From positions 6,086 to 70,085 of the forward strand of contig CAYSUO010000002.1 of assembly GCA_964434325.1 (NCBI GenBank): a stretch of DNA of 64,000 nucleotides, read 5' to 3'. The notes beneath the pieces were generated by a model. It was not told the origin of the DNA, did no database searches, and worked only from the letters and a program-made list of their open reading frames with translations. The DNA comes from an uncultured Ruminococcus sp. (GTDB lineage Bacteria > Bacillota > Clostridia > Oscillospirales > CAG-272). This document shows, one piece after another, positions 1-64,000 of this stretch; position 1 is the first letter of the stretch; every line of letters starts with the position of its first letter. A program made the position numbers and the translations under genes.

Positions 1-2495
1 CGGAAAACGAGGTTTTTCCTGCTGACGCCTATCGCGCGCGCTATGCCCACCTCTTTTATATCGGCGAAAAGCGCCGAGCGCATTATGAGATAGAGACTTA
101 ACGCCATCACCGCAAACACGACGACAAGGCACGCCGTCAGCCGTATCGAATCCTCTTTATAATCGGCGGAATAGTAATCGTAGAAAACGTCGCTGTTATA
201 GATGCCATCCGTTCCGTACTTCGCGACGAGGCTCGCAAAAAGCTCCTCGGCATTCGCGGAATGGATACCGTAATAGCGATACAGTGCATACTCGCTTTTG
301 GAGGTAAAGGTATTTTCAAGATGGCTCTCCGTTTTACCCGAGGAATACGAAAGCTCCTTTAAATCCTCGAACGTGAAGAACACCTTCGGGCATATCATAC
401 GCACGTTGGTGTAATAATCCTGCCGCCATTTTTCGCACTGCGTCAGCCATTCCGCCAAGAGCCTCTTATAGTCTGTGGGAAATTCCGCCTTGAATTTCTC
501 CGCGTCGTACTTATTATTCTCGGTGTCAAACGCGGCTTCTATTTTAAGATAGCTGAGATAGCTTTCAAAATTCGTGCCGAGGTCGCGCGGGGTATCGGGT
601 CCTCCCTGCGCCTTTATGAAGGCGTTCAATTCGTCAAGCCTATCGTCCACGGGGTCGAAGAAGCCCGCGACGGTGAAGCTCATTCCGTTAATGACTATCC
701 CGTTCGCATAGTATCGCTCCGCGTCCTGGTACTCGCGGAGGCTGAGATAGACGGAGCCGTTCTCGATGGCGCCGAGCTCCACTGAATGCGTGGTGTATAT
801 ATCCAAATATTCGGGCTTCGTGGTTATTGCGGCGAGGTCACTTTTCAAGACGGCGTAGTCCGTGTGATACGCCACCGCCTCGTCCCCCTCGACGATACCG
901 ACGAGGCGCGAGGTCGGATATATGCTTTCAAAGACGCCCTTTTCACTTCCGTTGTTCGTCGTTATTTTACATTCGCCTGCGTCCAAAAGGCGCTCGTAGC
1001 TCGTTATGTAGCTAACGGAGACGTCCAAAAGTAGCTTATCCGCAAGCGCCGTCGTTATTATAAACTCATCGTCCGAAGCGAGCTCCGCCACCCCCGCGAC
1101 GAGCCGCGACTCACCCATCGCGCTTATCGGGACGGGGGTCGCCTTCGCCGCGAAGCTCCCCGCATCCGCGTCAGCAAAAGATTCAAAATTGCCTATCGAA
1201 AAGCTATAATTCGATATCGCGCGCGGGGGCATATCCGCGCTGAGAAACACCGTTGCCACGTGGTCTGCCGCGCCGCTTTCAAGGAGCGCTTTTAGCTCGC
1301 TCTTATCGGTGAGCACCGCGTCGATAAACACGGTATTCTCGTTGAAATTTTCCATCACGGTGCTCATTTTATGAAACACGGTGCCGAAGCTGGAAACCAT
1401 GAGGACGATGATGACCGCGAAGCTGACGAGCCCGAGGAAGAGCGCCTTTTTGCCGAGGCGCGCCCTACCAAAGTTATTGCGGAAGCCGCTCCTGACCGCC
1501 GCCTTGAAGCTATACATACGCCCCGCCTTACCGACGGTGGGCGCGCTCTTCAAGACGGAGCTGACGGGCTTCTTTCGGCGCTTTTCACGCTCCGCGAACT
1601 TGCCCTCGTGGACGTGCAGATCGCCGCCCCGCTCCAAGGACTTGACGTTGAATCCCGCCGCCTCGACGTAAAGAGTTCCGCCGCGCGAGATGATACGGAG
1701 CCTTTTGCCGAGCTTGCTCCTATCGCCGAAGAGCTCGACGGAGAAATCGGGGGAGGCGAGCTCCGCCCGCTCCATATCGCCGAGGTAGACCTCGTTGGCA
1801 GCTCTGCCCTCGAAGCCCCCCGTGGCAACGTTTTGCCTATCGCCGACGACGGAGCCGTCCACCACCTCGATGACGCGATCGCAATAGAGCTCGACGAGCT
1901 CCGCCTCGTGCGTTACCAAGAGAACGAGGCAGTCCTTCGATATTTCGCGGAGAATGTCCATAACGAGGACGGTGTTGTGCTCGTCAAGATTTCCCGTCGG
2001 CTCGTCCGCCAAGATGAGCTTGGGGCGCTTGACGATGGCGCGCGCGATGGCGACGCGCTGCTGCTGGCCGCCCGAGAGTGCGTCCGTCATTCTGCCCGCG
2101 TATTTATCCATCTCGACCTCGGAGAGAGCCGCCGAGACGCGCTCGCTTATCTCCCCTTCGTCACTCACCCCGCAAAGGCGGAGGGAGCTGGCGACGTTCT
2201 CGAACACGGTCATATTTTTTGAGAGGTTGTAATTTTGGAAGATGTAGCCGACGGAGAAATTACGCTCCGCGTCGGCGTCGGGGGTGATGCGCGCTCCGTC
2301 CAAGAGGACGCTTCCAGCGTCCGCCTTATCGAGCCCGCCGATGACGTTGAGGAGCGTCGTTTTTCCACAGCCCGATTTACCGAAGACGGCGACGACGCCG
2401 CTATCGGGCAAGGTGAGAGAAACGCCGTTAATCGCGTGAACGGAGTTGCCGCCACTGCCCTTATAGGTCTTATCGAGATTCTTGATTTCTACCAT
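1..2495 (-). CDS. ABC transporter, fused ATP-binding domain + FtsX-type permease (MacB-like); C-terminus lies beyond the left edge
   Basis: Absent from the ORF track because it is open at the window edge. My minus-strand translation from ATG 2495..2493 gives [35 protein letters not shown] (Walker A), [14 protein letters not shown] and [12 protein letters not shown]. It continues with a TM helix [16 protein letters not shown], a long extracytoplasmic part, then ..[12 protein letters not shown], with no stop down to nt 1. The ATG overlaps the TAA of the upstream gene (TAATG). Confidence 0.85.
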
Positions 2496-4744
2496 TATTT
2501 GGCGCCTCCCTTCAAGGTCTTGCGGACGCTTTCGTTGAACATTTTCTTATTGTAGCGGCGCGTTATCAGGACGTTGAGGAAAACGACGCCGAGGCAGATG
2601 AGGATATATTGAAGCGCGTGCAGATACGGGAGCACGGGATTGAGGCTCGGGCTCCTATATATCACGAGGCAGGATGTGAGGAGAAGCAACAACGAGGGCA
2701 CGGTGGAAAGTGCCATCTGCGTATACATAGATATTTTGACGACACGCACGCTGATCCCCATTGAGCGAAGAATGGCGATATCTCCCTGCTTGGCGAGCAT
2801 GGCGCGCTGGGAGCAGATGGAGAGGAAGAAGGCGATGAAGCGGAGCACGAGCACCCAGATGGCGAAGGCGATGAGCGCCTCCACAGCCGCATAGAGCAGA
2901 GACTCGGGGTCGGAATACGTCGAATCGGCGGAGACCGCGACGTAGCCATTCTCCGAGATGAGCTCGCACTTGGTGCGCGCCAGCTTGGTGCTTTCAAAGA
3001 AGAGAGACGACTGATAGTTCGTTTTCGCGCCAACGGAGCCCAGCTCCCGCGCGAGCTCTTGGGAGACGTAGAGCGTCGACGTTCCGCGCGTAGCTTGGAA
3101 GCATTTTTCGCTTTCAAACGTGCCGTAGAGCTGAACGTAGCGCACGCCAGCGCCCAAAAACGTTTTGACGGAGATACCCAATTCGGAGTAGTTCAAGGTG
3201 GCGCCGCTCGCAAGGTCATTCAAAACCATGGGAGTCGACGAGCCGTCGTAGCTCATATAGTAGCTCTTCCCCGTGAGCGAGGAGTCCACGGCGAAGCGAT
3301 AGAATTTATAATAGCGATCGTACTGAAAACCGTTCGCCGTCGTTACGTTCCACGTAGCCATCGCTTCCTTTATCGCGCTTTCGCCGAAGAGGTTATGTAT
3401 CTCGTACATATATTGTAATCCATTGTCGGTGACGACGATTTTACCCGTTTCCTCGGAGTTATCGAGATAGTAGGCGACGCCCGTCAGCTTCAAGATGAAC
3501 GAGCCGTTATTATAGAGATCCACGCTGTCCATGAGCAATTCGTCTTTTCCGAAAACGTCGCGCCACTCGATGGGCAAAACGAGCATTGCCTCGCCGTCCG
3601 CCTCGGGCTTTCTTCCGATGTCGGGCTCTATCGTGTTGTCGCGGACGAAGCGGAGCACTTGCGAATAGGTCTTCATATCGTCGCCGTCCATCGTATAAAA
3701 ATGATAGTTTATCTTGGCGTCCAAAATGCTATCGCGATAGATATAGCTATCGGCGCCAACCGTGGCGGCGAGCTCGGCGAGCTCCTCCTCCTCGATGGCG
3801 GCACCGTCCTTCCGAATGGCGACGACTCTGCCAGGCATATTGGAAAACATATAGTTCTTTTCGTAGACCGCGAGATCCGTCACCGTGAACGCCGTTGTGA
3901 AGAAGGCGCCGAGCATTGCTATTATCATAATGAGCGAGGTGAAAACGGAGAGCTTGGGAACGGCGGCAAAGCGGTGCGCGCCGAGCTCGATGCCGCGAAA
4001 AAGGTCGGAGAAGCGGCGCTTGCTCTTCGGCTTTTCCCGCCTCTCATAGGTGACGACGTTGGCTTCTTTTAGGTGCTCGTCCTTTTCCACCGCGCCGTCA
4101 TAGATACGTATCTCACGCGTCGCATAAGGCGCCAGCTGCGAGAAGCTGTGCGTCACCACGATGACGAGCTTTTCGCGCGATATCTCCGCGAGGAGCGCTA
4201 TTATCTCTTCCGACGTTTTGGAGTCCAAATTTCCCGTCGGCTCATCGGCGAGAATGATGGGGCTATCCTTCGCGAGGGCGCGGGCGATGACCGTCCTCTG
4301 CTTTTGCCCGCCCGAGAGCTTTGAGCCCTTATGGTTTTTAAAGCGCGTGAGCCCCACGCGCTCGATGAGCTCCAAGGCGCGGCGGCGGCGCTCTCCCCTA
4401 TCCTCGATATCCGAGAGCGCGAGTTCAACGTTTTCAAGCACGGTGAAGCTTTCAAGGATATTGTATTCCTGGAATATGAACGAAACGTATTCGCTTCTAT
4501 ATCTCTCCCAGTCCGCCTGAGAATAATGCGACGTGGGGGCTCCCGCAACATAGAGCTCCCCCTCCTCATAAGTGTCCATACCACTTATAACGTTGAGAAG
4601 CGTTGTTTTTCCGCTCCCCGATTTACCCGTTACTGCGACGAACTCGCCTATATCAAATTCAAGGTCAACGCCCCGCATACCGACGGCGACGGAGCTTTCC
4701 GAAACGTATATCTTACCGACGTTTTCAAGTTTAAGAAGTGACAC
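2495..4744 (-). CDS. ABC transporter, fused ATP-binding domain + FtsX-type permease (MacB-like)
   Basis: ORF track 2495..4801. Motifs [32 protein letters not shown] and [11 protein letters not shown], one TM helix, a roughly 330-aa extracytoplasmic domain and a C-terminal FtsX-like 3-TM bundle. Start moved to GTG 4744, which follows a GGGAGAA SD. Confidence 0.9.
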   Translation of the reverse strand: MSLLKLENVGKIYVSESSVAVGMRGVDLEFDIGEFVAVTGKSGSGKTTLLNVISGMDTYEEGELYVAGAPTSHYSQADWERYRSEYVSFIFQEYNILESFTVLENVELALSDIEDRGERRRRALELIERVGLTRFKNHKGSKLSGGQKQRTVIARALAKDSPIILADEPTGNLDSKTSEEIIALLAEISREKLVIVVTHSFSQLAPYATREIRIYDGAVEKDEHLKEANVVTYERREKPKSKRRFSDLFRGIELGAHRFAAVPKLSVFTSLIMIIAMLGAFFTTAFTVTDLAVYEKNYMFSNMPGRVVAIRKDGAAIEEEELAELAATVGADSYIYRDSILDAKINYHFYTMDGDDMKTYSQVLRFVRDNTIEPDIGRKPEADGEAMLVLPIEWRDVFGKDELLMDSVDLYNNGSFILKLTGVAYYLDNSEETGKIVVTDNGLQYMYEIHNLFGESAIKEAMATWNVTTANGFQYDRYYKFYRFAVDSSLTGKSYYMSYDGSSTPMVLNDLASGATLNYSELGISVKTFLGAGVRYVQLYGTFESEKCFQATRGTSTLYVSQELARELGSVGAKTNYQSSLFFESTKLARTKCELISENGYVAVSADSTYSDPESLLYAAVEALIAFAIWVLVLRFIAFFLSICSQRAMLAKQGDIAILRSMGISVRVVKISMYTQMALSTVPSLLLLLTSCLVIYRSPSLNPVLPYLHALQYILICLGVVFLNVLITRRYNKKMFNESVRKTLKGGAK

Positions 4745-4772
4745 GGCTTTTCTCCCGTAAAAAATTGAAAAT

Positions 4773-4801
4773 ATTATACACCCTGCATACGCGAATGTCA
4801 A
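4773..4801 (-). promoter_or_regulatory. Sigma-A-type promoter of the ABC pair
   Basis: Minus strand reads TTGACA-17 nt-TATAAT with a TG extension (CTTGACATTCGCGTATGCAGGGTGTATAAT), about 25 nt upstream of the SD. Confidence 0.6.
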
Positions 4802-4878
4802 GCTATGATGTTTCGCCGCAAAAGAACGCCCGCCAACACGTCGAAGCGGCGGTCGCTCCTCGTTCGCTTTGCGGGGCG

Positions 4879-5478
4879 TTATTCAAAACAACTTTCGCCT
4901 TTCACCGCGGCGCCGTTGCCGCTCGGAGATATAAGGCTCGTGAGCTCGCGGCGAACGTCGGCGAACGCCTCCTCGGTGGGAGCGAGCTCGCCCGAGCCCA
5001 TAAGGCTGACGTAGCCATATATGAGGGCGCGAATGGGGACGACGCATTTTTCGGGCTCGGGAGCTCCGCGCTCCGAGAAAATCCCGACGAGATAGTCCGA
5101 AAGGGGCTTATCAAATTCGGAGAGGCGAAGGGCGCACGCGCCCCCCGAAACGAGGAGCGCTTCGCGAAGCCGCCCGTCGGCGAGCCAAAAGCGAATACAG
5201 GCGAGGCAGAGCTCGACGGCGCAGCGCGCGGGCTCGGAGATCCACGCGTGCTCGACCTCGCGGAAGAAGAGCTTCCATTTGGCGGCGAGGTGGGCGAGGA
5301 TGCGCGCGAGGTATTCTTCCTTATCCTTGAAATAGCGATAGGGGGCGGCACAGGAGACCCCTGCCGCCTCGGCGGCGCGCCGAAGCGAAAAATCGCGAAC
5401 TCCGCGCTCCTCCAATTCGGCGACGCCCGCGAGGAGGAGCCTTGTTTTTACATCTTCATCGGTGAAGCAGGTATTCAT
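4879..5478 (-). CDS. TetR/AcrR-family transcriptional regulator
   Basis: ORF track 4879..5496. N-terminal HTH region RLLLAGVAELEERGVRDFSLRRAAEAAGVSCAAPYRYFKDKEEYL. Start moved to ATG 5478 (MNTCF), 5-6 nt after a GGAGA SD. Confidence 0.85.
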   Translation of the reverse strand: MNTCFTDEDVKTRLLLAGVAELEERGVRDFSLRRAAEAAGVSCAAPYRYFKDKEEYLARILAHLAAKWKLFFREVEHAWISEPARCAVELCLACIRFWLADGRLREALLVSGGACALRLSEFDKPLSDYLVGIFSERGAPEPEKCVVPIRALIYGYVSLMGSGELAPTEEAFADVRRELTSLISPSGNGAAVKGESCFE

Positions 5479-5489
5479 TATTATCTCCG

Positions 5490-5502
5490 TTAACATTGTT
5501 AA
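5490..5502. promoter_or_regulatory. Candidate TetR operator (13-bp palindrome TTAACA-T-TGTTAA) in the tetR 5' UTR
   Basis: Perfect inverted repeat ttaacattgttaa between the predicted tetR -10 box and the SD. Confidence 0.35.
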
Positions 5503-5511
5503 TTGCGTTCT

Positions 5512-5540
5512 ATTCTATCACAAACGGAAGCAAAATACAA
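5512..5540 (-). promoter_or_regulatory. Predicted tetR promoter
   Basis: Minus strand reads TTGTAT-17 nt-TAGAAT with a TG extension (TGTGATAGAAT). Confidence 0.45.
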
Positions 5541-5578
5541 TGGTTTTTGAAAAAAATGATAAAAAATGCAAAAAAAGC

Positions 5579-5606
5579 TTGACTTATCGTCCGATTGATG
5601 TATAAT
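5579..5606 (+). promoter_or_regulatory. Predicted promoter of the aromatic amino-acid operon
   Basis: TTGACT-16 nt-TATAAT with TG immediately upstream of the -10 box (gatgTATAAT), about 50 nt before ATG 5658. Confidence 0.55.
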
Positions 5607-5657
5607 ATTAGCATACACACGCCGAAGGGCGCGCTAACAGTGTTAATCGAGGTGACT

Positions 5658-6872
5658 ATGATAAACGAAAAGATGAGGGAGCTGGGAGCCAAGCGCTCCG
5701 TGATACGCGAGCTTTTTGAATACGGGAAGCGGAGGCGAAGCGAGCTCGGCGACGACGCCGTTTTCGACTTTTCCCTCGGCAACCCGAGCGTTCCGCCTCC
5801 TCCCGAGGTCAATGAAGGGCTCGGGGAGCTTTTGGCGGAGGAAGCTGCGGCGGACGTTCATGCCTATACCTCGGCACAGGGAGACCGCGAGGTGCGGCGC
5901 GCCATTGCGGACTACGTGCGGCGAACGGAGGGGGCGGAAGCCGACGCGGAGCTCATATATCTCACGGCGGGGACGGCGGCGGCGCTGACCGCGACTCTGA
6001 CGGCGCTCGTTATGCCGAACGAGGAAGTCATCGTTCCGACGCCATACTTCCCTGAATACCGCGTTTTCATAGAGAGGACGGGCGCCACCGTTCGCGAGGT
6101 GCCCTGCCGTGAGCCCGACTTTTCCCTCGACGTTCCCGCCATTATGGAGAGCATTTGCGAAAAGACGGCGGCGATAATAATAAACTCACCGAACAACCCG
6201 ACGGGCGCGGTCTACTCGGAGGAAAACGTTGCCGCGCTGGCGGCGGCGCTCAAACGCCGCGAGCGGGAGCTGGGCAAAACCATTTACTTGATTGCGGACG
6301 AGCCCTACCGCGAGCTGGTCTACGACGGGGTGAAGGTGCCCTATCTTCCGAACTACTACGACGACGCGGTGGTTTGCTACTCTTTCAGCAAATCGCTTTC
6401 GATACCAGGAGAGCGGATAGGTTACGCCCTCGTTTCTCCGAAAATGCGCGACGCGACCGCCGTTTATCAGGCGTTAGCGGGGGCGGGGCGCGCGCTCGGC
6501 TTCGTTTGTGCGCCGAGCCTATTTCAGCGCTTACTTCCGAAGTGCCTCGGGAAGGTTGCCGACCTCGCGGTTTACGAAGAGAATATGCGGCTACTATATG
6601 ACGGGCTGACGGCACTCGGCTACGAGGCGGTGAAACCCGCGGGGGCTTTCTATCTTTTCGTGAAGGCGCTCGAAGCGGACGCGACCGCCTTTTCCGAGAG
6701 GGCGAAGAGGCGGGGGCTTTTGCTCGTCCCGAGCGATGATTTTGGAATCGCGGGCTACGTTCGCATTGCCTTTTGCGTCAAAGGGGAAATGATAACGCGG
6801 GCAATGCCCGCATTTGCCGAACTTGCCGCCGAATACGAGGCGGAAAGCGGCGCGAAACGGAGAAAGAAATGA
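5658..6872 (+). CDS. Class I/II PLP-dependent aminotransferase (probable aromatic/aspartate aminotransferase)
   Basis: ORF track 5595..6872. PLP-lysine box SFSKSLSIPGERIGY and NSPNNPTG. Start at ATG 5658 behind a GAGGTGA SD. Stop overlaps the pheA start (ATGA). Confidence 0.85.
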   Translation: MINEKMRELGAKRSVIRELFEYGKRRRSELGDDAVFDFSLGNPSVPPPPEVNEGLGELLAEEAAADVHAYTSAQGDREVRRAIADYVRRTEGAEADAELIYLTAGTAAALTATLTALVMPNEEVIVPTPYFPEYRVFIERTGATVREVPCREPDFSLDVPAIMESICEKTAAIIINSPNNPTGAVYSEENVAALAAALKRRERELGKTIYLIADEPYRELVYDGVKVPYLPNYYDDAVVCYSFSKSLSIPGERIGYALVSPKMRDATAVYQALAGAGRALGFVCAPSLFQRLLPKCLGKVADLAVYEENMRLLYDGLTALGYEAVKPAGAFYLFVKALEADATAFSERAKRRGLLLVPSDDFGIAGYVRIAFCVKGEMITRAMPAFAELAAEYEAESGAKRRKK

Positions 6873-7960
6873 CACTACTTGACGAAGCGAGAGAGATGAT
6901 AAACGAGACCGACGAGGAGATGGCGCGGCTCTTTGAAAAGAGAATGCGAGCCGCCGAGCTCGTTGCGCGCTACAAGAAGGAGCACGGCTTGCCGATATTC
7001 GACGGTGAGCGCGAGGCGGCGCTCCTACGAAGGAACTCCGACTATATCGGCGACCCCGCGTTGAAGGAATACTACGTCGGCTTTATTCAGGAGACGATGA
7101 ACGTTTCAAAGCGCTATCAGGAACGGCTCAACGAGGGAATGCGGATAGCCTACTGCGGGACGGAGGGCGCTTTTGCGCACATTGCGGCGTGCAAGCTTTT
7201 CCCGAGCGCGAAGAAGCTCCCTTTTTCCGACTTTCTCCCCGCCTACGAGGCGGTGGCGAAGGGGGAATGCGACGCCGCCGTGCTTCCCATTGAAAACAGC
7301 TACAACGGCGAGGTGGGACAGGTCACAGACCTTATGTTTTCGGGAGGACTATACGTCAACGCGGTGACGGAGCTCGCCGTTTCCCACGATTTGCTCGCGC
7401 TCCCCGAGGCGGAGCTCGGCGACGTTCGCGAGGTGCTGAGCCACCCGCAAGCGCTCGGGCAATGCGCGGACTACCTGCGCCGAGCGGGGCTTCGCGGCAT
7501 AGAGTACGCGAACACGGCGCTCGCGGCGCGGCACGTCAGGGAGAGCGGCGACAAGGCGCTCGCCGCCATTGCGAGCGAGGAGGCGGCGAAGATATTCGGC
7601 TTAAAGGTCTTGGCGCGAAACATCAACGCGAGCAGGAGCAACACGACGCGCTTCGCGGTCTTTTCGAGAGCTGAGAGCAAGCACAAAACGAAGGAGATGG
7701 GCGTTCACACGATACTCGTCTTTACCGTGCGCAACGAGGCGGGTGCTTTGGCGCGCGCCATCGACGTTATCGGAAAGCACGGCTTCAATATGCGGACGCT
7801 ACGAAGCCGACCCATGAAGGAACTTCTTTGGCAGTACTACTTCTACGTGGAGGCGGAGGGGAACGTTGACTCCCCCGAGGGGGCGGCAATGATGAAGGAG
7901 CTCGCCGAATGCTGCGACAGGCTAAAAGCCGTTGGCACCTACGTGAAGCCGCTACAATGA
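6869..7960 (+). CDS. pheA: Bifunctional chorismate mutase / prephenate dehydratase (P-protein)
   Basis: ORF track 6773..7960. From ATG 6869 it reads MTLLDEAREMINETDEEMARLFEKR (type II chorismate mutase). It also has a PDT domain (RIAYCGTEGAFAH, LPIENSYNGEV) and a C-terminal ACT domain (TILVFTVRNEAGALARAIDVIG). Confidence 0.9.
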   Translation: MTLLDEAREMINETDEEMARLFEKRMRAAELVARYKKEHGLPIFDGEREAALLRRNSDYIGDPALKEYYVGFIQETMNVSKRYQERLNEGMRIAYCGTEGAFAHIAACKLFPSAKKLPFSDFLPAYEAVAKGECDAAVLPIENSYNGEVGQVTDLMFSGGLYVNAVTELAVSHDLLALPEAELGDVREVLSHPQALGQCADYLRRAGLRGIEYANTALAARHVRESGDKALAAIASEEAAKIFGLKVLARNINASRSNTTRFAVFSRAESKHKTKEMGVHTILVFTVRNEAGALARAIDVIGKHGFNMRTLRSRPMKELLWQYYFYVEAEGNVDSPEGAAMMKELAECCDRLKAVGTYVKPLQ

Positions 7961-8049
7961 AGGCATATAGAGAACGAATTTTTGAGCTATAATTTGAACA
8001 GAAGATATTTCGATTTTGATAAAACTCTTTATCCAACGGAGGAATGGAT

Positions 8050-9057
8050 ATGACGGAGCTTAGAACGGAGCTCGGAAAAAGGAGCTACACCGTAAGCGTC
8101 GGGCACGGGCTTTTGGAGAAGGCGGGGGAGCTTATGCGGCTTGACCGACGCGTTCTCATCGTCACCGACGACGGCGTTCCGAAGGGATACGCGGAGGCGA
8201 TAGCGAGCGCCGCGCGAGAGCCGAAGATCGTTACACTGCCGCAAGGAGAGAAAACGAAGAATGCGGACAGCTTCATTCACCTCTGCCGCGAAATGCTCGG
8301 GCACGGAATGGTGCGCGGCGATTGCGCCGTCGCCGTTGGGGGCGGCGTTGTCGGCGACCTCACAGGCTTTGCCGCCGCCTGCTATATGCGCGGCATAGAT
8401 TTCTACAACGTTCCGACGACGCTCTTGGCACAGGTGGACTCCTCGATAGGAGGAAAGACGGCGATAGACCTTGACGGGACCAAAAACATCGTTGGCGCTT
8501 TTCATCAACCGCGCCACGTGCTCATCGACGTCGACACGCTCGACACCCTGCCCTCGCGCCACGTTGCCGCGGGTCTCGCGGAAGCGCTGAAAATGGCGCT
8601 GACCTCGGACGCGGAGCTCTTCTCGCTCTTTGAAGCGGGAGAGGCGAAGGCGCGACTCGACGAGGTGATCGTTCGCGCCATTACCGTTAAGAAGCGCGTC
8701 GTTGAAGCCGACGAAAAAGAGAGCGGGATAAGAAAGATATTGAACTTCGGGCACACCCTGGGGCACGGGATAGAGTCCTCGCGGCTCGGCGAGCTCTATC
8801 ACGGAGAATGCGTTGCGCTCGGTATGCTCCCGATGTGCGCCCCCGCGATACGCGAGCGCGTTCGCAAGGTACTCGAAGGGCTCGGGCTCAACACGAGAGC
8901 GAGCTACGACCTTGGCGCGACGCTCGAATACGCGACGCACGATAAAAAATGCCACGGCGGCACCCTTTCCGCCATCTTCGTTGACGAGATAGGAAAATAC
9001 CGCATCGAAGAGATGACGATGGACGATTTCGCCAAATACATAAAGGAAAACGTTTAA
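8050..9057 (+). CDS. aroB: 3-dehydroquinate synthase
   Basis: ORF track 8044..9057. Motif GGGVVGDLTGFAAACYMRGIDFYNVPTTLLAQVDSSIGGKTAIDL. ATG 8050 lies 7 nt after GGAGG, whereas the track start 8044 is only 1 nt after it. Confidence 0.9.
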   Translation: MTELRTELGKRSYTVSVGHGLLEKAGELMRLDRRVLIVTDDGVPKGYAEAIASAAREPKIVTLPQGEKTKNADSFIHLCREMLGHGMVRGDCAVAVGGGVVGDLTGFAAACYMRGIDFYNVPTTLLAQVDSSIGGKTAIDLDGTKNIVGAFHQPRHVLIDVDTLDTLPSRHVAAGLAEALKMALTSDAELFSLFEAGEAKARLDEVIVRAITVKKRVVEADEKESGIRKILNFGHTLGHGIESSRLGELYHGECVALGMLPMCAPAIRERVRKVLEGLGLNTRASYDLGATLEYATHDKKCHGGTLSAIFVDEIGKYRIEEMTMDDFAKYIKENV

Positions 9058-9230
9058 GATTTTTTCGGCGGTATACAAAAGAGCGGCGAAGGCGCCGCGA
9101 AAAGCCACCAGCAGCTTATAATATTGTAAACCTTACTTTACTTATATAAGAAAAATCACGAACTAAAAAGCTATGCGTCAAGCCTCGCAAAAAACGATAC
9201 GCGCTTGACGCGAAGCACGAAAGGAAGGCT

Positions 9231-10340
9231 ATGAAGAACACGCTTGGAAGCAGCGTTTCCGTGACGCTATTCGGTGAGAGCCACGGCGCGATGATAGGCG
9301 CCGTGCTGGACGGGCTCGCCCCTGCGATAAAGCTCGACGAGGAGCTGATAAGGCGGCGGCTCGAACAGCGCCGCCCGCACGGCAAAACAGGGACGGCGCG
9401 CCGAGAAGCGGACGCCTTTCACATAGTCAGCGGCGCCTTTAACGGATACACGACGGGAACGCCGCTGACGATACTGATACCGAACGAGAATGCGCACAGC
9501 GGCGACTACGCGGAGCTCTTCGATACGCCGCGCCCCTCGCACGCGGACTATGCCGCGAGGTGCAAATACCACGGCTTTGAGGACGCGCGCGGCGGTGGGC
9601 ATTTTTCGGGCAGGATAACGGCGGCTCTCGTTGCGGCGGGGGCGATAGCCGAGGGCGCATTGGCGGCGCGCGGGATAAGGATAGGCACTCACATTGCGCG
9701 CCTACACGGGATATGTGACAGAGCTTTTGGCGACACGGTGGCGGATGTTGCACGGATTTCGGACTCGCTCTTCCCTACGCTTGATGAGGCGGCGGGAAAG
9801 GCCATGCAAGACGAGATAGAGCGCGCCGCCGCCGAGGGCGACAGCGTTGGCGGGGTGCTTGAAACCGCGGTGCTCGGAATGCCGACGGGCGTGGGAGAGC
9901 CCTTCTTCGACACCTTGGAGGGCGTTTTGGCGCACGCACTATTCGCGATACCCGCGATAAAGGGAGTCGCCTTCGGGGCTGGCTTCGGCTTTGCGGATAT
10001 GCGCGGGAGCGAGGCGAACGACCCCTTCACGACGGACGGGGTGCGCGTGACGACGAAGACCAACAACTCGGGCGGCATCAACGGCGGGATAAGCAACGGA
10101 ATGCCGATAACGATAAGTTGCGCCGTCAAGCCCACGCCATCCATCTTTCGCGAGCAGACGAGCGTCAGCCTCGGAGAGATGAAGGAGCGGAGCCTTACGA
10201 TATGCGGGCGGCACGACCCCGCTATAATACACAGGGCGCGCCCCGTCGTTGACGCGGTGACGGCGCTCGTTTTGGCGGATATGCTCGCTCAAAGATACGG
10301 GACGGACTACCTGGCGGGAAGCGAGGGCTCGGCACGGTGA
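9231..10340 (+). CDS. aroC: Chorismate synthase
   Basis: ORF track. N-terminus LGSSVSVTLFGESHGAMIGAVLDGL, plus RPSHADY and GGGHFSGRITAA. Confidence 0.9.
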   Translation: MKNTLGSSVSVTLFGESHGAMIGAVLDGLAPAIKLDEELIRRRLEQRRPHGKTGTARREADAFHIVSGAFNGYTTGTPLTILIPNENAHSGDYAELFDTPRPSHADYAARCKYHGFEDARGGGHFSGRITAALVAAGAIAEGALAARGIRIGTHIARLHGICDRAFGDTVADVARISDSLFPTLDEAAGKAMQDEIERAAAEGDSVGGVLETAVLGMPTGVGEPFFDTLEGVLAHALFAIPAIKGVAFGAGFGFADMRGSEANDPFTTDGVRVTTKTNNSGGINGGISNGMPITISCAVKPTPSIFREQTSVSLGEMKERSLTICGRHDPAIIHRARPVVDAVTALVLADMLAQRYGTDYLAGSEGSAR

Positions 10341-11581
10341 AATACGGATGCATAGGCGAGAGACTGCCGTACAGCTTTTCAAAGGAGATACACGCCGAGC
10401 TCGGCGATTACGAATACGAGATACGGGAGATAGCGCCCGATGACTTCGACGCCTTTGCCGAAGCGGCGGATTTTCAGGCGATAAACGTCACGATACCCTA
10501 CAAGGAGCGAATGGTCCCACACCTCGCGGAGCTCGACAAGGGGGCGCGCGCCGTCGGCGCGGTGAACACCGTTGTCAACCGACGGGGAAGGCTTTTCGGC
10601 TACAACACGGACGTCTACGGAATGACGAAGCTTTTTGAGCACGCGGGAATTGACGCGCGCGGGCGGCGCGCGGCGATATTGGGAAGCGGCGGAACTGCTA
10701 AAACGGCGCGAGCCGTTCTCACGCGCTTAGGCGCTTCCGAAATCGTTACCGTGGGAAGGCGGGAGACGGAGAACACGATAGGCTACGAGCGCCTTGCCGC
10801 GGAGCACCGCGATATTGAGATAATAGTTAACACGACCCCGCTCGGGACCTTTCCCGACGTGAGGAGGACTGCCGCGGTGGAGCTCGGCACTTTTCCGAAG
10901 CTTACGGGAGTTATCGACGCGGTTTACAACCCGCTAAGGAGCGCCCTCGTGCTTGAAGCGAGGCGACTCGGGCTCCGCGCGGAGGGCGGGCTCTATATGC
11001 TCGTGGGGCAGGCGGTGCGCGCCTCGGAGATATTTTTCGACAGGCGCTACCCCGAGGGGACGCTTGAAGAGGTCTACAAAAAGATACTGTTAAAAAAGGA
11101 AAACCTCGTTTTGGTGGGAATGCCCTCATCGGGCAAGAGCACCTTGGGAGCGGAGCTTGGGAGAAGGCTGGGACGCGAATTTTGCGACACGGATACCATT
11201 GTTGAAGAAAATACGGGTCTGACGGCAAGCGAGATTTTTGCAAGGCACGGCGAGGCACGCTTCCGCGAGGAGGAGAGCGCCGCGATACGCGAGCTTTCCG
11301 TGCGGACGGGGCTCGTTATTGCGACGGGGGGCGGCGCCGTTTTGAACGCAGACAACGTTACGGAGCTGAAAAGGAACGGGAGGATCATCTTTCTTGACAG
11401 AGCTCTCGACGAGCTGACTCCGACGGACACGCGCCCCTTGACGAGCGACCGCGAGGCGCTAAAAAGGAAATATGCGGAGAGGCTTCCCCTCTATCGCGCG
11501 TGCGCTGACATGACGGTGCGCGTGGAGGGGCTTCCCACGGAGCTCGCGGAAAAGACCATAGAAAGGCTTTTTAAAGAATGA
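10337..11581 (+). CDS. aroE-aroK: Fused shikimate dehydrogenase (N-terminal) / shikimate kinase (C-terminal)
   Basis: ORF track, GTG start overlapping the aroC stop. AroE motifs are INVTIPYKE, NTVVNRRGRLFGYNTDVYG and GSGGTAK. AroK motifs follow: NLVLVGMPSSGKSTLGAELGRRLGREFCDTD (P-loop) and ATGGGAV. Confidence 0.85.
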   Translation: MKYGCIGERLPYSFSKEIHAELGDYEYEIREIAPDDFDAFAEAADFQAINVTIPYKERMVPHLAELDKGARAVGAVNTVVNRRGRLFGYNTDVYGMTKLFEHAGIDARGRRAAILGSGGTAKTARAVLTRLGASEIVTVGRRETENTIGYERLAAEHRDIEIIVNTTPLGTFPDVRRTAAVELGTFPKLTGVIDAVYNPLRSALVLEARRLGLRAEGGLYMLVGQAVRASEIFFDRRYPEGTLEEVYKKILLKKENLVLVGMPSSGKSTLGAELGRRLGREFCDTDTIVEENTGLTASEIFARHGEARFREEESAAIRELSVRTGLVIATGGGAVLNADNVTELKRNGRIIFLDRALDELTPTDTRPLTSDREALKRKYAERLPLYRACADMTVRVEGLPTELAEKTIERLFKE

Positions 11582-12027
11582 AGATATATGTGATAAACGG
11601 CCCCAATCTCAATATGCTGGGAATACGCGAGCCCGAGATATACGGAGCGGACGGCTACGGAGCGCTGGTTGAAAAATGCCGCCGCCACGCGGCGGAGCTC
11701 GGAATAGAGCCGATATTTTTTCAATCGAACCACGAGGGAGCGCTCGTTGACAAGATACAGGAGGCGTACTTTGAGGGGGCGGCGGGTATCGTTATTAACC
11801 CAGGGGCGTACACGCACACGAGCGTCGCCCTGCTTGACGCGGTGAAGGCGACGCGCCTACCCACGGTGGAGGTGCATATATCGAAAGTCGAAGAACGCGA
11901 GTCTTTCAGGCAGATAAGCTACGTGCGCTACGCCGCCCTGAAAACGATAACGGGGCGCGGGCTTGACGGCTACCTTGACGCGCTCGACTTTTTGAAGGAA
12001 TACGTTGACGGCGGCGCGAAAGCTTGA
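11578..12027 (+). CDS. aroQ: Type II 3-dehydroquinate dehydratase
   Basis: ORF track. MKIYVINGPNLNMLGIREPEIYG, NPGAYTHTSVAL and EVHISKVEERESFR. ATGA overlap with the upstream gene. Confidence 0.9.
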   Translation: MKIYVINGPNLNMLGIREPEIYGADGYGALVEKCRRHAAELGIEPIFFQSNHEGALVDKIQEAYFEGAAGIVINPGAYTHTSVALLDAVKATRLPTVEVHISKVEERESFRQISYVRYAALKTITGRGLDGYLDALDFLKEYVDGGAKA

Positions 12028-12089
12028 TGAGAAGCGCCGAGCCGCGGCTTTTCACACGCGGCTTCGGCGACGCAAGGAAAGGAGCTCAA

Positions 12090-13304
12090 ATGAGAGTTGC
12101 GATAAAAAAAGGCGTGGCGCGCGGGGAGATATGCGCGCCGCCCTCGAAAAGCATGGCGCACAGGCTACTCATCTCGGCGGCGCTCGCCGAGGGGGAAAGC
12201 ACGGTGCGCGATATACCCTTTTGCGACGACGTTTTGGCGACGCTCGACTGCCTGAACGCCTTAGGGATTGCGACCGAGATAAGGGGCGCGGACGTGACGG
12301 TGCACGGACGGCGCTTATCGGCGATCGACACGAGCGCGATGCTCGAATGCCGCGAGAGCGGAAGCACGCTTCGCTTTATGATACCGCTCTTACTTTTGAG
12401 CGGCAAGCGAGCCACCCTGCACGGTGCGCCCTCACTTATGAGCCGCCCGATGAGCGTTTACGAGGAGCTGGCCAAGGAGCAGGGCTTTGAATACGCGGCG
12501 AAGGGCGACACGATAAGCCTTAAAGGACGGCTCACGGGGGGCGACTTGAAGCTTCGCGGCAATGTCAGCAGTCAATTCATCAGCGGCTTGCTTTTCGCTC
12601 TGCCCTTGGCGGACGAGGACAGCACGCTGCACATAACGACGGCGGTGGAAAGCCGCTCCTACATCGACCTGACGCTTTCCGCATTGAGGACGTTCGGCGT
12701 TCTTGCGGAGTGGAGCGACGATTACACCTTGAAAATACGGGGACGGCAGAGCTACACACCGAGCGACGTTCGCGTGGAGGGCGATTATTCGGGGGCCGCA
12801 TTTCCTGCGGCGCTGGCGCTTTTCGGCGGCGACGTTCGCATTGCGGGGCTCAAAGAGAACAGCATACAGGGGGACCGCGCCTACGCGAGGCATTTTGAGG
12901 CGCTTATGCGCGGCATTCCGACGATACATGTTGGAGACTGCCCCGACCTCGGGCCCGTGCTTTTCGCCGTTGCGGCGGCGAAGAACGGTGGAATCTTCGA
13001 CGGGACGAGGCGCTTGAAGATAAAGGAGAGCGACCGTGCGGCGGCGATGGCGGTGGAGCTGATGAAATTCGGAGCCTCGGTCAGCGTTTACGAGGACAGC
13101 GTGGTCATATATCCGAAGAGCTTCCACGCACCGAGGGAGCCGCTTTGTGGGCACAACGACCACAGAATAGTTATGGCGCTCTCGGTGCTCCTCACCCTGA
13201 CGGGGGGAGAGCTGACGGGGGCGGAAGCCGTGGCGAAGAGCTATCCCGCGTTTTTCGATGACCTCGAAGCCTTGGGAATAGAGCTTGCGCGATATGAGGA
13301 ATAG
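12090..13304 (+). CDS. aroA: 3-phosphoshikimate 1-carboxyvinyltransferase (EPSP synthase)
   Basis: ORF track 12024..13304. PPSKSMAHRLLISAALAEGES, LKIKESDR and HNDHRIVMAL. Start moved to ATG 12090 behind an AAAGGAG SD. Confidence 0.9.
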   Translation: MRVAIKKGVARGEICAPPSKSMAHRLLISAALAEGESTVRDIPFCDDVLATLDCLNALGIATEIRGADVTVHGRRLSAIDTSAMLECRESGSTLRFMIPLLLLSGKRATLHGAPSLMSRPMSVYEELAKEQGFEYAAKGDTISLKGRLTGGDLKLRGNVSSQFISGLLFALPLADEDSTLHITTAVESRSYIDLTLSALRTFGVLAEWSDDYTLKIRGRQSYTPSDVRVEGDYSGAAFPAALALFGGDVRIAGLKENSIQGDRAYARHFEALMRGIPTIHVGDCPDLGPVLFAVAAAKNGGIFDGTRRLKIKESDRAAAMAVELMKFGASVSVYEDSVVIYPKSFHAPREPLCGHNDHRIVMALSVLLTLTGGELTGAEAVAKSYPAFFDDLEALGIELARYEE

Positions 13305-13363
13305 GCGCGCGAAGCGGCGACAGCATATCAAATACATAGCCTTTGCGGCGGAACGGAAGCAAT

Positions 13364-14245
13364 ATGAAGCTTGACAAAAACACAAAGATACTGATAGTGG
13401 GGCTCGGGGTGATAGGCGGCGGCTATGCGGCGGCGCTGACCGCGGCGGGCTACACCGTCAAATGCATTACGAAGGAGCAAAAGGACGTTGACTACGCGAC
13501 GGAGCGGAATATGATAAGCTACGGAACGACGGAGATAGAGCCCGCGCTCATCGCGGAGGCGGAGCTGATAATCTTCGCGCTCTACCCCGCGACGTTCATC
13601 GAATGGATAGAGAAAAACCAAAAATACTTTTCTCGTGGGACGATAATAACCGACGTTACGGGCGTTAAGGGTCACGTTGTTGACAAGATACAGAGCATTT
13701 TGCGCCGTGACGTTGAATTTATCGCGGCGCACCCGATGGCGGGACGCGAGCAGAGCGGAGTTGAATTTTCAAGCCCCGAGGTCTTTCACGGGGCGAACTA
13801 CATAGTTACGCCGACGGAGAAGAACACGAGGGAGGCGACGGAGCTCTGCCGCGAGCTCGGGCGCGTTCTCGGCTTTGCGAGGATAACGGAGCTGACGACG
13901 GAGGAGCACGACAGGATGATAGCCTTCCTCTCACAGCTGACACACTGCATAGCCGTTTCGCTTATGAACTGCAACACCGCGCCCTCCTTGGAGAGCTACA
14001 CGGGAGACTCTTTTCGCGATCTGACGAGGATAGCGAAGATAAACGACCGAATGTGGAGCGAGCTCTTTCTTATGAACAGGGGCGCGCTTCTCGACGAGAT
14101 GAACGCTTTTATAAAAGAATTTTGCCTCTTTCGCGATATGCTCATTGCGGGCGACTGCGAAGGAATGCGAGAAAAAATGCGCTCGGCGACGGAGCGAAGA
14201 AAGCTCTTCGACAAGCCAACGAAAAGAAAGGATGAAACATTATGA
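13364..14245 (+). CDS. tyrA: Prephenate dehydrogenase
   Basis: ORF track 13343..14245. Rossmann motif ILIVGLGVIGGGYAAAL, plus AAHPMAGREQSG. Start at ATG 13364 after GGAACGGAAG. Confidence 0.85.
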   Translation: MKLDKNTKILIVGLGVIGGGYAAALTAAGYTVKCITKEQKDVDYATERNMISYGTTEIEPALIAEAELIIFALYPATFIEWIEKNQKYFSRGTIITDVTGVKGHVVDKIQSILRRDVEFIAAHPMAGREQSGVEFSSPEVFHGANYIVTPTEKNTREATELCRELGRVLGFARITELTTEEHDRMIAFLSQLTHCIAVSLMNCNTAPSLESYTGDSFRDLTRIAKINDRMWSELFLMNRGALLDEMNAFIKEFCLFRDMLIAGDCEGMREKMRSATERRKLFDKPTKRKDETL

Positions 14246-15273
14246 ATATGCATTTTTACCGCAAGCTGCCGATACCGATGGAGATAAAGGAGCAATTCCC
14301 TATCACGGCGGAGACGGAGCGGCGGCGCGACGAATGTGTTGCCGAGATGAAGAGGATATTTTCGGGAGAGAGCGACAAATTCATCCTCGTTATAGGTCCA
14401 TGCTCCGCCGACAAGGAGGACTCGGTGCTTGAATACATATACCGCCTACGCGGCGTTCAAGACAAGGTGGCGGACAGGCTCCTCATCGTTCCGAGGATAT
14501 ACACCAACAAGCCGAGGACGACGGGAGACGGCTACAAGGGAATGCTCCACCAGCCAGACCCGAACGCGGCGCCCGACCTTTTGAAGGGAATCATCGCCAT
14601 ACGCAAGCTACACATCAGGGCGATAAACGAGACGGGCTTCGGCTGTGCCGACGAGATGCTGTACCCCGAAAATCACCGCTACCTTTCGGACGTTTTGGCG
14701 TACGTGGCGGTGGGGGCGCGCTCCGTGGAGGACCAGCAGCACAGGCTGACGGCGAGCGGACTCAACATCCCCGTGGGAATGAAAAACCCGACGGGCGGCG
14801 ACCTCGCCGTTATGATGAACTCGATAACCGCGGCGCAACACGCGCACACCTTCTGCTACCGCGGCTGGGAGGTGGAGAGCGCGGGCAACCCGTTTGCTCA
14901 CGCCATTTTGCGCGGCTATGTGGACAAGCACGGGAAATCGCATCCGAACTACCATTTTGAGGACCTTATGGGTCTATACGAGATATATCAAAAGAGCGGG
15001 CTCTCCAATCCCGCCGCGATAATAGACACCAATCATTCAAACTCGGGAAAGCAGTTTGGCGAGCAGCCGAGGATAGCGAAAGAAGTGCTCCACAGTCGCC
15101 GCTATTCAAGGGACGTTGCTTCCCTCGTCAAGGGCCTTATGATAGAGAGCTACATTGAAGACGGGGCACAAAAGATATCCGACGCGGAGGTCTTTGGAAA
15201 GTCGATAACCGACCCCTGCCTCGGCTGGGAAAAGACGGAGCGCCTGATATACGATATTGCGGACGGGCTATAA
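14242..15273 (+). CDS. aroG: 3-deoxy-7-phosphoheptulonate (DAHP) synthase, class I AroG/F/H-like
   Basis: ORF track. LVIGPCSADKEDSVLEY, RIYTNKPRTTGDGYKGML and IDTNHSNSGK. ATGA overlap with tyrA. Confidence 0.85.
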   Translation: MNMHFYRKLPIPMEIKEQFPITAETERRRDECVAEMKRIFSGESDKFILVIGPCSADKEDSVLEYIYRLRGVQDKVADRLLIVPRIYTNKPRTTGDGYKGMLHQPDPNAAPDLLKGIIAIRKLHIRAINETGFGCADEMLYPENHRYLSDVLAYVAVGARSVEDQQHRLTASGLNIPVGMKNPTGGDLAVMMNSITAAQHAHTFCYRGWEVESAGNPFAHAILRGYVDKHGKSHPNYHFEDLMGLYEIYQKSGLSNPAAIIDTNHSNSGKQFGEQPRIAKEVLHSRRYSRDVASLVKGLMIESYIEDGAQKISDAEVFGKSITDPCLGWEKTERLIYDIADGL

Positions 15274-15349
15274 GCCGACGGAGCGAAGGCGAAATTTTTA
15301 GCGCATTGACGCGCTCTCCGACAAACGAGGGCGACAAAGCCACAAATTA

Positions 15350-15390
15350 AAAGCGTTGCGACTCACGGGCGCAACGCTTTTGCGTTTTAT
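15350..15390 (+). terminator. Rho-independent terminator of the aromatic operon
   Basis: AGCGTTGCG-actcacggg-CGCAACGCT followed by TTTTGCGTTTT. Confidence 0.75.
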
Positions 15391-15495
15391 AAAAAAGATA
15401 TAAAGCATTTAAGAGCTTGAACTGTAAGGCTATTTAAAAGCTTAAACTATAAAACTACTCAAAAAACTATCTTCACACGTAATGGGCGCGCAAAA

Positions 15496-15656
15496 GTGCG
15501 GCTTTACTCTACTCTTCCGTGAAAAGGAGCGTTGAGTGCGACTTTAACTCTACCCTTCCGTGAAAAGGGGCGTTGAGCGCGGCTTTACTCTACTCTTCTG
15601 TGAAAAGAGGCGTTGAGTGCGGCTTTGCTCTACTCTTCCGCGAAAAGGGGCGTTGA
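15496..15656. repeat. Four tandem 40-41-bp units; the last one is the genuine 3' end of cysK
   Basis: Units at 15496-15535, 15536-15576, 15577-15616 and 15617-15656, all close to gtgcggctttactctactcttccgtgaaaaggagcgttga. Unit 4 encodes ..STPLFAEE plus the stop. Confidence 0.9.
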
Positions 15657-16562
15657 AAGATAGCGCTCTCCCGTATCGGGGAGGAGGGCGACGATGTTCT
15701 TTCCCGCATTTTCGGGGCGGCGGGCAAGCTCGATGGCGGCGCTCAAAGCGGCGCCCGAAGAAATGCCGACGAGGTAGCCCTCGCGGCGCGCGACGAGGCG
15801 AGCCGCTTCGTATGCCGCCTCATCGCCGACCTTGATTATCTCGTCTATCAGCGAGGCGTCCAGCGTTTTCGGGACGAAGCCAGCGCCTATCCCCTGCAAT
15901 CCGTGCTTCCCCGCTTTCTCTCCCGAAAGGACGGCGGACGAGGCGGGCTCAACGGCAACCACCTTGACCTCGGGGCGGCGCGACTTTAAATACGAGCCGA
16001 CGCCGCTGAGAGTTCCGCCTGTTCCAACTCCCGCGACGAAGATATCCACGCTGCCGTTCGTATCCGCCCATATCTCGGGTCCCGTCGAAGAAAAATGCGC
16101 GCTCGGGTTGGCGGGGTTTTCAAACTGCCCCGCAACGAAGCTATGAGGCAGGGACTCGGCGAGCTCCGCCGCGCGCTCTATCGCGCCGCGCATACCGAGG
16201 GCGCCGTCAGTTAAAACGAGCTCCGCACCGTAGGCGCGGACGAGGGCACGGCGCTCCTCGGACATGGTGCTCGGCATAACGATGATGACGCGATAGCCGC
16301 GCGAGGCGGCGATGGCGGCAAGACCTATCCCCGTATTGCCGCTGGTAGGCTCTATAACGACGGAGCCCTTCGCCAAAGCTCCGTCCTTTTCCGCCGCGTC
16401 CAGCATTGCCTTCGCGACGCGATCCTTGACCGAGCCCGCAGGGTTAAAATATTCAAGCTTTGCCAAAATGCGAGCGTTCAGCGCGAGCTCCTTTTCAAGA
16501 GCGCAAAGCTCGACGAGCGGAGTTTTTCCCACGAGCTCGCCTACCGATGAATAAACGGGCAT
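15630..16562 (-). CDS. cysK: Cysteine synthase A (O-acetylserine sulfhydrylase)
   Basis: ORF track 15630..16592. [24 protein letters not shown] (PLP lysine) and [10 protein letters not shown]. Start at ATG 16562 (MPVYSS), directly behind the hairpin-SD cassette. Confidence 0.9.
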
Positions 16563-16590
16563 ATTGCTCCCTTCCGCCGCCCTGTGCGGC
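16563..16590 (-). promoter_or_regulatory. Stem-loop + SD cassette upstream of cysK
   Basis: Minus strand reads GCCGC-ACAGG-GCGGC-GGAAGGGAG-CAAT-ATG. Confidence 0.45.
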
Positions 16591-16761
16591 AACGCGCGAA
16601 TCTATCTATGCAACGAAAAGCTACGTGGCCTTCACGCAGAGATATTTCGGAGAGTTTTCGCCTCTCCGCGAAAATATACGCGATAAATTTTAAGATAATG
16701 AATAATGAATAAAAGTGTGTCTCGTTAAAAATTCAATAAAGCGAATTTTTAATGGACACAC

Positions 16762-16997
16762 GAAGAGGCTGACGGATTTAGAGCAGAAGTCGACGGCTGA
16801 CGAGCGATAGGCGTACAAAGGTACGTCGAGCGAGGAAACGTCGATAAAACGAAAAACATAATAAAAAGATAAAACCGTAGGTTTTAACCTTGATTTTTCC
16901 GAAAAACACACGGTAGAAGCAAAGCTCTTTCTTTATTTCTTTATTTCTTTATTTCTTCCGTTTTTCGTTTGTTTCTGTTTAAATGCGACAGCCTCTT
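16762..16997. mobile_element. MITE-like non-coding repeat element (module B core + module A terminator hairpin) with about 19-bp terminal inverted repeats
   Basis: The left end gaagaggctgacggattta (16762-16780) matches the reverse complement of the right end taaatgcgacagcctcttt at 16 of 19 positions. The interior matches the repeat units at 60781-61359 and 49005-49127. It contains a (CTTTATTT)x3 microsatellite at 16931-16954. Confidence 0.5.
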
Positions 16998-17031
16998 TTC
17001 CTTCGGCTTTGGCTAAATGCGGCGCGAGCTA

Positions 17032-17586
17032 TCAAAGGATCAGCTCTTCCTCCTCATCCTCGTCAAACTCGTCTTCAACGGGGACCCAAGCTCTGCCGAA
17101 TTTGGTCTCCTTAAAGAGGGCGGCGAGCCCCGTTATTTGCTTCAAGCGAAGTATCTCGTCTTTATCCATGCCGAGATGCTTCGATATCCACGCGTCGCTC
17201 CTGCCGAGCTCGTGGAGCTCCTTGACGATGTTGCTCATCAGGTCAACGTCGTGCGAGCCGCGGGCACGGTTATGCCGTATCGTGCTCGCCATACGCTGGT
17301 CAATCGACTTATCGATGACGGAAACGGGGAGCTTGCCGCCCTCGCGCTCGTATATATCGTGATAATCGAGCATAACGCGATAGCGATGGAAGCCGTCCAC
17401 GATGACGTAGGTATCGTTTTCCTTCACGTGGTAGCAAACGATGGGCATCGTGTACCCGTCCTCCTTGATGCTGTCGTAGAGGAGCTTCATCTCGGGCGGT
17501 GCTACCGCGTTGGGGTTATAGGTATTGGGGACTATCTTTTCAATTGGCACGGCGATAACGCCGTACACGGGACTTTTAAAAGCCAT
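17032..17586 (-). CDS. ParB/Srx-like nuclease-domain protein, IbrB-like
   Basis: ORF track. ParB/Srx core IVDGFHRYRV, TIRHNRARGSH, an HTH-like SDAWISKHLGMDKDEILRLKQ and an acidic tail DEFDEDEEEELIL. Paired with the IbrA-like gene 46 nt upstream. Confidence 0.75.
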   Translation of the reverse strand: MAFKSPVYGVIAVPIEKIVPNTYNPNAVAPPEMKLLYDSIKEDGYTMPIVCYHVKENDTYVIVDGFHRYRVMLDYHDIYEREGGKLPVSVIDKSIDQRMASTIRHNRARGSHDVDLMSNIVKELHELGRSDAWISKHLGMDKDEILRLKQITGLAALFKETKFGRAWVPVEDEFDEDEEEELIL

Positions 17587-17617
17587 AGCTACTCCATTCC
17601 GCCGCCGAGGCGGCTCT
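17587..17617 (-). promoter_or_regulatory. Stem-loop + SD cassette upstream of the IbrB-like gene
   Basis: Minus strand reads GCCGC-CUCG-GCGGC-GGAATGGAG-TAGCT-ATG. Nearly identical to the cassette upstream of rpiB. Confidence 0.45.
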
Positions 17618-17632
17618 TATTTTTAACGGGGG

Positions 17633-18961
17633 TCATTCCTCGCCGCCCACCGCGGCATACTTCGCCTTCAAAAGGTCGAGCCTTCTATACTGCTCTCGCG
17701 AAAGCCCGAAGCCCATAAAGCGGCATATATGGTCGTTTTTCAGGATACAGAAGCACATACGCTTCCAGCTGGGAACGTCCTTCGAGGTCTTTATATCGTC
17801 GGTATGGTCTGGGATAGGGCCGTCAAACACCACGCGCTTATTTTTCATTATCGTGTAATTGGAGACGCCGTTCGTGCGCACCCTATACCCGCGGTCAACG
17901 AGCTCCTTTATCGTTTCATCGTCGAGCCCGCCACCTATCTTATGCCAAAATTCTATCGAGGTCCTGAATTTCTTTATATAGTTATTCCGAAGCTTCGTTG
18001 GAAGCGTATCGAGCAAGAACTTGGTGTACGACTCCCAGGTGTGCCCCTCGGGCAAGGAGAGTGAGCGATAGCCGAGCGCCTTCGTCTTACCGTAGATGGC
18101 GCCGAAGTTGACCCCGCGGACGCGCCCGAGCAGCTTAACCCAAGTCTTGGGGTCAATGATCCGATACATATTTAGGCTTTCCTTGGCATAATCGTTGAAC
18201 GGGGAGGCGACGCGCATCTGATCGGGCGTGAGCCCCGCCTTATAATACAAGTCGTAGAGATAATTATACTCGTAGTTAAAGGTGTAGATGGCGTGCCACA
18301 CGTCGGAAGTGCTCCAATCGTAGAGCGGGGACGCCGCCCAACAGTTTTTGAACTGCTGAGTTATCCAGCACTCGCCCTTGTAGCCGTACTTCTTATTGAC
18401 GAAGCCGCTGTAACGCTGCATGGACTCATCGGCGCGCATACCGAGCAGCGTTACCGTTTTGCCCTCGCCGTGCGATATACGGTACCAGCGCCCGAACTGC
18501 TTGGCAAGATCCTCCTGGTGCATACGATAGTGGTAGGTGGACATCGGGTTATTCGCCAAATTGACGACGTAGGGGTGCTCGGGCATGGGGCGCACCCAAA
18601 CGTCCTTCTTCTTATCGTCCCACGCGTACCAAAACATTTCGTAGCTACTGAGGGCGGTGCGCACCGCCATGGGGAGGCAGAGCCAATAGAGCTCGATATT
18701 TTCGTCGCCTTCCAGACGCTTGAAGGTACGCTCGACAAAATCCGTCGTCATACTATACTGCGCCTCAAAGTCCTGATGAAAGACGCATATATGCCTATCG
18801 GGGCAATGCCTTTTTCTGTAATCGAGGACGAGCTCCAAAAGAAGCCCGCTATCCTTACCGCCCGAAAACGAAACTATAACGTTGTCAAATTCCTCAAAGA
18901 TGAATTTTATGCGCTCGATGGCGGCATCGTAAACGTTTTTCTCTACGTATTCTCTTCTCAT
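17633..18961 (-). CDS. PAPS-reductase/PP-loop ATP-pyrophosphatase family protein with long C-terminal extension, IbrA-like
   Basis: ORF track. PP-loop VIVSFSGGKDSGLLLE and LGMRADES, then a roughly 230-aa C-terminal region (WSTSDVWHAIY.., NYIKKFRTSIEFWHK, CFCILKNDHICRFMGF) as in IbrA/DUF3440-type proteins. Confidence 0.75.
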   Translation of the reverse strand: MRREYVEKNVYDAAIERIKFIFEEFDNVIVSFSGGKDSGLLLELVLDYRKRHCPDRHICVFHQDFEAQYSMTTDFVERTFKRLEGDENIELYWLCLPMAVRTALSSYEMFWYAWDDKKKDVWVRPMPEHPYVVNLANNPMSTYHYRMHQEDLAKQFGRWYRISHGEGKTVTLLGMRADESMQRYSGFVNKKYGYKGECWITQQFKNCWAASPLYDWSTSDVWHAIYTFNYEYNYLYDLYYKAGLTPDQMRVASPFNDYAKESLNMYRIIDPKTWVKLLGRVRGVNFGAIYGKTKALGYRSLSLPEGHTWESYTKFLLDTLPTKLRNNYIKKFRTSIEFWHKIGGGLDDETIKELVDRGYRVRTNGVSNYTIMKNKRVVFDGPIPDHTDDIKTSKDVPSWKRMCFCILKNDHICRFMGFGLSREQYRRLDLLKAKYAAVGGEE

Positions 18962-18997
18962 TTTTTATCACCGTTAGCGTTAAATTACGTTATGAAT

Positions 18998-19026
18998 ATA
19001 TTAGCATATTTTAAAATTATTGTCAA
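18998..19026 (-). promoter_or_regulatory. Predicted promoter of the IbrA/IbrB-like pair
   Basis: Minus strand reads TTGACA-17 nt-TAATAT. A tandem ATCGACAA ATCGACAA lies just upstream (19047-19064). Confidence 0.55.
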
Positions 19027-19073
19027 TAATAAACTAAACATTTTGTCGATTTGTCGATTTTGCCGCATAGCTA

Positions 19074-19102
19074 TTGAAAAGCGGCGGCGGCTGTGATAAA
19101 AT
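19074..19102 (+). promoter_or_regulatory. Predicted promoter of the pseudouridine synthase gene
   Basis: TTGAAA-17 nt-TAAAAT with a TG extension (tgtgaTAAAAT). Confidence 0.5.
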
Positions 19103-19127
19103 ATATGAAAAAGGCGGAGGACGGCGA

Positions 19128-20084
19128 ATGCACGAATTTAAAATAGAGAAAAACGACGCGGGGCAACGCGTTGATAAATTCATAAGCAAGGCGATAGATA
19201 TTCCGCCCGCCCTGCTCTACAAATCAATACGCTTAAAAAAGATAAAGCTCAACAGGAAGCGCACCGAGCACGCCGCCATCTTAAAGGAAGGCGACACGCT
19301 CCAATGCTTTTTGGCGGAGGAATTTTTCACGAAGCGGACGGACGACGGCTCTCTCGGGCGAATAACGCCGCACCTCGACATAATCTACGAGGACGAAAAT
19401 CTCCTGCTCCTCGACAAAAAGCCAGGGCTCGCCGTTCACGAGGACGAGCACGGCGCAACGAATACTCTTATAACGCACGTGCAGGCGTATCTATATCAAA
19501 AGGGAGAATACCGCCCGAGCGAGGAAAATTCGTTTGCCCCCGCGCTCTGCAACCGCATAGACAGGAACACGGGCGGGATAGTTATAGCCGCCAAGAACGC
19601 CGAGGCGCTTCGCATTATGAACGAAAAAATACGCGAGCGCGAGATAGATAAATTTTATCTCGCCGCAGTTCACGGGCTTCCGAAGAAAAAGGCTGACACG
19701 CTGACCGCCTATCTTTTGAAGGACGAAAAGACGAAAACGGTCAAGATATACGACGAGGCTCCGCCGCGAGGAGCTAAAAGAACTGTGACGCGCTATCGCG
19801 TTATAAAAGAAAAGGGCGGCGCGGCGCTTTGCGAGATAGAGCTTTTGACGGGGCGCACCCACCAGATACGCGCACAGATGGCGCATATCGGGCACCCGCT
19901 CATCGGCGACGGAAAATACGGAATAAACAAAAAGGACCGCGAGCGCGGGTACAGATATCAAGCGCTCTACTCGTACAGGCTCAAATTTTCTTTTCGCGGC
20001 GAAGAAAACGCACTTTCCTATTTGAACGGTAAGGAATTTACGATAGACCCCAAGAATATTTATTTCGTTCGCGACTTCGATTGA
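19128..20084 (+). CDS. RluA-family 23S rRNA pseudouridine synthase (RluD/YlyB-like)
   Basis: ORF track 19074..20084. S4-like N-terminus (QRVDKFIS.., IRLKKIKLNRKR), a catalytic NRIDRNTGGIVIAAKN, and TGRTHQIRAQMAHIGHPLIGDGKYG. Start at ATG 19128 after GGCGGAGGA. Confidence 0.85.
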   Translation: MHEFKIEKNDAGQRVDKFISKAIDIPPALLYKSIRLKKIKLNRKRTEHAAILKEGDTLQCFLAEEFFTKRTDDGSLGRITPHLDIIYEDENLLLLDKKPGLAVHEDEHGATNTLITHVQAYLYQKGEYRPSEENSFAPALCNRIDRNTGGIVIAAKNAEALRIMNEKIREREIDKFYLAAVHGLPKKKADTLTAYLLKDEKTKTVKIYDEAPPRGAKRTVTRYRVIKEKGGAALCEIELLTGRTHQIRAQMAHIGHPLIGDGKYGINKKDRERGYRYQALYSYRLKFSFRGEENALSYLNGKEFTIDPKNIYFVRDFD

Positions 20085-20220
20085 GGTCGCGAAACGTATA
20101 TATGCACGCATATAATGCATATTTATTCATAGTATGTGGCACTTTTAAACATTATAATTTAAGTTTTGTCGTGTATTTATGTTTATTTTTGACGATTTTA
20201 AATTATTTTTGCAAAAAGTA

Positions 20221-20249
20221 TTGCATATTTATTCGCATAGTGCTATAAT
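20221..20249 (+). promoter_or_regulatory. Predicted promoter of the amino-acid ABC operon
   Basis: TTGCAT-17 nt-TATAAT, followed by a GC-rich structured leader of about 110 nt. Confidence 0.55.
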
Positions 20250-20316
20250 AGCTTCATCAAAACGAGCCGCCGAGACGCGAGAGCAAAGGCGGGGGCACTA
20301 AGCGAAGCCGCTGTGC

Positions 20317-20361
20317 CCGCCGCGAAGCCCACGTTCCCGAATGCGGCGGAACGGAGAAAAA
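20317..20361 (+). promoter_or_regulatory. Stem-loop + SD cassette upstream of the amino-acid binding protein gene
   Basis: CCGCCGC-19 nt loop-GCGGCGG-AACGGAG-AAAAA-ATG. Confidence 0.4.
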
Positions 20362-21144
20362 ATGAAAAAAATACTTACACTCATCCTTTGCGCGGCACTT
20401 ATGCTGACTTCCGTCGCCGCTTTCACCTCTTGCGGCACGAAGGGAAAAACACTCGAAGAGGTCAAGGCGGCGGGCAAGCTCGTCGTTGCCACGAGCCCCG
20501 ACTTCCCGCCCTTTGAAAATCTCGAAGGCGGCGAGATCGTCGGAATAGAGCCCGAGCTCATCAAGCTCGTTGGCGCTAAGCTCGGCGTTGAAGTTGAGAT
20601 AAAGTCCATCAGCTTCGACGCGATACTCACGGGCGTTCAGGCTGGAAAATACGACTGCGGCGTTGCTGGCATATCCATTGACCCCGAGCGTGCGAAGAAC
20701 ACTCTATTCACCGACGCCTACTGCCTCGCGGCACAGTGCATCGTCGTCCCCGCTGGAAGCTCGATAACCTGCAAGGCCGATCTCGAAGGCAAGAAGATCG
20801 CCGTTCAAACGGGTACCACCGCGGCAACTTTCTGCGCTGAGGCGGGCTATAATCTCAGCCAATACGAGCTCAACCAGGACGCGCTTCTGGCATTGACGCA
20901 AGGCAAGGTCGACGCCTGGGTGGTCGATGACCTTTCCGCGGCGGAGATGACGAAGGACAACGCGAACGTCAAGGTGCTCGACGAGGCGATGACCTCGGAG
21001 CCCTACGCCTTCGCCTTCGCCTTCGGCTCCGAGGACCTGGTCGCCGAGGTCAACAAGGCGATAAAGGAGCTCATCGACGACGGAACGGTAGCGGCTCTCT
21101 TTGCCAAGTACGACGCCCCCTACACGAAGCCGACTAACAACTAA
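20362..21144 (+). CDS. Polar amino-acid ABC transporter substrate-binding lipoprotein (family 3)
   Basis: ORF track 20341..21144. Lipoprotein signal MKKILTLILCAALMLTSVAAFTSCG, plus LVVATSPDFPPFE and DAILTGVQAGKYDCGVAG. Confidence 0.85.
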   Translation: MKKILTLILCAALMLTSVAAFTSCGTKGKTLEEVKAAGKLVVATSPDFPPFENLEGGEIVGIEPELIKLVGAKLGVEVEIKSISFDAILTGVQAGKYDCGVAGISIDPERAKNTLFTDAYCLAAQCIVVPAGSSITCKADLEGKKIAVQTGTTAATFCAEAGYNLSQYELNQDALLALTQGKVDAWVVDDLSAAEMTKDNANVKVLDEAMTSEPYAFAFAFGSEDLVAEVNKAIKELIDDGTVAALFAKYDAPYTKPTNN

Positions 21145-21333
21145 ACATACGACAGTGCTGTTTCTAAGAATGCGGCGAGAATTTTTCGCCGCATTCTTAT
21201 GGCGTTCTTATGAAAAGCGATGACTGCCGAAGTCAGCGCGAAGCTCCTTCCCTGCCCTAAGGCATATTGCATACGCCGCGGCAGAAGGCTTACACCTATT
21301 GGCAGATCCACACACGAGCGAACGGAGAAAACA

Positions 21334-22020
21334 ATGAGCTGGTTTGAAAAGCTACATAACACTTTTATAAAAAACGGCAACTACAAAATGATATTCGAGG
21401 GGCTTGGCAACACGCTTCTGATAACGCTCTGCGCGCTCGCCATCGGCGTTCTCATCGGGGCGACGATAGCCGTTGCCAAATATTACGCCGAGGGAAACCC
21501 GCGCTTAAAGGTCGTTGACCGAATATGCGATGTCTACACGACGGTGATACGCGGAATACCGATGACGGTCTTGCTCCTGATATTCTACTTTATAATTTTC
21601 GTCTCGGACACGAACGGCGTTATGACCGCGATAATAGCCTTTGGAATAAACTCGGGAGCCTACATGGCGGAGCTTGTGCGGAGCGGCATCTCGGCGGTCG
21701 ACAAGGGGCAGATGGAAGCGGCGCGAAGCCTCGGGCTTTCAAAATGGCAGGCGATGAAAACGGTCATATTCCCGCAAGCCGTCAAAAACGTTTTGCCCGC
21801 GATAGGCAACGAATGTATCGCGCTTCTCAAAGAGACCTCGGTGGCAGGCTACGTTACCGTCGTCGATCTGACGCGCGCGCTCAATCTGATAAGGACGAAC
21901 ACGAATGACGCGGTAAATCCGCTCATACTGCTGGCACTCATATATCTCGTTTTAGTCATTCTTATGACGAAGCTTTTATCAATACTTGAAAAGAGGTTAC
22001 GCAAAAGTGACAGGCGTTGA
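21334..22020 (+). CDS. Polar amino-acid ABC transporter permease (HisM/GlnP type)
   Basis: ORF track 21220..22020. EAA-type loop [25 protein letters not shown]. Start at ATG 21334 after ACGGAGAAA. Confidence 0.85.
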
Positions 22021-22756
22021 ATGCAAGGAAAAGATAATAGAGGTCACGGGGCTCAAAAAGAGCTTCGGTGACGCGGAAGTCTTGAAAGAAATCGACGTCG
22101 ATATATACAAGGGCGACGTGCTCTGTATCATTGGAGCCTCGGGCTCGGGAAAATCGACATTTTTGCGCTGCCTCAACCTCTTGGAAACGCCAACTGCGGG
22201 GCATATAAAGTATCACGGGGACGAGCTTACCTCGGGAAAGGTAGATCTCGACGCGCACCGACAGAAGATGGGCATGGTCTTTCAGCAATTCAATCTTTTC
22301 CCGAATATGACGGTGCTGAAAAATCTGACGCTGGCGCCGACGATGCTGAAAAAGCTCTCGCGCGAGGAAGCCGAAAAGAAGGCGATGAGCTTGCTTGCGC
22401 GAGTCGGGCTCGCGGATAGAGCAAACGAATATCCCTCCCGCCTTTCGGGCGGGCAGAAGCAGCGCATTGCCATAGTGCGCGCTCTGTGCATGGAGCCCGA
22501 CGTTATGCTCTTCGACGAGCCGACCTCGGCGCTTGATCCCGAGATGGTGGGCGAAGTTCTTGACGTTATGAAGGAGCTCGCCGCCGAAGGAATGACGATG
22601 GTGGTGGTCACGCACGAGATGAACTTTGCCAAGGAGGTGGCAAACCGCGTCATTTTCCTTGACGAGGGCGTTATCGCGGAGGACAATACGCCGAAGGAAC
22701 TTTTTGAAGCTCCGCGCTCCGAGCGCTTGAAAACCTTTCTTTCAAAGGTGCTTTGA
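22007..22756 (+). CDS. glnQ: Polar amino-acid ABC transporter ATP-binding protein (GlnQ type)
   Basis: ORF track 21986..22756. [30 protein letters not shown] and [16 protein letters not shown] 22007 follows AAGAGG. The TTG 21986 start is the alternative. Confidence 0.85.
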
Positions 22757-22792
22757 GCGCCTTATGGGCGTTGCACTAATATGAGCTTATAA

Positions 22793-22845
22793 AAACGGTA
22801 GAGGCAAAGAGTTTTCTTTGTTTCTACCGTTTCTGTTTGTTTTTG
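22793..22845. terminator. Bidirectional rho-independent terminator (module A-type hairpin)
   Basis: aaaaACGGTAGAGGCAAAGAgtttTCTTTGTTTCTACCGTttctgtttgttttt, between convergent genes. Confidence 0.7.
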
Positions 22846-22860
22846 GTTAAATGGAATACG

Positions 22861-23133
22861 TTATTCTCCGTATTCAAGCTCTTTTACGAGCTCGATCAAG
22901 GGCTTGCCGTCAATTCGATAATTGAGAAGCAGATCGTCGAAGCTATCATACGTTCCTGCAACCTCTCCCGCCGTCTCAACTACCTGCACGGTTTGTCCCA
23001 ACGGCTCTAATACAAAAGATTTATCTTTGTATTCCAGCGTTATTTCACTTTGACCGTTGATACACCATTTTTCTATCTGTGCAATAAACTCCCTATCGTC
23101 ATCGTCGAGGTCGTATTTCGTTAAATCGAGCAT
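22861..23133 (-). CDS. Hypothetical small acidic protein (90 aa), no recognisable family
   Basis: ORF track. Clean ORF in a visibly AT-richer stretch. Upstream GAAAAAGGAGA SD-like sequence (cgaaaaaggagatttctataATG). Confidence 0.55.
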   Translation of the reverse strand: MLDLTKYDLDDDDREFIAQIEKWCINGQSEITLEYKDKSFVLEPLGQTVQVVETAGEVAGTYDSFDDLLLNYRIDGKPLIELVKELEYGE

Positions 23134-23259
23134 TATAGAAATCTCCTTTTTCGTTTTGCTTTCTCAAACTCCAAATTCTCGCTTGTCAGCTTTCGCGCCA
23201 ATGTCATATTCTTTTTACACATTATGAAATGTCACATACTCCATAAGTCGGAACCTGCT

Positions 23260-23697
23260 TTATTTTTTCCCCGTTGAGCCGAAGCCGCCCGCGCCGCGCT
23301 CCGTGGACGAGAGCTCATCGACGAGGGTGAACTCGGCTTTGAGGAAAGGGACGATGCAAAGCTGGGCGACGCGCTCGCCGCCTTCGATTTTGGCTTCGCT
23401 GTCACCGTGGTTATGGAGGGCGACCATTATCTCGCCGCGATAATCGGCGTCGATGACGCCGACCTTGTTGGCGGGGGCGAGCCCGCGCTTCGTGGCGAGA
23501 CCGCTTCTGGCGAAGATGAGCCCCGCGTAGCCCTCGGGGATTTCGACGGCGAGCCCCGTATGCACGAGGGCGGTGGTGTGGGGAGCAATTACGACGTCGG
23601 CGCCCGTGAGGGCGTAGAGGTCGGCGCCCGCGGCGAGCTCCGTTCCGTAGGTGGGGAGGCTTGCTCCCTCGTTAAGCTTTTTAATATTCACTTTCAT
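23260..23697 (-). CDS. dut: dUTP diphosphatase
   Basis: ORF track. GAGADLYAL, GLAPANKVGVIDADYRGEI and a C-terminal ERGAGGFGSTG. Confidence 0.9.
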   Translation of the reverse strand: MKVNIKKLNEGASLPTYGTELAAGADLYALTGADVVIAPHTTALVHTGLAVEIPEGYAGLIFARSGLATKRGLAPANKVGVIDADYRGEIMVALHNHGDSEAKIEGGERVAQLCIVPFLKAEFTLVDELSSTERGAGGFGSTGKK

Positions 23698-23730
23698 TTA
23701 AACTTCTCCGTTCCGCCGCGTCAGCGGCGC
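23698..23730 (-). promoter_or_regulatory. Stem-loop + SD cassette upstream of dut
   Basis: Minus strand reads CGCCGC-UGAC-GCGGCG-GAACGGAG-AAGTTTAA-ATG. Confidence 0.45.
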
Positions 23731-23868
23731 AAATTTTTATTTACATTTATAATGATACGATGTGCTTTGGCTTCCGTGTGAGCTTTTTAACTTTATTTAA
23801 GCTCTGCCCGCGCGAAGCCGCGCGCTTTTAAACTCGCGTTTTTTTAGCACGGATAGTATCTAAAACGG

Positions 23869-24429
23869 TTACTCCGTTTTATCGAAGCTTCTATCCTCGC
23901 GGCACCCGTCCCATATCACTATCGCACCTTGGGCGCGCGTTTTGTTCATATCGATGACGCGCTGGTTTGACGAGCCACGGAAGCGAAGCCCGAGACGTTT
24001 ATTCTCCTCCTCGAAGCGCCCGTCCACGAGTATATCGACGAGGGAAAGGAGCTTCGCCGTTATATCGAGGCACTTATAATGATTTCCGAGAGCGCCCGTC
24101 AGCTCCTCGTAGAGATTGCCCGTATAGAGCCAGACGGTTTTATTCGGGAAGCGCCTTTTGAACTCCTTCAAAAAAGGCAGGAGGGCGCGCTGATTTTCGG
24201 GCTCCATGGGCTCGCCGCCGAGAACGCTGAGTCCGCGCACGGAGGGGTTGGACATAGACGCGAATATTTCGTTTTCCGCCGCCTCGTCGAATGGCTCACC
24301 GTAGTCGAAAGCCCATGTTTCGACGTTGAAGCAGTTTTTACAGTGATTGCGACAACCGCTGACGAAAAGCGAGGTACGTACCCCTTCGCCGTTGGCGACG
24401 TCGCATTTTTTTATAGCTCCGTAATTCAA
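23869..24429 (-). CDS. nrdG: Anaerobic ribonucleoside-triphosphate reductase activating protein (radical SAM)
   Basis: ORF track, TTG start. MNYGAIKKCDVANGEGVRTSLFVSGCRNHCKNCFNVETW. Confidence 0.85.
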   Translation of the reverse strand: MNYGAIKKCDVANGEGVRTSLFVSGCRNHCKNCFNVETWAFDYGEPFDEAAENEIFASMSNPSVRGLSVLGGEPMEPENQRALLPFLKEFKRRFPNKTVWLYTGNLYEELTGALGNHYKCLDITAKLLSLVDILVDGRFEEENKRLGLRFRGSSNQRVIDMNKTRAQGAIVIWDGCREDRSFDKTE

Positions 24430-24470
24430 GCTTATCGTTCCTTTCTCTGCTTTGGGAATTTAGTTGATTT

Positions 24471-24656
24471 GGTGCGATGGCTTTCCGACTTCAAGCTCGC
24501 TCGAAGATGACTCACAAGGGCGAGCTTTGCTTTCTCGGCTTCAAAGCAATGTGCTTGTGTGGGCGCCTTTTCGACAAACGGCGACTCGCGATGGAGGTTT
24601 TGCGTTCTCTGGCTTAAAGCAATGCGCTCGTGTGGGCGCCGTTCGCCGACTCCAAG
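24471..24656. repeat. Degenerate ~74-bp tandem repeat (about 2.5 units) in the uvrA-nrdG spacer
   Basis: ggcttcaaagcaatgtgcttgtgtgggcgcc (24537-24567) versus ggcttaaagcaatgcgctcgtgtgggcgcc (24611-24640). Flanking ..ccgact(t/c)caag.. also recurs. Confidence 0.7.
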
Positions 24657-24737
24657 TTTCTTAGGATACGCGCTTTTCGGGCGTGACATTCAAGAACGCC
24701 TGCTCGATTTTGACATAGAGCGATCCGTCGCGACGCG

Positions 24738-27569
24738 CTATTTATCCACTTTGAGTTTTTCGCGGAGGAAGGCACCCGTGTACGACGCTTCGCAAAGGGC
24801 TACCTCTTCGGGAGTTCCCGTGGCGACGACGGTGCCTCCGCCGTCTCCCCCCTCGGGGCCGAGGTCGATGATATAGTCCGCCGTTTTTATCAGGTCAAGG
24901 TTATGCTCGATGACGACGACGGTGTTGCCCGCGTCCGCGAGGCGTTGTAGAATGGCGACGAGGCGCGCAACGTCCTCGGTGTGAAGCCCCGTTGTCGGCT
25001 CGTCAAGTATATATATCGTTCTGCCCGTTGAGCGCTTGGCGAGCTCCGCCGCCAGCTTGACGCGCTGTGCTTCTCCGCCCGAAAGCGTCGTCGACGACTG
25101 ACCTATCTTGATATAGCCGAGCCCGACGTCGCAAAGCGTTGTCAGCTTACGGCTGAGCTGGGGCAGGTCGCCGAAGAAGGAGACGCCCTCTTCGACGGAC
25201 ATTTCGAGAACGTCATAAATGCTCTTCCCTTTATACTTCACGTCAAGGGTATCGCGATTATAGCGCTTACCGCCGCAAACGTCGCAACGAACGTAGACGT
25301 CAGGCAGGAAGTTCATTTCGATGCATTTAACTCCGTCTCCCTCGCAAGCCTCGCAGCGCCCGCCGCGAACGTTGAATGAGAAGCGCCCCGCGTCAAATCC
25401 GCGCGCCTTGGCGTCCTTGGTCTGCGCGAAGAGGTTGCGTATATCCGTGAAGAGCCCCGTATAGGTGGCGGGGTTTGAGCGCGGCGTTCGCCCTATGGGG
25501 CTCTGGTCTATGGCGATGACCTTATCGAGCTCTTCAAGCCCGCGTATCTCCTTGACGCGCCCTGGGTAGGTGATGGCGCGATTGAGGTCGCGCGCGAGGG
25601 TGCGATACAAGATGGAATTGACGAGCGACGACTTGCCGCTCCCCGAAACGCCCGTTACGGCGACGAAGCAGCCGAGGGGAATATCGACGTTTATGTTTTT
25701 AAGATTATTTTCCGCCGCGCCTATTATTTGAAGGTGTGAGCCGTTCCCCGCGCGGCGCGCGGCGGGAACGGGAATGCACTTGCGCCCTGAAAGGTACGCC
25801 CCCGTCACGGAGGCTTCGCACTGCCCCACCTCGGCGGGGCTTCCAACGGCGACGACCTCGCCGCCGTGTATTCCCGCGCCAGGGCCTATATCCACGATGA
25901 AATCGGCGGCGCGCATGGTATCCTCATCGTGCTCGACGACGATGACGCTGTTGCCGAGATCGCGAAGACTTTTCAGGGTGGCGATGAGCTTCCCGTTGTC
26001 GCGCTGGTGGAGCCCTATGCTCGGCTCGTCCAAAATATAGAGCACACCCGTAAGCGCCGAGCCTATCTGCGTTGCCAAGCGAATACGCTGTGCCTCACCG
26101 CCCGAGAGCGTTCCCGCCGTTCTCGCGAGGGTGAGATAATCGAGCCCGACGCTTATCAAAAAGTTTAAGCGCGCCTTTATCTCTTTTAGTATCTCCTTCG
26201 CTATCTTGCTTTCGCTTTCGTTAAATTTGAGTCCTTCCACGAAGGCGAGCATTTTATCTATCGAAAGGCGACATATTTCGTCGATATTGAGGCCGCCGAC
26301 GGTGACCGCGAGCACCATATCGGAGAGGCGACGACCGCGACAGCGGGGGCACGCGACCTCTTCGACGAACTCCTGATAGTAATCGCCGCCCGCCATCTTC
26401 ATACGCTTTTCGATGATGTGAACGATACCGTCAAACGTCGTGGTCTGTTCCCTGCCCTCGCCGCCAAAATAGCGAGTGACGGTATATTTTTTGCTCCCCG
26501 TTCCGTACATAAGAACATTCATCGCCTCGTCGGAAAACTCGGAGAGGGGCATATCCAAGGTGAAGCCGTGGTCTCTACCGACGGCGGCGACGAGGGGCCC
26601 CGTCCACGAGTCCTCGGTCAAGGTCTTAAATCCGTTTGCGGCTATTCCGCCGTCTCGAAGGGTCAGCTTTTTATTGGGAACGAGCTTATTAACGGACACA
26701 CGCTGCATATTCCCTATGCCCGCGCACTCTGGGCAAGCGCCTATCGGGTTATTGAACGAGAACATACGAGGCTCAAGCTCGGGGAAGCTTATCCCGTGCT
26801 CCTCACAGGCGTACTTTTGCGAGAACTCAAATTCCTCGCCCTCTCCCTCTCGCGGAACGGTGACGATACAGACTCGCCCGTCCGCGGCGCGGAGCGCACT
26901 GCTCACCGAATCGGAAAGGCGCGCGCGGAGATCACCTTTTATAACGAGTCTGTCCACCACGATGTCCACGGTGTGCTTTATATTCTTATCGAGCTTTATC
27001 TCCTCCGAGAGCTCATACATATTTCCGTCAACGCGGACGCGGGCGAAGCCACTTTTTCGCGCCTCGGCAAAGAGCTTTTCGTGCATTCCCTTTTGCGCCT
27101 TCACCACGGGCGCGAGGACGAGAAAGCGCGTTCCCTCGGGGAGGGCGAGTATTCTATCGACTATCTGATCCTGCGTTTGCTGGCGTATCTCCTTGCCGCA
27201 CACGGGGCAATGCGGAATACCAACGCGCGCGTAGAGCAGCCTCAAATAGTCGTATATCTCCGTCACCGTTCCCACCGTGGAGCGAGGATTTTTCGACGTT
27301 GTTTTTTGGTCTATGGATATGGCGGGGGAAAGCCCCTCGATGAGATCCACGTCGGGCTTATCCATCTGCCCGAGAAACATACGGGCATAAGAGGAGAGGC
27401 TTTCAACGAAGCGGCGATGCCCCTCGGCATAGAGGGTATCGAACGCGAGCGACGATTTTCCGCTTCCCGAAAGCCCCGTTAAAACGACGAGCTTATCCCG
27501 CGGTATCGTCAGGTCTATGTTTTTCAGATTATTGACTCTTGCGCCTTTTATAACTATATTTCTCGACAT
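24738..27569 (-). CDS. uvrA: Excinuclease ABC subunit A
   Basis: ORF track, 943 aa. [39 protein letters not shown], two ABC modules and zinc-finger cysteines. Confidence 0.95.
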
Positions 27570-27601
27570 TACAATTCCTTTCGCACTTCTCGGAGCGTTC
27601 G

Positions 27602-29566
27602 CTATTTATTCGAACTTCTAAGCTCCTTTATCTTATCGCGAATATACGCCGCCTTTTCAAATTCAAGCGCTCGCGCCGCTTCGCGCATTTCCGCGCCGAG
27701 GCGTTCTATCGTTTTTTCCAATTCAAGGCGCGTAAGCTTTTTCTGCTTTTCGGGCTTCGCCTTCTTACCTATTTCGATGACGTCCGCAACCTTTTTGACT
27801 ATGGAACGCGGCGTTATACCGTGCTCCTCGTTATACTTCATCTGTATCTCGCGGCGGCGCTCCGTTTCGTCTATTGCGCCGCGCATTGAGCCCGTTATAT
27901 GATCGGCATACATAACGACGTGCCCTCTCACGTTACGCGCGGCTCTTCCCACGGTCTGTATGAGCGAGGTCTCGCTTCTCAAAAAGCCTTCCTTGTCCGC
28001 GTCAAGTATCGCGACGAGAGAGACCTCGGGGATATCAAGCCCTTCGCGCAAAAGGTTTATTCCGACGAGCACGTCAAATTCTCCGAGGCGAAGGTCGCGT
28101 ATTATCTCCATGCGCTCCATCGTCTCCACCCTGTGGTGGATATACTTGACCTTGATGCCGTGCGTTGCGAGGTATTCCGTTAGGTCCTCCGCCATCTTCG
28201 TCGTCATCGTCGTTACGAGCGCCTTTTCACCGTGTGAGACGGTATCGCGCACCTCGCCTATCAGGTCGTCTATCTGCCCTTCTATCGGGCGCACCTCGAT
28301 GCGAGGATCGACGAGCCCCGTAGGTCTGATAAGTTGCTCGACGATGGAGGAGCTTTCGGCTCGCTCATAGTCGCCAGGGGTGGCGCTGACATAGACCACC
28401 TGCCCGAGCTTTGACTCAAACTCATCGAAAAAGAGGGGGCGATTATCGAAGGCGGACGGCAGACGAAAGCCAAACTCGACGAGATTCTTCTTCCGCGCAT
28501 AGTCTCCGCCGCTCATACCGCGCACCTGCGGAAGCGTCACGTGCGACTCGTCGATAAACGTGATAAAATCGCGCGGGAAATAATCAAGGAGCGTATACGG
28601 CGTTGAGCCCTCCTCGCGCCCCGAGAGGACGCGGGAATAGTTTTCGACGCCCGAGCAGAAGCCCACCTCGCGGAGCATTTCAAGGTCGTACCTCGTGCGC
28701 TCCTCTATCCTCTGTGCTTCTATGAGCTTGCCCTGCGACTTGAAGAACTCGACGCGCGCGAGCATTTCCTCCTCTATCTGCAACAGCGCCTCCTCCCGCC
28801 TCTCGTCGGAGACCGCGTAATGCGTTGCGGGGAATATGGCGGCATAGGAGAGCCGTTCCGTTACCTCGCCCGTCACGACGTTGATCTTAGAGACTCGATC
28901 GATAATGTCGCCGAAGAACTCGACGCGTATCGCAAAATCCTTTCCCGAGGCGGGAAAAATCTCGACGACGTCACCGCGCACTCTGAATTTATTACGTGCA
29001 AAATTTATATCGTTGCGCTCATAGCTTATGGAGACGAGGCGCCTGACGAGCTCGTCGCGCGACATATCCATATCGGGGCGCACCGCGACAAGGAGCTCGC
29101 TATATTCGGCGGGATCGCCGAGGGAATAGATACACGAGACAGAGGCGACGATGATAACGTCGCGCCGCTCGAAGAGCGCCGAGGTGGCGCTATGGCGGAG
29201 CATATCTATCTCGTCGTTTATCATCGCGTCCTTTTCTATATACATATCCTTCCCAGGGATATACGCCTCGGGCTGATAATAGTCGTAATAGGAGACGAAG
29301 TATTCGACTGCGTTCTCTGGGAAAAACTCGCGCAGCTCCGTGCATAGCTGGGCGGCAAGCGTTTTATTATGTGCGAGGACGAGGGCGGGGCGCCCGAGGC
29401 GCGCGATAACGTTTGCCATCGTGAACGTTTTTCCCGAGCCCGTAACTCCAACGAGCGTCTGCGCCCTTTCGCCAGCCTCAATGCCGCGAACAAGCGCCTC
29501 GATCGCCTCGGGCTGATCGCCCGTCGGCTTATATGAGCTTTTTAAAACGAAGTTTCTATCCTGCAT
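27602..29566 (-). CDS. uvrB: Excinuclease ABC subunit B
   Basis: ORF track, 654 aa. [22 protein letters not shown], helicase motifs and a C-terminal UVR domain ([14 protein letters not shown]). Confidence 0.95.
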
Positions 29567-29588
29567 AGCCGCATCCTTTCAAGCATTT

Positions 29589-29617
29589 ATTTTATCACAT
29601 TTTATCGTCAAAGTAAA
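29589..29617 (-). promoter_or_regulatory. Predicted uvrB promoter
   Basis: Minus strand reads TTTACT-17 nt-TAAAAT with a TG extension (TGTGATAAAAT). Confidence 0.45.
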
Positions 29618-29741
29618 TAGAAAATAAATAAAACTTCAAGCAAAATGCTTTGAGCGACGGCTACAACAGTAGAAATTTAACAAAACACCTTGCAAATAAT
29701 ATTATAAACCTTGCACAGCTGCGACTTTTTGGCGCAAGGGC

Positions 29742-29770
29742 TTGAATATTTTAAAGTTTTATGCTAAAAT
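29742..29770 (+). promoter_or_regulatory. Predicted sdaA promoter
   Basis: TTGAAT-17 nt-TAAAAT, followed by a roughly 140-nt leader with several hairpins. Confidence 0.5.
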
Positions 29771-29916
29771 CTTATATGGTATGCGCCGAGGGAGCTTTCT
29801 CATTTTGCGCACCTCGGAGCGCGAGCATTCAGTGCCTCGATGGGAGGCACAAAAATTTCGTCGCTTGCGTTATTACGCGAAGCGAATGCTTTCACCGCGA
29901 AAGGAGCGGCAACGCT

Positions 29917-31131
29917 ATGAAATCCATAAAGGATATCTACAAGATAGGAAAGGGACCTTCAAGCTCACACACGATGGGTCCCGCGAAGGCGATGGGCATT
30001 TTCGTTCAGGAAAACCCGAATGTCGACAGCTACGAAGTGGTGCTCTACGGGTCGCTTGCCGACACGGGGCGCGGGCACGGCACGGACGTTGCGATAGAGA
30101 GCATGTGCCGCGGGAAGCCCGTTAACATCATCTTCAACGGGACAAACGAGGGCTTGCCGCACGAGAACACGATGGATATTTTCGCCATAGCGAACGGAGA
30201 GCGAGGCGCGGCAATGCGCGTTCTCAGCGTGGGCGGCGGCGACATACGCATTGTGGGGCGCGAGGACGACGGAGCCGACGAGGTTTACACGGAGAATAGC
30301 TTTGCCGAAATCGCGACGCTTTGCAAGAAGGAAGGGATACGCCTTTCCGACTTCGTTATCGCCCGCGAAGGAGAAGGGATATACGAATTTCTCGAACAAG
30401 TCTGGCAGGCGATGAAGAACTCGATCCACGAGGGGCTGACCTCGGCGGGAATATTGCCAGGAGGGCTCGAGGTTGAGAGGAAGGCACAACAGCTCTACAA
30501 CAAGCGGCACATAGACGAGAGCCCCGTTACGCGGGAGAATCGCCTTGTTTGCGCCTACGCCTACGCCGTCAGCGAGCAGAACGCGGACAACGGCACCATA
30601 GTTACCGCGCCCACCTGCGGCGCTTGCGCCGTTCTTCCTTCGGTTTTAAAATATATGCAGGAGAAGCACGGCTTTGGAGACCGCGACATATATCGCGCGC
30701 TCGCCGTGGCGGGGCTGATAGGAACGCTCGTCAAGACCAACGCTTCGATAAGCGGGGCGGAATGTGGCTGCCAAGCCGAGATAGGGACTGCCTGCTCCAT
30801 GGCGTCCGCCGCCCTGGCGGAGCTCTTTGAGATGGGGATAGACCAGATAGAATATGCCGCCGAGATCGCCTTTGAGCATCATCTCGGGCTCACCTGCGAC
30901 CCCATCTGCGGGCTCGTTCAAATCCCCTGCATAGAGCGAAACGCCGTTGCGGCAATGAGGGCGATAAACGCGATGAGCCTCGCCAACTTTCTTTCGGGCT
31001 CGCGCAAAATCTCGCTGGATATGGTGATACGCACCATGTACGAAACGGGAAAGGATATGTCGCATCGCTATCGCGAGACCTCCGAGGGCGGGCTTGCGAA
31101 GCTATACGGAGCAGGACATGGAAAAGCATAA
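29917..31131 (+). CDS. sdaA: L-serine ammonia-lyase (iron-sulfur dependent, single-chain)
   Basis: ORF track 29761..31131. From ATG 29917 it reads MKSIKDIYKIGKGPSSSHTMGP, with TAPTCGACAVLPSVL and GLTCDPICGLVQIPCIERNA. AAAGGAG SD. Confidence 0.9.
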   Translation: MKSIKDIYKIGKGPSSSHTMGPAKAMGIFVQENPNVDSYEVVLYGSLADTGRGHGTDVAIESMCRGKPVNIIFNGTNEGLPHENTMDIFAIANGERGAAMRVLSVGGGDIRIVGREDDGADEVYTENSFAEIATLCKKEGIRLSDFVIAREGEGIYEFLEQVWQAMKNSIHEGLTSAGILPGGLEVERKAQQLYNKRHIDESPVTRENRLVCAYAYAVSEQNADNGTIVTAPTCGACAVLPSVLKYMQEKHGFGDRDIYRALAVAGLIGTLVKTNASISGAECGCQAEIGTACSMASAALAELFEMGIDQIEYAAEIAFEHHLGLTCDPICGLVQIPCIERNAVAAMRAINAMSLANFLSGSRKISLDMVIRTMYETGKDMSHRYRETSEGGLAKLYGAGHGKA

Positions 31132-31270
31132 GATAGACAGAATAAACGAGCTCGGGCGCGCGATGAGGGTGCGCGAGCTCAGCGAAGCGGAGCGCGAGGA
31201 GCAGAGGCTCTTACGCGAGGAATACATCGCCGAAGTACGCGCGGCGCTTCGCCCCGAAAAGAAGAAATAG
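31118..31270 (+). CDS. DUF896/YnzC-like small protein (50 aa)
   Basis: Below the ORF-track size cut-off. My translation is MEKHKIDRINELGRAMRVRELSEAEREEQRLLREEYIAEVRAALRPEKKK, the typical UPF0291 pattern. It overlaps the sdaA 3' end. Confidence 0.7.
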   Translation: MEKHKIDRINELGRAMRVRELSEAEREEQRLLREEYIAEVRAALRPEKKK

Positions 31271-31297
31271 CCGACAGGCAACGCGAAAGGAAAGCTT

Positions 31298-31783
31298 ATG
31301 AAAACGTGCGCATTATGCCGCAAGGAATTTGAAAAGGACGAGCCCGCCGTTCTGACCATGACGGCGCTCGGCAACCCGAAATATTTATGCGAGGACTGCG
31401 AGAGGGATCTCGACGAGGCGACGCTCTCGCACGAGCCGAAAGCAATATCCGAAGCGATAGAACGGATAGGCGCAAAGCTCGTTCGCGAAAACAATTCTGA
31501 CAAGCTCGTTCTTGACACCGTGGACAACATAATCAGCGGGGCGCGCGAGCGCGCGGAGCTCATCGAAAGCGGCGACTACGACTTTGAGAGCGATGCCGCG
31601 GAGGAAGAGCTCGACGACGTTCCCGACGAGCTCAAAGAGAGCGAGGAGGACCGAGCGCGCGACGAGGCGGAGGCCGAGACCGCGAAAAAAGTTGACAAAG
31701 TTGTCAACATCATCTGCATTGCCGCCGTTATAGCCGCGGTCGGCTATCTCGTTTACAGGCTCATAACGTTTTTCGCAAGATGA
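31298..31783 (+). CDS. Hypothetical zinc-ribbon protein with acidic linker and C-terminal TM anchor
   Basis: ORF track. CALCRKEF..CEDCERDL, an Asp/Glu-rich middle and a C-terminal VVNIICIAAVIAAVGYLVYRLI. Confidence 0.6.
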   Translation: MKTCALCRKEFEKDEPAVLTMTALGNPKYLCEDCERDLDEATLSHEPKAISEAIERIGAKLVRENNSDKLVLDTVDNIISGARERAELIESGDYDFESDAAEEELDDVPDELKESEEDRARDEAEAETAKKVDKVVNIICIAAVIAAVGYLVYRLITFFAR

Positions 31784-32751
31784 GAGCGCTACGCTTCGCG
31801 ATAACGGGAACGAACTTCATCAGCGACAGCTTTTGCGACGCTTTGGCGCACACGGAGCGCGCGAGTGCCGTTGCGATATACTCGCGGACTGCCGCGAGGG
31901 GCGCGGAGTTCGCGAAAAAGCACAATATTCCGCGGGTCTACACGGACTATGCTGAGCTGCTTCGCGACGGGGATATCGACGCCGTTTACATTGCGTCTCC
32001 CACCTTTATGCACCGCGAGCTCTCCATTGCCGCCTTGAAGGCGGGGCGGCACGTTTTATGCGAAAAGACCATCGCTTTGAACTCGCGCGAGCTTTGCGAG
32101 ATGACGGAAACCGCCGAACGCGCAGACTGCGCGCTTATCGAAGCCATGCGCTCCGACTTCGATCCCGCGTTCGCCGCGGTGGCGCAAGCGCTCCCGCGGC
32201 TCGGGAAGATAAGGCGCGCCTACTTTGAATTTAGGCAGTACTCCTCGCGCTACGACGCATTTCTTTCGGGCAACGTTATGAACGCCTTTAACCCCACCTT
32301 GAAGAACTCGGCTCTCTCCGACATCGGCATATATCCCTTGCACCTCTGCGTTAGGCTTTTTGGAGAGCCGACGGAACTTTCGGCGCGCTCGCGCTTTTTA
32401 CACAACGGCTTTGAGGCGGAGGGTGAGCTCGTTCTCTCCTACTCGAGCTTTGACGCCGAGATACGTTACTCCAAGATAGCCGAGGGAAAAAACGTTTCGT
32501 TCATCGAGGGGGAAAACGGAACGATACGCTTTGGGAAGATAAACTCGCCACGCTTTCTTTCGATAGAGATAGGCGGAAGGGAGCTTGCGAGCTACGAGCC
32601 CGAGGAGAACAATATGCGCGCCGAAATTGACGGTTTTTGCGACACGGTACACGACCGAGGGCGGCGCGCGGAGCTTTTGGAGCTCACGGAGCGGGTGATG
32701 CGCGTTTACGATGTAGTCGCCCGCGCGGCGGGAATCCTCTACACCCTATAA
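31780..32751 (+). CDS. Gfo/Idh/MocA-family NAD(P)-dependent oxidoreductase
   Basis: ORF track. N-terminal Rossmann region (RFAITGTNFISDSF.., DAVYIASPTFMHRE and the consensus EKP-like VLCEKT). Confidence 0.8.
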   Translation: MRALRFAITGTNFISDSFCDALAHTERASAVAIYSRTAARGAEFAKKHNIPRVYTDYAELLRDGDIDAVYIASPTFMHRELSIAALKAGRHVLCEKTIALNSRELCEMTETAERADCALIEAMRSDFDPAFAAVAQALPRLGKIRRAYFEFRQYSSRYDAFLSGNVMNAFNPTLKNSALSDIGIYPLHLCVRLFGEPTELSARSRFLHNGFEAEGELVLSYSSFDAEIRYSKIAEGKNVSFIEGENGTIRFGKINSPRFLSIEIGGRELASYEPEENNMRAEIDGFCDTVHDRGRRAELLELTERVMRVYDVVARAAGILYTL

Positions 32752-32761
32752 AGAATTAAAA

Positions 32762-32798
32762 AGGTGCTCAAAGCATATCTTGCTATGAGCACTTTTTT
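32762..32798 (+). terminator. Rho-independent terminator
   Basis: GTGCTCA-15 nt loop-TGAGCAC followed by TTTTTTG. Confidence 0.6.
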
Positions 32799-32810
32799 GT
32801 GGGGGACACG

Positions 32811-34154
32811 ATGAAACTTCTATCGCTTCTCCCGCCGACGATGGCGGCGGCGGGAATTTTTTTGCTTTTCAAGCTTAAATTCTTTTTCTTTCGGCACCCG
32901 ATAAGGACGGCGCGCACCCTCGGGCGTTCGCTTTCGCGCGAGGGCGCACCGCGTGCGCTCCTGCTCTCGCTGGCGGGGACGCTCGGCGTTGGCAACGTGG
33001 TCGGCGTCGGCTTCGGCATCATCGTTGGCGGGGCGGGGAGCGTGTTTTGGCTTTTGGTCTCCGCCGCATTTTCGGCGGTGCTGAAATTTGCGGAATCCGC
33101 AGTGGCGGCAGATATGCGCGAAGGAGAGCGCGGCGGAATGATGTACGTTATACGAAAGAGCTTTCGCGGGAGGGCACGGCTTTTAAGCTACGGCTATGCC
33201 CTCTTCTGCCTTTTACTCGCGCTGACGATGGGGAGCGCGTTACAGTCGCGCGCCGCCGTTGAGAGCCTGGGAGCGGAAAGAGCGGGAGTGCGGCTTGGCT
33301 TCGCCATGATTTTTGCTCTGCTCGTTATCCCAGCCGTTATCGGCGGGGCGAAAAAGATAGAGCGCGTTACCGCCATCGCCGTTCCCGCCGCGAGCGTTGC
33401 CTACGTTTTTCTCACCGTTTTCGTCATAGTGCTGCACGCGGATCGCCTCGGCATGGTCATCGCCGATATATTCCGCTCCGCATTTAAAACGAGAGCCGTC
33501 GCGGGAGGCGTTGGAACTTATACCGCGCTCGGCGCGATACGCGAGGGCTTTTGCCGCGGCTTGCTCTCCAACGAGGCGGGGGCGGGGACCTCGGCCATGG
33601 CGCAAGCGCGAAGCTCGTCCGAAAGCGCCGCCGAGGTGGGGCTTTCCGCCGCCTGCGAGGTCATCGCGGACACGGTGGTGCTCTGTATGCTGACGGCTCT
33701 CGCCGTTTTGTGTGCTGTTCCCCGCCCCGCCGAATACTCGACGGGCATGGAGCTGATACGCGCCGCGCTATCCTCGGCGGGCGGCTTCGCCGAGCCTGTT
33801 CTCTGCTTCTGCATTAGCGCCTTCGCTTTTTCCACGGTGATATGTTGGTACTACTACGGAGCTCTCTCACTTGAATTTTTGACGGGCAGCGGCAAAACGC
33901 GAGGCTTTACCGCGGTCTTCGTGCTCTCCGTTTTCGTGGGGGCGCTATCGCCCTCGCGGCTGCTCATAGAGCTCTCCGACGTTTTGCTCTTTATTATGTG
34001 CCTCTTTTCGCTTTCCGCGGTTATAAAAAACTCCGACAGGCTTTTGGCGCTGTCGGAGAAGGGGGGACTCATTTCAAAAGGCGAATGCGGGAAAGGGGAG
34101 CTATGCCGCGAGCCGCGAGCTCAGCGAGCCGCGCGGAAACGGCGCTCTCGGTAA
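32811..34154 (+). CDS. Alanine/glycine:cation symporter (AGCS family)
   Basis: ORF track 32799..34154. LSLAGTLGVGNVVGVGFGIIVGGAGSVFWL, NEAGAGTSAMA and multiple TM segments. The last 86 nt overlap the hom 3' end on the other strand. Confidence 0.8.
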   Translation: MKLLSLLPPTMAAAGIFLLFKLKFFFFRHPIRTARTLGRSLSREGAPRALLLSLAGTLGVGNVVGVGFGIIVGGAGSVFWLLVSAAFSAVLKFAESAVAADMREGERGGMMYVIRKSFRGRARLLSYGYALFCLLLALTMGSALQSRAAVESLGAERAGVRLGFAMIFALLVIPAVIGGAKKIERVTAIAVPAASVAYVFLTVFVIVLHADRLGMVIADIFRSAFKTRAVAGGVGTYTALGAIREGFCRGLLSNEAGAGTSAMAQARSSSESAAEVGLSAACEVIADTVVLCMLTALAVLCAVPRPAEYSTGMELIRAALSSAGGFAEPVLCFCISAFAFSTVICWYYYGALSLEFLTGSGKTRGFTAVFVLSVFVGALSPSRLLIELSDVLLFIMCLFSLSAVIKNSDRLLALSEKGGLISKGECGKGELCREPRAQRAARKRRSR

Positions 34155-35277
34155 GCTCCTCCGTCACGAAGGCACAGTCGGCGCTTGCGATGAATTTCAC
34201 GGCGCCGAACGCCGCCGAGGCTTCCGCCTCGCTTCCCGCGGGAAGGGCGATATAGTTTTCCGAGGCAAAGCTCTCGAAGCTCCGCGCCTCGGAGCCCCTA
34301 TTGAAGCTGGGTGCGGCATAGTGCACACCCGTGCGCATTATCTGCACCACGTCACCAATGACGGCGGAAGCGGTTGCACCCGCGCCAGCGCCTCTGCCAT
34401 ACAGCATAACGTTGCCGAGGGGCTCGGCGAGTATCTCCACCGCGTTATAGACGCCGAAAACGCCTGCAAGCGGCTCCGTCTCGCGTATCGCGAAGGGGGC
34501 GACGAAAACGTGGGCCGCCTCGTCATTTTTCACAATGCAACGCGCCACGAGCTTGACGACGAAGCCGAAGCGCTCCAATGCCTCTACGTCTTGGGGGCGA
34601 ACGGCTGTGATACCCTCGGTGTGAATTTCCTCGGGCGGAATGAGCGCGCCCGTTGCTATCGCCGCCAAAATGCATATTTTGCGCGCCGCGTCAAGCCCCT
34701 GAACGTCGGCGGCGGGGTCCTTTTCCGCGTAGCCCTTCGCCTGGGCGCCTTCGAGCGCGGACGCGAAGCTATCGCCGAACTTGAACATGCGCGTTAAAAT
34801 GTAGTTGCTCGTTCCGTTCAAGATACCGCGCACCTCGGAGAGCTTGTTTTGCTTTATGAAGCTTATCAGGGGAGAAATGACGGGGATACCGCCGCCAACC
34901 GCCGCCTCGAAGCGATAGGTCACGCCGTTTTCCGCCGCGAGCCGCAAAAATTCATCGCCGAAGCGGGAGACGACCTCCTTGTTGGAGCTCACCACGTGCT
35001 TCCCTGCGCGGAGCGCCGCCACGGTGTATTCGTAGGCGGGGTGCGAGCCGCCCATGAGCTCGACGACGCAGGAGACGGAGCTATCCGCGAGAATGACGAA
35101 AAAATCGTGAACCACGCGGCTCTCCATGGGATCGCCCGAAAAATCTTTAAGATCGAGAACGTATTTCACGTTGAGCGCGTCGCCGCCAAGGGCGGCGATC
35201 TCGCTTGAATTTTGAGCGACGAGCTCGGCGACGCCGTGACCGACGACGCCGTAGCCGAGAATTGCAATATGAGTCAT
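34069..35277 (-). CDS. hom: Homoserine dehydrogenase (with C-terminal ACT domain)
   Basis: ORF track 34069..35370. From ATG 35277 it reads MTHIAILGYGVVGHGVAELV, with ILNGTSNYILTRM. AAAGGAAAAG SD. Confidence 0.9.
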   Translation of the reverse strand: MTHIAILGYGVVGHGVAELVAQNSSEIAALGGDALNVKYVLDLKDFSGDPMESRVVHDFFVILADSSVSCVVELMGGSHPAYEYTVAALRAGKHVVSSNKEVVSRFGDEFLRLAAENGVTYRFEAAVGGGIPVISPLISFIKQNKLSEVRGILNGTSNYILTRMFKFGDSFASALEGAQAKGYAEKDPAADVQGLDAARKICILAAIATGALIPPEEIHTEGITAVRPQDVEALERFGFVVKLVARCIVKNDEAAHVFVAPFAIRETEPLAGVFGVYNAVEILAEPLGNVMLYGRGAGAGATASAVIGDVVQIMRTGVHYAAPSFNRGSEARSFESFASENYIALPAGSEAEASAAFGAVKFIASADCAFVTEELTESAVSARLAELAARGIAPLSRIRLLK

Positions 35278-35341
35278 TGGCTTTTCCTTTGTTTTTATTG
35301 CGCGTAGCGCGATAAATGCAAACAATATCACATTATGACTT

Positions 35342-35370
35342 ATTATACTACTTTTTTTGAAAAAAAGCAA
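35342..35370 (-). promoter_or_regulatory. Predicted hom promoter
   Basis: Minus strand reads TTGCTT-17 nt-TATAAT. Confidence 0.45.
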
Positions 35371-35585
35371 GTAAAACGCAAAAAAAGCTGTCGCCCGTCA
35401 GAATTATTCAAAAATGAAGCCTTGACTATGCGAAAAGGGCGTCTCATTTGGGCTTAATATAACAAGCTTTTTAAGGTGCGAGACATTGAGAATACAGATA
35501 AGCGGGGCGAATTTAAGTTTTTCGTCAAAAATTTCGTATTCTTAGTGCGAAGCGACTTTGAAGTTCGCTTGATTTTCACACAAAA

Positions 35586-35657
35586 ACGGCAGAAGCAGAG
35601 ATATTTCTTCACTTCTACCGTTTTCGTTTGACTTTGATAAATGCGACAGGCGCTTTT
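35586..35657. repeat. Solo module A of the repeat family: bidirectional terminator hairpin + conserved TAAATGCGACAG end
   Basis: aaaaACGGCAGAAGcagagatatttcttcaCTTCTACCGTtttcgtttg..gaTAAATGCGACAGgcgctttt, downstream of the HD gene. Confidence 0.6.
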
Positions 35658-35705
35658 GTTTATACAAAAATCTTTGCTAAGCGTTGTGCGAGAAATTTAC
35701 GGGGC

Positions 35706-36308
35706 TTACGAATTGCCAGCCTCGCGCTTCTTGCCCTCCAAAAAATACGTCGCCTCACTATCCGCCGTTGAAAGGGCGAATGCCAAGGGGAACATCTCGA
35801 AGGCGGCGGAGACGTTGCGCGCGTCCTCGGTTGAGGAATAGCCCATGTGATAGCGTATTGCAAAGGCTTCCTCGCGCGAAAGCTTCATGTAGCCCGTTAT
35901 CATGTAGACGCTTTTTTCGCCGTGCCCGTAGGGGAGCTTATCGTCGTACTCGTAGGTTTCGACGCGCTGCCAAACGCCCTTTTCGTCCTTGACGTTGCGG
36001 AAGCCCTTCTTGTAGACGTTGACCTTACAGAGGTCGTGGAGGAGGGCGACGATGGCGATGGTTTCCTCCGAATAGGCGAAGCCGAAGGTCTCGCGAGCGC
36101 GCTGGGTACAGAGATAGCTATGAAGGCACTCGTAGACGTTGACGGAATGCTCGCAAAGCCCGCCCTCGAAGGAGGAATGGAAGCGCGAGGAGGCGGGCGC
36201 CGTGAAAAAATCGGACGCGGGCGAGAGCAAAAATTCAAGCAACTCTCCCGAGCCCTCGCGCGTGATGAGCCCCTTGTATATATCGATAAATCTATCTTTG
36301 TAGTTCAT
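35706..36308 (-). CDS. HD-domain phosphohydrolase (YhaM-type HD domain, no OB fold)
   Basis: ORF track. FHSSFEGGLCEHSVNV, ALLHDLCK and YGHGEKS. AAAGGA SD. Confidence 0.75.
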   Translation of the reverse strand: MNYKDRFIDIYKGLITREGSGELLEFLLSPASDFFTAPASSRFHSSFEGGLCEHSVNVYECLHSYLCTQRARETFGFAYSEETIAIVALLHDLCKVNVYKKGFRNVKDEKGVWQRVETYEYDDKLPYGHGEKSVYMITGYMKLSREEAFAIRYHMGYSSTEDARNVSAAFEMFPLAFALSTADSEATYFLEGKKREAGNS

Positions 36309-36395
36309 ATTGATATCCTTTCTACCATTTGCTCGCTTGCACTTGCGGCGACGGCACGTACTGCCGAAGCAAAAGCGCTATGTAAACAAAACGCG

Positions 36396-37529
36396 TCATT
36401 GATTTAACTCGGTGTTTTTGTACTCGGCGATTTCCCGCTCCGTGCCGCCGCGCCTGCCGAGGGAGCGCGCGTTGGCGGCGGCTCTGCCGTTGAAGGCACT
36501 TCGCACTATTCTCCAAACGTAGAGGAAGGGGAGAAGAATGGGGCATTTTTTTAACACGGGGAAGGCGCGCCGCATGTGGGAATAAGGGGGAAAGATGCGA
36601 TGGAAAACGAATTTCAGGCGCCCGCCCTTGGAATGTAGGCGAACGCTGTTATCGAGAGTGCCGTACGTGCCGCCGCTGACGAGGTAGAGCTCAAAATCGA
36701 CGGTGCTCTCGTCTGCCTCGCCGCCCGCAAACCAGACGCTTTGCAGGGCGGTTAGCCGCTCGTAGATATCGGAAAGCCCCTTGCGGCGGAGCAAATCGGC
36801 GAACTCCTTCGACGAAAACGACGCGCCGTACTTTTTCGCGAAGAGGTAGAGGTCGAACACCGTTCTCATGCCGCACCCGCCGCTCGAATAGTGCTTCTCG
36901 GCGTGGCGAAGGAGAAAGACGAAGAGCTCGTCGCGGGGGAGGAGGCAACGAAAAGCGTACCCCGCGGCGCGCTCACAGCCGCGAAGCGGGAGCGGGGGCG
37001 CGCCGTGATAGAGCGCCTCGTGCAGCTCGAGCTCGATGAAGGGCGGCTTTTTCAGCACGTGGTGCACCTCGTTTTTAGACGCACGGGTATAGCCCGCGTT
37101 CTCGGCGAGGCGTAGCGCCGCCTCGATGCTTTCGGGCTCGACGTAGATATCGATATCTGTCATCTCGCGAAGCTCGGGGCGGGGATAGAGCTCCTTTAAG
37201 AGGAAGCCCTTCATGGGGAGATAGAGTATTTCGTTTTCCTCGAAGAGGGCGGAGAGCCTTGCAAACTCGGCGCACTGAGACAGGTGCTTGGCGTTCAACA
37301 CCTCCGCCGTGCGACGCCAGCCGAAAAACTGCTCCTCGGTCAGCTCCTCGCGAAGGCGCTCTTTGAGCGCGAAGAACACGAGAGCCGAGAGAGAATGTGC
37401 CTTGGCGACGGCGGCGACGGCGTGCCACGGGAGCTCGGCGGGCTTTTCGGGAGCCGCCGTCCCCTCGGAAAGCGCCTGAAAGGCCTTGGCGATATAACGT
37501 GCGGCGGCTATTTGTTCCTTATACGTCAT
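36396..37529 (-). CDS. Uncharacterised nucleotidyltransferase-family protein (NTP_transf_5-like)
   Basis: ORF track. ILYLPMKGFLLKELYPRPELREMTDIDIYVEPE, the pattern of the family seen as an accessory gene in lasso-peptide clusters. Its start overlaps the peptidase gene by 11 nt. Confidence 0.7.
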   Translation of the reverse strand: MTYKEQIAAARYIAKAFQALSEGTAAPEKPAELPWHAVAAVAKAHSLSALVFFALKERLREELTEEQFFGWRRTAEVLNAKHLSQCAEFARLSALFEENEILYLPMKGFLLKELYPRPELREMTDIDIYVEPESIEAALRLAENAGYTRASKNEVHHVLKKPPFIELELHEALYHGAPPLPLRGCERAAGYAFRCLLPRDELFVFLLRHAEKHYSSGGCGMRTVFDLYLFAKKYGASFSSKEFADLLRRKGLSDIYERLTALQSVWFAGGEADESTVDFELYLVSGGTYGTLDNSVRLHSKGGRLKFVFHRIFPPYSHMRRAFPVLKKCPILLPFLYVWRIVRSAFNGRAAANARSLGRRGGTEREIAEYKNTELNQ

Positions 37530-37986
37530 GTTTTTTCTTTCTCCGAAATATTTTTACATAGGCGCGGCGAAAAAAGCTCGCCACGGAATGGAGGGCGAAG
37601 CGCACGGGGTAGATAAACGTCCAGACGCGAGCGTACACCGCTAAGCGGCGGGAGCTCGCCTCGAAGCGTTTTCCCTTCCTGTCAAACGACGCCAAAACGC
37701 CTATTATCTGCGTGGGGGCGACGTGCTCACGAAAATAGGTGTTGTCGCCGCGCATTATGTACTCGGTGCTCTTAACCGCGACGACGCGGTGCAAAACGTA
37801 GCGCTCACGGTCACGATAGAGGACGACGTCGTACTTCTTCGGCGGCGCACTCGGCGGCACGATTATCACCACGTCGCGCCTGTTGCCCAGCATGGGGCGC
37901 ATACTGTTTCCGACGGCGCACGTGGCGTAAACTCCGTGGCGGCGGAGCTCGGACTCGATGACGGGCTCACTCACGCTATCCGTCAT
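37519..37986 (-). CDS. S26B (SipW/ER-type) signal-peptidase-like protein
   Basis: ORF track. Serine box GNSMRPML, then YDVVLY, then VLHRVVAV (His where bacterial P-type enzymes have Lys), then MRGDN. Hydrophobic or basic C-terminal tail. Confidence 0.7.
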   Translation of the reverse strand: MTDSVSEPVIESELRRHGVYATCAVGNSMRPMLGNRRDVVIIVPPSAPPKKYDVVLYRDRERYVLHRVVAVKSTEYIMRGDNTYFREHVAPTQIIGVLASFDRKGKRFEASSRRLAVYARVWTFIYPVRFALHSVASFFRRAYVKIFRRKKKHDV

Positions 37987-38252
37987 TCTTCAAGTATCCC
38001 AGCCGCGAGAAGTTTTTCGCGGAACGCCTCGACGTCGCGCACGATGACCTCGCGCGGTGCGTCGTACTCCTTCATTGCGGCGAGAACGAGCTCCTCGGCG
38101 CTGACGTCCTTATCCTTGGCGAGCTCCCAGAAGAAGGCGCCCGTGGCGTTCATACGCACGAGCCCCGAAAAGATTTTCGTGCGCTCTCCTACGGCGACCG
38201 CCAAAAAAGAGCCGCCGACGCTTTCGAGAACGAATCCGTCTTTTATCTTCAT
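37983..38252 (-). CDS. PqqD-family protein (RRE-type peptide-binding chaperone)
   Basis: ORF track 37983..38282. MKIKDGFVLESVGGSFLAVAV..VRMNATGAFFWELAKDKDVSAEELVLAAMKEYDAPREVIVRDVEAFREKLLAAGIL. Start moved to ATG 38252 behind the GGAATGGAG SD. Stop overlaps the next start (ATGA). Confidence 0.75.
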   Translation of the reverse strand: MKIKDGFVLESVGGSFLAVAVGERTKIFSGLVRMNATGAFFWELAKDKDVSAEELVLAAMKEYDAPREVIVRDVEAFREKLLAAGILEE

Positions 38253-38280
38253 ATAGTCTCCATTCCGCCGCCTCTGCGGC
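38253..38280 (-). promoter_or_regulatory. Stem-loop + SD cassette upstream of the PqqD-family gene
   Basis: Minus strand reads GCCGC-AGAG-GCGGC-GGAATGGAG-ACTAT-ATG. Confidence 0.45.
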
Positions 38281-38312
38281 ATAAATATTTATTAAAACAT
38301 GTCTTTGCTATA

Positions 38313-38341
38313 AGTATAACATAACACGCGCGGATTTGCAA
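38313..38341 (-). promoter_or_regulatory. Predicted promoter of the PqqD-peptidase-NTase operon
   Basis: Minus strand reads TTGCAA-17 nt-TATACT. Confidence 0.6.
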
Positions 38342-38354
38342 GAGAAAAGCGCGA

Positions 38355-38395
38355 AGAAAATACAGAAAACGGAGACCCGAGCGAGAGGTCTCCGT
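38355..38395 (-). terminator. Rho-independent terminator of eno
   Basis: Minus strand reads ACGGAGACC-tctcgctcg-GGTCTCCGT followed by TTTTCTGTATTTTC. Confidence 0.75.
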
Positions 38396-38420
38396 TTAAG
38401 ATGCTTTATCGCGCGAACGG

Positions 38421-39680
38421 CTATACTCCGAAGCGGGGAGAAAACAGCTCGCTCTCGATTTGGAGCAAACGATTATACTTCGCGGTACGCTCGCCGCGGG
38501 CGGGCGCTCCCATTTTGACGAAGGGGCAGGAAAGCGCAACGGCGAGATCGGCGATAAAGCTATCCTCCGTTTCGCCGCTTCGGTGCGACATCACGGTGCG
38601 ATAGCCGACGCCGCGCGCGAGGCTCACCGCCTCGAAAGTCTCCGTCAAGCTGCCTATCTGATTGGGCTTGATGAGGACCGCGTTTGCAATTCCCTGCTCC
38701 GCGCCGCGACGTATACGCTCCGCATTTGTTACGAACACGTCGTCTCCCACCAGAGTGACCTTTCTCGCCGCAAGGCGCGCGCCGATCCGCTCCCAGCCGT
38801 AGACGTCGTCATCGGCGACGGGATCCTCGATGCTCACGAGGGGATAGCGCTCGGAGAGCGCCGCGAAATACTCGACGAGCTCGTCCGACGTTTTTGAAAT
38901 TCCGCGCTTAGGCAGGTGATAGGCACCGCCCGAATACCATTCGGAGGCGGCGGCATCCAAGGCTATCGAAACGTCGCGCCCAGCCGCGTAGCCGCTGTCG
39001 CCTATCGCACGCACCAAAAGCTCTATCGCCTCCTCGTCCGACGCGAGGCTCGGGGCATAGCCGCCTTCGTCGCCCACGGCGCGCGAATACCCGTTTGCCG
39101 CCAGAATGGCGCCGAGAGTATGATATATCTCGGCACAGGCACGCACCGCCTCGGAAAAAGAGGAGGCACCGACGGGAACTATCATAAACTCCTGAATATC
39201 AAGATTATTGCCCGCGTGCGCACCGCCGTTCAGTACATTCATCATCGGGACGGGCAGAGAGTTGACGAGGGCGCCGCCGAGATAGCGATAGAGGGGAATG
39301 CGGAGCGCTTCCGCGGCGGCGCGAGCAAGCGCCAAGGAGACGGCGAGGATAGCGTTCGCACCGAGCGCCGATTTATTGTACGTTCCGTCCAAGGCGAGCA
39401 TCACCTCGTCGGCCTCCTCCTGATCGAAGGCGCTCATTCCGACGAGAGCGGGAGCTATTATTTCATTGACCGCCGCCACCGCCCCCAAAACGCCTCGTCC
39501 AAAATAGCGCTCCCCCGCCCCGTCTCGCTTTTCAAAAGCTTCGTTCTTCCCACGCGAGGCACCCGACGGGGCGCTGGCAAAGCCCTGCGCTCCGTTCGAC
39601 AGCGTGACGCGGCAGGAGACAGTCGGAGCGCCGCGAGAATCAAGCACCTCGATGGAGCAAATTTCTTTGATTTCTACCAT
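38421..39680 (-). CDS. eno: Enolase (phosphopyruvate hydratase)
   Basis: ORF track. [32 protein letters not shown] and a C-terminal KYNRLLQIE. Confidence 0.95.
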
Positions 39681-39894
39681 TTATCAACATTTCCTTTCAT
39701 TTTCTTTTTCCTTTTTGTCGTCCTAATCTGACAAGAGTCAAGTGATGAGTGCTTTGCGAGCGCATCGCACCGAAAAATCGACTCCGCGACGGAATAATTC
39801 TTTGTTTTTTACCGTTTTTCGCTACATATCGCACAATTATTATTTGCATTTATATAAAAAAGATACGTAAAAAACAAATACAAATATACCAAAG

Positions 39895-40125
39895 GAAAAG
39901 CTTCGGGACAAAAAGCTTTGGCAAAGAATAAAATACAATGAATGAAGAACGCGAAAAAGCTTTGCCAAACAGCAAAGCACAATGAATTAAGAGAACGAAA
40001 AGCTTCCACAAATAACAGAATACAATGAACTAAAAAGCACGAAAATCTTTGCCAAATAACAGAACACAATGAACTAAGACTGCGAAAAAGCTTCAACAAA
40101 AGCAGAATACAATGAACGAAGGCAC
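39895..40125. repeat. Tandem array of five 43-44-bp units (plus one partial) upstream of the LysM gene
   Basis: Units start near 39909, 39953, 39997, 40041 and 40084. Consensus is gaaaaagctttgccaaa.a.cagaa.acaatgaac.aa.a...c. The last unit abuts the GGAAGGAG SD of the gene at 40138. Confidence 0.9.
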
Positions 40126-40137
40126 GGAAGGAGAGCT

Positions 40138-41307
40138 ATGCTGATACATAACGTTACAAAAGGGGAGACCGCTTGGAGCATTGCGCACCTCTACGGAACG
40201 TCTCCCGAAAAACTTAGCGAATACAACGAGCTTAGGCAAAACGAGCCGTTATGCACGAGGCGACGGCTCGCGGTGCTGTTTCCAACGAGGACGTACAGGG
40301 CGCGAGGCGGCAACGAGCTTGAAGCGCTTGCGCGCCGCTTCGGAACAACGCCTGCCGCCATTATATCCGCCAATCCCCGACTCGCGAGCGGTGCGCGGAT
40401 TCCTCGCGACTACGAGCTGGCGATAAAATTCGACGCTCCGCGCTTCGGCTCAGCGATAGCGATAGGCAGCTTCTACAAGGGCTGCGGACGGGATAAGCTC
40501 CGCGAGGCGCTTCCCTACCTCGACTACGTCAGCTTCTCGGCGTACAGACGCGAAGGAGGGAGGACGGTGCGCTTCGCCGACCTTGGGCGCGAGATGGAGC
40601 TTGCACGAAGCGCGGGAAGGGTGACTCTTATAAGAATTTTGACGCACGAGAGCGCCGACGAGCTTTTGGCGGGCGGCGACGGGCTTTGCAAAGAGCTTTC
40701 GGAGCTTGCAAAGAGCGAGGGCGCGGGAGGGCTCACGCTGGCGGCTTACCGCGCCGCCGAGGCTCCCGCGAGCTTTTCCCGCTTCCTCGAAGCATTAAAA
40801 AAAGAGCTCGACGCGAACGGGCTTTTCCTTGCGGTCGAAGCGGACGGGAACGGAAGAGCCTACGAGGCGGCGGCGCGCTTCGCCGATCTTACCTTGCTTC
40901 AATACGAAAAATGCCATCGTGAAGCTCCGCCGAGCTTCGACGCGGGAGAGCGGCGCCTTTTGACGAGCTACGGCGCGCCGCGCGAGAGGACCGCCGTGGA
41001 GCTCCCCTCTCTCGCTTATGCGGGCGGCACACCCGTAAGCCTCACGGAGGTCCATCGCGCGACATGCGGCGGCGAAATGAGCTATGATGCTGCGACGCTT
41101 TTACAAAGCTTTAAGAGGAGCGAGGGCGATGTTGTTTCCTTTGAAGCTCCCGACAATATAAAAGCCAAGCTCGAGCTGATAGGCGAGCTTGGCTATGCGG
41201 GCGTGAGTTTCGACATAATGCGCACACCGAGGATACACTATTTAATGTATTACACGAGCTTTCACTGCACCGCGACGCGCACCTATGTGCGCGAAGGGGC
41301 GCTATGA
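40138..41307 (+). CDS. Two-LysM-domain protein with a GH18-like (YaaH/SleL/YdhD-type) C-terminal domain
   Basis: ORF track. LysM 1 is IHNVTKGETAWSIAHLYGTSPEKLSEYNEL and LysM 2 is YRARGGNELEALARRFGTTPAAIISANPRL. The remaining roughly 290 aa resemble the spore-cortex-lytic GH18 fold, but no DxxDxDxE motif is present. Confidence 0.65.
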   Translation: MLIHNVTKGETAWSIAHLYGTSPEKLSEYNELRQNEPLCTRRRLAVLFPTRTYRARGGNELEALARRFGTTPAAIISANPRLASGARIPRDYELAIKFDAPRFGSAIAIGSFYKGCGRDKLREALPYLDYVSFSAYRREGGRTVRFADLGREMELARSAGRVTLIRILTHESADELLAGGDGLCKELSELAKSEGAGGLTLAAYRAAEAPASFSRFLEALKKELDANGLFLAVEADGNGRAYEAAARFADLTLLQYEKCHREAPPSFDAGERRLLTSYGAPRERTAVELPSLAYAGGTPVSLTEVHRATCGGEMSYDAATLLQSFKRSEGDVVSFEAPDNIKAKLELIGELGYAGVSFDIMRTPRIHYLMYYTSFHCTATRTYVREGAL

Positions 41308-41310
41308 CGG

Positions 41311-41931
41311 CTACGGACCGATATAGCTTCTTACGCGGAGCGGAACGCCGAGGCGCCCTGCGAGGAGCTTGCACTCCTCCCTCTCGCGGTCTGTCAAAAA
41401 ATCGCCAACGACGGTGAGCACCGTTTCGGGGACGCATTTTTTAACGCGCTCGACGAAGGCAATGATCGCGTCGAACGCCGAAGCACCAAAGACGGAGTGA
41501 CAGATCGCGTCGTACCTCGCCGCGTTCGGCGCGTTCAGGCTGACCGAAACGACGTCGAAGGCGCCCTCATACATAGCGCTCGTATCACAGCCGAGAATGA
41601 GATCGGACTGACCGTTCGTATTTATCCTTATCCGCATATCGGGGTGACGCTCCTTGACGGCGCGCGCGATACGGGCGGCGGCAGCTAAGCGATAGCTCGG
41701 CTCACCGTAGCCGCAAAAGACGAGCTCGGAATATTTCCCGAAGTCATGGGAGAAGATATCCGCAAGGGCGGCCTCCTCGCTCGGCTCCTCTTTCAGCCAC
41801 AGGCTATCGGAGCCGTAAGCTCCGTCGCCGTTATTCCTTATACAAAACTCGCATTGATTTGAGCAGGCGTTCGTCAGATTTACGTAGAGCCCGTCACCGA
41901 CGACGTAGGTGATACACGTTGACTTATTCAT
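41311..41931 (-). CDS. TatD-associated radical SAM protein
   Basis: ORF track. CSNQCEFC cluster motif and VFCGYGEPSYRL. Overlaps the upstream tatD (ATGA-type coupling). Confidence 0.8.
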   Translation of the reverse strand: MNKSTCITYVVGDGLYVNLTNACSNQCEFCIRNNGDGAYGSDSLWLKEEPSEEAALADIFSHDFGKYSELVFCGYGEPSYRLAAAARIARAVKERHPDMRIRINTNGQSDLILGCDTSAMYEGAFDVVSVSLNAPNAARYDAICHSVFGASAFDAIIAFVERVKKCVPETVLTVVGDFLTDREREECKLLAGRLGVPLRVRSYIGP

Positions 41932-42713
41932 ATTCCGAAAAGCCTCCTCGCGTTTTCCTCCGTGAGCCGTGCCGCCTCCTCCTCGGAGATACCGATAGCC
42001 TCCGCGAGCGCCGCATTCGTCAAGCGGAGCTTGCCCGAATGGTTAAGCGTTCCGCGCTCAGGATGTGGGGCGAGGTAGGGGCAGTCCGTTTCGATGAGTA
42101 TATGCTCGTGCGGCACTGCGGCGAGCGCTTCCTTGGGGCGGCGAGCGTTTTTAAAGGTGAGCGTTCCCGAAAAGGATATCATAAAGCCCATCTCGACGAG
42201 CTCGCGCGCCATTTCGGCGCTACCCGAAAAGCTGTGCATAACGCCGCGCACACCGCGGTGGCGGCGCAAAACGTCCATAACGTCACCGTGGGCGTCTCTA
42301 TCGTGAATGGAGACGGGTAGCCCGAGGCGCTTCGCCAAAAGCAGCTGCTCCTCAAAATAGCGGAGCTGGAGCTCACGGTCCGTATCGGGATAATGATAAT
42401 CGAGCCCGATTTCTCCTATTGCTACGCACTTGGAGGCGGGCGAGGTGGCGAGAGCCTCGATATCGGCGATGGCGACCGAAAGGGGCTCGGAGAGCTCCTG
42501 GCAATCGCTCGGGTGAATGCCGATGGCGGTATACATATTTTCAAAGCGCGCCGCCTGAGCTATGGCGAGGCGCGAGGTAGCGGGGGACGTCCCGACGTTG
42601 ACGATACCCGAAACGCTTTCCGCAAGAAGGGTGCCGATGAGCTCATCGACACCCCCGTTAAGCTCTGAAAAGCGCGCGTCGTAATAGTGCGCGTGAGAAT
42701 CAAAGTAACGCAT
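41928..42713 (-). CDS. tatD: TatD-family metal-dependent hydrolase (YabD)
   Basis: ORF track. YFDSHAHY, IGEIGLDYHY, PVSIHDRDAH and LIETDCPYLAP. Confidence 0.9.
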   Translation of the reverse strand: MRYFDSHAHYYDARFSELNGGVDELIGTLLAESVSGIVNVGTSPATSRLAIAQAARFENMYTAIGIHPSDCQELSEPLSVAIADIEALATSPASKCVAIGEIGLDYHYPDTDRELQLRYFEEQLLLAKRLGLPVSIHDRDAHGDVMDVLRRHRGVRGVMHSFSGSAEMARELVEMGFMISFSGTLTFKNARRPKEALAAVPHEHILIETDCPYLAPHPERGTLNHSGKLRLTNAALAEAIGISEEEAARLTEENARRLFGI

Positions 42714-44650
42714 TAGTGTATTCTATCTCCGTTTTTCGCGTCCTTATCAAGGAAGATGACCTTGACCTCGTCCTCTCCCGAGGCGAGCAGCATGCCGCGG
42801 CTTTCGACGCCGCAGAGCTTGGCAGGCTTCAAATTGGCGACGACGGCGACCTTTTTGCCGATAAGCTCCTCGGGCTTATAGAATTTTGCAATGCCCGAAA
42901 CGATCTGCCGCTTCTCGTAGCCCATATCGACGATGAGGCGAAGGAGCTTTTTCGCCTTGGGGACGGGCTCACATTCAAGGATTTCGGCGACGCGAAGCTC
43001 GACGGCGGAAAAGCCGTCAATACCTATCTCCGCCTCGTGCTCAGGCTCGGGAATACTCTCGTTCGCCGCTTCGGCGGCGAGGCGACGCGCCTCCACCTCT
43101 TCGAGGTACTTCTTTTCATCGACTCGCGCGAAGAGGGTGAACGCCTCGCCGAGGGGCTTGCCCGATACGAGCGCGCCGAAGCTCTCGACGCTATTCATCT
43201 CCGTCCTATCCGTTCCCAGCTGGGAGAAGATACCATCCGCCGTTGCGGGGATATAGGGCGCCAAGAGGACTGCCGCGACACGTATTGTTTCAAGCAGGTT
43301 ATAGAGCACCGTGCCGAGGCGCGACTTATCCTCCTCGCTCTTTGCCAATATCCACGGTGTCGTTTCATCTATATACTTATTTGCGCGGCGGAGCATGGAG
43401 AATATCTCGGAGAGAGAGTCGGCGACGCGGAGCTCCGACATGAGGCGCGTTGAATTTTTAACGGCGGCGGCGACGCTTGAACGAAGGTCGTGATCAAGCG
43501 CGGTGGGCTCGCCCGCCGCGGGAACGATGCCGCCGAAGTACTTGACGGTCATTGCGTGGGTGCGGCTGACGAGGTTGCCGAGATTATTGGCGAGGTCGGT
43601 ATTATAGCGGGCGACGACGCCTTCGTGCGTTATGGAGCCGTCGGCATTATAGGGCATTTCCGCGAGGGCGTAGTAGCGCACGCCGTCAACGCCGAAGGTT
43701 TCGGCGAGTTCGTCGGCATAGACGACGTTGCCCTTCGACTTCGACATTTTATCGTTGGCGAAATTAAACCACGGGTGCCCGAATATCTTTTTGGGGAGAG
43801 GAAGCCCGAGAGCCATCAGAAAGATGGGCCAATAGATGGTGTGGAAGCGGAGGATATCCTTGCCTATTATATGAACGTCACAGGGCCAGTTCTTCTTGAA
43901 GAGCTCGCACTGCCCGCTCTGCGGGAGGTCGGGGTCATAGCCGATGGCGGTGATATAATTGGCGAGCGCGTCAAGCCAGACGTAGACGACGTGCTTTTCG
44001 TCAAAATCGACGGGGATACCCCATTTGAACGAGGAGCGCGAGACGCAAAGGTCTTGGAGCCCCGCTTTGAGGAAATTATTCACCATTTCCTTTTTGCGGC
44101 TTTCGGGCTCGATGAACTCGGGGTGCTCCTCGATATGCTTGATGAGGCGATCGACATAGTTGCTCATCTTGAAGAAGTAGGCTTCCTCGCGAGCGCGGGA
44201 AACGGGGCGGCCGCAATCAGGGCACTTACCGTCCGTTACCTGAGTTTCCGTGAAGAAAGACTCGCACGGGGTGCAATACCAGCCCTCGTAGTGTCCTTTA
44301 TATATGTCGCCCTGCTCGTAGAACTTGCGGAATATCTTGCGCACGGTCGCCTCGTGATACTCGTCGGTGGTGCGGATAAAGTGATCGTACTTAACGCCGA
44401 GCAGATCCCACATCGCGCGTATCTCTCCTGCAACACCGTCAACGTACTGCTTCGGCGACACGCCCGCCTCGGCGGCGAGGTTTTCTATCTTCTGCCCGTG
44501 CTCATCCGTCCCCGTGCAAAGAAAAACGTCCTTACCCATTCTTCTTTGAAATCTCGCGAAAGCGTCCGCAAGAATTATCTCGTAGGTATTTCCGAAATGC
44601 GGCTTACGCGAGGCGTAGGCGATGGCAGTCGTAACGTAGAATTTTTCCAT
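42713..44650 (-). CDS. metG: Methionine--tRNA ligase with C-terminal tRNA-binding (EMAP/Trbp111-like) domain
   Basis: ORF track. PHFGNTYEIILAD (HIGH region), zinc knuckle CTPCESF..CPDCG, KMSKSKGNVV and a C-terminal LRVAEILECEPVPKAKKLLRL. Confidence 0.95.
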   Translation of the reverse strand: MEKFYVTTAIAYASRKPHFGNTYEIILADAFARFQRRMGKDVFLCTGTDEHGQKIENLAAEAGVSPKQYVDGVAGEIRAMWDLLGVKYDHFIRTTDEYHEATVRKIFRKFYEQGDIYKGHYEGWYCTPCESFFTETQVTDGKCPDCGRPVSRAREEAYFFKMSNYVDRLIKHIEEHPEFIEPESRKKEMVNNFLKAGLQDLCVSRSSFKWGIPVDFDEKHVVYVWLDALANYITAIGYDPDLPQSGQCELFKKNWPCDVHIIGKDILRFHTIYWPIFLMALGLPLPKKIFGHPWFNFANDKMSKSKGNVVYADELAETFGVDGVRYYALAEMPYNADGSITHEGVVARYNTDLANNLGNLVSRTHAMTVKYFGGIVPAAGEPTALDHDLRSSVAAAVKNSTRLMSELRVADSLSEIFSMLRRANKYIDETTPWILAKSEEDKSRLGTVLYNLLETIRVAAVLLAPYIPATADGIFSQLGTDRTEMNSVESFGALVSGKPLGEAFTLFARVDEKKYLEEVEARRLAAEAANESIPEPEHEAEIGIDGFSAVELRVAEILECEPVPKAKKLLRLIVDMGYEKRQIVSGIAKFYKPEELIGKKVAVVANLKPAKLCGVESRGMLLASGEDEVKVIFLDKDAKNGDRIH

Positions 44651-44691
44651 AGCTTTTCCTTTCGTAGTGAAGCTTACGTTTATTTTATACT

Positions 44692-44720
44692 ATTGTAGCA
44701 TATTTTTTAAAAGAATACAA
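44692..44720 (-). promoter_or_regulatory. Predicted metG promoter
   Basis: Minus strand reads TTGTAT-17 nt-TACAAT with a TG extension (ATGCTACAAT). Confidence 0.5.
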
Positions 44721-44801
44721 GATTTTACGCTAAATTCTTTTAAATTCAACCAAATACCTTGCAAATGATATTATAAACTTTTCGCGCGAGGTACGCCGCG
44801 C

Positions 44802-44830
44802 TTGACTTTTGCAAAAAAAGGTGATAGAAT
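44802..44830 (+). promoter_or_regulatory. Predicted holB promoter
   Basis: TTGACT-17 nt-TAGAAT with a TG extension (ggtgaTAGAAT). Confidence 0.5.
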
Positions 44831-44863
44831 ATATATGTGATAAGATTTTTAGCGGGAGGGCGC

Positions 44864-45901
44864 ATGAGAGACTATTTCCCAAAGCTCGTCGGCAACGACG
44901 ATAACAAGAAGCGCTTATGCGCCGCCGTTCTGAAAGGGACGCTTCCGCACGCCCTGCTTTTCGCGGGCGCCGCGGGCTCAGGCAAGCGGACGCTCGCCCG
45001 CGAGCTTTCCGCCGCGATAAACTGCGAAAACAGGCATAGCGAGGCGCACTCGCTCCCCTGCCACACGTGCAACACGTGCCGCCGAATAGAGGCGGGGCTT
45101 TTCACGGATATCCACTACGTGCGGCGGGAGCCCAAAAAGATGTCGCTCGGGGTGGCGGAGATACACGCCGCCTACGAGGATATGATACTGACCTCGACGG
45201 AATCGGAGCACCGCGTCTACATCATCGAAGAAGCGGAGCGACTGACGCCCCAGGGGCAGAACGCACTTTTAAAGACCTTGGAGGAGCCGCCCGACGGCGT
45301 TATCATCATTCTTTTGGCGAACGAAACGGACAAGATACTTTCCACCGTTAAAAGCCGCGTTCAGACCTTGACGATGGAGAAATTCGACACGGGGCGCCTT
45401 TCGGCCGCCGTCACGAAGCGAAGCGAGGCGGCGCGAAGAGCCGAAGCCGCCGACGCGGAGAGCTTCCGCGGAATGCTTTTGACTGCGGACGGGCGCATAG
45501 GACGAGCCTTGCAACTCTTCGACGACGGGCGCGAGGCGGAGCTCGTTCGCGAGAGGCGGGAGCTGACGGAGCGCTTCGCGGCGGCGCTGGCGCAAAGCAC
45601 CCCGTACCGCGAGTTTTACGCCGTTCAAAAGGAGCTTCCGACGGAGCGCGGCGCGCTCACCGAGGCGCTCGAAGAGATACTTACGGCGCTACGCGACCTT
45701 TTGGTCATAAAATATGACGGGCGCGCGCCGCTTATATTCTTCCCTTCCGCCAAAAGAGCGGCGGAGCTTTCCGAGAGGATAAGCGCGAAGCGGCTCATCG
45801 CCGTTTCCAACATTATCAACGAGACGCTGGCGAGCAACGCGAGCAATGCGAACGTCGGCGCGGAGCTGGCGGCTCTCGGGGCGCGCATTCGCTTGATATA
45901 G
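44864..45901 (+). CDS. holB: DNA polymerase III subunit delta prime
   Basis: ORF track 44837..45901. LPHALLFAGAAGSGKRTLARELSAAINC, zinc module CHTCNTCRRI and LLKTLEEPP. Start at ATG 44864 after GGGAGGG. Confidence 0.9.
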   Translation: MRDYFPKLVGNDDNKKRLCAAVLKGTLPHALLFAGAAGSGKRTLARELSAAINCENRHSEAHSLPCHTCNTCRRIEAGLFTDIHYVRREPKKMSLGVAEIHAAYEDMILTSTESEHRVYIIEEAERLTPQGQNALLKTLEEPPDGVIIILLANETDKILSTVKSRVQTLTMEKFDTGRLSAAVTKRSEAARRAEAADAESFRGMLLTADGRIGRALQLFDDGREAELVRERRELTERFAAALAQSTPYREFYAVQKELPTERGALTEALEEILTALRDLLVIKYDGRAPLIFFPSAKRAAELSERISAKRLIAVSNIINETLASNASNANVGAELAALGARIRLI

Positions 45902-45954
45902 CGAGAGAGGACAGGAGACAACGCCCTCGGGGCGACTACACGAAAGGATACACT

Positions 45955-46872
45955 ATGGCTGAAAACAACAAACGCGAGCAGGAGCTTTCCCCCGCGGGGG
46001 GAGAGGAAGCGCTCGTCGAAATAGTCGGCATAAGCTTCCGCGAGGCGGGAAAGATATACTATTTTTCTCCCGCAAAATTCAAATTGAAGCTTGGCGACAA
46101 GGTAATCGTTGAGACGGCGCGCGGCGTTGAGCTCGGCACCGTCAAGATCCCCAACAAGACGATACCCGTCAAGGACACCGTTTCTCCCTTGAAGGCAATA
46201 ACGCGCGCCGCGAACGCGGATGACTTGAAGCGCGACGCGAAAAATCACGAGCGCGAGCTCGAAGCCGCGCTCATCTGCAAGAGGAAGATAAAAGAGCACC
46301 GCTTGGAGATGAGCCTCGTTGCCGTTGAATACACCTTTGACAACTCGAAGCTGATATTCTACTTCACCTGCGAATCGCGCGTGGACTTCCGCGAGCTCGT
46401 CAAGGACCTCGCCTCAACGTTCAGGACGCGCATTGAGCTTCGGCAGATAGGGATACGCGACGAGGCGAAGATGATGGGCGGGCTCGGAATATGCGGAAGG
46501 AAATTCTGCTGTGCGGGCTTTCTCAGCGACTTCGTTCAGGTCTCCATCAAGATGGCGAAGGAGCAGAACTTTTCGCTCAACTCCTCAAAGGTATCGGGCG
46601 CTTGTGGGCGGCTGATGTGCTGCCTGCGCTACGAGCACGAGACTTATGAGGACGCTTGGCGACGCACGCCCTCCGTGGGAACTCTTGTGCGGACGGCGGA
46701 CGGGAACGGCACGGTCATTGAAGCGCGCCCCTTGGCGGAGGAGGTCAAGGTGCGGCTCGAAGATCGCGAAAAGGATGCGGAAAAGCTCTACAAGTGCGCC
46801 GAGGTCAAGGTTTTACGCACGAAAAAAGGAAAAGAGACGGACGAGGCCGACGAGCAAAACGCCGACGCCTGA
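45955..46872 (+). CDS. ricT: PSP1-domain protein RicT/YaaT
   Basis: ORF track. FREAGKIYYFSP, VIVETARGVELGTV and the Cys-rich GICGRKFCCAGFL..CGRLMCCLRYE. Confidence 0.9.
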   Translation: MAENNKREQELSPAGGEEALVEIVGISFREAGKIYYFSPAKFKLKLGDKVIVETARGVELGTVKIPNKTIPVKDTVSPLKAITRAANADDLKRDAKNHERELEAALICKRKIKEHRLEMSLVAVEYTFDNSKLIFYFTCESRVDFRELVKDLASTFRTRIELRQIGIRDEAKMMGGLGICGRKFCCAGFLSDFVQVSIKMAKEQNFSLNSSKVSGACGRLMCCLRYEHETYEDAWRRTPSVGTLVRTADGNGTVIEARPLAEEVKVRLEDREKDAEKLYKCAEVKVLRTKKGKETDEADEQNADA

Positions 46873-46914
46873 TTATCTTTTTACACCGCGGCGATACTTT
46901 TTTTGAAAAACCCC

Positions 46915-46942
46915 TTGATTTTTTCTACGAATGTGTTAAAAT
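46915..46942 (+). promoter_or_regulatory. Predicted ferredoxin promoter
   Basis: TTGATT-16 nt-TAAAAT with a TG extension (tgtgtTAAAAT). Confidence 0.5.
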
Positions 46943-46978
46943 AGATACACGATACAATAAATATGGAGGTATCCGAAC

Positions 46979-47149
46979 ATGGCATACAAGATTAGCGACG
47001 AGTGCATTTCTTGCGGTGCTTGCGCAGATGCTTGCCCCACTGGCTGCATCTCCGAGGGCGACGGCAAGTATGTTATTAATGCAGACGAGTGCGTTAGCTG
47101 CGGAAGCTGCGCAGACGCTTGCCCCGTTGGAGCTCCCTCTGAGGACTAA
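46979..47149 (+). CDS. fdx: Clostridial-type 2x[4Fe-4S] ferredoxin (56 aa)
   Basis: Below the ORF-track size cut-off. My translation is MAYKISDECISCGACADACPTGCISEGDGKYVINADECVSCGSCADACPVGAPSED, with two CxxCxxCxxxCP motifs. GGAGG SD 9 nt upstream. Confidence 0.9.
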   Translation: MAYKISDECISCGACADACPTGCISEGDGKYVINADECVSCGSCADACPVGAPSED

Positions 47150-47180
47150 TCATAGCTCGGCGGCTTTGCCGACGAAGCGT

Positions 47181-47214
47181 GACCGAGCGGAATTTCCGCT
47201 CGGTCCTTTCTTTT
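47181..47214 (+). terminator. Rho-independent terminator of the ferredoxin gene
   Basis: GACCGAGCGG-aaattt-CCGCTCGGTC followed by CTTTCTTTT. Confidence 0.8.
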
Positions 47215-47240
47215 AACACTCTTTTGCGAATGGAAAACGA

Positions 47241-47993
47241 ATGGATATATATGAAAACGAGCGCTTAGACGAGGTGAACGACGCGCTGAGGCTCATACAG
47301 AAGACGGACGGGCTGACCTTTGGGACGGACGCGCTCCTCCTCGCCGCCTACGTGCGCGGGCGCTATGCAAGCGGCGTTGAGCTGGGGGGCGGCACGGGCA
47401 TAGTTTCCTTTTTGCTTTTGGCGCGTGAGAAGCTTGGTCGGTGCGAATGCATTGAGCTTCAAGAGGAATACGCGGAGCTCATCGAAAGGAACGCGCGCCT
47501 CAACGGCCTAGACGGGCGAATGGAGACGATATGCAGCGACGTTCGCCGCGTGCGCCTTCTCTCAGAGCGCGAGATGGCTTTTACCAATCCGCCCTATATG
47601 AAGGCGAGCTCGGGGCGGGAAAACCGCGAGCTCAAAAAAAATTTGGCGCGCCACGAGGTCATGGGCGATATCAACGATTTTATGGAGGCGGCGCGCCGAA
47701 GCGTTAAATACGGGGGCGACGTGTATGCGGTTTACAGGCCCGACAGGCTGACAGACCTCATCACCGCGATGAGGCGCGCCGAGATAGAGCCGAAGCGCGC
47801 GAGCTTCGTTCATGCGGACGTTTACTCGGAGCCATCGCTTGTGCTCGTTGAGGGGCGGCGCGGAGGAAGGTGCGGAATGCGGGTGACGCGCCCCTTCATC
47901 ATCTACGAGGACGCGGAGCATCGCAACTATACGAGGGATATGAATTATGTTTTGGAGAAGGGCTCCTTCCCGACGAAATACGAGAAGAGATAG
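47241..47993 (+). CDS. tRNA (adenine-N6)-methyltransferase, YabB/TrmN6-like
   Basis: ORF track. SAM motif VELGGGTGIVS and catalytic FTNPPYM. Confidence 0.8.
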   Translation: MDIYENERLDEVNDALRLIQKTDGLTFGTDALLLAAYVRGRYASGVELGGGTGIVSFLLLAREKLGRCECIELQEEYAELIERNARLNGLDGRMETICSDVRRVRLLSEREMAFTNPPYMKASSGRENRELKKNLARHEVMGDINDFMEAARRSVKYGGDVYAVYRPDRLTDLITAMRRAEIEPKRASFVHADVYSEPSLVLVEGRRGGRCGMRVTRPFIIYEDAEHRNYTRDMNYVLEKGSFPTKYEKR

Positions 47994-48034
47994 GACGAAG
48001 CCCCATAACCACGACACACGGCGGAGGAAGAAAA

Positions 48035-48895
48035 ATGAGCCTTGAAGAAAAGAACAGGACGGAAGGCGGGACGCTCTATCTCGTGGCGACACCCATCGGC
48101 AATCTTGCGGATATGACGGAGAGGGCGCGCAAGGTGCTTTCCGAGGTGAGCTTCATTGCCGCCGAGGACACGAGAAATTCGATGAAGCTCCTCTCGCACT
48201 ACGGAATACGCAAAGAGCTTGTTAGCTACTACGAGCACAACAAGCGGGCGAGCGGCGAGCGAATCGCGGCGCGCCTTGCGGCGGGAGAATCTTGCGCCCT
48301 GATAACGGACGCTGGTATGCCCGCGATAAGTGATCCAGGCGAGGATCTTGTTCGGCTTTGCGCGGAGCGGGGGATACCCGTCACCGTGGTCCCTGGTGCT
48401 TGCGCCGCGGTTTCCGCGCTTGCGCTCTCCGCGCTTCCGACGAGGCGATTTTGCTTTGAGGGCTTTCTGCCCGCGGCGAGCGGCGAGCGGCGGCGCGCGC
48501 TCGAAGAGCTGGCGGAGGAGCGACGCACCATGGTGTTCTACGAGGCACCGCACAAGCTCCGCGCGACGCTTTCGGATATGCGCGACGTGTTCGGCGCGGA
48601 CAGGCGGATAGCACTTTTGCGGGAGCTGACGAAGCTCAACGAGGAGGCGACGCGGACGACGCTGGGAGAAGCGACGGAGCTTTTTGGAGAGCGCGAGCCG
48701 CGCGGAGAGTTCGTTATCGTTTTGGCGGGGGCGGAACGCGACGCGAGGCGGGACGAGCTTCTTTCCCTCTCGGTTGAAGAGCACATTGCAAAATATATGG
48801 CGGAGGGCTACGACAAGAAGGAAGCCGCCAAGGCGGTTGCGAGAGACAGGGGCGTTTCAAAATCGGAGATATACAAATACACGATAGAAAAGTGA
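48035..48895 (+). CDS. rsmI: 16S rRNA (cytidine1402-2'-O)-methyltransferase
   Basis: ORF track 47870..48895. From ATG 48035 it reads ..GTLYLVATPIGNLADMTERARKVL, with ITDAGMPAISDPGEDLV. GGCGGAGGAAG SD. Confidence 0.9.
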   Translation: MSLEEKNRTEGGTLYLVATPIGNLADMTERARKVLSEVSFIAAEDTRNSMKLLSHYGIRKELVSYYEHNKRASGERIAARLAAGESCALITDAGMPAISDPGEDLVRLCAERGIPVTVVPGACAAVSALALSALPTRRFCFEGFLPAASGERRRALEELAEERRTMVFYEAPHKLRATLSDMRDVFGADRRIALLRELTKLNEEATRTTLGEATELFGEREPRGEFVIVLAGAERDARRDELLSLSVEEHIAKYMAEGYDKKEAAKAVARDRGVSKSEIYKYTIEK

Positions 48896-48939
48896 CGCTT
48901 TAAGCTTTATTTTTGAGTTTTTCTGCGTTAATGTGAAAA

Positions 48940-49170
48940 GCTGTCTCATCGCATTAACGAATTACGACTGCTGTGTATAGAGGGCGTCACATTAAAAATT
49001 CAATATTAAAACAGGGAAAATCGTAGGTTTTAACCTTGATTTTCCCGAAAAAAACACGGTAGAAGCAGAGATTCTTCTTTACTTCTACCGTTTTTCGTTT
49101 TTTTCTGCCTAAATGCGACAGTCTCTTCGCTATAATTCTATCTCAAAAATTCAATTTGCGACAGCCTCTT
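48940..49170. repeat. Repeat-family locus: module A (inverted repeat, terminator hairpin, TAAATGCGACAG end) flanked by an 11-bp direct repeat
   Basis: GGGAAAATC..GATTTTCCC lies at 49014-49047. The terminator ACGGTAGAAG..CTTCTACCGT+T-run lies at 49056-49105. TAAATGCGACAGTCTCTT lies at 49110-49127, with a second TGCGACAGCCTCTT at 49157-49170. AAAAATTCAAT occurs at both 48994-49004 and 49145-49155. Confidence 0.6.
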
Positions 49171-49186
49171 TTGCGAACGCTATTTA

Positions 49187-49729
49187 TTATTTATTGAAAT
49201 ACCTTGCGAGAAGCCCTGCAAACGCCTTACCGTGGCGTGCTTCGTCACGCGCCATTTCGTGAACGGTATCGTGAATGGCGTCGAGCCCGAGCTCCTTGGC
49301 TCTCTTGGCGAGATCGCACTTGCCCGCGGTTGCGCCGTTCTCGGCTTCGACTCTCATTTCGAGGTTTTTCTTGGTGGAGTCCGTTACCACCTCGCCGAGA
49401 AGCTCGGCGAACTTTGCCGCGTGCTCCGCCTCCTCAAAAGCCGCCTTCTCCCAATAGAGACCTATCTCGGGATAGCCCTCGCGATGAGCGACGCGCGCCA
49501 TGGCGAGATACATACCGACCTCGGTACATTCGCCCATAAAATTGGCGCGAAGGTCCTCCTTGATATCGTCGCGAACGTCACGCGCGACACCGACGGTGTG
49601 CTCTGCCGCCCAGCTCATGCTTCCCTCCTGCTTCGTGAACTTGGAAGCGGGCGCCTTGCACTGGGGGCATCTTTCGGGAGCCTCGTCTCCCTCGTGGACA
49701 TAACCGCAAACCTGACATACGTACTTCAT
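49187..49729 (-). CDS. rbr: Reverse rubrerythrin (N-terminal rubredoxin-like domain + ferritin-like diiron domain)
   Basis: ORF track. [27 protein letters not shown], then the diiron helices ([26 protein letters not shown]). Confidence 0.85.
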
Positions 49730-49752
49730 TTTAATTCCTCCGTTAATTCCTA

Positions 49753-50151
49753 TTATTTTTGTTTATTTGAGCATTCACGGCACACGCCGTAATAGAGGAC
49801 TGCTCCGCCCTCGGCTTGAAAACCGCTATCCCCACAAAGTGGCGGGAGAGCGCCGCACGTTTCAACGTCCACCACCGCGCCGCATAGGCGACACTTGGCG
49901 TGGCTGTGCGGAACGACGGTGATATCGAAGCGGTCTGCTCCGTCGTAGACGGGGACCTTGATCGCCTGCCCGCTTTCGACGAGGGCGTTCAAAATCCTAT
50001 ACACCGTGGCGCGGCCTATACGCGGATCGCGGCGAGCGACCTCGGCGCAGACCATTTCGGCGGTGGGATGATTGCGCAGGGAGGCGAATACCTCGCGCAC
50101 CGTTTGCTTCTGGTGCGTATTGCGCTCGCTCTTTTTGGGCTCGCTTTGCAC
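49753..50151 (-). CDS. perR: Fur-family peroxide-stress regulator (PerR-like)
   Basis: ORF track 49753..50196. [14 protein letters not shown] and [15 protein letters not shown]. The track ATG lies inside the predicted -10/operator, so the start is moved to GTG 50151 behind an AAAGGAGAA SD. Confidence 0.8.
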
Positions 50152-50175
50152 GGCTTCTCCTTTCGGAAGCGTTTT

Positions 50176-50213
50176 CTTAATGATATTATATCTCATTAAG
50201 CGTCACTTGTCAA
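50176..50213 (-). promoter_or_regulatory. Predicted perR-rbr promoter with overlapping palindromic operator
   Basis: Minus strand reads TTGACA-17 nt-TATAAT. The inverted repeat CTTAATGA-9 nt-TCATTAAG (50176-50200) spans the -10 box. Confidence 0.55.
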
Positions 50214-50271
50214 TAGGTTTTTGAAAAATTCTCAAAAAATTTTTTCGCGCTGCTTATAACAGCTATTTATA

Positions 50272-51078
50272 TCAAACGCCGAGGATTTCGAGATTCCTTT
50301 CGACGGTTTTGCGCTTGCGCCAAGCAAAGGCGCGGGAGCGAAAGTCTTCCTCGCTCATAGCTGCAAGCTTTTCACTCGTCAGCTCCTCTATGCGCTCCTC
50401 GCGAAAAAAGGCGATGGGCGTTTCGAGCGGGTCTTTATTATAGGGGCAATGCGCCTGACATTCGTCACAGCCCCAGACGGTGTTATAGCGGCGCATAAGC
50501 GCCTTTTCTTCTTCGGCGAGCTCGCCCTTACGCTGGGTGATGGCGGAGAGGCAATCGCCGCCGCTTCCGCCGAGAATACCCGTCGGGCATGAGCGCTTAC
50601 AAGCCCCGCACCCGAGGCAGCGGCGAAGCGGCTTAGGAGCGACGGCGCCCGCGAGTTCTGGTGGAACGTCGCTAACGACATCGGCGATGAAAACGTAGGA
50701 GCCGTACTTTTCATTTATTAAGAGCCCATTATCGCCGAGAATGCCCAACCCTGCCGCGAGGGCGGCGGAGCGCTCGTCGATGGGAGAGTGGTCTCCATAG
50801 CCCTTGAAGGAGCTTTCGGGGAAGGCGCGCGCGAGGCGGGCGATGAGGCGCGAAGTTACGTCCTTTATATATATATGATAGTCGCGAGAGGCGGCATAGC
50901 GAGAGAGGTTGACCGTTTCGCCGCCGTAGTACGGAATGAGAAATATAAACACGCTTTTTGGCTCAAAGCTCTCGCGGCGCATTATCTCGGGCGCGGTCTC
51001 ACGGCAATCGGAATATGCGAGGGCGGAAAAATACTCTATTCCCTCTTCTTTGAAAAAAGCTTTTACAATATTTTGCAT
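50272..51078 (-). CDS. queG: Epoxyqueuosine reductase QueG-like 4Fe-4S protein
   Basis: ORF track. DYHIYIKDV, SPIDERSAALAAGLG, CLGCGACKRSCPTG and CDECQAHCPYN. Shorter than the E. coli-type QueG. Confidence 0.6.
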   Translation of the reverse strand: MQNIVKAFFKEEGIEYFSALAYSDCRETAPEIMRRESFEPKSVFIFLIPYYGGETVNLSRYAASRDYHIYIKDVTSRLIARLARAFPESSFKGYGDHSPIDERSAALAAGLGILGDNGLLINEKYGSYVFIADVVSDVPPELAGAVAPKPLRRCLGCGACKRSCPTGILGGSGGDCLSAITQRKGELAEEEKALMRRYNTVWGCDECQAHCPYNKDPLETPIAFFREERIEELTSEKLAAMSEEDFRSRAFAWRKRKTVERNLEILGV

Positions 51079-51101
51079 GGCTTCTCCCTTCTCTTGGGTA
51101 T

Positions 51102-51130
51102 ATTATACACCCGACGCACCGCTTTTGCAA
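51102..51130 (-). promoter_or_regulatory. Predicted queG promoter
   Basis: Minus strand reads TTGCAA-17 nt-TATAAT with a TG extension. Back-to-back with the plsY promoter. Confidence 0.5.
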
Positions 51131-51138
51131 GATATTCC

Positions 51139-51167
51139 TTGACTTTGGACGGCGAATGCTGTATAAT
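51139..51167 (+). promoter_or_regulatory. Predicted plsY promoter
   Basis: TTGACT-17 nt-TATAAT with a TG extension (gctgTATAAT). Confidence 0.55.
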
Positions 51168-51199
51168 GTACTTATAAATAAAGTTAAGAGGGATAATCT

Positions 51200-51952
51200 A
51201 TGTTTCATATAAACGACGGCTTGCTTTCATATCTTTTTTCGGGAGAGACGCCGATAATCGCGGAGCGCTTCTACTATCCGCTTGTCATTGCCACGCTGGT
51301 GCTCGTTATTGCCGCCTCGTACCTGCTCGGGAGCATAAATTCCTCCATAGTTTTTTCAAAGCTCTTTTACGGCGACGATATAAGAAACCACGGCTCGGGC
51401 AACGCGGGGCTGACGAATATGTTCAGGACCTACGGCAAGGGGGCGGCGGGGTTAACCCTGCTCGGCGATATTTTAAAGACCTTCATCGCCGTTTTCCTTG
51501 CGGGGACGCTTTTCGGCTTCGGCTACGTTGCAGGTGTCAGCTGCGGCGGGCTCGGGCTTTGCTATGTGGCGGGGCTCTTCGTTGTTCTCGGGCACGTTTT
51601 CCCCTGCTTCTACAAATTCAAGGGCGGCAAGGGCGTTCTTGCCACGGCGGCGATGGCGCTTATGCTTAGCCCGATAGTTTTCCTTATACTGCTCGTTATA
51701 TTTATCGCCGTCGTCGCCGTTTCCAAATACATATCGCTCGGCTCCGTCACGGTGGCGATACTCTACCCCGTCGTTCTCTACGGCTATTTCGCCGTTCTCT
51801 TCCCCGAGCGGGGCATACCCGCCTTCGCCGCACTCGCCACGATAATTTTAGCCATTCTCATCGTCTGGTGCCACAGGGGGAATTTGCAAAGGATATCGAC
51901 GAGGACGGAGAGAAAATTCTCTTTCAGGAAAAAGAGCGAAGATGACGAATAA
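51200..51952 (+). CDS. plsY: Glycerol-3-phosphate acyltransferase PlsY
   Basis: ORF track. GSINSSIVFSKLFYGDDIRNHGSGNAGLTNMFRTYGK and FKGGKGVLATAA. Confidence 0.9.
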   Translation: MFHINDGLLSYLFSGETPIIAERFYYPLVIATLVLVIAASYLLGSINSSIVFSKLFYGDDIRNHGSGNAGLTNMFRTYGKGAAGLTLLGDILKTFIAVFLAGTLFGFGYVAGVSCGGLGLCYVAGLFVVLGHVFPCFYKFKGGKGVLATAAMALMLSPIVFLILLVIFIAVVAVSKYISLGSVTVAILYPVVLYGYFAVLFPERGIPAFAALATIILAILIVWCHRGNLQRISTRTERKFSFRKKSEDDE

Positions 51953-53129
51953 ATTCATCAAGCTGGCGCTCCTTGCGGCGGAGCAGGGGCAATTTAAAAA
52001 GCTCGTTTTCTCCCGCCCGAGCTCGGAGACTGCGGCGCGCGTCACCGCGCGACTTTGCAGGAATGGAGAAAAGGAGCTTTTGAGCTTTGAATACGCGATA
52101 GACGACACCGTGCGGCAGGTGAACAAGGCGCTCGGAGACGCGAAGGAGCTACTTCAAGAGCTGACCGCGGAATACCGACAAGCCAACCTCATAACGGCGC
52201 TCGGAGACGCGGAGCTTAAAACCTCCAAGAAGGGAGCGACGGTGCTTCTCGGCGGCGACGCGCTCCTTAGGAAGCTTTCGGAGGAAAGACCGCGCTTTGA
52301 GGCGGCGATAGAAGCACTCGACAAGGAGAAGAGCCGCCTGCTTTCGGGGAGCGAGCCCTTCCTCTCGGCGCTCGGCATTTCGGACAAGAGCGGCAGAGTT
52401 CACGACAAGAGGCAAGGCAAATTCAGGCAGATAAATCGCTTTCTCGAACACGTTGAGGATATTTACGCGCACCTTCCCGCCGAGGGGACGCTGAACGTAT
52501 ACGACCTCTGTTGCGGCAAGAGCTATTTAAGCTTCGCCGTTTATCACTACTTAACGAGCGTTAAGGGGCGGCGCGTTTCAATGCTCGGGATGGATTTGAA
52601 GCGCGACGTTATAAGCCACTGCGCGGCGCTGGCGGGAGAGCTCGGCTTTTCGGGAATGCGCTTCGTTTGCGGCGATATACGTGAAACGCCGCGCGACGTG
52701 CGCCCCGACCTCGTTATATCGCTACACGCCTGCGACGTGGCGACCGACGTTGTTCTCGAAGCGGCGATAGACTCGCGCGCGGGGGTCATTCTTTCAACCC
52801 CGTGCTGCCACCGCAATTTAAAAGCACACCTCGACTGTGCGCCCCTCGACTTCATCACGCGCTACGGGCACTTGAAGAACAAGCTTTGCGAGGTGATAAC
52901 GGACGGTCTACGCGCGGCGCGGCTCAGGGCGGCGGGATACAACGTTGCCGTTCTGGAAATGACGGACCCCGACGACACGCCGAAGAACACCCTGATACGA
53001 GCGCTCCGCACCGACGGGCTCGGGCAGGGCGAGCTCGACAGGCGGCGCGCGGAATACGAGGCGGCGAAGCGCTTCGCCCTCGGTGAGCACGCCGACGAAT
53101 ATCTCACGGAAATTATCAAGCACGGGTAA
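51942..53129 (+). CDS. Class I SAM-dependent methyltransferase with a large N-terminal domain
   Basis: ORF track. VYDLCCGKSYLSF (SAM motif I-like) and ISLHACDVATD. Substrate unknown. Confidence 0.65.
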   Translation: MTNKFIKLALLAAEQGQFKKLVFSRPSSETAARVTARLCRNGEKELLSFEYAIDDTVRQVNKALGDAKELLQELTAEYRQANLITALGDAELKTSKKGATVLLGGDALLRKLSEERPRFEAAIEALDKEKSRLLSGSEPFLSALGISDKSGRVHDKRQGKFRQINRFLEHVEDIYAHLPAEGTLNVYDLCCGKSYLSFAVYHYLTSVKGRRVSMLGMDLKRDVISHCAALAGELGFSGMRFVCGDIRETPRDVRPDLVISLHACDVATDVVLEAAIDSRAGVILSTPCCHRNLKAHLDCAPLDFITRYGHLKNKLCEVITDGLRAARLRAAGYNVAVLEMTDPDDTPKNTLIRALRTDGLGQGELDRRRAEYEAAKRFALGEHADEYLTEIIKHG

Positions 53130-53134
53130 ATGAT

Positions 53135-53581
53135 ATGAATTACGTTTCAAAATGCGCCGAGGACACGGAGCGCGCTGGCGAGAGCTTAGCGCGAAGGCTC
53201 ATCGAAGGCGGCGCAAAAAAGGCCTTCATCGCGATGCGCGGCGAAATGGGCGTCGGCAAGACTGCCTTCGTGCGCGGTTTTGCGCGAGCCTTCGGGATAA
53301 CGGGCGTCAGGAGCCCCACCTACGCGATAGTCAACGAATACACGAACGGGCTGGCGCGAATTGTCCACTTCGATATGTACCGAATAGCGAGCGAGGACGA
53401 TCTTCTCTCCATCGCCTACGACGACTATCTGGCAAAGGACGCCTACATTCTCGCGGAATGGAGCGAGCGTATAGCCGATTTTATACCGCGCGGCGCCATC
53501 ACGGTGACAATCTCGCGCACCGCGCAAAGTGAAACGGAAAGGACGATAGAGGTGACGGGCGATGATAGTTCTTGCATTTGA
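53135..53581 (+). CDS. tsaE: tRNA t6A37 biosynthesis ATPase TsaE
   Basis: ORF track. MRGEMGVGKTAFVRGF, SPTYAIVNEY and HFDMYR. Confidence 0.9.
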   Translation: MNYVSKCAEDTERAGESLARRLIEGGAKKAFIAMRGEMGVGKTAFVRGFARAFGITGVRSPTYAIVNEYTNGLARIVHFDMYRIASEDDLLSIAYDDYLAKDAYILAEWSERIADFIPRGAITVTISRTAQSETERTIEVTGDDSSCI

Positions 53582-54287
53582 CAGCGCGGCAAAGGTGGCG
53601 AGCGCCGCCGTTACCGACGACGAGCGACTGCTCGGGCTTTGCACCGTGGAAAACGGGCTCACCCAGAGCGAGCTCCTACTGCCCATGATAGAAAACCTTT
53701 TAAAGACCTTGAAGCTCGGCTACGAGGATATCGGTCTTTTTGCCACCGCGACGGGTCCTGGCTCGTTCACGGGCGTTCGCATCGGGGCGGCTCTTCTAAA
53801 AGGGCTCGCCTTCGGGCGCGGTGCCCCCTGCGTCGGCGTTTCCACCCTCGAAGAGCTCGCCGAAAACGCGCGCGGGCTCGACGGACTCATCGTCCCCGTT
53901 ATGGACGCGCGGCGCGGGCAATTCTACAACGCGCTATTTCGCGCGTCGGGCGGCGAGCTTGAAAGGCTAACCGATGACAGAGCCATCTCCGCCGACGCTC
54001 TGGCGGAGGAACTTTCCGCATATCGTGGCGAGCGCCTATACCTCCTCGGCGACGGCTACGAGCTCGCGAAGGGACTGCTTCGCGAAAGGGGCGTTGCCAC
54101 GGAGGAAACGCCCCCGCTCCTCATCGGCGAAAACGCCTACTCGCTGGCACGGGTCGCACTTCGCGCCTTCCGCGCGGGGCACTTCTCCACCGACGCGGAG
54201 CTTATGCCCACCTATCTGCGCCTTCCGCAAGCGGAGCGCGAGCGCCTTGAACGCGAGGCGAAGAATAACGATACGCAAGGTCAATAA
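53562..54287 (+). CDS. tsaB: tRNA t6A37 biosynthesis protein TsaB
   Basis: ORF track. MIVLAFDSAAKVASAAV and TGPGSFTGVRIGAA. Confidence 0.85.
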   Translation: MIVLAFDSAAKVASAAVTDDERLLGLCTVENGLTQSELLLPMIENLLKTLKLGYEDIGLFATATGPGSFTGVRIGAALLKGLAFGRGAPCVGVSTLEELAENARGLDGLIVPVMDARRGQFYNALFRASGGELERLTDDRAISADALAEELSAYRGERLYLLGDGYELAKGLLRERGVATEETPPLLIGENAYSLARVALRAFRAGHFSTDAELMPTYLRLPQAERERLEREAKNNDTQGQ

Positions 54288-54295
54288 TTTAAAAT

Positions 54296-54324
54296 GCCGC
54301 CTCGGCGGCGGAACGGAGATTAAT
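54296..54324 (+). promoter_or_regulatory. Stem-loop + SD cassette upstream of rpiB
   Basis: GCCGC-CUCG-GCGGC-GGAACGGAG-ATTAAT-ATG. Confidence 0.45.
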
Positions 54325-54783
54325 ATGAAAAGAAAAATCTACATAGGCGCTGACAGCGCTGGCTTCGCGCTCAAAGAAGAGCTCAAAGCGCACCTCGAAG
54401 GACTCGGCTACTCGGTCACCGACTGTGGGACGGACTCGGACGTCTCGTGCCACTATCCCATTTTCGCCTCTCGCGTTTGCGAGGCGGTGCAACGCGACGG
54501 CGACGCCGCTTTCGGCGTTCTTATATGCGGGACGGGCATCGGAATGTCCATCTGCGCCAACAAGCACAACGGCATTCGCGCGGCGCTCTGCTCCGACACC
54601 TATTCCGCGCGTATGACGCGCGTTCACAACAACGCCAACGTCATTTGCCTCGGGGCTCGCGTCATCGGCTCCTGCCTTGCGACGGAAATTCTCGACAGCT
54701 TCCTTGCGGCGGAATTTGAAGCGGGCGGACGGCACGAGGCGCGCGTCAATATGATAAAAGATATCGAGGACAGGCAGAAATAA
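54325..54783 (+). CDS. rpiB: Ribose-5-phosphate isomerase B
   Basis: Inside ORF track 53974..54783. From ATG 54325 it reads MKRKIYIGADSAGFALKEELK, with ICGTGIGMSICANK and HNNANVICLGARV. Confidence 0.9.
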   Translation: MKRKIYIGADSAGFALKEELKAHLEGLGYSVTDCGTDSDVSCHYPIFASRVCEAVQRDGDAAFGVLICGTGIGMSICANKHNGIRAALCSDTYSARMTRVHNNANVICLGARVIGSCLATEILDSFLAAEFEAGGRHEARVNMIKDIEDRQK

Positions 54784-54804
54784 CATAGCTTCTATATCCA
54801 AAAT

Positions 54805-54845
54805 AAAACGGAGACCTTGAAAAGCTCATCGTCTCCGTTTTTGCT
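54805..54845 (+). terminator. Rho-independent terminator of rpiB
   Basis: AACGGAGAC-15 nt loop-GTCTCCGTT followed by TTTTG. Confidence 0.75.
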
Positions 54846-54852
54846 TGCATAT

Positions 54853-55070
54853 TTTTCCGCGTTTTGCGGGGCTTTTTATTTGCTTTTCCCTGCTGGCAAT
54901 CCTTATACAATACTGATTTTGCTCGTTTTCGGCGCTTTTTATGATACGCCTTTTTTCTTCGCCTTCCCCGCCCGCACGCTTTATACAATACTGATTTGAT
55001 TTGTACTTGCTTTCGGCGTTTTTAAGCTACGCCTTTTTTATTTGCCTTCCCTCTCGCGCATTTGACTACT
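54853..55070. repeat. Three degenerate ~75-bp tandem units, each carrying a small hairpin + T-run
   Basis: Examples are CCGCgttttGCGGggcttttta, GGCGctttttatgataCGCCtttttt and GGCGTttttaagctACGCCtttttta. cttatacaatactgattt occurs at 54901 and 54979. The last unit overlaps the stop of the gene at 55066. Confidence 0.7.
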
Positions 55071-56649
55071 CCGCCGCCTTTAAGAGCAGGGCTTCTGCGG
55101 CGCGCAAGCCGTCCGTTGCCGAGGAGACGATGCCGCCCGCATAGCCCGCGCCCTCGCCGACGGGATAGAGCCCCTCGACTCCTTGCACCTCGTAGGCTTC
55201 CGTGCGCAGGATACGGAGGGGCGAGGTCGTTCTCGTTTCGGCGCCCGTGAGTATCGCTTCGGGGGCGGCGTAGCCCGCGAGCCATTCGCCGAAGGCGGAA
55301 ATGCCCGCCGCAAGAGATTCGGTTATATAGTGTGGGAGATATTCGCGCGGGTGCGCCGCCACCGTTCCACGCGGGTAGCTCGGCACCACGGGCGAGGCGA
55401 GCGAGGGGGCACCGCCGCCGCTAAACGAAGCGAGGCTTATCGCGGGGGCGCGATAGGTGCCGCCGCCCGCCTTGAAGGCGGCGCGCTCGATGGCGCGGCG
55501 ATAGGCGAGCCCCGCGAGGGGCGACGACGTGGGAAAGTCTGACGGCGTTACGGAGACGAGGAGCGCCGCGTTGGAATTATCCGCCGCGCGCGCGTACTCG
55601 CTCATACCGTTCGTGACTATGCCGCCCAGCTCGGAGCTCGCCGCGACGACGGAGCCGCCAGGGCACATACAGAAGCTATAAACGCTTCTGCCGTTCGGAA
55701 GGTGAGTGACGAGGTGATAGCTCGCCGCGCCGAGGACGGGGTGCTCCTCGACTCCGTAGCGAAGGCGATTTATAAATTGCCTTTTATGCTCGATACGCAC
55801 GCCGACGCCGAAGCCCTTGGCGACCATGGGGATACCGAGGCGATGAAGCTCCTCGAAGGTATCGTTCGCGCTATGCCCGAGGGCTAAGATGACGCGCTCC
55901 GCGGCGAGCTTCACGCGCTCGCCGCCCTTTTCATATTCGGCGCTCATCACCCGACCGCCGCGAATGCCGAGCGTGACGAGGCGCGCGCCGAAGATGAACT
56001 CGCCGCCGAGGGATATTATCTTTTCGCGAAGGCGCTTAACTATGCCGTGGAGCCTATCCGTTCCGAGGTGGGCGCCGACGGAATACATTATATCCTCGTC
56101 TGCCCCTGCGGCGACAAATTCGGAGAGCACCGCGTGCTTATACTTATCCATGGCGCCGACCTTGAGCTTGCCGTCCGAATACGTTCCCGCGCCGCCCTCG
56201 CCGAACTGGACGTTGCATTCGGGATCAAGGGGCGCGCCGAGCTTGAAGGCTTTTATCTTCTCGCGCCGCAAATCGACGGGGAGCCCACGCTCCAATACTA
56301 TGGGGCGCGCACCCGCGCGAGCGAGGAGGAGGGCGGCGAAGAGCCCAGAGGGACCCGCACCGACGACGAGGGGGCGCGAGGCGAGGTGCGCCTGTGGGAC
56401 GGCGAGCTCATAGTGCTCAGCCGCCGCCACCTTGTTGCGTATTTTAAGGAGCCCCGCCTCTCGCTCGGCTCCGAGCGAGAAGGCGACCGTTGCCTTATAG
56501 CGAAGGGCAGCGGGCGAGGCTTCGAGCGAGCGCTTGACGAGACTCACAGAGCCGAGCTCGCTTTCCGCGATGGGAAGGCGAGCGGCGATGGCGCGCTTGA
56601 CGTCGGCGCTTGTGTATGCTATTGGCAGATAGACGTCGGTCTTTATCAT
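55066..56649 (-). CDS. FAD-dependent oxidoreductase of the COG2509 type (uncharacterised)
   Basis: ORF track 55066..56694. Dinucleotide fold PLVVGAGPSGLFAALLLARAG. Start at ATG 56649 (MIKTDVY) behind an AAAGGA SD. Confidence 0.75.
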   Translation of the reverse strand: MIKTDVYLPIAYTSADVKRAIAARLPIAESELGSVSLVKRSLEASPAALRYKATVAFSLGAEREAGLLKIRNKVAAAEHYELAVPQAHLASRPLVVGAGPSGLFAALLLARAGARPIVLERGLPVDLRREKIKAFKLGAPLDPECNVQFGEGGAGTYSDGKLKVGAMDKYKHAVLSEFVAAGADEDIMYSVGAHLGTDRLHGIVKRLREKIISLGGEFIFGARLVTLGIRGGRVMSAEYEKGGERVKLAAERVILALGHSANDTFEELHRLGIPMVAKGFGVGVRIEHKRQFINRLRYGVEEHPVLGAASYHLVTHLPNGRSVYSFCMCPGGSVVAASSELGGIVTNGMSEYARAADNSNAALLVSVTPSDFPTSSPLAGLAYRRAIERAAFKAGGGTYRAPAISLASFSGGGAPSLASPVVPSYPRGTVAAHPREYLPHYITESLAAGISAFGEWLAGYAAPEAILTGAETRTTSPLRILRTEAYEVQGVEGLYPVGEGAGYAGGIVSSATDGLRAAEALLLKAAE

Positions 56650-57029
56650 TTCATATCCTTTCGCGAAGGGTCTCGCGCCGTGACGCGAGGGCACGCTTTC
56701 GGGCGGCGCACTTCGCCGCGAATTTCATCTTATATTTTATCATCAAAAGCGAAAACTTGCAAGATATATTACGAAATTCGGTATAAAATCGGGCGGGCGG
56801 CGAAAAATAGCAACAGCACACGGCGGCACGACTTTTTGGCGGGAACGAAGCGACCAGAGCGCCCATCGAGCGAGCTTTCCTTTATTGCCGCCGAGGAATG
56901 GAGATAGCGTGAAAATTCACTGATTTGAAACGATAAGCATCTTTATTTCACGCATAAATTCACCTTAAAAACGGGACCCGACCCCGTTTTTATCGCAAGC
57001 GACGCAGGTGAATTTCATTAAACTTTTGT

Positions 57030-57061
57030 GCCGCCGCTATGGCGGCGGAATGGAGATCAAT
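57030..57061 (+). promoter_or_regulatory. Stem-loop + SD cassette upstream of the sugar-binding protein gene
   Basis: GCCGCC-GCUAU-GGCGGC-GGAATGGAG-ATCAAT-ATG. Confidence 0.45.
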
Positions 57062-58138
57062 ATGAAAAGGCTGATTTTTGCATTGCTCGCCTTCGCCACG
57101 GCGGCGGCGACGCTAACAGCTTGCGACGCGGGAGACGGGGAAATCTCCGTTCTCTATTACACGTACAGCGACACCTATATTTCGAGCGTTCGCGGCGCGA
57201 TGGACGCGGAGCTCAAAGCGGCGGGCTACGAATACAACAACTACGACGCGAACACCTTGCAAACGACACAGACGGAGCAGGTCAACACGGCGATAACGAA
57301 GGGGAGCCGACTGCTCGCCGTCAATCTCGTTGACACGGGGTCTGACGATGCGGCGCTCAACGTTATTGCGAAGGCTCGGGCAGCGAACATTCCCATAATA
57401 TTTTTCAACCGCTCGGTGAGCGACGAGATATTGGAGAGCTACGAAAAGTGCGTTTTCGTCGGCACGGATTACGAGATGGCGGGGCATTTACAGGGGCAGA
57501 TGATAGGCGAATACATCAAGGAGAATTTCGCCGCCTGCGACATCAATGGCGACGGGAGGATAAGCTACTGCCTATTTAAGGGGCAACAGGGGAACGCGGA
57601 GGCGGAGGCGAGAACGCGCTATGCGGTTGAGGACGCGAACGCGATATTAAGAGAGGCTGGGCTCGGCGAGTTGGTCTTCTACGATGCGAGCAACAAAAAC
57701 GGCTATCTTCTGGATCAGGACGGCGCCTGGTCTAACGCGGCGGCGAACAACTATATGAAAACGATACTTTCGGCTTACAGCGAGAGGAACGGCAACATGG
57801 TGGAGCTCGTTATCGCGAACAATGACGAGATGGCGCTCGGCGCTATCGCGGCGTTAAACGAGCTCGGCTACAACAGGGAGGGCGGGCGCACGATACCCGT
57901 TTTCGGGATCGACGCGACGGAGGCGGCGAAGGCGAAGATAGCGAGCGGGGCAATGACGGGCACCGTGAAGCAGGACGGCGCCGAAATGGCGCACGCCATT
58001 GCCACGATAGCGAAGAATTTCATTGAGGGGCGAGAGCCCTTCGACGGGCTCGACGAGGAGATGAGAGTCGGAGAGCGGCGCATCAATATTCCCTATTCAA
58101 GCTACACGGGGGCGGAGGAAAATGACGAAAAGCGCTGA
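57062..58138 (+). CDS. Monosaccharide (CUT2, Mgl/Rbs-type) ABC transporter substrate-binding lipoprotein
   Basis: ORF track 57008..58138. Lipoprotein signal MKRLIFALLAFATAAATLTACDAG. Periplasmic-binding-protein type I features (AVNLVDTGSDDA, IANNDEMALGAI). Confidence 0.8.
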   Translation: MKRLIFALLAFATAAATLTACDAGDGEISVLYYTYSDTYISSVRGAMDAELKAAGYEYNNYDANTLQTTQTEQVNTAITKGSRLLAVNLVDTGSDDAALNVIAKARAANIPIIFFNRSVSDEILESYEKCVFVGTDYEMAGHLQGQMIGEYIKENFAACDINGDGRISYCLFKGQQGNAEAEARTRYAVEDANAILREAGLGELVFYDASNKNGYLLDQDGAWSNAAANNYMKTILSAYSERNGNMVELVIANNDEMALGAIAALNELGYNREGGRTIPVFGIDATEAAKAKIASGAMTGTVKQDGAEMAHAIATIAKNFIEGREPFDGLDEEMRVGERRINIPYSSYTGAEENDEKR

Positions 58139-59630
58139 TGCACCGCTCCTTGAAATGCGCGGCATATCGAAGAGCTTTCACGGGGTGCGCGCCCTTGACA
58201 ACGTTTCCCTTTCGGTGCGCGCGGGGACGGTGCACGCCCTGATGGGCGAGAACGGGGCGGGCAAGTCCACGCTGATGAAGTGCCTTTTCGGCGTTTACAC
58301 GGCGGATGAGGGACGAATATTTTTAGGCGGGCGCGAGGTCAGCTTCAGAAGCTCGAAGGAGGCGCTTAACGAGGGCGTTGCCATGGTGCACCAGGAGCTC
58401 AATCAAGCCCTATCGCTTTCAGCCGCGGAAAATCTTTGGCTCGGGCGCTTTCCGCGCCTACACCGCGCACTTCCCTTCACGAGCGACGCACGCGCCGTGC
58501 AAATGACGAAGGCGATATTCGATGAATTGGAGATAGACACCGCCCCCGAGGCGAAGATGAGCACGCTCTCGGTCTCGCGGAGGCAGATGGTGGAGATAGC
58601 GAAAGCCGTTTCTTACAACTCGCGGATTATCGCCTTCGACGAGCCCACCTCGTCGCTCTCCGATGCGGAGGCGAAAAAGCTCTTTGCCATTATAGAAAAG
58701 CTTAAAGCGCGCGGCTGTGGCATAATCTACATTTCGCACAAAATGGAGGAGATATTGAAGCTCTCCGACGACGTTACCGTGATGCGCGACGGAAAGCTTA
58801 TTGCGACGAGGCCAGCGCGGGAGCTGACGACGAACGAGCTCATACGGCTCATGGTGGGGCGCGAGCTTGACGATAGGTACCCCGAAAGGCGAAGGAGCCC
58901 CGCCGAGGAGCTGCTTCGCGCCGAAGGGCTGACGGGAGTTCACTCCATTTTGAAGGGGGCGAACTTTAAGCTGATGTGCGGCGAAGTGCTCGGGATAGCG
59001 GGGCTTGAAGGCTCGGGGAGGAGCGAGCTCGCCGAAGCGCTCTTTGGGCTTTCGGAAAAGCGGGGCTCGATACGCCTTTTGGGGCGCGAGATACGGAACG
59101 GAAGCCCGCGCGAGGCTATGGCGAACGGCTTTGCACTCATAACCGAGGAGCGGCGCAAAACGGGCATATTCGCGGGGCTCTCCATAACGGCGAACACGGT
59201 GATAGCGAGCTTGAAGCGCTATGCGCGCTTCGGCATTGTTTCGCGGCGCGAGACGGAGACGGCGACGGACGAGAGCATACGAGCTCTTCGCATTAAGACG
59301 CGCTCGCGCGCGGCGAAGATGGAGGAGCTTTCGGGGGGAAATCAGCAAAAGGTGATACTCGCGAGGTGGCTACTCACAAACCCGAAGCTACTCATTCTCG
59401 ACGAGCCGACGCGCGGAATCGACGTTGGCGCAAAATATGAGATATACAAGCTGATAGGGGAGCTGGCGGAGCGCGGCACGGGGATAATACTCATATCCTC
59501 GGAAATGCCCGAGCTACTTGGGCTTTCCGACCGTATCCTCGTTATGTCGGGAGGGCGGATCGCGGGTGAGCTGACGGCGCGGGAGGCGACACAAGAGCGC
59601 ATCATGGAGCTGGCGGCGCGCTTTGCGTGA
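58122..59630 (+). CDS. Monosaccharide ABC transporter ATP-binding protein (duplicated NBD)
   Basis: ORF track, 502 aa. GENGAGKSTLMKCL, LSVSRRQMVEIAKA and IIAFDEPTSSL. Second NBD has LSGGNQQKVILARWL and LILDEPTRGIDVGA. Confidence 0.9.
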   Translation: MTKSADAPLLEMRGISKSFHGVRALDNVSLSVRAGTVHALMGENGAGKSTLMKCLFGVYTADEGRIFLGGREVSFRSSKEALNEGVAMVHQELNQALSLSAAENLWLGRFPRLHRALPFTSDARAVQMTKAIFDELEIDTAPEAKMSTLSVSRRQMVEIAKAVSYNSRIIAFDEPTSSLSDAEAKKLFAIIEKLKARGCGIIYISHKMEEILKLSDDVTVMRDGKLIATRPARELTTNELIRLMVGRELDDRYPERRRSPAEELLRAEGLTGVHSILKGANFKLMCGEVLGIAGLEGSGRSELAEALFGLSEKRGSIRLLGREIRNGSPREAMANGFALITEERRKTGIFAGLSITANTVIASLKRYARFGIVSRRETETATDESIRALRIKTRSRAAKMEELSGGNQQKVILARWLLTNPKLLILDEPTRGIDVGAKYEIYKLIGELAERGTGIILISSEMPELLGLSDRILVMSGGRIAGELTAREATQERIMELAARFA

Positions 59631-59669
59631 GGCGCGGCTTCCACAAAGAAAGGCGCAAAGGAGATAGAA

Positions 59670-60779
59670 TTGGAAAACGAAAACAGAGGCGGACTGCCGA
59701 AGGCGGTGCGCGCTAAAATGCAAGGGGTGCGCGAGGGCTTTTTGCGCTTCCGCGCTCTTGAAGCGAGCGAAAAGCGGCGGCGCATTACGAATTTTCTGCT
59801 CGACAACGCGATGTATATCATAATAGCGCTTGCTATAATCGTTATAAGCATACTGCGACCACGCTTCCTTTCCGCCGCCTCCGTCATAAATATAATCTCG
59901 CTGACGGCGGCACGCCTTCCCATCGCCCTCGGCGTTGGCGGCGCGATAGTGCTGAGCGGGACGGACATTTCGGCGGGGCGCGTCGTCGGGCTTTGCGCCT
60001 GTATCAGCGCCTCCCTCTTACAGGCGACGGGCTACGCGAACAAGATGTTTTCGGGGATAGGAACGGTGGCGATACCGCTTGTTATTCTGACCGTTGCCGC
60101 CGTTGGCGCCGTCATCGGTCTCATCAACGGCTTCTTCGTTGCCAAATTCAAGCTCCACCCATTTATAGTGACGCTTTCGACGCAGCTGCTCGTTTTCGGG
60201 CTCGTGCTCCTCTATCTTCAAATAGGCGACAACGGGGGGCAGACGCTCTCGGGACTCGACGCGGGGTATCTTGAATTTATCAGCGGAGCGCTCTTCACGG
60301 TGGGCGGAATTGCAGTCCCACGATACGTGCTTTATTCTGCCGTCATCACGCTCATCATCTGGGTGGTATGGAACAAGACGATATTTGGAAAGAATATGTT
60401 TGCTGTCGGCTCGAACGAGGAGGCGGCGCGCGTTTCGGGAGTCAACGTTTTTGGGACGATACTCGGCGTTTTCGCCTTGGCGGGGGCGCTCTACGGGGTG
60501 ACGGGCTTTATAGAAAGCGCGCGGATAGGGTCAAGCGCCTCGTACACGGGCTTGAACTACGAGAGTGATGCTATTGCCGCGTGCGTTATCGGCGGCGTTT
60601 CCTTTGTGGGGGGAACGGGGCGGATTGGCGGCGTGGTCATCGGAGTTCTTCTCTTGCAGATAATCTTTGTGGGCTTAAATTTCCTTTCGGTGGACCAAAA
60701 TATGCTCTATATAATAAAGGGGCTCATCATTCTTTTGGCGTGCAGCGTTGATATGAGAAAATATTTGAAGAAAAGGTAG
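59670..60779 (+). CDS. Monosaccharide ABC transporter permease (MglC/RbsC type)
   Basis: ORF track, TTG start 6 nt after AAAGGAG. About 10 TM segments, plus NEEAARVSGVNV and GGTGRIGGVVIGVLLL. Confidence 0.85.
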   Translation: MENENRGGLPKAVRAKMQGVREGFLRFRALEASEKRRRITNFLLDNAMYIIIALAIIVISILRPRFLSAASVINIISLTAARLPIALGVGGAIVLSGTDISAGRVVGLCACISASLLQATGYANKMFSGIGTVAIPLVILTVAAVGAVIGLINGFFVAKFKLHPFIVTLSTQLLVFGLVLLYLQIGDNGGQTLSGLDAGYLEFISGALFTVGGIAVPRYVLYSAVITLIIWVVWNKTIFGKNMFAVGSNEEAARVSGVNVFGTILGVFALAGALYGVTGFIESARIGSSASYTGLNYESDAIAACVIGGVSFVGGTGRIGGVVIGVLLLQIIFVGLNFLSVDQNMLYIIKGLIILLACSVDMRKYLKKR

Positions 60780-60780
60780 C

Positions 60781-61359
60781 GAGAAACGTAGGTTTGAGCT
60801 TGCTTTTCACAAAAATACGGTAGAAGCAAAGGAAGTCTTTGCTTCTACCGCTTTTCGTTTGTTTCTGCCTAAATCGTCAGCCTCGGGAGGCTTGGCGAAT
60901 TTAGTGCAAAAATCGACGGCTGACGAGCGACAGACGTACAAAAGCACGTCAAGCGCGGAAACGTCGATAAAACGGAAAGCAAAATAAAAAGATAGGTTTT
61001 GAGCTTGCTTTCCACAAAAAATACGGTAGAAGCAAAGGAAGTCTTTGCTTCTACCGCTTTTCGTTTGTTTACGCCCAAATCGTCAGCCTCGGGAGGCTTG
61101 GCGAATTTAGTGCAGAAATCGACGGCTGACGAGCGACAGACGTACAAGGGTACGTCAAGCGCGGAAACATCGATAAAACGGAAACCGTGGTTTTCGTTTG
61201 TTTACGCCTAAATCGTCAGCCTCGGGAGGGTGGGCGAATTTAGTGCAGAAATCGACGGTTGACGAGCGACAGACGTACAGGGGTACGTCGAGCGCGGAAA
61301 CGTCGATAAAACGAAGACCGTGGTTTTCGTTTGTTTCTGCCTAAATGCGACAGTCTCTT
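60781..61359. repeat. Head-to-tail stack of 3.5 copies of the MITE-like repeat family (module A terminators + module B structured cores)
   Basis: The unit boundaries TAAATCGTCAGCCTC|GGGAGGCTTGGCGAATTTA lie at 60870, 61077 and 61209, giving periods of 207, 132 and 133 bp. The array ends with TAAATGCGACAGTCTCTT (61342-61359), which overlaps the stop codon of the permease gene. Terminator hairpins lie at 60817-60864 and 61023-61070. Confidence 0.85.
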
Positions 61360-62410
61360 AGCCGACAAGACCCGAACGCTCGATACCCTGAACAAGATAC
61401 CTCTGACAGAAGAGGTAAACTATAACGAGGGGCGCGATTATCATCATACCCGCGGTATTGTTGATAACGTTGGTGTAGAGCGTTTTCGCGTGGTAATTCA
61501 CCTGCATGAGCTCCTGCAAGGTCTGCGGCGGTATCGTATAGATATCGGGCATAAGCCACATACGATCATTACCCGTAAAGAAGAGGTTGGTATAAAACTC
61601 GTCCGTCCACTGCCACGAGAAGGAGAAAAGGAAGATGGTTATCATCATGGGAATGGAGAGCGGGAGTATTATCTGGAAGAAGGTACGGAGCGTACCCGAG
61701 CCATCCACGTAGGCGGACTCTTCCAGCTCGTCGGGAACGCCCTTGAAGAACTGACGCATAAGGTAGATATAGAGACCGTTCTTGAAGGCGAGACCGAAGA
61801 GAGACATAACGATGAGGGGCCAGAAGGTATTGCCGAGGGAGATGGACTTTCCGAAGATGAGCTCCAAAATGCCCTTATAGTCCCACGCGAGGACCTTCAT
61901 AAAGTCAAAGCTCGTGAAGTGCTGTTGAAGCGCGAGCTTCAAGGTGCCGTGCGGAATTATCATCGTTACGACGACGAGCACCATGATGAGCTTATTGCCC
62001 TTGAATTTGAATTTTGCCAATCCGTAACCGACGAGGCAGGATATCATCATCTGAATAAAGGCACAGCAGAGAGATAAAAGAAGCGTATTCAGAAGTGCCT
62101 CGAAGTAGTTATTTTCGATGATGAGGTACTTATAGATATCAAGGGTGAAGTGCTTGGGTATCAGGGAGACGGTGGGGTCGAGCACGTCCTCGATGGACAT
62201 GAAGGAGCCCGCTATTCTCGCGAAGAAGGGATAGAGAATGACGTAGGAAACGCCGAGCATCAAGATGAACTTGACGACGGTGACTCCCGCCTTAACCCAG
62301 GTGTTGGAGGCTTTGAGCTTTTGAGCCATTCTCTCCTTGAAGGAGAGCTTACCCTCATAGTCAACGCGGATCTTGTTTTTCGTTTGCTTGGTTATTACCG
62401 TGTTATCCAT
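61358..62410 (-). CDS. Carbohydrate (CUT1) ABC transporter permease, MalG-like
   Basis: ORF track 61358..62509. EAA loop ELEESAYVDGSGTLRTFFQIILPLS. Start at ATG 62410 behind AAGGAGG. Confidence 0.85.
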   Translation of the reverse strand: MDNTVITKQTKNKIRVDYEGKLSFKERMAQKLKASNTWVKAGVTVVKFILMLGVSYVILYPFFARIAGSFMSIEDVLDPTVSLIPKHFTLDIYKYLIIENNYFEALLNTLLLSLCCAFIQMMISCLVGYGLAKFKFKGNKLIMVLVVVTMIIPHGTLKLALQQHFTSFDFMKVLAWDYKGILELIFGKSISLGNTFWPLIVMSLFGLAFKNGLYIYLMRQFFKGVPDELEESAYVDGSGTLRTFFQIILPLSIPMMITIFLFSFSWQWTDEFYTNLFFTGNDRMWLMPDIYTIPPQTLQELMQVNYHAKTLYTNVINNTAGMMIIAPLVIVYLFCQRYLVQGIERSGLVG

Positions 62411-62421
62411 GCTGCACCTCC

Positions 62422-63372
62422 TTAATCCCTTCTCTGGTAGAACACGAAGGATGAAATTATTCCCGCGACTGCCGCAATTATCAGCATAACTATCAAGAAG
62501 TATATCCAAGCCATGGCGGTTGCCGTTTCTCGGAACGACTTATAGAAGTTGGAGATAAAGCTCATCGTCGTGTTCGTTGAGCGAGTGAAGGCGTCGATTA
62601 TCGTGTAGATGGCGTTGACGAGGATGATGGGCGATATCATCGGGAATGTGACCTTCCAGAAGGTTTCCCAGCCTGTTGCACCGTCTATACGGCACGCCTC
62701 GTAGATGGAGGGGGATATGGATTGAAGCCCCGAGAGGAAGATGAGCATCTGAACGCCCGAATAGTTGATGATATTGTAGACGTTGTTTACGAGCTCAACG
62801 ACGTAGGTGACGAGATCGCCGCCCACCTTCATGCTACCGAAAAGCTTCTCCACGTCGAGCACGGAGATGATGTCCGATGCGCCGCTACCCGTTCCGTCTT
62901 GAATACCGTTCTGCATATCGTCGGAAACCTTATCGTTGGCATTGATGCTGTCCATAAGGCCCGTGGATATGATGACGGGGATGAAGAAGATGGCGCGGAA
63001 TACTGCTCGCCCGAGCATCTTCTGGTTGAGAACGACCGCGATGAAGAGGGAGAAGATGATGATGGCGGGAACCTGGAAAACGAGCTCCTGGATACCCGAG
63101 AGCAGGCTCGTTACGAAGTCCTGATTCGAGAACGCCTCTTGATAGTTGGTGAAACCTGTCAAGACGAACTTCTGCACCGTCGTTTGCGTGACGGGGTCAA
63201 ACTCACTCGTTATGGAGCTGAAGCTGAGCCAGACCGAATCGATGAGAATGGGGAGATAGATGAGAATGATACCGAGAATGAAGGGGGCGGTAAAGAAGTA
63301 GCCCGACCTTGCCTTTCTCTTATCGAGGGACGCCGAATGGCGCTTCTTGGAAAGCTTTATCGTTTTGTTCAT
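62422..63372 (-). CDS. Carbohydrate (CUT1) ABC transporter permease, MalF/UgpA-like
   Basis: ORF track. EAA loop IYEACRIDGATGWETFWKVTFPMISP. AAGGAGGGA SD. Confidence 0.85.
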   Translation of the reverse strand: MNKTIKLSKKRHSASLDKRKARSGYFFTAPFILGIILIYLPILIDSVWLSFSSITSEFDPVTQTTVQKFVLTGFTNYQEAFSNQDFVTSLLSGIQELVFQVPAIIIFSLFIAVVLNQKMLGRAVFRAIFFIPVIISTGLMDSINANDKVSDDMQNGIQDGTGSGASDIISVLDVEKLFGSMKVGGDLVTYVVELVNNVYNIINYSGVQMLIFLSGLQSISPSIYEACRIDGATGWETFWKVTFPMISPIILVNAIYTIIDAFTRSTNTTMSFISNFYKSFRETATAMAWIYFLIVMLIIAAVAGIISSFVFYQRRD

Positions 63373-63385
63373 TTTTCATCCCTCC

Positions 63386-64000
63386 TTATCTTATCTCTTT
63401 GTACGTGTACGCTTCGAGAACGAACTCGGTGTCGCTATCGAGCCTTACGGTGACGGGGTAATTATTGTAGTTGAGAACGAAGCTGACCTCGGCGCTACCC
63501 TTGCGATACGTTACCATTGTTACTTTGCCGTTATCGATGGTGTAATCGGTCCTGACGTAGTTCTTATCAAATGCCGATGAGCTTGTGACGTAGCTGTACT
63601 TCGAGGAGTATTCAAGCTCCGAGAAGCTTACGAGGTAATCGCCCTCCGCCGCCTCTTTACCGAAGCCGCTGACGCCCGCGTACTCTCTCATATAGCTATC
63701 CGCGAGGTCGGTGAGCGCCTTACCGAAGCGCTTGCCCGAAGCGAGCTTTATCGCCTTCATCTCGGAGACCGAGAGGCGAACTCTTTCCGCGAGCTCTTCA
63801 AATATGGCGTCGGTATCGACGGCGAGCTTGACGCGAAGGCGATAATTTTCGGGGTCTCCGCCGAGCTCGCCGAATGCCGCGTCAATTGCGGCTTCAAGCT
63901 GAGAATCAAGCATTTCAAGAGCCTCGGTGAGAAGCAGGACGTAGTTTGCTTCCATTTCCGAGTCCTCGATGATACGCTCGCACACTATCGTTTTATGATC
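63386..64000 (-). CDS. C-terminal part of a large extracytoplasmic protein, probably the solute-binding component of the CUT1 transporter; N-terminus beyond the right edge
   Basis: ORF track 63386..63985, but the frame stays open to nt 64000 (..DHKTIVCERIIEDSE..). It sits directly upstream of the two permease genes. No family motif recognised by eye. Confidence 0.45.
   Translation of the reverse strand, partial: DHKTIVCERIIEDSEMEANYVLLLTEALEMLDSQLEAAIDAAFGELGGDPENYRLRVKLAVDTDAIFEELAERVRLSVSEMKAIKLASGKRFGKALTDLADSYMREYAGVSGFGKEAAEGDYLVSFSELEYSSKYSYVTSSSAFDKNYVRTDYTIDNGKVTMVTYRKGSAEVSFVLNYNNYPVTVRLDSDTEFVLEAYTYKEIR

Follow-up and report, generated by a model that had tools for sequence, protein, structure and literature searches.

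The IbrA and IbrB proteins of E. coli ECOR-9, which gave the family its name, are encoded on a genomic island and are described as 'co-activators of prophage eib gene expression'. Sandt, Hopper and Hill (2002, J Bacteriol 184:3640) reportedly found that E. coli IbrAB activate prophage eib genes, and no other phenotype is said to have been described for any family member. Dnd systems combine the same two folds, pairing a PP-loop enzyme of the PAPS-reductase fold with a protein of the ParB superfamily. In E. coli K-12, the ybdNM genes stand under the adjacent LysR-type repressor YbdO/CitR, are repressed and poorly expressed in standard conditions, and are derepressed in a delta-ybdO strain in which the cys regulon is induced (PMC9068703, Table 1). 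Overexpression of YbdM lowers growth rate by only about 10%, deletions change fitness by 1–2%, and YbdM has been described as 'completely uncharacterized' (PMC8764527). We found no functional study of the pair in the literature, in agreement with an initial sequence-only reading of the locus analysed here, which held that the biochemical activity of the IbrAB type is not established.

The ibrA–ibrB operon and its two proteins

We analysed a 64,000-nucleotide stretch of DNA, here called the window, and show that it carries a two-gene operon belonging to the chromosomal IbrA/IbrB (E. coli YbdN/YbdM) family (Table 1). Both minus-strand open reading frames, encoding 442 and 184 aa, lie exactly where they had first been read, and Pfam matches, full-length homology to YbdN/YbdM and Foldseek folds agree on the IbrA/IbrB identification. 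The features confirmed here are not chance occurrences. Upstream of ibrA, the TTGACA-17-TAATAT site proposed in the sequence-only reading is the top-scoring site in the region, with 10 of 12 matches to consensus and the TG of an extended −10 element, and it probably acts as the promoter of the operon. The site is kept in the conspecific contig L170 and many relatives have extended −10 promoters of their own 5′ of ibrA, with no conserved operator-like motif found upstream of ibrA across the clade. A tandem repeat of the octamer ATCGACAA had also been noted upstream of the −35 box; the repeat is present as described, but it is not conserved even within the species, as L170 has GCGGCAAAA twice in its place, and the octamer was found in 1 of 80 non-redundant ibrA upstream regions. 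It is probably a strain-specific feature and not an operator.

Table 1. Coordinates of the ibrA–ibrB operon and associated features in the window
Feature	Position	Strand	Basis
Dispersed intergenic repeat, strain-specific insertion of ~316 bp between ibrB and cysK	about 16716..17031	.	
ibrB-like gene, 184 aa, ParB/Srx N-domain, HTH and disordered acidic tail	17032..17586	-	ORF, Pfam, BLASTP, Foldseek
RHNRARG motif, IbrB residues 104-110	17257..17277	-	Invariant in the 10-sequence IbrB alignment; model helix 95-108
DGFHR motif, IbrB residues 64-68, at the position of ParB box II (GERRxR)	17383..17397	-	Alignment to Noc, Spo0J
ibrA-ibrB spacer with hairpin-SD cassette	17587..17632	-	Hairpin 17601-17614, GGAG 17592-17595
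ibrA-like gene, 442 aa, PP-loop PAPS-reductase-fold domain and DUF3440	17633..18961	-	ORF, Pfam
DUF3440 region, IbrA residues 243-425, mainly helical, conserved Trp/Tyr/Arg-rich, without solved homologue	17687..18235	-	
Clade-specific DUF3440 insert, IbrA residues 349-382	17816..17917	-	YbdN alignment gap, family gap profile
PP-loop SFSGGKDS, IbrA residues 31-38, ATP alpha-beta pyrophosphatase signature	18848..18871	-	Sequence
Candidate sigma-70/sigma-A type promoter of the ibrA-ibrB operon, TTGACA, 17 nt, TG-extended TAATAT	18998..19026	-	Consensus
Tandem octamer ATCGACAA x2, upstream of the -35 box	19043..19058	-	

The ibrB gene starts 46 nt past ibrA, and the intervening hairpin GCCGCCTCGGCGGC (−11.4 kcal/mol) lies immediately 5′ of the ibrB Shine-Dalgarno (SD) sequence. 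Because the same hairpin-SD cassette is found 6–7 times in the window, ahead of 5–6 other, unrelated genes, it is typical of this genome, as had been recognized at the outset. In relatives the ibrA–ibrB spacer is mostly just 8–14 nt long, and the cassette in the window is therefore a lineage-specific addition.

IbrA matches PF01507 (PAPS_reduct; 46 bits, E 9e-12) and PF11922 (DUF3440; 277.5 bits against a cutoff of 25, E 6e-83, profile positions 1–180 of 182), aligns with E. coli YbdN over residues 9–427 at 29% identity in a full-length homology (BLASTP, E 5e-60), and matches phrog_2302 (E 1e-102). These profile matches and the presence of both SFSGGKDS and LGMRADES bear out the earlier call of a PP-loop enzyme. 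Across 78 diverse members of the family, PP-loop residues S33, G35, K36, D37 and S38 are each retained in 94% or more, and the PP-loop, D64/E66 and GxRxxES are each more than 90% conserved in the same set. Foldseek matched the N-terminal half of IbrA to FMN adenylyltransferase, CysD, CysH, TilS, NcsA and others. TilS and NcsA are tRNA enzymes, an observation that runs against a DNA target. The DUF3440 region gave no structural match in Foldseek; its AlphaFold model is poor (pLDDT 30–45 at residues 250–297), its C-terminal third occurs as a stand-alone ORF in some phages, and the clade-specific insert within it is missing in YbdN and in more than 50% of the family. A long Cys-containing C-terminal extension, initially taken as a family trait, is not one, with C403, C405 and C413 conserved in only 51%, 24% and 49% of the 78 members. 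C95 is the sole broadly conserved cysteine (87%), and Ala or Gln can replace it.

The IbrB match to PF02195 falls exactly at the cutoff (26.3 bits), and with the two IbrA profiles it upholds the assignment of the pair at the level of HMM searches. IbrB is 51% identical to E. coli YbdM, 66% identical to a phage protein annotated IbrB and 80–90% identical to further homologues, one of which is named 'IbrB-like domain-containing protein'; PGAP applies the label 'IbrB-like' both to close relatives and to YbdM. Foldseek aligned IbrB with ParB, Noc and KorB over 145–160 columns spanning the N-terminal domain and the HTH (E 1e-6), and IbrB also matches the ParB-fused DNA methyltransferases of phrog_498. 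The blocks YNPN, DGFHR and TIRHNRARGxH, followed by the HTH, are invariant in an alignment of 10 sequences from E. coli, Listeria, phage and Clostridia, and RHNRARG would by its position correspond to ParB box III. The protein ends in an acidic tail, VEDEFDEDEEEELIL, with residues 157–184 disordered in the model. Pfam and Foldseek thus support the ParB/Srx-fold protein that had been read from its DGFHRY and RHNRARG motifs, HTH and acidic tail.

The two genes are almost always encoded side by side. Of 89 cellular loci, 87 have ibrB directly after ibrA, and the two exceptions are truncated by contig ends; in viruses the genes are adjacent in 79 of 80 loci. Record counts match in phages (224 versus 231) and plasmids (725 versus 779), and at most loci the reading frames either overlap or are separated by no more than about 14 nt. 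A gene for an SNF2 helicase stands directly 5′ of the pair in 45 of the 80 viral loci and likewise in Listeria, where a SAM methyltransferase gene follows, and some phage versions place an ectoine-synthase-like (EctC-like) cupin gene between ibrA and ibrB. The family is widespread in Clostridia of the human and animal gut, where clustering at 90% identity yields more than 6,900 clusters, and viral contigs (more than 600) and plasmids (about 750) carry it as well.

Proposed activity of the pair and its main alternatives

We propose, with a probability of about 0.4, that IbrA and IbrB make up a two-subunit, adenylation-dependent enzyme that modifies nucleic acid, probably DNA. Catalysis is proposed because of the conservation of the PP-loop, D64/E66 and GxRxxES and the fold matches of IbrA to adenylyl-transfer and PP-loop enzymes; a nucleic-acid target, and DNA in particular, because IbrB resembles ParB, Noc, KorB and the phrog_498 DNA methyltransferases, because SNF2 helicase genes lie upstream of viral and Listeria pairs, and because IbrA is weakly similar to DndC and BrxP. 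The two proteins would operate as one obligate enzyme, in which the ParB fold of IbrB, with its Srx/DndB-like 'DGxHR' NTP pocket and HTH, would confer nucleotide-dependent binding to nucleic acid. IbrA, as a PP-loop ATP pyrophosphatase, would activate the target group through adenylyl transfer or formation of an acyl- or enol-adenylate, in the manner of TilS, GMP synthetase, DndC and FMN adenylyltransferase, leaving that group open to substitution. With DNA as the likeliest target the outcome would be a covalent mark, and phage and plasmid versions with their added helicase would probably perform the same chemistry on their own DNA. Since C95 alone is broadly conserved and the C-terminal cysteines are kept in only 24–51% of members, sulfur transfer based on cysteines or an Fe-S cluster is probably not the chemistry involved.

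Two observations weigh on the choice of target. Chromosomal pairs in relatives have no cognate nuclease or reader gene alongside, which makes the purpose of a DNA mark hard to place and counts against the mechanism. The IbrB HTH is 51–79% conserved across phyla, far above what is usual for a sequence-specific DNA binder, and tRNA, rRNA, a nucleotide or some other universal target therefore fits at least as well as DNA. We regard a more far-reaching form of the proposal as tentative and rather doubtful, namely that the pair is self-sufficient and installs an undescribed nucleic-acid modification through an adenylated intermediate without sulfur, for example by aminating or otherwise substituting a base carbonyl or a phosphate in DNA, with ParB-fold IbrB as an NTP-gated loader, and that chromosomal core copies such as those of E. 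coli (ybdNM), Listeria and gut Clostridia share this chemistry with hundreds of phage and plasmid copies, which would mark their own DNA with additional SNF2 helicase or EctC-like cupin steps.

Transcription regulation or anti-silencing offers a different account of the ParB-like subunit, in which IbrB would be a ParB/KorB/VirB-like NTP-gated DNA clamp that switches genes on, and IbrA an accessory protein or nucleotide supplier with no covalent modification involved. We consider this unlikely, even though prophage eib activation is the one phenotype on record, a YadA-like (Eib-type) adhesin gene lies about 4.4 kb from one E. coli plasmid copy of the pair, and IbrB shares with KorB and Noc the domain plan of a ParB N-terminal domain plus HTH. 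ParB-fold proteins do bind various NTPs as switches (preprint 10.1101/2025.10.10.680097), which would suit such a role. The retention of the PP-loop and GxRxxES in more than 90% of the family instead argues for an essential enzymatic step, and the carriage of the pair by lytic phages of Flavobacterium, Mycobacterium and Streptococcus makes host-style regulation less plausible. The lack of a shared operator-like motif 5′ of ibrA in the clade further disfavors a regulator, and the disordered C terminus leaves IbrB without the dimerisation domain that clamps require.

Low probability also attaches to tRNA or rRNA modification, with IbrA adenylating a base in a universal RNA as TilS, TtcA and NcsA do, IbrB acting as an RNA- and NTP-binding specificity subunit, and phages using the pair to tune or protect translation. 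The structural neighbours TilS and NcsA and weak NCBIfam matches of IbrA to TilS and TtcA are consistent with this idea, and the very high cross-phylum conservation of IbrB suits a universal substrate. The pair is moreover core-like both in E. coli, where the paralogous pair is found in 5421 of 5426 genomes, and in Listeria monocytogenes, where it is listed as a core-gene pair (PMC7020466). In the window an RNA pseudouridine synthase gene (rlu) adjoins the pair divergently, but this adjacency recurs in 0 of 89 other loci; the HTH-bearing ParB architecture and the SNF2 dsDNA-translocase partner of mobile versions point to DNA, and the repression and poor expression of ybdNM (PMC9068703) are unlike those of housekeeping tRNA modification genes.

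Composition, flanks and provenance of the locus

The pair in the window is an ordinary, long-resident chromosomal copy and not a recently acquired defence island, as indicated by its host-like codon composition and host-typical translation-initiation cassette. The sequence-only reading had described an AT-richer islet and proposed an acquired module. Total GC of the two genes (0.523 and 0.542) is only slightly low when set against the mean for genes of the window (0.575, sd 0.035), rlu and the permease gene on the flanks are as low (0.511), and the GC3 of the pair (0.711 and 0.730) is ordinary against a window value of 0.696 ± 0.053. The flanks in the window are all housekeeping genes, comprising shikimate-pathway (aro) genes, cysK, rlu, an ABC transporter and uvrA, and in relatives the position and flanks of the pair are constant across species within a genus, with no third gene conserved with it across 80 loci. 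Ordinary composition and synteny in relatives largely contradict acquisition.

A MITE-like element had been taken as one boundary of the islet. The element is real, with an 18-nt terminal inverted repeat (16763–16780 and 16980–16997), an internal 8-nt tandem and partial copies at 49017–49127 and 60843–61359 in the window, but it does not mark an island edge: the ~316-bp insertion is missing from the conspecific contigs L170, L174 and L175, in which the ibrB–cysK gap is ~128 nt. It is a later insertion outside the ibrAB unit.

We consider it very unlikely that the locus is a horizontally acquired defence or phosphorothioation-like island in which IbrA is an analogue of DndC or BrxP, IbrB an analogue of DndB, and cysK a possible source of sulfur. 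The shared folds of Dnd systems and the frequency of homologues on phages and plasmids invite this interpretation, and IbrA identities that are flat across families including Negativicutes are compatible with old horizontal transfer. The matches themselves are weak and partial: IbrA scores 26.6 bits against a cutoff of 290.4 (about one tenth) with the DndC model TIGR03183 in a local alignment of 67 residues, and in PADLOC (PADLOC-DB 2.0) reaches 33.6 bits with DndC, over part of the model, and 32 bits with BrxP over 76 residues, while IbrB has zero matches to PADLOC-DB 2.0 models. The neighbourhood contains no DndA/IscS, DndD, DndE, PglZ, BrxC or other BREX genes and no nuclease, and the DndC cysteine dyad, Fe-S cluster and CysH cysteine motifs are absent throughout the 78 family members. 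On these grounds a Dnd phosphorothioation system, type 4 BREX and other known PADLOC defence systems were each rejected as assignments, and neither PADLOC nor genomic context supports the earlier suggestion of defence. The adjacency to cysK, which had been flagged as possibly meaningful, is coincidental, being confined to this species and found in 0 of 89 other loci. Together with the host-like GC3, housekeeping flanks, genus-level synteny and later repeat insertion, these data largely refute both a recently acquired island and Dnd/BREX membership.

A role in sulfur assimilation or as an auxiliary metabolic gene, with IbrA as a CysH-type PAPS/APS reductase working alongside cysK, is highly improbable. 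Phage copies are often annotated in this way, and a virome study classed DUF3440-bearing phage proteins as CysH (preprint 10.1101/2021.01.05.425418); the Pfam PAPS_reduct match, the neighbouring cysK and the induction of the cys regulon when ybdNM is derepressed in delta-ybdO E. coli (PMC9068703) could be read likewise. The CysH models themselves return 16 bits against 165 (TIGR00434) and 16.8 against 154 (NF002537), the C-terminal catalytic Cys (ECGLH) and Fe-S motif are lacking, the SGGKDS PP-loop is intact, indicating an ATP pyrophosphatase or an adenylyl-transfer enzyme, and neither an obligate ParB-HTH partner nor a helicase has any sensible place in sulfate reduction. CysH was therefore rejected as an assignment, and counting the phage copies as sulfur-metabolism genes is probably wrong. 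A toxin-antitoxin system, in which the DUF3440 protein would be the toxin and its ParB-like partner the antitoxin, can be set aside as scarcely probable, as the TASmania listing of Listeria lmo1309/lmo1310 as a candidate pair is by guilt-by-association only (PMC7020466) and, for all the tight coupling of the two genes and their presence on plasmids and phages, purifying selection on the two proteins is very strong and their inheritance vertically stable, unlike typical toxin-antitoxin loci, the IbrA active site is of metabolic-enzyme type, and the YbdM overexpression and deletion effects are small (PMC8764527).

Comparison with described systems

The window copy is an ordinary member of a family that is known already but constitutes a 'known unknown', core in E. 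coli K-12 and Listeria and abundant in gut Clostridia, phages and plasmids. The conservation of its ParB-like subunit, its strict pairing with a PP-loop protein and the helicase and cupin additions in phages mark it out as a tractable and attractive place to look for a nucleic-acid modification, or a use of the ParB fold, that has not been described before. Against the ECOR-9 name-givers, which lie on a genomic island, the window copy is off-island with no eib-like target evident there, and its identities of 41% (IbrA) and 66% (IbrB) are to phage proteins annotated IbrA/IbrB and not to the ECOR-9 sequences. Likeness to DndC/DndB and BrxP comprises the fold combination, a DGxHR-type motif and local similarity near GxRxxES. 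BrxP has a ferredoxin-like Cys-rich region (PMC12839542) that is missing in IbrA, and DUF3440 is exclusive to the IbrA family.

IbrB shares with the ParB, Noc and KorB CTPase clamps an N-terminal NTP-binding domain followed by an HTH, and differs in carrying DGFHR in place of GERRxR and an acidic disordered tail in place of the dimerisation domain. A partition ParB was rejected as an assignment (TIGR00180, 23.6 bits against a cutoff of 58.45; no GERRxR; no ParA gene nearby). Mobile and Listeria counterparts include the SNF2-IbrA-IbrB modules of Streptococcus phage CHPC877 (gp27-29) and the L. monocytogenes lmo1309-1311 region, which have a homologous core (IbrA 41–45%, IbrB 55–70%) in the same order and with the same tight coupling; such modules add an SNF2 helicase and sometimes a SAM methyltransferase or EctC-like cupin, whereas the window clade has the bare pair.

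E. coli K-12 YbdN/YbdM presents the same order, a PAPS_reduct plus DUF3440 protein followed by an IbrB-like ParB protein, and both this pair and that of the window are chromosomal and without a third partner. YbdN lacks the 34-residue insert (349–382) and two of the three C-terminal cysteines of the window IbrA, and YbdM has an N-terminal extension of ~45 residues and no acidic tail, unlike the window IbrB. In contrast to ybdNM, which provides a ready genetic system for the family, the operon in the window is preceded by a strong consensus promoter and has no regulator gene next to it.

Gene pair and its surroundings

Two minus-strand genes proposed in a sequence-only reading as an IbrA/IbrB-like pair both lie exactly where that reading placed them, and their products contain every motif it quoted (SFSGGKDS, LGMRADES, DGFHRY, RHNRARG and an acidic tail). 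Pfam recovers PAPS_reduct, DUF3440 and ParB_N, and we consider the family assignment very secure. The proposed TTGACA-17 nt-TAATAT promoter is likewise present, has a TG extended -10 and is the top-scoring site in the region. The tandem octamer noted upstream of it also exists (ATCGACAA ×2, 19043-19058), but it is not a conserved operator, because the conspecific contig L170 carries GCGGCAAAA ×2 in its place upstream of the -35 box and, among 80 non-redundant regions 5′ of ibrA, 1 has the octamer. We reject a conserved operator 5′ of ibrA more generally, as promoter-like k-mers alone are enriched there and the octamer is strain-specific.

A GC-rich hairpin sits directly 5′ of the ibrB Shine-Dalgarno (SD) sequence. 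The resulting cassette (GCCGC-loop-GCGGC-GGAA(T/C/G)GGAG-N5-7-ATG), in which a -10 to -15 kcal/mol hairpin abuts the 5′ side of the SD, fronts at least six unrelated window genes, cysK among them, and GCCGC...GCGGC hairpins occur ~2.7-fold above Markov expectation (35 observed versus 12.9 expected). The cassette may be an mRNA stabiliser, a processing site or a small mobile RBS element. Since relatives usually have 8-14 nt between ibrA and ibrB, it is a host-specific addition and thus a further sign of the long residence of ibrAB. Rfam at gathering thresholds returned zero RNA families across the whole 64-kb window (tRNA, rRNA, riboswitch and T-box all absent), so neither a riboswitch nor a leader accounts for the spacers up- or downstream of the pair; the search was blank despite the amino-acid biosynthesis genes and cysK in the window. 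An antisense ORF of 233 aa (17017-17718, plus strand) spans ibrB and exceeds it in length, and the same shadow ORF is seen at about 11 related loci; most likely it is no gene but an artefact that arises from high GC3 and strong sense-frame conservation.

The sequence-only reading had further described the pair as an acquired module for defence or modification on an AT-rich islet with a MITE-like boundary, a view our analysis does not support. Total GC of the two genes (0.523 and 0.542) is just ~1-1.5 sd below the window gene mean (0.575, sd 0.035), with equally low values (0.511) in the flanking rlu and permease genes. Their GC3 (0.711 and 0.730) is host-like compared with 0.696 ± 0.053 for 49 window genes, so the slightly low GC stems from codon positions 1 and 2, reflecting amino-acid composition and not foreign codon usage. 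The window neighbours comprise shikimate-pathway genes (aroE/K, aroA, tyrA and DAHP synthase), cysK, an RluA-family pseudouridine synthase gene, an amino-acid ABC transporter and uvrA, with no mobile or defence genes among them and no paralogue of the pair in the rest of the window. The boundary element is a genuine dispersed intergenic repeat in the ibrB-cysK spacer; its terminal inverted repeat is 18 nt long (16763-16780 / 16980-16997), and an 8-nt tandem (TTTCTTTA ×3) lies inside it. However, about 316 bp (about 16716-17031) are inserted in the window strain only. This copy is missing from the conspecific contigs L170, L174 and L175 (IbrB 100% and IbrA 99% identical), where ibrB and cysK lie about 128 nt apart, and therefore represents a later event and no island edge.

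Coordinates of features in the window and at compared loci (L numbers)
Feature	Sequence	Position	Strand	Details
ibrA-like gene	window	17633-18961	-	442 aa; Pfam PAPS_reduct E 9e-12, DUF3440 E 6e-83
ibrB-like gene	window	17032-17586	-	184 aa; Pfam ParB_N 26.3 bits, exactly at cutoff
Promoter-like site	window	19026..18998	-	TTGACA-17 nt-TAATAT, TG extended -10; consensus score; core kept in L170
Hairpin-SD cassettes	window	17614(-), 16590(-), 23728(-), 38280(-), 54296(+), 57030(+)		
Partial repeat copies	window	49017-49127; three in tandem within 60843-61359 (~60.9-61.3 kb)		88-94% identity
SNF2 helicase (examples)	L200; L172; L180	4482-5726; 3797-5032; 6803-8008		
Cupin between ibrA and ibrB	L260	4116-4505		also L204, L206, L212, L215, L216, L242, L247, L252-L254
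Free-standing DUF3440 C-terminal ORF (example)	L219	533-802		
IbrAB-like pair and YadA-like gene	L179	5652-7504 and 11913-14216		plasmid locus

Distribution and mobile relatives of the family

An exact-protein lookup gave no record of the window IbrA, and the search for near relatives gave one at 99% (L170) besides short conspecific contigs. IbrA has at least 6,900 homologous clusters, of which the best 120 are full-length at 71-75% identity and come from Oscillospiraceae, Ruminococcaceae and Lachnospiraceae MAGs; a 50%-identity representative library contains 367 family clusters at E<=1e-30 and 2,010 at E<=1e-3. A scan of species-representative genomes yielded 194 loci, none above 75% identity, including Phascolarctobacterium (Negativicutes). 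The two genes form an obligate pair, with IbrB after IbrA in 87 of 89 related loci (contig ends cut the other two) and IbrB partnered by IbrA in 79 of 80 viral loci. Clustering of neighbouring genes revealed conserved synteny blocks across species within genus-level groups (Roseburia/Eubacterium, 5 loci; Lachnospira, 4; Lachnoclostridium-like, 8; Acetatifactor, 7; Phascolarctobacterium, 3), no flanking gene common to different groups and no third conserved partner. Neither CysK nor Rlu nor any of the remaining window neighbours is found at these 89 loci, and we thus reject the suggested functional partnership with cysK. In a presence/absence comparison anchored on rlu, all 80 metagenomic relatives (49-72% identity) were without ibrAB and likewise without any of the other window neighbours, synteny being wholly lost at this distance.

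Pairwise IbrA identity within the clade is 69-100% (median 78%) with almost no dependence on taxonomy, and a Phascolarctobacterium IbrA shares 85% identity with one from Lachnospiraceae; these flat values would reflect either extreme constraint or old between-family transfers. The paralogous E. coli ybdN-ybdM pair occurs in 5,421 of 5,426 complete genomes, and the Listeria monocytogenes pair lmo1309/lmo1310 is among core-gene loci (PMC7020466). At one compared locus, in a species carrying P0114, GmrSD-like (DUF262) and HEPN genes (L006:524-2285) replace a CHAP/integrase segment of L004/L005 in one strain ~6 kb upstream of ibrA. This small, variable islet of defence genes is near the pair yet unlinked to it.

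Phage records number 224 for IbrA and 231 for IbrB with identical host genera, plasmid records 725 and 779, and IMG/VR matches to the family exceed 600. A compact SNF2 helicase (~410 aa; PF00176 + PF00271, phrog_62) is encoded directly upstream of ibrA in 45 of the 80 viral loci, and its gene often overlaps ibrA. Genes for small conserved proteins (phrog_27058 or phrog_5809) come before that of the helicase. The arrangement recurs in Streptococcus phage CHPC877 and on the Listeria monocytogenes chromosome, where a SAM methyltransferase then follows. In 15 of the 80 viral loci a gene for an ectoine-synthase-like cupin (PF06339, E 1.4e-43, 129 aa) separates ibrA from ibrB. Such an enzyme is not expected in a phage nucleic-acid module, and its presence hints at chemistry involving dehydration or cyclisation; these modules also hold small ORFs, one a free-standing C-terminal DUF3440 motif. 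In Klebsiella IncF virulence plasmids the pair is located between repB and the aerobactin genes (L178).

Predicted architecture of IbrA and IbrB

A PDB sequence search with IbrA found no relative. Its AlphaFold2 model, built from an alignment of limited depth containing close (70-75%) homologues only, has a mean pLDDT of 65 with a confident PP-loop core and a poor DUF3440 region, so we assign no fold to DUF3440. Foldseek matched the N-terminal half to FMN adenylyltransferase/FAD synthase, CysD, CysH, TilS, NcsA, LarE and NAD synthetase, and the DUF3440 part to nothing. Across 78 diverse members, the residues conserved at >=90% are those of the PP-loop (S33, G35, K36, D37, S38) together with D64, E66, P97, W114, W122, R124, G174, R176, E179, S180, R183, D215, W216, D220, W222, Y232, N233, Y236, R250, W274, R280, G283, W309 and D410. 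C95 is the sole broadly conserved cysteine (87%; Ala or Gln in some members), and since C403 (51%), C405 (24%) and C413 (49%) are less conserved, we reject a family-wide metal or Fe-S site in the C-terminal cysteine cluster; residues 349-382 are a clade-specific insert. This profile fits an ATP alpha-beta pyrophosphatase or adenylyl-transferase with an intact predicted adenylating active site and an aromatic or phosphate-rich (nucleotide-like) substrate, and it argues against mechanisms like those of DndC, CysH or TtuA that use Fe-S or a cysteine persulfide. In some phages the last ~45 DUF3440 residues (W-K-R-x-C...N-D region) form a separate 89-aa ORF upstream of ibrA, indicating that DUF3440 comprises at least two separable modules, and several family members match DUF3440 profile positions 1-100 only. 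Long family members contained no informative Rosetta-stone fusions.

IbrA is 41-45% identical to Streptococcus, Lactobacillus, Mycobacterium and Flavobacterium phage copies and 29% to YbdN, lower than IbrB, which shares 80-90% identity within Clostridia, 59-79% with viral contigs, 66-70% with Streptococcus and Lactobacillus phages, 60% with Mycobacterium phage Gaia, 59% with Flavobacterium phages, 47-49% with enterobacterial virulence plasmids and 51% with YbdM. Invariant IbrB blocks are YNPN, DGFHR, TIRHNRARGxH and GMDxDExLRLKQxxGLxxLF. The IbrB model (pLDDT 74; tail residues 157-184 disordered) best matches C-terminally truncated Noc, ParB and KorB over 145-160 columns covering the NTP-binding N-domain and HTH, and sulfiredoxin and the serine kinase SerK match the N-domain only. 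IbrB is thus a ParB N-terminal domain plus HTH with conserved nucleotide-pocket motifs, and it also matches ParB-N-terminal fusions to DNA methyltransferases (phrog_498, E 3e-14). DGFHR occupies the position of ParB GERRxR, where DGxHR or GCHR is typical of the ATP-using superfamily members Srx and DndB. NTP specificity is not predictable from sequence (preprint 10.1101/2025.10.10.680097).

Candidate mechanism and comparison with known systems

Our preferred, still tentative reading (probability about 0.4) is that IbrB would bind a nucleic acid in an NTP-dependent manner and position or activate IbrA, which would then adenylate a target group for substitution and leave a covalent modification. 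In this reading DNA, not RNA, would be the target, and no sulfur chemistry would be involved; mobile IbrAB versions have a dsDNA-translocase partner. The main objection to a DNA target is that the IbrB HTH is conserved to an extreme degree across phyla, which would be no less consistent with a universal ligand such as RNA or a nucleotide. Modification of tRNA or rRNA would draw on that same conservation, and we judge it unlikely beside the DNA-modification reading; IbrA reaches 19 bits against the TilS N-domain (cutoff 94).

A role for the pair as a purely regulatory ParB-like activator is equally unlikely. IbrAB reportedly activate eib, as Sandt et al. are said to have described in 2002, and the E. 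coli plasmid NZ_CP010123.1, which is L179, carries an IbrAB-like pair ~4.4 kb from a YadA-like trimeric-autotransporter gene, a layout that echoes the genetic link to Eib (YadA-like) proteins.

NCBIfam and PADLOC searches of both proteins gave short local matches only; IbrB scores 23.6 bits against parB_part (cutoff 58). An acquired Dnd-like defence island is improbable: PADLOC aligns IbrA with DndC (33.6 bits) and BrxP (32 bits) and returns no match for IbrB, but NCBIfam DndC scores 26.6 bits against a cutoff of 290, and the locus has no Dnd or BREX partner genes. A function in sulfur assimilation is more doubtful still. The ybdNM operon is repressed by the adjacent LysR regulator YbdO/CitR, and a ybdO mutant raises ybdN by 5.5 log2 and the cys regulon (cysDNC, cysJI, cysAWU) by 2-2.8 log2 (PMC9068703, Table 1), which could reflect YbdNM draining sulfur, cysteine or PAPS, or an unrelated YbdO effect. 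Against this function, CysH scores 16 bits (cutoff 165) and motif analysis does not support the 'CysH AMG' label of phage copies; CysD scores 19 (cutoff 195). A toxin-antitoxin role is just as remote, the label of the Listeria pair having been given by guilt-by-association alone.

Our literature search found no biochemical characterisation or functional study of the family, and the pair goes unmentioned in comparative-genomics papers on Dnd, BREX, ParB-CTPase-fold and polyvalent proteins. YbdM, called 'completely uncharacterized', rises '29-fold' in the presence of a resistance plasmid, and its overexpression lowers growth rate by about 10% (PMC8764527). The window locus is an ordinary new member of this known family lacking functional characterisation, and its value lies in the family-level puzzle rather than in the window's own copy. 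Unlike the extended modules, the window clade and E. coli ybdNM consist of the bare pair.

Follow-up and report, generated by a model that had tools for sequence, protein, structure and literature searches.

Within the window, by which we mean the whole 64-kb stretch of Clostridial DNA analysed here, a promoter-like site and a strong terminator enclose four co-directional genes of the minus strand, which encode a PqqD-family protein, a SpI/SipW-like peptidase, an NTP_transf_5 protein (NTase) and an HD-domain protein. We consider it probable that the first three of these genes are the reduced maturation core of the LPP type of RiPP clusters. The linear polyphosphorylated peptide (LPP) clusters of Paenibacillus alginolyticus, LppA/K/B/S/D/N, comprise the precursor LppA, the HprK-like kinase LppK, responsible for the class-defining polyphosphate, the RRE LppB, the SpI-like LppS, the MsbA-like exporter LppD and the NTP_transf_5 protein LppN (Popov et al., Nat Commun 2026, PMC13381572). 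The 'putative NTP transferase' of LPP appears as NTP_transf_5 in the domain table of that study, which gives the LPP core as PqqD, TIGR02228, NTP_transf_5 and TIGR04249/HprK (PMC13381572). An earlier note on this DNA knew of no characterised example of the gene set, a statement that is now outdated for the trio of RRE, SpI-like peptidase and NTase (PMC13381572).

By analogy with LPP, the 89-aa PqqD RRE would bind a leader of the [Y/F]xxP type in the form of an extra beta-strand and present the leader-core junction to the 155-aa cytoplasmic peptidase, whose SpI-like Ser28/His66/Glu87 site would remove the leader. The NTP_transf_5 protein, a putative transferase of the Pol-beta/ANT fold with D125/D127 as metal ligands, would add a further group to the same substrate. 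Sister clusters encode three further components beside the trio, namely a precursor, an HprK/ScmC-like kinase and an MsbA-like exporter; the lineage of the window would have lost these or would keep them elsewhere. The same note had proposed an RRE-guided SipW-like leader peptidase acting together with NTP_transf_5 on a substrate encoded elsewhere, and this idea is supported by the LppB dependence of LppS, by natural gene fusions and by the linkage of the PqqD and peptidase genes in related loci described below.

Organisation of the four-gene operon

The ORF coordinates (Table 1) bear out the arrangement originally described for the four minus-strand genes: the PqqD and peptidase genes overlap by 4 nt (ATGA, 37983-37986), the peptidase and NTase genes by 11 nt (37519-37529), and a gap of 87 nt separates the NTase gene from the HD gene. 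The mechanical ORF of the PqqD gene extends to 38282. The proposed promoter is present and carries a TG extension, but 'near-consensus' was a generous term, as 9/12 positions match. The region contains 5 promoter-like sites versus 1.4 +/- 1.3 in shuffled sequences, and the enolase terminator (38397-38367) lies just upstream of the promoter. No terminator-like structure comparable to the one after the HD gene was found in the NTase-HD gap (z 0.54), and an Rfam search of positions 35000-38600 gave nothing meaningful, its sole match being a chance miRNA (E 0.56). The HD gene is probably co-transcribed with the other three.

Table 1. Positions of the genes and regulatory signals of the operon in the window
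Feature	Position	Strand	Details
Promoter, sigma-70-like TTGCAA-17-(TG)TATACT	38313..38341	-	61 nt 5' of the PqqD ATG
PqqD-family RRE gene	37983..38252	-	89 aa from ATG, GGAG-type RBS
SpI/SipW-like (S26B-type) peptidase gene	37519..37986	-	155 aa
NTP_transf_5 gene	36396..37529	-	377 aa
HD-domain gene	35706..36308	-	200 aa
Intrinsic terminator after the HD gene	35576..35631	-	Hairpin -28.9 kcal/mol, z -8.4, then UUUUUGUGUG

The PqqD-family protein and the peptidase resemble LppB and LppS

Profile HMM searches supported the domain calls of the earlier note in part, with PqqD and NTP_transf_5 above and the peptidase and the HD domain (PF01966) below the respective cutoffs. The PqqD protein matches PF05402 with 53.1 bits (cutoff 23.4, E 4e-14). 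It scores highest, at 55-60 bits, against the 'RRE others' from SSN clusters 4 and 9 (PMC13381572), compared with 21-24 bits for LPP RREs, LppB among them (21 bits). The leader-binding residues N33/Y60/D70/F74 of LppB align to N35/Y63/D73/F77, so that Asn, Tyr, Asp and Phe are all shared. Judged by its sequence, the 89-aa protein is a predicted discrete RiPP recognition element and an analogue of LppB.

The peptidase scores below the thresholds of the curated models (TIGR02228, 26.8 vs 51.85 bits; PF00717, 17.2 vs 23.3 bits). Its AF2 model (pLDDT 85) gave Foldseek matches to the LexA, SpsB and SipA folds. The Ser box, HR and RGDN motifs pointed out earlier are real: S28, H66, R67, R79, G80, D81, N82 and E87 do not vary among 8 homologues. 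Three of these residues, the catalytic S28, H66 and E87, align to the catalytic S29/H68/D93 of LppS, whose S29A, H68A and D93A variants are inactive (PMC13381572). Unlike LPP, where Asp occupies the third catalytic position, the window enzyme has Glu, and in our alignment every Clostridial group has Glu there, even where the cluster is complete.

Residues 1-25 of the peptidase (MTDSVSEPVIESELRRHGVYATCAV) are not hydrophobic, and the AF2 model has a short amphipathic helix (9-17) and a long C-terminal helix (113-152); neither sequence nor model contains an N-terminal membrane anchor. An anchor-free peptidase with an N-terminal and a C-terminal helix is a feature shared with LPP. As there is no N-terminal transmembrane anchor, the enzyme cannot process Sec substrates on the outer side of the membrane, and we rejected a true secretory signal peptidase on the same ground. 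With the SipW/Sec11/archaeal-type signal peptidase I (MEROPS S26B, TIGR02228) it has in common the Ser box, the His that replaces the bacterial Lys, the GDN box and the fold match (LexA, signal peptidases); it differs from the archaeal/ER-type enzymes in falling below the TIGR02228 cutoff, in being anchor-free and in its coupling to an RRE. LppB presents the precursor to the leader peptidase LppS, and cleavage by LppS needs LppB (PMC13381572). From this analogy we infer that cleavage by the window pair would likewise depend on the RRE.

The window peptidase scores 51 bits to SSN9, 44 bits to SSN4 and 21-24 bits to SSN1, and the locus belongs neither to SSN cluster 1 nor to the clade of LPP RREs. 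At only ~21 bits to LppS and LppB, the window proteins, unlike those of LPP, group with the unstudied SSN clusters 9 and 4, and the RRE and the peptidase belong to a Clostridial sister group of the LPP proteins. Leader peptidases of the SpI type that are guided by an RRE have been described since 2026 only, from the LPP clusters of Bacilli alone (PMC13381572). The window locus and its relatives show that this machinery is also common among Clostridia: the peptidase profile search matched 7888 clusters at 50% identity.

The NTP_transf_5 protein is an LppN/PsmN analogue

The NTase is a strong match to PF14907 (142 bits vs a cutoff of 31.2, E 2.9e-41). Residues D125, D127, E168, H170, H209 and H213 are invariant, and D125 and D127 are predicted to be metal ligands. 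The AF2 model (pLDDT 92.5) has ANT(2'')-Ia, LnuA, MenT1 and TM1012 as its top Foldseek matches. PsmN also resembles ANT(2'') in models and requires its DxD motif, a D134A/D136A mutant being inactive (Zyubko et al.); the window NTase gives the same fold matches and is an analogue of LppN and PsmN. A genome scan with a narrower NTase alignment returned 7 loci. The locus described here could help to define the chemistry of the enigmatic NTP_transf_5 enzymes, LppN and PsmN included.

A PqqD RRE and NTP_transf_5 also occur together among the accessories of paeninodin/pseudomycoidin-type lasso clusters (B1 RRE, PsmN). Paeninodin B1, however, has Gln and Gly where the window RRE has the LPP-type Asp73 and Asn35. 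Neither an Asn-synthetase-like cyclase nor a transglutaminase-type B2 protease was present in the same-contig copies and relatives examined, to +/-4-10 kb. We therefore rejected a detached lasso accessory fragment: no relative lies in a lasso cluster, and the pocket residues of the RRE are of the LPP and not of the paeninodin type. One finding that would have told against the original proposal was a block that always lies inside a lasso or sactipeptide cluster; the relatives sit in LPP-like kinase-RRE-peptidase-ABC-NTase clusters instead.

Clostridial relatives encode the partner genes beside the trio

Window and LPP share the discrete PqqD RRE, the SpI-like peptidase and NTP_transf_5, encoded in the same order by overlapping genes. 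Among related loci, the PqqD gene lies 5' of the peptidase gene in 67/77 and the NTase gene 3' of it in 17/55, and natural fusions combine PqqD with peptidase, peptidase with NTase, NTase with peptidase and peptidase with ABC.

The closest relatives of the window peptidase (36-46% identity) come from uncharacterised Clostridial kinase-RRE-peptidase-(ABC)-NTase clusters in metagenome loci (e.g. L051, L075, L079, L080, L086 and L106), which share the RRE type and the catalytic Glu of the window. Unlike the window, they contain a ScmC/HprK-like protein, candidate FEKP-type precursors and an ABC exporter that in some cases forms one protein with the peptidase. In close metagenomic relatives the full gene order is precursor, kinase, RRE, peptidase, ABC exporter and NTase. 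In clades B and C of the peptidase tree, a P-loop protein of ~240 aa with the motif AKSG[TV]GKSTH (c0) is encoded directly 5' of PqqD. It matches ScmC and HprK-related models in NCBIfam, and L106 carries a precomputed PF27840 (ScmC) annotation; a Pfam search with c0 gave no match, and a PDB sequence search with its profile gave only chance or generic P-loop matches. The clade B and C loci also hold ABC exporters, NTases and candidate precursors. The relatives' candidate precursors carry a new leader motif, ...FEKPxVEIVxFDxEDVITTS, and a literature search with the motif strings found nothing relevant. This second, unstudied leader motif may be used for genome mining.

Kinase, exporter and precursor are missing from the window and its clade

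The c0 family profile detected no ScmC/HprK-like kinase in the 64-kb window, translated in six frames, nor in L001-L016, and every G.SG.GK[ST] motif of the window is that of an ABC ATPase or of UvrA. In a search for an MsbA-like exporter in the window, the profile matched only the nucleotide-binding half (positions 333-551), with no transmembrane domain. The LPP precursor leader reads YxxPxVLxHQxIxFETxxS (Px9Fx[T/A]; PMC13381572). A regular expression for LPP-type precursors, [YW]xxPx[LVIFAM]...Fx[TAS], and an LppA-leader HMM built from 11 published precursors gave only noise in the window and all loci; neither had a significant match in the window's own clade. When the new Clostridial leader was used as an HMM, 12 loci were matched, none of them the window or a member of its clade. 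Clustering of 5938 small ORFs around all loci yielded no precursor either and returned only PqqD, the antisense shadows of PqqD, HMA proteins and what is probably a tRNA region. The absence of a lasso cyclase, a B2 protease, a RiPP-type rSAM or YcaO enzyme, an exporter and a precursor, as first noted for this locus, holds across the 64-kb window and the Pfam-annotated same-contig copies (L095).

Unlike LPP, the window is thus devoid of an HprK-like kinase, an MsbA-like exporter and a YxxPxVLxHQxIxFETxxS precursor within 64 kb. Since these three are missing locally, the substrate would be encoded outside the window and the cassette would act on it in trans; action in trans and the chemistry of the NTase are both put forward here by inference. 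PsmN acts on the phosphorylated peptide only (Zyubko et al.), and the unphosphorylated precursor is a poor substrate of LppS (PMC13381572). Because both enzymes favour a phosphorylated peptide and the kinase is absent, the kinase-less trio may not work as LPP does. Further observations speak against the LPP-type reading: no substrate was found in the window or the ~30 loci of its clade, the third catalytic residue is Glu and not Asp, the peptidase is below every curated cutoff, and PqqD or the peptidase has been lost in some relatives.

The cassette is maintained at a housekeeping position

The window's clade (~30 loci) contains no kinase, exporter or precursor, and its synteny is kept as MetG-TatD-rSAM-LysM-(Eno)-[PqqD-Pep-(NT)-(HD)]. 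This housekeeping position is fixed across species that have diverged to 63% enolase identity, although in L007-L009 the pair sits elsewhere, between a ceramidase gene and aroA. Sporulation genes are found nearby, namely the LysM/YaaH-like gene and, in relatives, SpoIIR. Synonymous sites were saturated for most locus pairs, and the dN/dS values, 0.10 (peptidase) and 0.26 (NTase), come from the few informative pairs. The cassette is under purifying selection in the window's clade. Mosaic losses have affected PqqD (L013), the peptidase (L014 and L101) and the NTase (many loci) in relatives, and the losses of PqqD or the peptidase imply that the parts are individually dispensable.

The loss of kinase, exporter and precursor, together with these mosaic losses, could be taken to mean that the cassette is a non-functional remnant of a decayed LPP-like cluster. 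We regard this as very improbable: the reading frames are intact and retain the overlaps of translational coupling, catalytic and binding residues are invariant, the dN/dS values are low, and the set has been kept in ~30 divergent loci.

A different reading is that the cassette has been domesticated: it would have ceased to make a secreted RiPP and would have the housekeeping role of maturing or regulating a protein or peptide of the cell, for instance one connected with sporulation or with the cell envelope. The fixed position among housekeeping genes of divergent species, the purifying selection, the missing exporter, kinase and precursor and the nearby sporulation genes all agree with this, and the stable locus is unlike the LPP clusters, whose distribution is 'extremely patchy' (PMC13381572). 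On the other hand, no candidate target was identified, the RRE retains the leader-binding residues typical of RiPPs, single genes were lost in several lineages, and L007-L009 use the alternative ceramidase/aroA site. On balance we think domestication of this kind unlikely. A more specific version, in which a RiPP core was domesticated in gut and rumen Clostridia as a vertically inherited, kinase- and export-free housekeeping module for maturing or marking some cellular protein or peptide whose gene lies elsewhere, its NTase modifying a hydroxyl directly rather than a phosphoserine and the co-transcribed HD protein possibly reversing the mark, is speculative and seems to us decidedly unlikely.

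The kinase-less trio at a fixed site under purifying selection amounts to a natural experiment on whether peptidase and NTP_transf_5 can operate without phosphorylation. The window locus is set apart from LPP (Bacilli) by its Clostridial host, its vertical inheritance in housekeeping synteny and its appended HD gene.

The HD protein is probably a passenger

The HD protein scores 21.1 bits against PF01966 (cutoff 22) and matches PHROG 28876, 'metal-dependent phosphohydrolase', with E 2.4e-44; several of its cluster relatives carry precomputed PF01966 annotations. The earlier label 'YhaM-type' found no support in any library: no YhaM model or solved relative matched, an OB-fold-sized extension is absent, and a PDB sequence search gave only chance or generic matches.

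The possibility that all four genes form one pathway, with RRE-guided proteolysis and a write/erase cycle in which the NTase nucleotidylates and an integral HD protein removes the nucleotide, has to be weighed here. The common promoter and terminator, with no terminator in the 87-nt gap, are consistent with it. So is the adjacency of NTase and HD genes in one sublineage, the Eno-containing one (L002, L010, L101, L103, L104 and L105, with an NTase-HD spacing of 3-32 nt), in which L101 has kept PqqD-NTase-HD despite the loss of the peptidase. The characterised LPP core, however, has no HD gene (PMC13381572). HD lies 3' of the peptidase or NTase gene in only 2/41 loci with room for it, and in L011-L016 the NTase gene has no HD neighbour. 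The HD protein is one of a vast, nearly invariant Clostridial family (at least 8000 matches) and also occurs as AP_endonuc_2-HD-Flavin_Reduct in L098-L100, with no RRE, peptidase or NTase nearby. The two proteins also differ in conservation, HD evolving as housekeeping genes do: HD is 78-82% identical to the L002 and L010 copies, where the NTase is 39-42% identical, the ranges across loci are 78-88% for HD where the NTase has 36-53%, and the dN/dS of HD is 0.04, far below that of the NTase. A four-gene pathway is accordingly quite improbable in our view, and the 'transfer and removal' coupling of NTase and HD originally proposed is weak; HD likely has a function of its own. The HD protein is probably a slowly evolving, widespread phosphohydrolase that travels with the cassette as a passenger rather than serving as an 'eraser' for the NTase.

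Operon layout

We read the PqqD-peptidase-NTase cassette of the window as a pared-down Clostridial form, fixed in its chromosomal position, of the maturation core of the linear polyphosphorylated peptide (LPP) type, and the combination of these three components has precedent there (PMC13381572). When we re-read the ORF coordinates, the four minus-strand genes were exactly as the earlier note had placed them, and its ATGA overlap, 11-nt overlap and 87-nt gap were all correct. The promoter that it had called near-consensus is present, and its match at 9 of 12 positions is good but short of near-perfect. A structure check of the NTase-HD gap found no hairpin comparable to the strong terminator that follows HD. 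Judged from these sequence features, all four genes would form a single transcription unit, with HD probably co-transcribed. A tandem repeat lies in the AT-rich intergenic stretch from which the enolase and LysM genes diverge.

Features of the window and of related loci (L handles; coordinates within each locus)
Feature	Position	Strand	Remarks
PqqD gene	37983-38252	-	89 aa; ATG at 38252 carries RBS; longest ORF reaches 38282
Peptidase gene	37519-37986	-	155 aa
NTase gene	36396-37529	-	377 aa
HD gene	35706-36308	-	200 aa
Promoter-like site	38341-38313	-	TTGCAA-17-TATACT; TG extension
Enolase terminator	38397-38367		Promoter-like site immediately after
Intrinsic terminator after HD	~35631-35576		Hairpin -28.9 kcal/mol, z -8.4
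Tandem repeat	39910-40121		44-nt unit, ~4.8 copies (alternatively 87-nt unit, 2.4 copies)
Mosaic-loss sites	L013:9356-9965; L014:9913-10001; L101:3790-3844
HD gene, other context	L098-L100:5001-5597		Between AP endonuclease 2 and flavin reductase genes
Lone NTP_transf_5 homologue	L107:7001-8197		~30% identity; after SpoIIE phosphatase gene
Predicted lipoprotein after NTase	L012:11150-12079; L013:11138-12304; L015:3262-4596; L016:11110-11877		255-444 aa; signal peptide, lipobox Cys
Candidate precursors	e.g. L079:6733-6880, L080:6577-6930		L051, L052, L057, L062, L063, L068, L071, L075, L076, L079, L080, L086
Peptidase-ABC exporter fusions	e.g. L080:7980-10040		686 aa; L052, L053, L057, L062, L063, L080
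Conserved stretch 3' of peptidase	L060/L061:8483-8665		Also L067, L077, L078
Radical SAM/SPASM region	L006:9422-13371		~4 kb 3' of PqqD-peptidase pair

Relationship to the LPP system

Profile matches gave solid support for the PqqD (53 bits) and NTP_transf_5 (142 bits) domain calls. The SipW-type assignment of the peptidase held at motif level (Ser box, HR and RGDN, all invariant among homologues), but no curated threshold was reached in profile searches (TIGR02228, 26.8 against a cutoff of 51.85; S24, 17 bits). In a PDB profile match the peptidase His lines up with the Bacillus SPase I catalytic Lys, no N-terminal membrane anchor was found in the protein, and its AF2 model (pLDDT 85) has a predicted likeness to LexA, SpsB and SipA.

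LPPs were described in a 2026 paper, in which the peptidase LppS cleaved only when the RRE protein LppB was present, the LppS variants S29A, H68A and D93A were inactive and deletion of the NTase gene lppN had no detectable effect (PMC13381572). The key residues of both partners are conserved in the window: LppS S29/H68/D93 align with peptidase S28/H66/E87, and LppB N33/Y60/D70/F74 with RRE N35/Y63/D73/F77. Among the SpI groups in the supplementary table of that paper are unstudied ones whose RREs are classed as 'other' and which come from Desulfitobacteriaceae, Lachnospiraceae and Ruminococcus. The window peptidase matches these groups at 51 and 44 bits and LppS at 21 bits; the window RRE matches their RREs at 55-60 bits and LppB at 21 bits. 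Because the LPP system combines an RRE, a SipW-like peptidase and an NTP_transf_5 protein, the earlier statement that no characterised example was known is overturned for these three components, and the core mechanistic intuition of the earlier note, an RRE-guided SipW-like peptidase acting with an NTase, was right.

The AF2 model of the NTase (pLDDT 92.5) resembles ANT(2'')-Ia, LnuA, MenT1 and TM1012, and these predicted matches agree with the fold likeness reported for PsmN, which is needed for a hexose to be attached to phosphorylated pseudomycoidin and is inactivated by mutation of its DxD motif. The equivalent residues D125 and D127 are invariant. In one locus, L107, an NTP_transf_5 homologue stands alone with no RRE or peptidase nearby, and the NTase family is thus not confined to RRE-containing clusters. 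In four relatives the NTase gene is directly followed by a predicted lipoprotein gene, whose position is occupied in the window by HD.

The window's clade and the HD gene

In a neighbour-joining tree the window peptidase groups with ~30 loci, nearly all of which lie in one shared neighbourhood of housekeeping genes, in the order MetG-TatD-(TatD-associated rSAM)-LysM-(Eno)-[PqqD-Pep-(NTase)-(HD)]-ArsR-HMA-P-type ATPase. None of these loci contains a kinase, exporter or precursor, and searches of the 64-kb window for a kinase homologue, an MsbA-like exporter and leaders of the LPP and Clostridial types were all negative. Read only where synonymous sites were unsaturated, dN/dS values of 0.10 for the peptidase, 0.26 for the NTase, 0.09 for enolase and 0.04 for HD indicate that the genes are functional. 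The clade also displays mosaic loss: the NTase is missing from many loci, PqqD from L013, and the peptidase from L014 and L101, both of which retain PqqD and the NTase. With lower probability, the cassette may have been domesticated for a housekeeping maturation role.

The HD protein falls just below the Pfam cutoff and strongly matches a phage phosphohydrolase family (PHROG 28876); profile-library and PDB searches offered no support for the label 'YhaM-type'. The proposed coupling of NTase and HD would fit the position of HD closely 3' of the NTase in one sublineage (window, L002, L010, L101, L103, L104 and L105). Within these loci, however, HD identity is 78-88% and NTase identity 36-53%, and the ~200-aa HD protein is one of a very large Clostridial family whose sequence hardly varies (at least 8000 matches; ~80% identity across thousands of sequences) and which is encountered in two or more unrelated genomic settings. 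Its slow evolution relative to the NTase, the size of its family and its separate context argue against a dedicated partnership, which is unlikely; HD is probably a passenger.

LPP-like clusters in Clostridia

A peptidase profile search returned 7888 clusters at 50% identity, including PqqD-peptidase, peptidase-NTase, NTase-peptidase and peptidase-ABC exporter fusions. We gathered 7 genome and 78 metagenome loci, plus contexts from protein look-ups. Of the 77 loci long enough to show it, 67 have PqqD immediately 5' of the peptidase; the NTase lies 3' of the peptidase in 17 of 55, and HD follows the peptidase or NTase in 2 of 41. Upstream of PqqD, ~35 loci encode a ~240-aa protein with an AKSG[TV]GKSTH P-loop and weak but consistent matches to ScmC, HprK-related A/B and HPr kinase models (annotated PF27840 ScmC in L106); ScmC/HprK-type models likewise annotate the LppK kinases (PMC13381572). 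Candidate precursors 5' of the kinase in 12 loci, on the upstream side of the cluster, carry a (M)KKEFEKPxVEIVxFDxEDVITTS leader and, after it, a short core that is acidic or rich in Pro. No account of this leader turned up in a text search of the literature; it resembles the [Y/W]xxPx[V/L] RRE-binding motif. The presence of kinase and candidate precursors beside the RRE-peptidase genes indicates that Clostridia possess LPP-like clusters of their own, in which the genes run in the order precursor-kinase-RRE-peptidase-ABC-NTase.

The SpI-like peptidase-ABC exporter fusions, an architecture shared by the representative protein P0167, are analogous to C39-peptidase-containing bacteriocin exporters, and capsule-type genes (Wzz, CpsB and CpsD-like) come next after them. 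Elsewhere, some 100-180 nt just 3' of the peptidase gene show conservation irrespective of reading frame, a pattern that points to a gene for a small RNA (perhaps a tRNA) and not to a peptide. In L006, the gene for a radical SAM/SPASM enzyme that bears a PqqD domain at its N terminus precedes genes for an Orn/Lys/Arg decarboxylase-type enzyme and a GlcNAc 2-epimerase-like protein; together they may represent a separate RiPP-like cluster.
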